From the IMG/VR virus record IMGVR_UViG_3300037042_002251: a stretch of DNA of 20,000 nucleotides; one strand, given 5' to 3'. The translations under genes were made by a program, and so were the position numbers. The first letter of the stretch is position 1; the number at the start of each line of letters is the position of its first letter. Origin of the DNA: an uncultured virus (IMG/VR IMGVR_UViG_3300037042_002251) (lineage: Duplodnaviria; Heunggongvirae; Uroviricota; Caudoviricetes). This document shows, piece after piece, positions 1 to 20,000 of the stretch. The notes under the pieces were generated by a model. The model saw only the letters and a program-made list of their open reading frames with translations. It was not told the origin of the DNA and did not search any database.

Positions 1-1128
1 TGTGCACTCCCATCAGATACCGCGCCCACGGAGGACAGCGGAGCCTACGAGGGTGGATGGGGCTGCGGTACCCGGGTTCCGCTGGACGGGGAACTCGTCA
101 CCATCGCGATGGTCTACGTCCTCTCCCGAAGGCTCCGTAAGGGCGCACTACCCCTCGTGGTGTTCCTCCTCCTCCCGCTGTCACGAGCGCACGCAGCGGA
201 GCCGAACGAGATGTGGCGGGCCTCTGTTGGTGAGTGGATGCTCACGGACACGCCCGTGACGGGCCTCCGACAGGACGCAGGGTGGGCCTACGGCACGTTC
301 AACTACCGCTCGGACGCCGGAGTAGACACCAACGGGTTCCTCCATACCGACACGGCAGGTGGTCTCCGCCTCGCCAAGGCTCACGGGTGGCTCGGTTTCG
401 ACAGTTCGGGGCGGGATGTCCGGGCTTCGGTCGGCACGTTCTTCGGCCCTACCTTTCTCCGTGTGGGAGCAACGAACGGACAGACCTACGACGGCGACTT
501 CCTCGTCCACGGGTCGCGTGGGTACATGGCGCTAGGAGGCCAGTACGGGGATGACTTCCTGTGGCGGATACGCTCGGGCTTCCGAGCATGGAAGTTCTCG
601 TTGGAAGGGACGTACATCTCCGACCGTCGCAACGAGGTTCTGGTTGCCCTCCACCTCCCGTGGAGGGCGGTCTCGTTCGTGCCTACGGTCTCGACAGGGT
701 TCGGTTCCACGGTGGGAACGCCTCGGGTTCGGGCTGTCCTCTCCGTCTCCTTCCTCCCCGTTCCGGCCCCAGCCCCGGCTCCCGTTCTCCCTCCCGTCCT
801 TCCCCCTCCTGTTCCGGAGCCCCCTCCTCCGCTCCCTCCGGTTGAGCCCCCGCCTCCGGTTGAGCCGTCTCCTGTTCCCCCGCCCGCTCCGGTCATCGCG
901 CTCGCCGCAGAGTTGACGGGAGCCTCGGATGCTCTCGCCGCCTTCCTCACCGGAAACCCGCGCATCGTCCTCGTTCGCCTCGAAGTTCACGCTGCGGACG
1001 TGTCTGAGACAGAGCGGGTCAAGGCGTACCTGACGGAGAAGGGCATCTCGGGAGAGAGGCTAGAGGTCGTGTTCATCCAGACTTCCGGGGCTCCGTACGT
1101 AGATGCGGAAATCGTGAAGGTCGAATAG
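1..1128 (+). CDS. Outer-membrane protein, 5'-truncated: internal MYXO-CTERM-like motif, signal-peptide-like segment, predicted beta-barrel, Pro-rich linker, degenerate OmpA-like C-terminal domain
   Basis: Frame 1 is open from base 1 (CALPSDTAPTEDSGAYEGGWGCGT...MVYVLSRRLRK) into the 109..1128 ORF. LVVFLLLPLSRAHA resembles a signal peptide; Gly/aromatic amphipathic strands follow; the C-terminus LTGNPRIVLVRLEVH...VKAYLTEKGISGERLEVV resembles OmpA C-like domains. Confidence 0.65.
   Translation, partial: CALPSDTAPTEDSGAYEGGWGCGTRVPLDGELVTIAMVYVLSRRLRKGALPLVVFLLLPLSRAHAAEPNEMWRASVGEWMLTDTPVTGLRQDAGWAYGTFNYRSDAGVDTNGFLHTDTAGGLRLAKAHGWLGFDSSGRDVRASVGTFFGPTFLRVGATNGQTYDGDFLVHGSRGYMALGGQYGDDFLWRIRSGFRAWKFSLEGTYISDRRNEVLVALHLPWRAVSFVPTVSTGFGSTVGTPRVRAVLSVSFLPVPAPAPAPVLPPVLPPPVPEPPPPLPPVEPPPPVEPSPVPPPAPVIALAAELTGASDALAAFLTGNPRIVLVRLEVHAADVSETERVKAYLTEKGISGERLEVVFIQTSGAPYVDAEIVKVE
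757..891 (+). repeat. Low-complexity Pro-rich linker (PVPAPAPAPVLPPVLPPPVPEPPPPLPPVEPPPPVEPSPVPPPAP)
   Basis: Visible in the translation and as C/T-rich DNA with imperfect short repeats (cctccggttgagcc twice). Confidence 0.85.
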
Positions 1129-1141
1129 TCCGCCGGACGTA

Positions 1142-1170
1142 TTGACAGCCGAGAGGGCGAAGGGTAAACG
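1142..1170 (+). promoter_or_regulatory. Sigma70-like promoter P1 (TTGACA-N17-TAAACG), likely leaderless
   Basis: Intergenic; exact 17-nt spacer; ATG 1177 is 6 nt after the -10 box; matches the other promoters in the window. Confidence 0.7.
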
Positions 1171-1176
1171 GAAGGC

Positions 1177-1566
1177 ATGACACAGCCTCCGTACACCCTG
1201 CTCCCCGGCTGGGAATGGCTCCCCGGGATGCTCGTTCACCTCTACTCCACGCCTCGCAGGCTCTTGGCCGTCCGGGAAGATGACTTCCTCGGAGAACCTG
1301 TGCTGGAGGGTCTGGTTGACCAAGAGGAAAGTGCCCCCAAGTGGGTCAACCTCCAGTATGTCCTGCTCTGCCCGGAGGACCCCGCGACCGGTGGGTGCTT
1401 CTTGTCTCTCCTCGGAGACGACATCGAAGTCTGGATGGAGCCCGGAGCCGTCTACGTCCGACCCTACGCCGCAGGAGAGACGACCGGACCTTCATGGTCC
1501 GGAGCCACGCTAGGAGAGGCATGTGTCAGCATGGCGTTGGGCCGGGGCTACTGGAGAGCGGAGTGA
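1177..1566 (+). CDS. Hypothetical phage protein (WxWxPGM...DPATxGC family), 129 aa
   Basis: ORF after P1; GTGA overlap with the next gene; motifs shared with 2012..2290. Confidence 0.75.
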   Translation: MTQPPYTLLPGWEWLPGMLVHLYSTPRRLLAVREDDFLGEPVLEGLVDQEESAPKWVNLQYVLLCPEDPATGGCFLSLLGDDIEVWMEPGAVYVRPYAAGETTGPSWSGATLGEACVSMALGRGYWRAE

Positions 1567-1826
1567 CCTACGACATTCTTGAGTGCGACCGGAGGGCAAC
1601 TCCACTTGGAGCGGCCCTCTACGTCCGCATCCATCGGAGCGACAAGGCCCCGATGGGGTTCCGGGAACTGTGGGACGTGTTCGATGCCCACTACCCGGAG
1701 AAGTGGGCCGTACAGGTCTTTCCGCCCCGGTCGGACCTGCTCGACCAAGCGAACAAGTACCACCTCTTCGTGCTGGACACGGAGCCGCAAGATTTCAACC
1801 TGATGCGCCCCGGACCTCGGGGTTGA
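1563..1826 (+). CDS. Conserved small phage protein (AVQVFPP...LLDQANKYHLF motif), 87 aa
   Basis: GTG start overlaps the upstream stop (GTGA); the motif resembles a widespread phage domain of unknown function (recalled, not searched). Confidence 0.75.
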   Translation: MTYDILECDRRATPLGAALYVRIHRSDKAPMGFRELWDVFDAHYPEKWAVQVFPPRSDLLDQANKYHLFVLDTEPQDFNLMRPGPRG

Positions 1827-1835
1827 GAGAACGAC

Positions 1836-2015
1836 ATGGGCCTTGACGACGAAATCGCTCGCGGAGTGTTCCACCAACCATTGGACCTCGAACCCATCAA
1901 GGCTCGTCTCCGAGACGGCAAGGTTCACCCGGACGACGTGCGTGTTCTCATCGAGGAGGTCGAGCGTCTCCGGAAGTCGAACAAGCGACTGAACGCCATC
2001 GTGGGCGTACCGTGA
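1836..2015 (+). CDS. Small Ead/Ea22-like protein, 59 aa (below the ORF-track cutoff)
   Basis: Manual translation MGLDDEIARGVFHQPLDLEPIKARLRDGKVHPDDVRVLIEEVERLRKSNKRLNAIVGVP; fills the gap and its stop overlaps the 2012 start. Confidence 0.75.
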   Translation: MGLDDEIARGVFHQPLDLEPIKARLRDGKVHPDDVRVLIEEVERLRKSNKRLNAIVGVP

Positions 2016-2290
2016 AGTGGTTGCCGGGGATGCTCGGAGTGAGCCGCAACGACGGGACGAAGTACCGCATCCTCGGGGTGGGTGAGGAGCCGCTACGTGT
2101 AGACGCTCGGCTCGGGCAGGACCTTGCGGAGTGGCCCGTCCAGACCGGGATGCAGAGCCTCGACCCGGACCTCAACGACACCGTGACGCGACTCTGTGCG
2201 CTGGAACTGGTCCGCCAGCGTCGCTGCAATCCTGATTGGTTCCCAGCATCTCCGGCGGACCTCCTCACGGCATGGCGAAAGATACAATGA
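2012..2290 (+). CDS. Hypothetical phage protein, paralog of 1177..1566, 92 aa
   Basis: KWLPGML...PDLNDTVTRLCALELVR; GTGA coupling. Confidence 0.7.
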   Translation: MKWLPGMLGVSRNDGTKYRILGVGEEPLRVDARLGQDLAEWPVQTGMQSLDPDLNDTVTRLCALELVRQRRCNPDWFPASPADLLTAWRKIQ

Positions 2291-2306
2291 AAGTGTCGGA
2301 CACGGT

Positions 2307-2335
2307 TTGACGGCTGACTGAAGCCGGAGTAGGTT
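2307..2335 (+). promoter_or_regulatory. Sigma70-like promoter P2 (TTGACG-N17-TAGGTT)
   Basis: Intergenic; 17-nt spacer; GCTGAC box after the -35; palindrome GTGTC-g-GACAC at 2293-2303. Confidence 0.75.
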
Positions 2336-2350
2336 GTGCATGAGGTGACC

Positions 2351-2758
2351 ATGAGCGACCATCCGAACAGCCTTCTTGCCTACGACCGTTCCGAGGAGAA
2401 CGGAGCGAACCGCCGCCAGCGGTACTACCAGTTCGTCCTCTCTCGGGGTGAGGCCGGTGCGACGGACGACGAGGTCATCGTCGGAGCGGGCATCGACCAT
2501 CAATCCGTGGGAGCGTGCCGTCACGACCTGATGAAGTTGGGGGCCCTCGTGGACACGGGCACCAACCGGCAGACTCGCTCAAAGCGGCTCGCTCGGGTGT
2601 GGCGGGGCGTGCCGGGTGTTGACGTGTCCATCAAGCCCCCCAAGACCCGCCGCGAGGAACTGCTCCGGCTTGCTCGCAAGGTCCTTAAGACCCTCACGGA
2701 CGAGCAGTTGGAGATGTTCGTGAGCGAAGACTTCACGGAGACCTACGACGATGAGTAA
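2351..2758 (+). CDS. Putative winged-helix DNA-binding phage protein, 135 aa
   Basis: RBS GAGGTG; GATDDEV...HQSVGACRHDLMKLGALVDTGTNRQTRSKRLARVW resembles a common phage wHTH family. Confidence 0.7.
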   Translation: MSDHPNSLLAYDRSEENGANRRQRYYQFVLSRGEAGATDDEVIVGAGIDHQSVGACRHDLMKLGALVDTGTNRQTRSKRLARVWRGVPGVDVSIKPPKTRREELLRLARKVLKTLTDEQLEMFVSEDFTETYDDE

Positions 2759-3107
2759 CGACCTCAAGTCCATTAAGGCTCGCCTCGACAGGGCCAGCCC
2801 CGGCCCGTGGCGTGCGCTCGCAGGCGCACGGAAAGTGTCCGTCCGCGACGTAGGACTGGGTGCGCTCCCCGCCTCCTTCGCAACCCCGCTAGTGCTGGGG
2901 AACGACGAGTACGTCCTTGGCGAGATTTCGCCGTGGATTGAAGACGTAGACCGCGACTTCATCGTCCACGCCCGCACAGATGTCGAGAGCCTCTACGACG
3001 AACTCCGCGCCGCTCGCGAACACCTGCGAGCCGTGCTGTTCGATTGCGACGAACAAGCCGTCGCCGCTGCCCGCGCCTACCTCAAGGACACGGAGAAGAG
3101 CACATGA
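2751..3107 (+). CDS. Ead/Ea22-like phage protein, 118 aa
   Basis: DLKSIKARLDRASPGPW...DRDFIVHARTDVESLYDELR motif. Confidence 0.75.
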   Translation: MSNDLKSIKARLDRASPGPWRALAGARKVSVRDVGLGALPASFATPLVLGNDEYVLGEISPWIEDVDRDFIVHARTDVESLYDELRAAREHLRAVLFDCDEQAVAAARAYLKDTEKST

Positions 3108-3379
3108 GGTCGCAATACTCCATGCTGTGGTCGGTCTACGACCGAAACGAGGACCACGATACCTCCTGTTGGTGGGGTCAGGGTTGGGGCTGGGTACGTC
3201 GCGGAGAGACGAAGGCCCCCACTCTTCAGTCCTGCTCGATGCACCACTACCGGAAGACGGCAGAGAAGAGCGCGCTCCGGCTACTCGCGAAGGGCGGCGA
3301 CCCCGTTCTCGTCCAGACCTGCTACCGGAAGTCACGCAAGCACCCGAAGGGCTGGGACCGTGAGTGGGGGATGCGATGA
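3104..3379 (+). CDS. Hypothetical protein, 91 aa
   Basis: ATGA overlaps at both ends. Confidence 0.65.
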   Translation: MRSQYSMLWSVYDRNEDHDTSCWWGQGWGWVRRGETKAPTLQSCSMHHYRKTAEKSALRLLAKGGDPVLVQTCYRKSRKHPKGWDREWGMR

Positions 3380-3597
3380 AGTCGCTGCCCGGAGACACGG
3401 TCGAGTACACCCGACACGCGGACGGCACGACCGTTCGGGGTGTTGTGAAGTTCGTCCTCTCGCGCTCTCAGCACCCCGACCTGTTCCACTCCCAACTGGC
3501 GGAGGAGGACGTGGCGTACCGTCTCCACCTTTCCTTGGTGGACGAGGTTCGCGTTGGGCATCCCGTCACCATCGGTCACTCGCGGGTGAAGCCGTGA
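3376..3597 (+). CDS. Hypothetical protein, 73 aa
   Basis: ATGA/GTGA overlaps at both ends. Confidence 0.65.
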   Translation: MKSLPGDTVEYTRHADGTTVRGVVKFVLSRSQHPDLFHSQLAEEDVAYRLHLSLVDEVRVGHPVTIGHSRVKP

Positions 3598-3902
3598 CCC
3601 CAGCCAAGGAACCTTGCTCCGTGTGCAAGGGCTACTGCTGCCTCGACGAACTCTACTACCCCATCGAACACATGGGTGCGGGTTGGTATCGGCACGACTG
3701 CTGCGCGTGCGTGCACGGCACCAAGTACGAACCTGCCCGCAGCGTCGGAGAGGAGCGGGCCGACGTACTGGCGTTCCTCGAACAGGCGTGCGGGTACGCG
3801 TACCCTGACCCTCCGCTGCACCCGTCTCGCTACATCAAGATGCTCGCAACGCTCATCACGACCGGCTCCCACATCGGAGCAGTCAAGAGGGGGGAGCCAT
3901 GA
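3594..3902 (+). CDS. Cys-rich zinc-finger-like modular protein, 102 aa
   Basis: CSVCKGYCC...HDCCACVHG followed by EERADVLAFL...ITTGSH; coupled overlaps. Confidence 0.7.
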   Translation: MTPAKEPCSVCKGYCCLDELYYPIEHMGAGWYRHDCCACVHGTKYEPARSVGEERADVLAFLEQACGYAYPDPPLHPSRYIKMLATLITTGSHIGAVKRGEP

Positions 3903-4339
3903 CTACTCCGTGTCCCATGTGTGACGGCAAGTGCTGTCGCACGGAGATTCACCGCATCCCCACGTCCCACTCGGGGGACAACTGCCATGTGTGCCCCGGG
4001 TGTCGGAACGGCACCGCTCCGGCAATCGACTTCAAGAGGATGAAGGCGATGTTCAACGAAGCGGACACCCTCCTCACGGAGATTGGGTACGCACTCGAAG
4101 GAAAGGAAGTTCCCAAGGGTAAGGACGAACTCCTCGACCGGGTCATTGAACTCCGCGACGCTCGACGCCTCGACAACGAGGACCTCGCCCGCTCATTCGA
4201 CATGGGCTGGGACGCATCAACCGCCGCCGTGGTGGCGTGGCTGCGGGGGCAGGCCGAGAGCACGAACTTCCGCCCGCGGAAGTGCCCGCTCGCAGACGCC
4301 ATCGAACGTGGCGACCACATGAAGGGGAACAAGCGATGA
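3899..4339 (+). CDS. Cys-rich zinc-finger-like modular protein, 146 aa
   Basis: CPMCDGKCC...HVCPGCRNG; C-terminal AAVVAWLR...ADAIERGDH; RBS GGAG. Confidence 0.75.
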   Translation: MTTPCPMCDGKCCRTEIHRIPTSHSGDNCHVCPGCRNGTAPAIDFKRMKAMFNEADTLLTEIGYALEGKEVPKGKDELLDRVIELRDARRLDNEDLARSFDMGWDASTAAVVAWLRGQAESTNFRPRKCPLADAIERGDHMKGNKR

Positions 4340-4901
4340 ACCTCGACATCAACGCCCTCCGCGAACGGCTGCGCGAGTACGAACCCTCCATCGTCCGCTG
4401 CCCGAACAAGGTCGAAGAGGTGCGTGACGACGCTTTCCTCTACCATCCGTGTGGCCGTCCGGAGGGGCACGAGGGGGCGTGCGGGAACGTCCGAATGGTG
4501 CTGGGCTTCCCCGGCTACGCCTCTCTCGCCGCGCTGCTGGACGAGGTGGAGCGGCTCCGCGAGAACGCCGAAGCCCGTGAGCGCGTCATGCGCCGGGAGA
4601 ACGTCATCCTGCGCGCCGCCGAGCGCGAGCGGGACGAACTGCGCGCCGACGTGAGGGACGCCGAGAAGGGCGCGGCGGCGTGCGACCAGATGCTCGCGCT
4701 CCTCGACGGCTTGCCCGTCAGCGACCCGTGCCCCGAGGCGGCGAGGGTCGCGGCCTTGCTTGCCGAGAACACCGCGCTGCGCGAGTTGCTGGACGCAAAG
4801 TCCCACGAGGCGGGCCTCTACGCTCGCCGGATGGAGCAGGCCCAGCGAAGCCGAGACGAGGCGAGGGCCGAGGAGCGCGCCGCCGTGGTGGCGTGGCTGC
4901 G
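4222..4901 (+). repeat. 24-bp exact direct repeat CGCCGCCGTGGTGGCGTGGCTGCG at 4222-4245 and 4878-4901
   Basis: Read directly; both copies encode AAVVAWLR in adjacent genes. Confidence 0.9.
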
Positions 4902-5013
4902 CCGAAAGGCGACGGACGACTTCTGCGCGCTCCGCGTGAAAGAGGCATGTGATGCCGAGAAATCCGCAGATGTCATTGAACGCGGCGAGCACCGCCGCGA
5001 GGAGGAGGAATGA
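4336..5013 (+). CDS. Ead/Ea22-like coiled-coil modular protein, 225 aa
   Basis: MNLDINALRERL...LLDEVERLR, coiled coil, EERAAVVAWLR...IERGEH; ATGA overlaps. Confidence 0.8.
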   Translation: MNLDINALRERLREYEPSIVRCPNKVEEVRDDAFLYHPCGRPEGHEGACGNVRMVLGFPGYASLAALLDEVERLRENAEARERVMRRENVILRAAERERDELRADVRDAEKGAAACDQMLALLDGLPVSDPCPEAARVAALLAENTALRELLDAKSHEAGLYARRMEQAQRSRDEARAEERAAVVAWLRRKATDDFCALRVKEACDAEKSADVIERGEHRREEEE

Positions 5014-5276
5014 ACATCGACATCAGCAAGGGCGACATCAACGAGCACCTCTGGTTCCAGCGTATGCTCGAAGCACGGCTTGTGGCAGAGACGCAGCGTA
5101 GGGCTATTGAAGCGCAGGCTATCGCGCCAGAAGGCGGGCGATGGCGTTTCGAGGTCAACGCAAACTACTCCGCAAATGCTGTGGAGGTAACCTACTTCGA
5201 TAAACTGTCCGTCCGGCGATGCGAGACGTACACCCTCGCGGAAGTTCTGCGCCTCGCCATGACGGAGAAGGAATGA
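5010..5276 (+). CDS. Hypothetical protein, 88 aa
   Basis: RBS GGAGGAGG; ATGA overlaps. Confidence 0.7.
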   Translation: MNIDISKGDINEHLWFQRMLEARLVAETQRRAIEAQAIAPEGGRWRFEVNANYSANAVEVTYFDKLSVRRCETYTLAEVLRLAMTEKE

Positions 5277-5506
5277 GCGAGAAGAAGTATTGGAGGGTCG
5301 AACTAGATAAAGTCACCCGCTACGCGACCTACGTTGTCGCGGACACGCTGGAGGCAGCATTTGCCATCGCGTACACCGTCGAAGAAGACGAAGTGCGGGA
5401 AATGAGCGTGGAGTGGCTGGAAGTCGAGGTTTATGCGGCAGACCAAGACGAGGCTTTGGACGGTGGGCTTCTGTTCCGGCCCAGCGACGACGAGGAGGAG
5501 CCATGA
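5273..5506 (+). CDS. Small acidic protein (DpnD/PcfM-like pattern), 77 aa
   Basis: KYWRVEL...YVVADTLEAAFAIA; ATGA overlaps; similar to 6439..6621. Confidence 0.7.
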   Translation: MSEKKYWRVELDKVTRYATYVVADTLEAAFAIAYTVEEDEVREMSVEWLEVEVYAADQDEALDGGLLFRPSDDEEEP

Positions 5507-5910
5507 CCACGACCCCACTCTGCACAACCTGTCGCGGCGACTGCTGCTCCAACGAGAGCGGAAGCCGCGTCGTGGCCCACGGAGCCGCGCTCTCGCTGCA
5601 CCGCTGCCCTGACTGCCCCGACGGTTACGCCCTCCCCATCGACCTCGCAGCGGCGAGGTTGGCCGCGCTGTGGGACGCAGAGCGAGAGAACACCGCGCTG
5701 CGGCTGGAGGTCGCGTGGCTCCGGTCGGACATCCTGCCCACAGAGCCGTGCGCCACGTGTGGACACCCGAAGTGGAAGCATCACGACTACCGCAACGGAG
5801 AAGGGCACGACGTGACGAAGTGCTGGGGGCGTGGATTCGACCGTGACGACTGCCATGCGCGATGCGTGCGATTCGTTCGCCACCCGCACCATCGCGAGGA
5901 GGGCGCATGA
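5503..5910 (+). CDS. Cys/His-rich double zinc-finger modular protein, 135 aa
   Basis: CTTCRGDCC...HRCPDCPDG; ENTALR; CATCGHPKWKH...C...CHARCVRF; RBS GGAGGAG. Confidence 0.75.
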   Translation: MTTTPLCTTCRGDCCSNESGSRVVAHGAALSLHRCPDCPDGYALPIDLAAARLAALWDAERENTALRLEVAWLRSDILPTEPCATCGHPKWKHHDYRNGEGHDVTKCWGRGFDRDDCHARCVRFVRHPHHREEGA

Positions 5911-6146
5911 GGCTCAAGTACGTCCACACCCGGGTCGTCCGTTACGTGTGCGTGGTCGAGGCTCCCAGCATGGACATGGGCGACGACCTCATGCTCCTCC
6001 ACGACGAGTGGCAGGAGGACAAAGTGGAATCCTACGACCCTCCGTGGCGTGAGGACTGCAACCCGGACGAGCCACCCGACCTCTACATCACGGAGGACGG
6101 AGAGATGATTTCTGCGTGGGCCATGCGACAGAAGGAGAAGCCATGA
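5907..6146 (+). CDS. Small acidic hypothetical protein, 79 aa
   Basis: RBS GGAGG; ATGA overlaps. Confidence 0.7.
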   Translation: MRLKYVHTRVVRYVCVVEAPSMDMGDDLMLLHDEWQEDKVESYDPPWREDCNPDEPPDLYITEDGEMISAWAMRQKEKP

Positions 6147-6442
6147 AACTCGACATTGAAGCCATCAAGCGACGACACCTTGACCCGGAGAAGACGGCGG
6201 GGCGCACGATGTACGAAGGGCACATCACCATCGACCTCGGGGCCTGTGTGGACGAGATTGAACATCTCCGGGACCAACACCAGCGCATCCTCACCATGCT
6301 TCAAGAGCGGGTCCAGCGCCGGGCCCGAGAGGCGTACGCAGCATGGGACGCTGCTGACGGAGACGGCGTTGCTTGGAACCTCGAAAACGAGGTGAAGTCC
6401 ATTCTCACCGACATCATCAGCATTACGGAGAGTGCAACATGA
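6143..6442 (+). CDS. Ead/Ea22-like protein, 99 aa
   Basis: MKLDIEAIKRRH...DLGACVDEIEHLR; RBS AAGGAG. Confidence 0.75.
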   Translation: MKLDIEAIKRRHLDPEKTAGRTMYEGHITIDLGACVDEIEHLRDQHQRILTMLQERVQRRAREAYAAWDAADGDGVAWNLENEVKSILTDIISITESAT

Positions 6443-6621
6443 AGAAGAAGTGGCTCGTTCAGGTCAAGGTTGAGCAGATTCACGGGTACATCGTCGAGGC
6501 GGAGACCGTAGAGGAGGCCAAGAAGGTGGCCGACAGTATCGAGTGGGGCGAAGATACCTGCGAGGATTGGCTGGCCGTCAAGTCCTACGGAGAGCCGACC
6601 CCCGTTGGGTGGGACGAGTGA
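6439..6621 (+). CDS. Small acidic protein (DpnD/PcfM-like pattern), 60 aa
   Basis: KKWLVQVKVEQIHGYIVEAETVEEAKKVA; ATGA overlap. Confidence 0.7.
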   Translation: MKKKWLVQVKVEQIHGYIVEAETVEEAKKVADSIEWGEDTCEDWLAVKSYGEPTPVGWDE

Positions 6622-6830
6622 CAGAGCCTCTCCCACCCCTCAACGCAACCGACCTCCTCGTGGTGGTCTGCCCTGCGTGTCAGGCTCCGGTGGGAGTGCC
6701 CTGTCGTGACCCGTCCACGTTGGCTTCGCTTCCACCCATTCGGAACCCGTACACGGAGCCGCCTGACCCCCGGTTCCACCCGATGTACCATTACGCCCGC
6801 CTCTGGGCAGCAACGGACACCAAGCCATGA
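6618..6830 (+). CDS. Phage zinc-finger protein (CPxCxAxxGxPC...HxxR), 70 aa
   Basis: VVCPACQAPVGVPC...YHYAR; GTGA overlap. Confidence 0.7.
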   Translation: MTEPLPPLNATDLLVVVCPACQAPVGVPCRDPSTLASLPPIRNPYTEPPDPRFHPMYHYARLWAATDTKP

Positions 6831-7048
6831 CCGACAAGAACGGAAACGAAGTGAAGAAGGGGGCACGCTGCCGCTTTGATGCGGAGCGGGGCTGGACGAA
6901 CGGCATTGTCCGGGACGTGAAAGACACCGGAGTGTGGGCTGACCATGCCCGGGTGGATGACGGAGACCCTGCCATCGACGACCTGCACACCAACGGGTTT
7001 AGGGTCTCGGCGTGGGTCTGCTCTGAGGAAATCGAGGTCCTCCCGTGA
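6827..7048 (+). CDS. Small SH3-like hypothetical protein, 73 aa
   Basis: DKNGNEVKKGARC start and EIEVL end typical of small phage beta-barrel proteins; coupled overlaps. Confidence 0.7.
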   Translation: MTDKNGNEVKKGARCRFDAERGWTNGIVRDVKDTGVWADHARVDDGDPAIDDLHTNGFRVSAWVCSEEIEVLP

Positions 7049-7245
7049 GCGTTCTCCGTTGCCCAAAGTGTGGGAACGTCCTGAAGTGGGCGTGTGCCGA
7101 GGAAGAAGGGGAAGCGTACTGCTCCGCGCTCCAGAGCCGCATCCTGTTCGAGTTCCGCAACGACCCGGCCTGTGACTTCGAGGGCAAGGTACGCCGCGTC
7201 TCGCCCTCCGAGGTTGAACTTGTGCCCCGCAGACCGAAGCCGTGA
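7045..7245 (+). CDS. Zinc-ribbon hypothetical protein, 66 aa
   Basis: CPKCG...YC...C; GTGA overlaps. Confidence 0.7.
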   Translation: MSVLRCPKCGNVLKWACAEEEGEAYCSALQSRILFEFRNDPACDFEGKVRRVSPSEVELVPRRPKP

Positions 7246-7673
7246 CGGGCATCCGGCGCATCGTCCCCGTGGTGGACTTCTGGGGCTGGTCGTGGATTGG
7301 CGGCAAGTTGCCCGAGCCGGAGAGGAAGGCTCTCAACGCCGACATGGCGGGCAAGTTCCTGTGGTTCTCGCCGTACCGGGACATCCTCATCAGCGTCGGA
7401 GTGAGCGAACTCCTCTGTGGGTTCCGCTCCGCCAAGGTCAGCCTTGAGCCCCGCAACGGAGAGTACGTCCTCTGCGTCTACGACCGGACACCGGACCGCC
7501 GAAAAGAGGTCGAGGTGAGGACAGAGGACGACTACTCCGTACACTCCGAGTTCCTGCACTTCGCTGGGTGGAAGTACAACTTCAAGACCCGACAGGACCA
7601 TCACCTTCCGATGACCGGAGGCTGGTTCCCTGCCGTGTGGATGAGAAACTTCGCCGGACGCATTGACGGTTGA
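7242..7673 (+). CDS. Hypothetical protein, 143 aa
   Basis: GTGA overlap; last gene before promoter P3. Confidence 0.7.
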   Translation: MTGIRRIVPVVDFWGWSWIGGKLPEPERKALNADMAGKFLWFSPYRDILISVGVSELLCGFRSAKVSLEPRNGEYVLCVYDRTPDRRKEVEVRTEDDYSVHSEFLHFAGWKYNFKTRQDHHLPMTGGWFPAVWMRNFAGRIDG

Positions 7674-7691
7674 CGCAGTTGAGGGTACGTT
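7663..7691 (+). promoter_or_regulatory. Sigma70-like promoter P3 (TTGACG-N17-TACGTT), likely leaderless
   Basis: 17-nt spacer; GTTGAC box; ATG 7698 is 6 nt downstream with no RBS. Confidence 0.75.
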
Positions 7692-7697
7692 CCGGGT

Positions 7698-7889
7698 ATG
7701 GCCTCGAACCCTACCCCTGAGTGGGAGCCCGGAGTGCTCATCGAGCACAACGGCATCCCTATGACGGTTGAACGAGTGGAGTACGACGAGTGGCTCGGAG
7801 AGCAAGTCGTCATTCTCTACTGCTCGGACAACCGCTGCGTCATCGTGTCCGAACGAACCAAGAGGAGCACCCATGAAGCCCACGCTTGA
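7698..7889 (+). CDS. Hypothetical protein, 63 aa
   Basis: Follows P3; EWEPGVLI resembles the N-termini of the 1177 and 2012 proteins. Confidence 0.65.
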   Translation: MASNPTPEWEPGVLIEHNGIPMTVERVEYDEWLGEQVVILYCSDNRCVIVSERTKRSTHEAHA

Positions 7890-8322
7890 TTTCACCCAAG
7901 ACGGCCTCCGGCACCGGAAGTGGGTGTTTCCCGCTTTCTTCTGCGGAGTGAAGAACTGCTGCGAGGGAAAGCCGGTAGACCAGTACTCCTCGCACGGCAT
8001 CAGTACGGAGCGGTGGCTCTACTGCGTGGGAGACAACCCCTACGCCGTGTCTATGGAAGTCTCGACGGGTCAATACCTGCCGGAGACCCAGCAGTCGAAC
8101 CAGCCGCCCTCGGCATGGGACATGTCGTGGCATCGCAGCGCAGAGGAGGGCATCTCCTCGAACTGCCTGTGCCTGTCGGAGACTTCCTGCAACTCAGACG
8201 GCACGACTCTCGGCGCGTCGGAGTGGTTCACGCAGCAGCAGGCGAAGCACGGTACGGTCACCGACGACCATGTGTTCACGTTCCTCCGCACTAGCCTCTA
8301 CCCGAACTGGAAGGAGGCGTAA
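7873..8322 (+). CDS. Cys-rich hypothetical protein, 149 aa
   Basis: RBS GAGGAG before ATG 7873; TAATG overlap with the next gene. Confidence 0.7.
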   Translation: MKPTLDFTQDGLRHRKWVFPAFFCGVKNCCEGKPVDQYSSHGISTERWLYCVGDNPYAVSMEVSTGQYLPETQQSNQPPSAWDMSWHRSAEEGISSNCLCLSETSCNSDGTTLGASEWFTQQQAKHGTVTDDHVFTFLRTSLYPNWKEA

Positions 8323-8579
8323 TGCTCCGTGTGAAGTCAGAAGAGCGCAAGACGGTCCTCAACAGCGACGTGAAGGGAATCTACGAGGTCACTCTCATTC
8401 CCGAGAAGGTCGCAAGCATCGAAGAACTCTCCGCTGCGCTGAAGGTCGTCGAGGCGTGGCGCGAGGCTGCCGTAGATGCTCTCCGGGTTCGAGCCAACTA
8501 CGCGGATTGGACGGAGGTGGAGTTTCTGCCCCGTCCTGACCATGTGAAGGTCACCATCAAGCAGGGGATGTGTGGATGA
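8322..8579 (+). CDS. Hypothetical protein, 85 aa
   Basis: RBS AAGGAGG; coupled overlaps. Confidence 0.7.
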   Translation: MLRVKSEERKTVLNSDVKGIYEVTLIPEKVASIEELSAALKVVEAWREAAVDALRVRANYADWTEVEFLPRPDHVKVTIKQGMCG

Positions 8580-8989
8580 GGGGGTGGGTCGGAGGAGGGC
8601 TCCTGTGCGAGTGGCTCTCCAAGCCCGATGAGCGCACGTTCGCCCTGCCTGTTGTGGACAACAACTTCACGTACGCCTCGCTCACGCTCGCACGCCTTCA
8701 CGAGAGCCACGAGACCGTCACGTTGGTCTCTCGCAGCCCGGAGGTGGCGTACAAGATGCCCGAGGATGGCGTCGTTGAGACCATCCACGGTCGGTGGCCC
8801 GCTCCGTTCGACAGCCTCGCCGCCCTTGCTCGCGGTGAGGTGAGCGGAGTGTCGAGGGGTCGGCTCCTCTACAACGCGTACTGGCACGCGCTGTCCCATT
8901 CTCCCGCACTTCGACGCTGGGTCGCGGAGCAGTATCCGGACTACTGGAAGTCCCTCGTCCTTTCGTTTCCTGCTATGGGAGCAGAATGA
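8576..8989 (+). CDS. Hypothetical protein, 137 aa
   Basis: ATGA overlaps at both ends; coupled to the sirtuin gene. Confidence 0.65.
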   Translation: MRGWVGGGLLCEWLSKPDERTFALPVVDNNFTYASLTLARLHESHETVTLVSRSPEVAYKMPEDGVVETIHGRWPAPFDSLAALARGEVSGVSRGRLLYNAYWHALSHSPALRRWVAEQYPDYWKSLVLSFPAMGAE

Positions 8990-9786
8990 ACGCAGCCCAA
9001 CGGGCCTTCCGCGATGCGGAGGTCGTCATCGTGACCACAGGAGCCGGGATGGGCGTGGACTCGGGGCTACCCGACTTCCGGGGCCCCGAGGGCTTCTGGC
9101 GGGCGTACCCGGCTCTCCGTGACCTCGACTTGTCGTTCGAGGAGATTGCGACGCCAATGTGGTTCGAGCGTGACCCGCGCCTCGCGTGGGGGTTCTACGG
9201 TCACCGGCTCAACCTCTACCGTCAGACGCGCCCGCACGCGGGGTACACGATGCTCCAAGACGGCATCGGGAGCCGTCCACACTTCGCGCTCACGACCAAC
9301 GTGGATGGTGCGCTCCAGAAGTCCGGGTGGCCTCCGTTCCATGTCTACGAGATGCACGGTCGCATCAACACGTTTCAATGCACGGTCTGCGATTACGCTC
9401 CGTGGGACGGCAGCCACGTCAACATCAAGGTCAGCAGCAAACTGCGCCTCGTCGGCAAACTGCCGACCTGTCCGGAGTGTGGCTCCGTGGCCCGACCAAA
9501 CATTATGATGTTCGATGACCCCTACTTTGACCCGACTGTGAACCAGCAACAGTCCTCGCGCTACCGCACGTGGATGAACCGGCACCGCTCGAACATGCGT
9601 GGCGTCGTGGTCGTAGAGATTGGGGCAGGAAAGGCCATCCCGACGCTCCGGCGCATGGGTGGGATGCTGGAAGAGGACGGCGCGACCCTCATTCGCATCA
9701 ACCTCCGGGAGGCCGAAGGGTCGCCCCGTACGATTTCGGTCCCGATGACCGGACTTCAGGGCATACGTATGTTGACGGAGCCGTAG
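8986..9786 (+). CDS. cobB: Sir2/CobB-family NAD+-dependent deacylase (sirtuin), 266 aa
   Basis: GAGMGVDSGLPDFRG, TTNVDG, catalytic HG, Zn-binding CTVC and CPEC, RPNIMMFDD, EIGAG, RINL motifs. Confidence 0.93.
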   Translation: MNAAQRAFRDAEVVIVTTGAGMGVDSGLPDFRGPEGFWRAYPALRDLDLSFEEIATPMWFERDPRLAWGFYGHRLNLYRQTRPHAGYTMLQDGIGSRPHFALTTNVDGALQKSGWPPFHVYEMHGRINTFQCTVCDYAPWDGSHVNIKVSSKLRLVGKLPTCPECGSVARPNIMMFDDPYFDPTVNQQQSSRYRTWMNRHRSNMRGVVVVEIGAGKAIPTLRRMGGMLEEDGATLIRINLREAEGSPRTISVPMTGLQGIRMLTEP

Positions 9787-9800
9787 GGCGTGGTTATTCT
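9772..9800 (+). promoter_or_regulatory. Sigma70-like promoter P4 (TTGACG-N17-TATTCT)
   Basis: 17-nt spacer; upstream of the HTH gene; followed by inverted repeat GGTGCC-N8-GGCACC at 9804-9823. Confidence 0.7.
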
Positions 9801-9823
9801 CAAGGTGCCATCAAGGAGGCACC

Positions 9824-10099
9824 ATGCGAACTGACGACGAAGCGAACTTTCTCCGTACTGTGGGCAACCGCATCAAGCGTATCCGTGAGATGCAGGGTCA
9901 CACGGCAGCCGACCTCGGCGTAAAGTTGGGGATGAACCCTGCGTCCGCTGCGACCGGAGTAATCCAGATTGAGAGCGGCAAGCACGGCACGCAGATTGAC
10001 ACGCTCTACCGTGTGGCCAACGCCCTCGGAGTGACCCCCGGCTTGCTGCTCGACGGTGGCGAGGTTGAGTTGCGGGTCGTGAAGCGCGAGAAGGTGTGA
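9824..10099 (+). CDS. XRE/Cro-C1 family helix-turn-helix regulator, 91 aa
   Basis: VGNRIKRIREMQGHTAADLG...IQIESGKHGTQIDTLYRVANALGVTPGLLL; RBS AAGGAGG. Confidence 0.9.
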   Translation: MRTDDEANFLRTVGNRIKRIREMQGHTAADLGVKLGMNPASAATGVIQIESGKHGTQIDTLYRVANALGVTPGLLLDGGEVELRVVKREKV

Positions 10100-10293
10100 T
10101 GTACCGGCTGACCGGGCCCTCCGTGGACCTCGAAATCGAGGTTCGTGAGGACGGCAGGGCCCGTTGGTACGGTCGCATCGGAGAGAGCAACGGAGGAAGT
10201 GAGGGTTGGATTTCGATTGAACGCCTCGCATCAATGGTTGTGCGATACGTTCGCTCGCATGAACGTCCTCCTGCTGAAGAACGCCACGACTGA
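10096..10293 (+). CDS. Hypothetical protein, about 65 aa
   Basis: GTGA/TGATG overlap with the HTH stop. Confidence 0.55.
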   Translation: MMYRLTGPSVDLEIEVREDGRARWYGRIGESNGGSEGWISIERLASMVVRYVRSHERPPAEERHD

Positions 10294-10504
10294 CAACGAA
10301 CTGCTCTGGCCGTGGGAGCAGCACAACACGCTCCGTGTGGATTTGGACTTTCATGCCAAGTCCTGCGGAGCGTGTACTTTGGTGGACAACCGAATCTTCG
10401 ATACGCACATCTCGCAGGACACCATCTCCGTGAACTGTCCGGAGGGTGTGCGGCTCGGTCAGGCGCTACTCCGGGCGAAGTCAATCATCGTCGGGCGGGT
10501 TTGA
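10259..10504 (+). CDS. Hypothetical protein, about 81 aa (start uncertain)
   Basis: Fills the gap before P5; its TGA stop lies inside the P5 -35 box; no clear RBS. Confidence 0.5.
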   Translation: MNVLLLKNATTDNELLWPWEQHNTLRVDLDFHAKSCGACTLVDNRIFDTHISQDTISVNCPEGVRLGQALLRAKSIIVGRV

Positions 10505-10529
10505 CGGCTGACGAAGTGGGTGCTATGCG
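10501..10529 (+). promoter_or_regulatory. Sigma70-like promoter P5 (TTGACG-N17-TATGCG, TGn extended -10), likely leaderless, drives the polymerase
   Basis: 17-nt spacer; GCTGAC box; ATG 10536 is 6 nt downstream; shares GGTTTGACGGCTGAC with P2. Confidence 0.75.
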
Positions 10530-10535
10530 TCGTGC

Positions 10536-13247
10536 ATGAGCGTAGACCCTCGACACCTCGGCGCGAACTGCGATGCCTGCCCACTCAAGGACTGCGGTCC
10601 GCCTGTCATGCCGGAGGACAACCCGGGGGCTCGGTTCGCCGTCGTGTCGGACTGTGCCTCGGACCATGAGCAACGCGAGGGGAGGCCCGTCGTGGGCCCC
10701 GCAGGGAGCCTGTTCACGCAGATGATGTCCTCTGCGGGCGCGAAGCGTAAGGACGTGCATTGGAACATGGTCGCTCTGTGCCGCCCGCCCGACAACGACA
10801 TGGGTCGTCTCGTGGAGCGCATCCGAAAGGCCAATCAGAAGGTCACGAAGGAGAACGCGGAGCGCAAGAAGGTGGGGCTCGATGCCCTGCCTCTTGAGTT
10901 GACCCCTGCGGAGTGCTGCGCGCCTCGTCTGTGGCGTGACCTCTCGAAGTTCGAGAACTTCATCGCGGTGGGCAGCATGGCGACCCGTGTGCTCGTCCAC
11001 GCGACGGCCAGCGTAATGAGCATCCGAGGGGCCCCTACGGAGGTGGACAAGTTCGGGCGGACCATCAAGGTCATGCCCGTCCTGCATCCCTCGTTCGTCA
11101 TTCGCGCCCAGCGGTGGCGGCACGTCCTTCAGAACGACATGAACCGTGCGGTGCGCTGGTTCCGTGGGGCGATGAAGTGGAAGCCCCCGGAGATTCTGTA
11201 CCACCCGGACGCCTACACCCTTCGCAAGTTCCTCGCGGACCCGAACGTGCCGTACTGGACGTACGACGTGGAGACCGACGGCATCGAGAGCCTCACGGCA
11301 AACCTCCGCTGCATTGGCATCGGGACGCCCGAGAAGGTCGTCATCGTCGGCTACGCGCCCATCAAGGAGGGCGACCCGCCGTTCTACACGAACGCCGAGC
11401 AGCACGCCGTGACGGAGGTCCTCAAGGAGTTCTTCGCGGACCCGAAGCGGCTCAAGGCCGGGCACAACGCGGGCGTGTACGACAAGTTGGTCATTGAGAA
11501 CCACCTCGGGGTCACTCCGACCCCCATCCTCGACACCATCCTGCTCCACCGTCTCGTAGAGGCGGAGTTGCCCCACAACCTCGGGTTCGTTGGTAGTATG
11601 TATACTGACGCGCCATCATGGAAAACTGATAGAGAGGGACGCAAACTAGCCTATGGCTCGGAGACGGACCACGAACTGCACGAGTACTGCGCCTACGACG
11701 TTGCGGTGACCGCTGCGGTCGTGCCGCAGTTGTTCGAGCAGACGCGCCTCCGCGAGCAGGACCACATCATCCAGAGCGACCATGCCATTCAGGTGGTGTG
11801 TGCGGAGATGCACAAGGTCGGCATGTTCGTGGACCAAGAGGTGCGGGGTGAGTGGGAGAAGAAACTGGTGGGGCTCGTCGAGAAGCACAAGACGGCTCTC
11901 CGGGAAATCTCGGGAATGGAGAGGTTGAACCCGGGCTCCACGTTCCAACTCCGTGACCTCCTGTTCGAGAAGTGGCGTCTGGAGCCTCCCGTCGAGGACG
12001 AGGTGCGCTTCACGACCTCGGGTGACCCGTCCACGAGTGACGAGGTTCTCCGGGCGTGCCTGACCATCAAGGGCCTCGATGAGGTTCAGCGTGGGGCCAT
12101 TCAGCACCTCCGGTACTTCCGCAAGGCGCAGAAGTTGCTCGGCACCTACGTCGTCAAACTCCGCTACAACACCGACCTTGCCGAAGAGGGCTGGGACGAC
12201 GACGAGGAAGCGTCGGAGCGTGAGAGCCGTCAGATGTACGGTGACGAGAAGCGGGGCATCGTGGACCCCCGCACGGGACGGATGCACCCCGGGTACAACC
12301 CGCACGTGGCCGTCACGGGACGCCTCTCCAGCAGCAAGCCCATCAACGCCCAGAACTTCCCGGCCAAACTCCGCAACATGGTCAAGGCGCAGCCGGGGCA
12401 TGTCCTCGTCGGGGCGGACGCCGACCAGTTGGAACTCCGCATCGCGGCGTCGCGGTGGGAGAGCAAACTGTACCTCGACGCTCTGGCTGCCGGAGCCGAC
12501 CCTCACGCCTCGACTGCCCTCACCGTGTTCGACGAGCGGTTCAAGACTGCCGAGGGCTACCCCGGAGGTCATTGGGACGGACGGCTCTTCATCCCGAACG
12601 GCGAGGGCAAGTGGGGCGGGGCTGCCAAGAACCTCCGCAACATCGCCAAGGGCGTGCAGTACTCGTCGCAGTATTGGGCCGAGGTCGAGACGGTTCACCG
12701 CGTCATCGCACAGACGGAGGTAGACAACGGGGATGGCACGACCACGCTGCCCTACCTCAACATCACGCTCCGCGAAGTCCGGATGATGCACAACAAGTGG
12801 CTCGACGGTGCCAAGTTCGCGGCAGGATGGGAGCGCGAGATGGAGACCTACCGCAACCACGGCTTCATCGCGGAGCCCGTCATGGGCCGTCGCAGGGATT
12901 TTCTGGACGGAGAATCGCGAAACGAGATTGTGAACTTCCCGATTCAGGCCAGCGGTGCGTCCCTGATGAACATCGCCCTGCTTCGGGTGGCGGAGCAAAT
13001 CCCGCTGCACAAGTGGGGAGCGGGAACCGGCATCATCAATCAATGCCACGACGCCATCGTGGTCGAGTGCCCGGCGGACGGGTGCGAGTTCGACCCGGAG
13101 ACGAAGAAGTGGAAGGTGCCGAAGGGCTCCATCCCGTGGCAGGTCAAGCACATCATCGAGGAGGCCATGAACCTTCAGCACAAGGGCCTTCCCAACGTCA
13201 AGTTCACCGCAACTGCGGAGATTGGTCTCCGCTGGAACGAGGTCTAG
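10536..13247 (+). CDS. polA: Phage family A DNA polymerase with N-terminal family-4 uracil-DNA-glycosylase-like domain and 3'-5' exonuclease, 903 aa
   Basis: UDG-like: CDAC, GRPVVGPAG, ALCRPPDN, CC, HPSFVIR. Exo I YDVETD, Exo II GHNAGVYD, Exo III YCAYD. Pol: TGRLSSSKPINAQN, motif A DADQLELR, motif B RNIAKGVQYSSQY, NFPIQASGA, motif C CHDA. Confidence 0.95.
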   Translation: MSVDPRHLGANCDACPLKDCGPPVMPEDNPGARFAVVSDCASDHEQREGRPVVGPAGSLFTQMMSSAGAKRKDVHWNMVALCRPPDNDMGRLVERIRKANQKVTKENAERKKVGLDALPLELTPAECCAPRLWRDLSKFENFIAVGSMATRVLVHATASVMSIRGAPTEVDKFGRTIKVMPVLHPSFVIRAQRWRHVLQNDMNRAVRWFRGAMKWKPPEILYHPDAYTLRKFLADPNVPYWTYDVETDGIESLTANLRCIGIGTPEKVVIVGYAPIKEGDPPFYTNAEQHAVTEVLKEFFADPKRLKAGHNAGVYDKLVIENHLGVTPTPILDTILLHRLVEAELPHNLGFVGSMYTDAPSWKTDREGRKLAYGSETDHELHEYCAYDVAVTAAVVPQLFEQTRLREQDHIIQSDHAIQVVCAEMHKVGMFVDQEVRGEWEKKLVGLVEKHKTALREISGMERLNPGSTFQLRDLLFEKWRLEPPVEDEVRFTTSGDPSTSDEVLRACLTIKGLDEVQRGAIQHLRYFRKAQKLLGTYVVKLRYNTDLAEEGWDDDEEASERESRQMYGDEKRGIVDPRTGRMHPGYNPHVAVTGRLSSSKPINAQNFPAKLRNMVKAQPGHVLVGADADQLELRIAASRWESKLYLDALAAGADPHASTALTVFDERFKTAEGYPGGHWDGRLFIPNGEGKWGGAAKNLRNIAKGVQYSSQYWAEVETVHRVIAQTEVDNGDGTTTLPYLNITLREVRMMHNKWLDGAKFAAGWEREMETYRNHGFIAEPVMGRRRDFLDGESRNEIVNFPIQASGASLMNIALLRVAEQIPLHKWGAGTGIINQCHDAIVVECPADGCEFDPETKKWKVPKGSIPWQVKHIIEEAMNLQHKGLPNVKFTATAEIGLRWNEV

Positions 13248-13249
13248 CC

Positions 13250-13516
13250 ATGAACAGCATCGACACGCTCCGTTCGGAAATCGACCGGATGGAGAACTAC
13301 ATCGGAGACTTGGAGGATGAGCGTGACGTTCTCCAGAAGAAGTTGAAGTCGGCGGAGGGTGCCGCAGAGGGCTCTCGCCATCTCGCGGAGGCTGTGCGGC
13401 TCTACCTCTCGTGGGTCGAGTTCGCGCCCCCGGCCATCGCCACCGATGCGTTCGAGGAGATTCGCCGCAACTTCCGGCAGGACGTGGAGCAGGCGCTCCG
13501 CGAAGTGGAGGGCTGA
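13250..13516 (+). CDS. Small coiled-coil protein, 88 aa
   Basis: ATG 2 nt after the polymerase stop, RBS GAGG; heptad-like N-terminus. Confidence 0.75.
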   Translation: MNSIDTLRSEIDRMENYIGDLEDERDVLQKKLKSAEGAAEGSRHLAEAVRLYLSWVEFAPPAIATDAFEEIRRNFRQDVEQALREVEG

Positions 13517-13942
13517 ATGGGCTATCGAGTGTTCATCGCAGCATCCAAGGACGCCGACCCGTTCAAGGTTGACGCCATCGCAGACGTTGCGAAGGAGAAG
13601 TTCGCCGCCGCTCTCTCGGAGAGGGGCATCGACGGCCTCGAAGTGGTGAAGGCTTCCGACGATTTCAACGCCAACTTCGCCCGCTGCGGGAGTTGGGACG
13701 CATGGATTAACGATGTGGCTCGCGGAGTGGACTACATGTTCCGAACGCCGCGCTACAACGCCATCGTCGTACTCACCGAGTACGTTGGCAAGGCAACGGC
13801 AAGCATTGTTCGTATCGCACTCCAACACGAACGCATGGTGGTTCTGATGGGTGAGAACGGAGGGTCGGAGCGTGTCATGGGTGTCGAGGAAATCGACGCC
13901 AACGACTTCAAGGGGGGTTGGCGTGTCATTCTTGACAACTGA
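13517..13942 (+). CDS. Alpha/beta protein, possible nucleoside 2-deoxyribosyltransferase/TIR-like flavodoxin fold, 141 aa
   Basis: RBS GGAGG; YRVFIAAS...AIVVLTEYVGKATASIVRIALQHERMVVLM pattern. The fold call is pattern inference. Confidence 0.7.
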   Translation: MGYRVFIAASKDADPFKVDAIADVAKEKFAAALSERGIDGLEVVKASDDFNANFARCGSWDAWINDVARGVDYMFRTPRYNAIVVLTEYVGKATASIVRIALQHERMVVLMGENGGSERVMGVEEIDANDFKGGWRVILDN

Positions 13943-13960
13943 CTTACTCAGCAGTACGAC
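13932..13960 (+). promoter_or_regulatory. Sigma70-like promoter P6 (TTGACA-N17-TACGAC)
   Basis: 17-nt spacer; ACTGAC box; overlapped by palindromes TGTCA-N4-TGACA (13924-13937) and CTGA-N5-TCAG (13939-13951). Confidence 0.65.
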
Positions 13961-13976
13961 ATCGGCAGGAGAAGCC

Positions 13977-14192
13977 ATGTTCGACCACACTACTGACCCA
14001 CTCGCACGAGCACAGTCCATTGTGACGTTGCTCCTTGAGAAGGGTTGGACGCACCAGAAGATTGCGGACGAGATGGGCGCACGCGTGTCCGCTCGGACCA
14101 TCTACCGGTGGGCCAAGGGCGAGCACGCTCCGCAGAACTTGAACGACCTCGTAGCACTCCAGCGTGTCGCGGAGCGGGCGACCGGCGAATAG
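13977..14192 (+). CDS. Cro-like helix-turn-helix protein, 71 aa
   Basis: RBS AGGAG; LLEKGWTHQKIADEMGARVSARTIYRWAKGEHAP. Confidence 0.85.
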   Translation: MFDHTTDPLARAQSIVTLLLEKGWTHQKIADEMGARVSARTIYRWAKGEHAPQNLNDLVALQRVAERATGE

Positions 14193-14201
14193 CATGGGGG
14201 A

Positions 14202-14672
14202 ATGAACCCCAAGACCAAGAAACTCCTCATTGGCGGAGCCGTCGTTGGCGGCTCCGTCGCCGCTTGGGTGGGCTTCCGTGCCTACGTTCGGAGCCAGACC
14301 GCGCGCACGCTCAACGAGAAGTACGGCTACGACGAGTTCATCGCCAAGGCGCGCAAACTGAAGAACTTCGGCATCGACGTGAACCTCCCCACGGCAGCGG
14401 AGTTCGCAGACAGCCTCGTTCGGACGTGGGACACCACGATGCCTGACAAGGCGTTCGAGGACATTCTGAAGAACGGTCGCAAGTCGGAGTACTGGCCCGA
14501 TGGCTATCGGGGCACGCAGTACAAGAAGATTGAGCCGTTCGTCCTCAAGGCTCTCTCCGGGGCGTACTACACGCCGGAAGGGACAGATACGAAGGAGATG
14601 GGCATCGCTGCGGCCTTCGCCCTGACGCAGGAACTCTCCGAGGAGTACCAGAAGTCCAAGCAGCGGCGCTAG
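14202..14672 (+). CDS. N-terminally membrane-anchored hypothetical protein, 156 aa
   Basis: KTKK followed by hydrophobic LLIGGAVVGGSVAAWVGF. Confidence 0.8.
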   Translation: MNPKTKKLLIGGAVVGGSVAAWVGFRAYVRSQTARTLNEKYGYDEFIAKARKLKNFGIDVNLPTAAEFADSLVRTWDTTMPDKAFEDILKNGRKSEYWPDGYRGTQYKKIEPFVLKALSGAYYTPEGTDTKEMGIAAAFALTQELSEEYQKSKQRR

Positions 14673-14685
14673 CGTTCACGACGTA

Positions 14686-14714
14686 TTGACAGTTGACGCA
14701 TGGGTGGGTAGGTT
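14686..14714 (+). promoter_or_regulatory. Sigma70-like promoter P7 (TTGACA-N17-TAGGTT)
   Basis: Intergenic; 17-nt spacer; GTTGAC box; shares GACGTATTGACAG with P1. Confidence 0.8.
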
Positions 14715-14735
14715 CTCCGGGCACCAAGGAGCACC

Positions 14736-16421
14736 ATGCACGTCACGCATGTGGAAGGAACGGTCAAGGGAACGGTCAACGCGACGCTCGGACGACTGAC
14801 GGTCATCGTCGGTCCCAACGGGAGCGGCAAGAGCCGCCTCGTCAACACGATGGAACTCGCCCTCATGGGCTTCGCCTCCGACGTTGTGGGACGTGCCGAG
14901 ATGCGGAAGGAGAGCGACCTCGTGGCGCTCGCTTCCGGAGATGACCTCACGGCCAAGGCCACGTTGGAGGACGGTCGCGTCTCGATGTGGTCTACGAAGA
15001 AGACCAAGACCGGAGCGAAGAAGGCTGACCATGTGAAGGCCATCAACGCACAGTTCCCGGTCTCGGACGTTCGTGCGGCCCTGACGGGGAGCGTCGAGAC
15101 GGCCCGGAAGTGGCTGCTTCAGCGCGTCTCCTCCGGTGTGGCTCGGAAGGACGTGACGACCCACCTCACCTCGGACAGCGCGGAGCGGTACGAGAGGAAG
15201 GCCAAGCAGATGGCTGCGACGGACGAGGTGACGGTCCTCGTGACGCTGCTGGAGGGGGAGAAGTCCTCCATCCGGAGCAAGAAGATGGAGATGACCTCGC
15301 TTGAGGCGAGCCTCTCGCTCCTCGCGGGCAACCTCGGAGTGGACCCCACCGACGCCCAGTTGTCGATGGCGAAGCAGGAGGCGGAGGCTGCGCTGAAGAA
15401 CTACCGTGAGGTGGTCGCCCAGCACGCACAGCGTCAGGGCCCCGACCTCGTCGCTCTCCGGGAACAGGCCGAGCGCCTGATTGGAGCGTTCAACGACGCT
15501 CTGGCGTCCTTGCAGGAGGTCCAGCAGGTCATTCCGCAGTTTGGCCCTGCTCCCGGGGAAACGGACGTGAAGGTGGCCGACCTCCGCATGAAGGTCGCGG
15601 ACTTGGCCCACATCCAGACCGAGTTCGGGTCCACCGCGTGCCTCGTGTGCGAGAGCCCCGGACCGTTCGACTTCGGGGCACGTCGAGACTTCATGCACTC
15701 CGCAAACAAGGCCATGATGGAGCGGAAGCAGGTCTACGACATCCTCAATCACCGCACGTCCCGCCACGACGAAGCCCTCAAGGCCGCACAGGACGCCATC
15801 GGTCGCTTCAACCACGCGCAGACCCTCGCTGCGGAGGACACCACGTTCCTCCCGTCCGTCGAGGAGGCCGAGGCTCTGATGCAACGGGCGAACGAGAACC
15901 TCCGCAAGGTCGAGGATGCCCATGAGGGCCACAAGCGGGTTCGCTCGCTCCGGGAGCAGGAGCGCACGCTGAAGCGTGACATCCGGGATGCCGAGGAACT
16001 CGTCGAGGGCTTGCAGGAGGCTCTCGGCAGCCTTCTCCGCTCTGCCCGCGAGGAGTTCGTGAAGAAGGTGCAGTCCTTCCTTCCCACGGAGGACCAGTTC
16101 GACCTCGTGCTGAACGAGGGCGACAAGGAGGTCTGCCGCTTTGGGTTCATCCGTGACGGCAACCTTCACACCGCCCTGTCCGGTGCGGAGTGGGCCCGCC
16201 TCACGCTGGCTCTGGCATGTGCTTCGACCAAGCCGGAGAAGGACAGCCTCATCGTGTTCGTCCCGGAGGAGCGTGCGTTCGACCCCGAGACGCTGCGTGC
16301 CGTGCTGATTGCCCTCACCAACGCTCCGGGGCAGGTCATCATCACGACCCCCGTGAAGCCTTCCGGCAAGTTGCCGAAGGGTTGGACGCTCGTGGAAACG
16401 CAGCACGCCGTCTCGAACTAG
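14736..16421 (+). CDS. SbcC/Rad50-like (SMC/ABC superfamily) coiled-coil ATPase, 561 aa
   Basis: Walker A GPNGSGKS (14811-14834), coiled coils, central CLVC zinc-hook-like motif (15639-15650), signature LSGAE (16176-16190); RBS AAGGAG. Confidence 0.85.
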   Translation: MHVTHVEGTVKGTVNATLGRLTVIVGPNGSGKSRLVNTMELALMGFASDVVGRAEMRKESDLVALASGDDLTAKATLEDGRVSMWSTKKTKTGAKKADHVKAINAQFPVSDVRAALTGSVETARKWLLQRVSSGVARKDVTTHLTSDSAERYERKAKQMAATDEVTVLVTLLEGEKSSIRSKKMEMTSLEASLSLLAGNLGVDPTDAQLSMAKQEAEAALKNYREVVAQHAQRQGPDLVALREQAERLIGAFNDALASLQEVQQVIPQFGPAPGETDVKVADLRMKVADLAHIQTEFGSTACLVCESPGPFDFGARRDFMHSANKAMMERKQVYDILNHRTSRHDEALKAAQDAIGRFNHAQTLAAEDTTFLPSVEEAEALMQRANENLRKVEDAHEGHKRVRSLREQERTLKRDIRDAEELVEGLQEALGSLLRSAREEFVKKVQSFLPTEDQFDLVLNEGDKEVCRFGFIRDGNLHTALSGAEWARLTLALACASTKPEKDSLIVFVPEERAFDPETLRAVLIALTNAPGQVIITTPVKPSGKLPKGWTLVETQHAVSN

Positions 16422-16474
16422 CGGCTGGATGCTCGACGCCCTGTGCGGTAGGATGCGAACCGGAGGCCCAAACT

Positions 16475-16819
16475 ATGGCCGTTTCGCTCAAGCCCGCACA
16501 GGGCGTCGTCGTCACCGTTGCTGTCGCCGGTACGGCTGTCGCGCCCGCGACCGCTCTGCCTGACAACTGCAACACGCTCATCGTCTACAACACGTCGGCT
16601 GCGGCTACGGTGTTGGTGGGCTTCGCTCCGAACGCCGGAGCGTTCGTGATTGCCGACGCCGTTCGGGTTCCCGCGAGCGCCGCTGTGACGCTGGCTCTGG
16701 GCACGAAGTCGGCTCGTCCGGTCAGCGGAGCCGGTGCTGTCCTCGACCAGTTGTTCATCGACGCCACGGCGAATGGAACGGTCGCCAACCTCACCTACGT
16801 CAACGGCGTGAACTCCTAG
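16475..16819 (+). CDS. Small Ala/Val/Thr-rich beta-strand protein, possibly virion structural, 114 aa
   Basis: RBS GGAGG before ATG 16475; its stop overlaps the convergent gene's stop (CTAG 16816-16819). Confidence 0.7.
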   Translation: MAVSLKPAQGVVVTVAVAGTAVAPATALPDNCNTLIVYNTSAAATVLVGFAPNAGAFVIADAVRVPASAAVTLALGTKSARPVSGAGAVLDQLFIDATANGTVANLTYVNGVNS

Positions 16820-17331
16820 TCTCCGTCGTAGAGCAGGCCGAGGATTTCGGCTTCGACCTTCGCCGCGATGTGCTGGGCGAACTCCATCTTCTGCTGGTCG
16901 TTGAGCCGCTCGGAGAGGTAGAACAACTCCCGCTGCGGAATCTTGACCGCAATCTGGACCTTGTTGGTCTGGAGGTTCTTGACCTGAATCTCCGCAAGGT
17001 CCTCCGCGACCTTCCGTGCGTACTCCACGGAAGCCATCTCGGAGGCGACCTTCTGCGCCCACTCCCATGCGTTCTGAGCGGCGCTCTTGATGTTGTCCCA
17101 CGGGTTCGCAGCGCCACCCTGCTGGCGGAAGTTCCCCTTGTCGTACCAGTAGGTCGAACGCTCCTCATCCTCCTCCGGAGGTTCGGGAGGGAACGCCTGC
17201 TCGTGGATGCCCGGGTACTGACGGCGCATGTCGTCTACGAACTTCTGCGCCGTCGCCTTCTCGTTGCCGGTGCCACCGGACGCGTGTGCGTACACTCCCC
17301 GGTACCGGCTAACTATCTTGTCAGGGTGCAT
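16816..17331 (-). CDS. Hypothetical protein with DUF2786-like N-terminal helical hairpin, 171 aa
   Basis: GGTGNEKATAQKFVDDMRRQYPGI pattern; starts 2 nt after the upstream stop. Confidence 0.75.
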   Translation of the reverse strand: MHPDKIVSRYRGVYAHASGGTGNEKATAQKFVDDMRRQYPGIHEQAFPPEPPEEDEERSTYWYDKGNFRQQGGAANPWDNIKSAAQNAWEWAQKVASEMASVEYARKVAEDLAEIQVKNLQTNKVQIAVKIPQRELFYLSERLNDQQKMEFAQHIAAKVEAEILGLLYDGD

Positions 17332-17333
17332 TG

Positions 17334-17807
17334 TCAGCGACTAACACCCCGGAGTGCTGCGACAAGCACGGTCGCCCCGGCAATCGTGGCAAGTACCTTC
17401 GTGGTCGTCTTGTCGGTGGAGGACTTGTCCATGATGTACGCCGCTACGGCGGTTGGAATGAGCGCGGAGATGCCGCCCACGGCATAGCCGATGGCAGGAG
17501 ACACGCCCTGCGAGAGACCTGCGATGGTGTTCGTCGCGGTCACACCCGCAACAGCACCCATGACCGGACCCCACCCCTTCGGGACTTTGATGCGCTCGGA
17601 GAGCCACTCGTCGAGGGCAAAGCCTGTCAGCGTCGTCGCGACGATGACTGCCCCGGAGTAGTGCCCAAACTTGAGGGCCTGCCCAAACGTCGGAGCGGCA
17701 CTTGCCGCGCCGTACTGTGAGGTCACAGCGGGAGCCGCGTAGGCAATCTTGTAGACCTCCGGCCCTGCCGCCGAAAGCGCCGCCCTGACGATGGGGTTGT
17801 TGAGCAT
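17334..17807 (-). CDS. Multi-pass membrane protein, 157 aa
   Basis: Three to four Gly/Ala-rich hydrophobic segments; RBS GAGG before ATG 17807. Confidence 0.75.
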   Translation of the reverse strand: MLNNPIVRAALSAAGPEVYKIAYAAPAVTSQYGAASAAPTFGQALKFGHYSGAVIVATTLTGFALDEWLSERIKVPKGWGPVMGAVAGVTATNTIAGLSQGVSPAIGYAVGGISALIPTAVAAYIMDKSSTDKTTTKVLATIAGATVLVAALRGVSR

Positions 17808-17815
17808 CGGAGCCT

Positions 17816-18349
17816 CTACTTCTTGAACATGAAGTAGCCGATGCCGATACCGAGGGCGATGCCCACGGCGGTACCGATGCCCGTCCACTTGCCGTTGAAG
17901 TCCTCGAAGCCCTCGTAGGTCGTGCCCGTGGGCACGTTCGTGTAGACGGTGGGCCCACGGAACCACGAACGGCCCGGCTCCGTGCCCGGGTAGATGGGAC
18001 CGGGGAGGTTGCCCGGAATGTAGGCCACAGGCTCCAGCGAATCACGCGGAGCGGGACGGTCCAGACCCCCGATGGGGTCCGCAACGGGGCGGACGGCAGG
18101 AGAGTACCCCTGAGCGGTGATGCCCGCGTAGGTGGGGAGAATGGTTCCGTTGCGGAGGTCGGTGGACTGCATGGCGGCTGCCTCGCGAGAGTTGTAGTTC
18201 GGGGGGAGGTCGGAGTAGATGGCGGGACCCCTGACCCACCCCGGGCCGGGAAAGGGCAGAGCAGATGAAGCACGGTACGGCTGGAACGCCTCGGTCTTGA
18301 TGTACGGCATGAACGGCTCGGAGCCGATGCCAAAGTAGTCGTGCCTCAT
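17816..18349 (-). CDS. Pro/Gly-rich protein with C-terminal transmembrane anchor, 177 aa
   Basis: ATGA overlap with the recombinase stop; ends GIGTAVGIALGIGIGYFMFKK; internal WxRGPxxY repeat. Confidence 0.75.
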   Translation of the reverse strand: MRHDYFGIGSEPFMPYIKTEAFQPYRASSALPFPGPGWVRGPAIYSDLPPNYNSREAAAMQSTDLRNGTILPTYAGITAQGYSPAVRPVADPIGGLDRPAPRDSLEPVAYIPGNLPGPIYPGTEPGRSWFRGPTVYTNVPTGTTYEGFEDFNGKWTGIGTAVGIALGIGIGYFMFKK

Positions 18350-19131
18350 GCTGACTTCTCCACGGCTTCCTGAAGCATCCCCGCGTCCGGGTGGAGGTAT
18401 CGGGAAGTAGTCTGAATGTTCTTGTGGCCGAGAAGGGCCTGCACGGAGCGGAGGTCGGCACCTTTCCGCAGCAGGGTCGTAGCGAACGTGTGCCGCATCG
18501 TGTGGGGCGTCATCTCGCCCAACTCCGGGTACTTCGACCGCATCGAGCGAACGACCTTCCGGACCGCAGCGGGCGTGATGGCAGACCCGGAGTAGCCTTC
18601 GAACAGCCAACTGTCCGGTTGATGGGTCTCCATGTAGTCCTTGAGGGTCTTGGTGGCAGCGGAGTTGAGCGGCACGAACCGCTCCTCGTCACGCTTCCCT
18701 CGGAACAGGAGGCCCAGCACGCCGCCCCGCTTCGTCACATTGTCCACGCGGAGACCACAAATCTCGCTGATGCGGAGACCGGTACGGGGCAGGAGAAGCA
18801 GGATGGTACGGCAGGGGTCCGCCTGCTCGTCCGACACCATGTAGTAGTACGCCAACTGCGACGGAGTGAGCGCCTCACGGAGACCAGAAGGACGGCCCTT
18901 CGCCTTCGGAAGGAGGGCTGCAATCTCATCCTCGGAGTATCCCTCCGACAGCAAGAAGTGTTTGACCGCAGCCCGAAGGGGAAGGACCGTCCCAATGGGT
19001 GTCCGCGACGTGAGCCGGTCATGGAGCCACTTCACAGGGTCGCGTTTGCCAATGCTCTCGACCACCGTGACGTACTTCGTACGGGTGTTCGGAGAGAGGC
19101 CCTGCGCCTTGAGGTGGCTGTCCATGTTCAT
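18346..19131 (-). CDS. XerC/XerD-like tyrosine recombinase, 261 aa
   Basis: TGLRISE (R), GKRDEER (K), HTMRHTFAT (HxxR), LLGH (H), TSRY (Y nucleophile); ATGA overlap with the upstream gene. Confidence 0.93.
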   Translation of the reverse strand: MNMDSHLKAQGLSPNTRTKYVTVVESIGKRDPVKWLHDRLTSRTPIGTVLPLRAAVKHFLLSEGYSEDEIAALLPKAKGRPSGLREALTPSQLAYYYMVSDEQADPCRTILLLLPRTGLRISEICGLRVDNVTKRGGVLGLLFRGKRDEERFVPLNSAATKTLKDYMETHQPDSWLFEGYSGSAITPAAVRKVVRSMRSKYPELGEMTPHTMRHTFATTLLRKGADLRSVQALLGHKNIQTTSRYLHPDAGMLQEAVEKSA

Positions 19132-19529
19132 GCTTCGGTTCCCGCCCACGAGAGGGGGTTGTACCACCGGAAGTCGGCCTCACGCTGGGCCTGTGCCGCC
19201 TCCGCAGACTTCTGCTGCATCTTCGCGTCGATGGGGGCCAGAACGTAGTACTGCAACGCCCACCCGAGCACACCTCCCATCAGGGTCACGGCACCGGTCA
19301 TGGTGTCGTCCAACTTCGCCACACGGGCTCCGAGGAACGCACTACCCGCCCCGAAGAGCGTGGGCGCGGAGAGCAGGGCCCCAACCTTCGGAGAGTTCTC
19401 GACGTACTTCTTCGCGTAGATGAGCCCACCGATGATGACCACGCCCCCGAGGATGTACGGAGTGTACGGCAGGACGGCCATCACGGCGGGCGCGACGTTC
19501 TTGCGGTACGGAACGACCTTCTTGGACAT
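19128..19529 (-). CDS. Small multi-pass membrane protein, 133 aa
   Basis: Three hydrophobic segments (YILGGVVIIGGLIYA; LLSAPTLFGAGSAFLGA; GAVTLMGGVLGWALQYYVLA). Confidence 0.75.
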   Translation of the reverse strand: MSKKVVPYRKNVAPAVMAVLPYTPYILGGVVIIGGLIYAKKYVENSPKVGALLSAPTLFGAGSAFLGARVAKLDDTMTGAVTLMGGVLGWALQYYVLAPIDAKMQQKSAEAAQAQREADFRWYNPLSWAGTEA

Positions 19530-19535
19530 GGGAGC

Positions 19536-19928
19536 CTACTGGGGAAGGAAGGAGGGACGAGGACAGACGCCATGCTCCGTGCTCTGCACGGTGTCCCGGT
19601 CGTAGAGGATGGCTTTGCCGAACACACGCTCTGCCATGTCATCGGCGTCCCGCTCCGAGTGGTCGAGACGCCCGAAGTAGAACAGCATGGCGTGCCCGAG
19701 TTCGTGCGCCAGAACGCCCTCGATGCGGTGGTTGGCAGACTTCACCATCTTCGGAGCCACCACGATGATGAGGCCATCGGAGCAGTACGCGAAGTTGCGC
19801 GCCTCGGGAAACTCCGTCCGGTTCCCGATGTAGAGCCGGGGCCGAAACGACGAACCCACCGTACTCCGAGCCTGCTTGGACAGGCGGTCGAAGATGACGT
19901 GGACACGAGAGGACGAGGAAGGGGTCAC
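19536..19928 (-). CDS. Small zincin-like HExxH metallopeptidase-fold protein, 130 aa
   Basis: VLAHELGHA followed by HSERDADDMA (ExxAD third-ligand pattern of ImmA/IrrE/M48-like zincins). Confidence 0.75.
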   Translation of the reverse strand: MTPSSSSRVHVIFDRLSKQARSTVGSSFRPRLYIGNRTEFPEARNFAYCSDGLIIVVAPKMVKSANHRIEGVLAHELGHAMLFYFGRLDHSERDADDMAERVFGKAILYDRDTVQSTEHGVCPRPSFLPQ

Positions 19929-19934
19929 GGAGGC

Positions 19935-19963
19935 ATCCTACTGCCCCGGACCGGCCTTCTCAA
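19935..19963 (-). promoter_or_regulatory. Sigma70-like promoter P8 (TTGAGA-N17-TAGGAT), likely leaderless
   Basis: Minus strand; 17-nt spacer; GTG 19928 is 6 nt after the -10 box. Confidence 0.7.
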
Positions 19964-20000
19964 CGAGACAGGCGAAGCCGGAGTGCTACTACAATCGCGA

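Follow-up and report, generated by a model that had tools for sequence, protein, structure and literature searches.

A synonymously recoded tract centred on an empty intein insertion site in the DNA polymerase gene of an uncultured phage

The window analysed here, a 20,000-nucleotide stretch of DNA from an uncultured virus, contains a DNA polymerase gene in which 22 consecutive codons are rewritten towards A/T endings at K363|T364, the point where relatives of the polymerase carry an intein. The patch is real, and its place is explained. Judging from comparison of the sequences, it is very probably linked to the intein insertion site. As for its origin, we lean slightly towards a homing-resistant empty intein allele that would have been silently rewritten in conflict with the endonuclease of the intein. 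The features involved are the following:

10536..13247, plus strand: gene for a UDG / 3'-5' exonuclease / family A DNA polymerase fusion of 903 aa, intact and intein-free
11585..11654, plus strand: synonymously recoded tract, with A/T-ending codons at 11589-11654 and the first departure from G/C alleles at 11585
11624..11625, plus strand: empty intein insertion site K363|T364, with inserts in homologues and the splicing +1 Thr retained
11625..11654, plus strand: right half of the patch, which a natural allele (run X3) has without the left half
11687..11688, plus strand: another intein site left empty, Y384|C385, within the ExoIII motif, with an insert in 5 of 120 homologues and unrecoded in the window
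11595..11606, no strand assigned: palindrome with 5-bp arms, incidental, disrupted in the alleles of X3 and X7

The polymerase gene codes for three Pfam domains, UDG (aa 28-193), DNA_pol_A_exo1 (aa 237-399) and DNA_pol_A (aa 441-669), is assigned to PHROG 17 and appears free of inserts in an alignment with 120 homologues. The closest annotated phage polymerase (Virus Rctr197k) is only 26.5% identical, useless for codon comparison, and a single-protein scan confirmed no relatives in viral contigs. Contigs with homologues of the polymerase reach 180 kb and, together with the neighbours of the gene, point to a large phage. These neighbours include a Sir2-family gene (8986-9786), an SbcC/SMC-like ATPase (14736-16421) and a tyrosine integrase (18346-19167), the last one surrounded on the minus strand (17334-19928) by a cluster of small hydrophobic ORFs rich in Ala and Gly, two of which were scanned without a PHROG match. 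Most of the remaining ORFs of the window, many of them small, have no family match in Pfam or PHROGs.

The patch comprises 66 bases (codons 352-373) with sharp edges and an intact frame, just as an earlier note made from the letters alone had described it. Fifteen of its 20 degenerate codons end in A or T, compared with 121 of 839 (0.14) in the rest of the gene, and the rare codons to which the note drew attention are indeed rare, AGA, CTA and TCA occurring once each in the whole gene and CCA twice. Outside the patch, non-overlapping 20-codon windows of the gene have a maximum of 8 A/T-ending codons, and when codons were shuffled synonymously within amino-acid classes, the gene-wide maximum reached 15 in none of 100,000 shuffles and 14 in two. 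The patch is also the top A/T-ending stretch among the 21 ORFs of the window that were scanned, the runner-up having 11 of 20. All 275 words sampled from the gene are present in two runs from two studies, either of which may be the source of the window, and run X3, from a third study, contains the right half of the patch. Faced with the shuffles and with the presence of these words in independent studies, an assembly artefact or ordinary variation of GC3, which the note had named as what might undo its observation, has a negligible probability. Run X5, a metatranscriptome made from the sample that also gave X2, contained 0.37 of the polymerase gene words, which may be DNA carry-over; word shares under 0.2 were not used for habitat.

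The search gave 352 polymerase homologues, and the counts of inserts rest on the 120 of them that were listed and aligned. Nine of these 120 have an insert of 143-316 aa exactly at 363|364, so that the proposal to look for inteins at this point in relatives proved well founded; the patch spans 36 nt upstream (36-40 for the full tract) and 30 nt downstream of the site. Besides the inserts at 384|385 listed above, others were found at 310 (two homologues) and 593 (one), and a wider set of loci added sites near 605, 710 and 805. The UDG-PolA family thus has seven intein positions (about 310, 363, 384, 593, 605, 710 and 805), and single genes can have several inteins, three in locus L100 and two in L182.

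In all nine protein copies the site-363 insert begins with Cys, ends with Asn and is followed by Thr (L100 has a +1 Ser), with Gly or Ala in place of His as the penultimate residue. The eight full-length copies all have two acidic LAGLIDADG-like motifs in which the Asp is kept. Sequence searches with the intein gave weak matches (Pfam E 0.03; none below 0.05 in the PDB), which were settled by a fold search: a model of the L182 intein, with a mean pLDDT of 68 and 80-96 in the endonuclease core, matched TliVMA (E 1e-10), PI-SceI (4e-9) and I-DmoI (2e-7) in Foldseek. The insert is therefore, by its predicted fold, a LAGLIDADG homing-endonuclease intein. Intein-free sisters with 97.5-99.6% identity exist for four of the nine intein-bearing exteins, and in distant hosts the inteins are more alike than the exteins (P0010 and P0115, 75% versus 57%), from which we infer that the site-363 intein is mobile. 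The pattern of its N-terminal junction had no matches in viral contigs.

Four states of the site are found among close relatives of the window: the full patch, its right half, G/C codons without the intein, and G/C codons with it. Four of 20 runs (X3, X6, X7 and X10) entered this comparison, made over 11150-12100, and the alleles of X3, X7 and X10, from different samples, come from one contig each across or at the site, at a depth of 4-6 (about 4 in X3 and X10); no close contig across the patch was found in X6. The X7 contig, of 1067 nt, crosses the site without a gap and is thus empty. It differs from the window at 41 positions in 780 nt, of which, counted at the listed variant positions (the X7 listing omits 11618, 11624, 11639 and 11654), at least 16 fall in 11585-11651 and no more than 25 in the remaining 713 aligned nt (Fisher p 3e-8). 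The 16 listed differences in the tract are all synonymous, which is the spike of synonymous divergence against a close relative that the earlier note had proposed to look for, and in 12 of them an A/T of the window corresponds to G/C. At least 14 of the 22 degenerate codons of the tract differ from X7, although at most 3.5% of other positions do, and the patch as such is missing from this 95%-identical relative. The divergent tract begins one codon pair earlier than the patch, at 11585. Six or more of the X7 differences lie within 15 nt of the insertion site, in what would be the target of the endonuclease, and one of these is at a first codon position. Transversions are not significantly raised in the patch (7 of 16 versus 6 of 25 outside, p 0.30); of the eight four-fold codons that changed, three are G-C swaps, as would be expected, in a weak argument, if any other base would do for escape.

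A contig of X10 has 7 differences over 11634-11782, and its unaligned part translates to KVTVAAN, the C-terminal end of the intein in P0010 and P0125, followed by T364-D365-R366 in X7 codons, while a second X10 contig enters the left flank in G/C codons. Since X10 joins KVTVAAN to T364 and has a G/C left flank, a close relative carries the intein between G/C flanks. In the X3 contig (222 nt, record 10), positions 11603, 11606, 11612 and 11615 are in the G/C state and all eight listed positions in 11627-11651 in that of the window, with the switch falling inside a stretch of 12 nt that spans the insertion site. At all listed positions the four natural states share the same protein sequence. The synonymous spike in itself fits selection, hypermutation or import alike.

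A survey of A/T patches covered 186 homologous loci and the window, of which 125 met the requirements of 380 or more mapped residues, coverage of the site region and 44% identity; merging at 97% reduced them to 87. Five of the 87 have an A/T-ending stretch with p<0.05, namely the window, L171, L182, L183 and L141. L182 has 17 of 20 A/T-ending codons (codons 695-715) over site 710, which is filled in L183, and L171 has 15 of 20 (codons 366-385) between sites 363 and 384. The stretch in L183 (10 of 20, codons 354-374, p 0.014) is within the noise of multiple testing, and that in L141 (p 0.016, background 0.43) is at no known intein site. Among 43 G/C-rich homologous genes besides the window, L182 and L171 are outliers (scores of 12.1 and 11.0, the next being 6.5), with patches that lie 4 and 8 codons away from a site, a distance with a chance of about 0.17 in each case. 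The best stretches lie within 10 codons of an intein site in 11 of the 43 genes versus 7 expected, a weak excess. A mean A/T excess is absent at four of the seven sites (310, 593, 605 and 805), and at site 363 there is a slight one across the 43 genes, in the top 4% of positions. The patches of different homologues have no codons or sequence in common. A/T recoding at intein sites is sporadic across the family, and the strong patches in two other homologues are likewise situated on empty intein sites.

The recoded letters could in principle have come from a low-GC relative by micro-recombination, an option raised in the earlier note. A search of 84 homologues for such a donor of the tract gave none, the best agreeing at 54 of 72 nt. 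At the protein level, each of the four patches is closer to G/C-rich relatives than to any A/T-rich one (21/21 versus 15/21 in L182, 26/28 versus 24/28 in L171, 19/21 versus 16/21 in L183 and 23/24 versus 21/24 in the window). Inteins were found in 8 of 49 loci with an AT3 below 0.35 and in 0 of 37 above it, some of the loci being partial, and no intein had an AT3 above 0.55; the inteins themselves are often somewhat A/T-richer than their hosts. Where site 363 is occupied, the flanks in X10, L137, L174 and L182 resemble their own backgrounds, with 3/11, 1/11 and 3/11 A/T-ending codons upstream in the last three. In L100, the upstream flank (4027-4059) has 8/11 in a sequence unlike the patch of the window, next to a mini-intein that is A/T-richer than its host (0.54 versus 0.32), and may possibly be a true co-conversion tract. 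The missing donor in this incomplete sample, the own-lineage amino acids and the ordinary occupied flanks favour a recoding that would have arisen within the lineage, rather than import from a low-GC phage, and make the micro-recombination option less likely.

The earlier note had also proposed that a second code (an origin, a promoter, a protein site or a translational pause) is overlaid on the coding sequence. The rare codons exist, as does the small palindrome AGTAT-gt-ATACT at the position given for it, but its significance did not hold up, since such a palindrome appears in 1212 of 5000 A/T-weighted recodings (24%) and the gene contains 15. Scans of the patch gave no sigma-70-like promoter or terminator, no RNA folding signal (z-scores of 0.72, 1.52, 0.02 and -0.11) and no Rfam family, and the left 27 nt of the patch have no second copy in the window. 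With these scans giving no support, the patch absent from a 95%-identical relative and the patches of other homologues sharing no sequence, an overlaid regulatory code, be it an internal promoter, origin, protein site, RNA structure or pause, is very improbable.

In the reading that we slightly prefer, that of a homing-resistant allele, the endonuclease of the intein would cut empty G/C alleles in mixed infections. Because the motif is too conserved for changes in the protein, only silent variants of the target would escape cutting or homing, among them first-position switches in Arg and Leu codons, and these would end mostly in A/T, since departure from the G/C consensus nearly forces such endings. 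Breaks at the site would be repaired from the resistant allele, carrying all or half of the tract into other backgrounds. In support of resistance we can cite the centring of the patch on the site, the presence and absence of the intein among near-identical polymerases, its occurrence in the lineage of the window itself, the relatives with G/C codons that have or lack it, the half-patch allele, and the strong patches on empty sites in two other homologues, where the amino acids are still those of the respective lineage. Nuclease escape had been among the options of the earlier note, and the centring on an intein site and the silent spike fit a homing endonuclease, one of the nucleases that it named; cleavage, resistance, the order of events and thus immunity itself we infer from comparing alleles. 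Against resistance, most empty alleles are unrecoded, and the 66-70 nt of the tract exceed the 14-40 bp given for homing targets in the accessible part of one study (PMC3159444). As the tract is wider than these targets, its ends require repair tracts in addition to selection on the target. In the same study, PI-SceI and PI-PspI acted on targets carrying 11 and 10 silent transitions at once, respectively, and cleaved them at least as well as the native ones, so wobble recoding need not protect. In favour of resistance, the tract of the window includes transversions and first-position changes, and for yeast WHO6 a report gives 8 of 24 synonymous changes in the target as leading to resistance (10.64898/2026.08.13.744650).

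Several other explanations start from the same site. Error-prone repair of repeated endonuclease breaks might have left a neutral scar without any protection, in which only synonymous changes survived purifying selection and mutation was biased towards A/T, as it generally is in bacteria. We regard this as rather unlikely, even though it accounts for the width and centring of the tract, for the own-lineage amino acids and for the slight A/T excess at site 363 across the 43 genes. It is also compatible with endonucleases that tolerate silent changes (PMC3159444, in part), and mutagenic repair has been proposed for mobile introns of yeast mitochondria in the accessible text of 10.1101/092585. 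What it explains poorly is that so many degenerate codons changed relative to an allele that is nearly identical elsewhere, that the edges are sharp and the half-patch allele changed block-wise, and that most empty alleles show nothing, when a mutation gradient should be more even. Alternatively, an intein from an unsampled low-GC phage could have brought its flanks along and later been lost precisely or overwritten, a co-conversion scar that would leave a tract on both sides of the site, as is seen here. Exon co-conversion is established (10.1101/092585, as far as its available text goes), and the L100 flank and the A/T-richer composition of many inteins agree with it. The intein-bearing relative in X10, on the other hand, has G/C flanks on both sides, the occupied L137, L174 and L182 are poor in A/T-ending codons upstream, and the lack of a donor among 84 homologues, the G/C-type amino acids and the confinement of inteins to loci of low AT3 speak against it as well. 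Co-conversion is defined by a tract in the element-bearing alleles, and those of X10, L137, L174 and L182 lack it, so that we hold this origin to be unlikely.

Finally, the patch might reflect escape from, or immunity to, another nuclease, such as a free-standing homing endonuclease of this phage or a host CRISPR system. Any such enzyme would find a good target in a conserved motif, and the window is only 20 kb of the genome; within it, no nuclease family of this type was recognised among 10 ORFs compared with Pfam or 32 compared with PHROGs, most of the latter having no family match. None of the observations requires CRISPR escape. Moreover, such a nuclease predicts no centring on intein sites, either here or in the two other strong patches, and we consider it quite improbable.

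Homing group I introns such as that of plant cox1 are accompanied by a short, foreign-looking tract of silent-site changes at the insertion point, which travels with the element. The window has a similar short silent-site tract at the insertion point, but here it is the empty allele that has the tract and the intein-bearing relatives that lack it. WHO/FBA1 of Torulaspora (10.64898/2026.08.13.744650, accessible part) is alike in its LAGLIDADG enzyme and essential host gene, and in natural alleles of the target whose differences are mainly at third positions, some of the synonymous changes conferring resistance. WHO elements, unlike the insert at site 363, are not inteins and must avoid self-cutting, and the selection signal described in that portion consists of amino-acid changes at a few codons, whereas the window has a saturating, purely synonymous tract of 22 codons in a phage. 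In the available text on yeast mitochondrial introns (Repar and Warnecke, 10.1101/092585), there is likewise a mostly synonymous excess beside homing sites that is not strictly tied to the presence of the element and for which no donor was found, and the same rival causes, mutagenic repair and co-conversion from outside, are considered. That excess is a SNP gradient over many strains for which this text does not propose protection, whereas in the window a single dense block of altered composition covers an empty intein site, and here we do propose it. Certain haloarchaeal mcm alleles (PMC10643990, in part) have empty intein sites that withstand invasion. They owe this to a +1 Pro, which prevents splicing although the site is still cut, whereas the window retains the +1 Thr. 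The inteins of actinobacteriophages (10.1101/2025.01.02.630785) have a similarly patchy distribution with many empty homologues, and the accessible part of that survey merely suggests target-site resistance as future work and describes no recoded site. In the literature that we found, mostly outside subscription journals and supplements, there is no description of A/T-recoded empty intein sites, and resistance at phage intein sites is a matter of speculation.

This locus bears on the question of how empty alleles hold out against inteins that home actively, and contributes four natural alleles and the reciprocal pair of L182 and L183. One endonuclease family together with four target alleles makes a natural test set. 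Should the recoded allele prove resistant, hosts would escape an intein without altering the protein, which would be a natural model of gene-drive resistance and would contradict the view, as put in the available part of PMC3159444, that homing enzymes have closed the silent route by tolerance. If it does not, the patch gauges the mutagenic or recombinogenic effect of homing. Either way, local codon anomalies are a means of finding intein targets. As a tentative generalization, phages may answer inteins with purely synonymous anti-homing alleles, built within a lineage and spread by the intein's own breaks. The four natural states would then be steps in the build-up and spread of an anti-homing allele, like resistance alleles against gene drives, and a sharp A/T patch in a G/C-rich gene would point to an active intein target even if the intein itself is not visible.

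There may possibly be a second, protein-level route to resistance at site 363, where the +1 residue is Ala, Gln or Gly in 8 of 87 homologues (among them L183, L054, L036, L039, L043 and L045), residues that should be incompatible with splicing. L183 combines such a non-nucleophile with its mild A/T patch. The intein at site 605 (5716 in L100 and near 841 in L154) apparently ends in Gln instead of Asn, and by eye its termini look like those of the site-363 intein. The insert at site 710, seen in a single locus (about 3375-4625 in L183), seemingly starts with Ser and not Cys.
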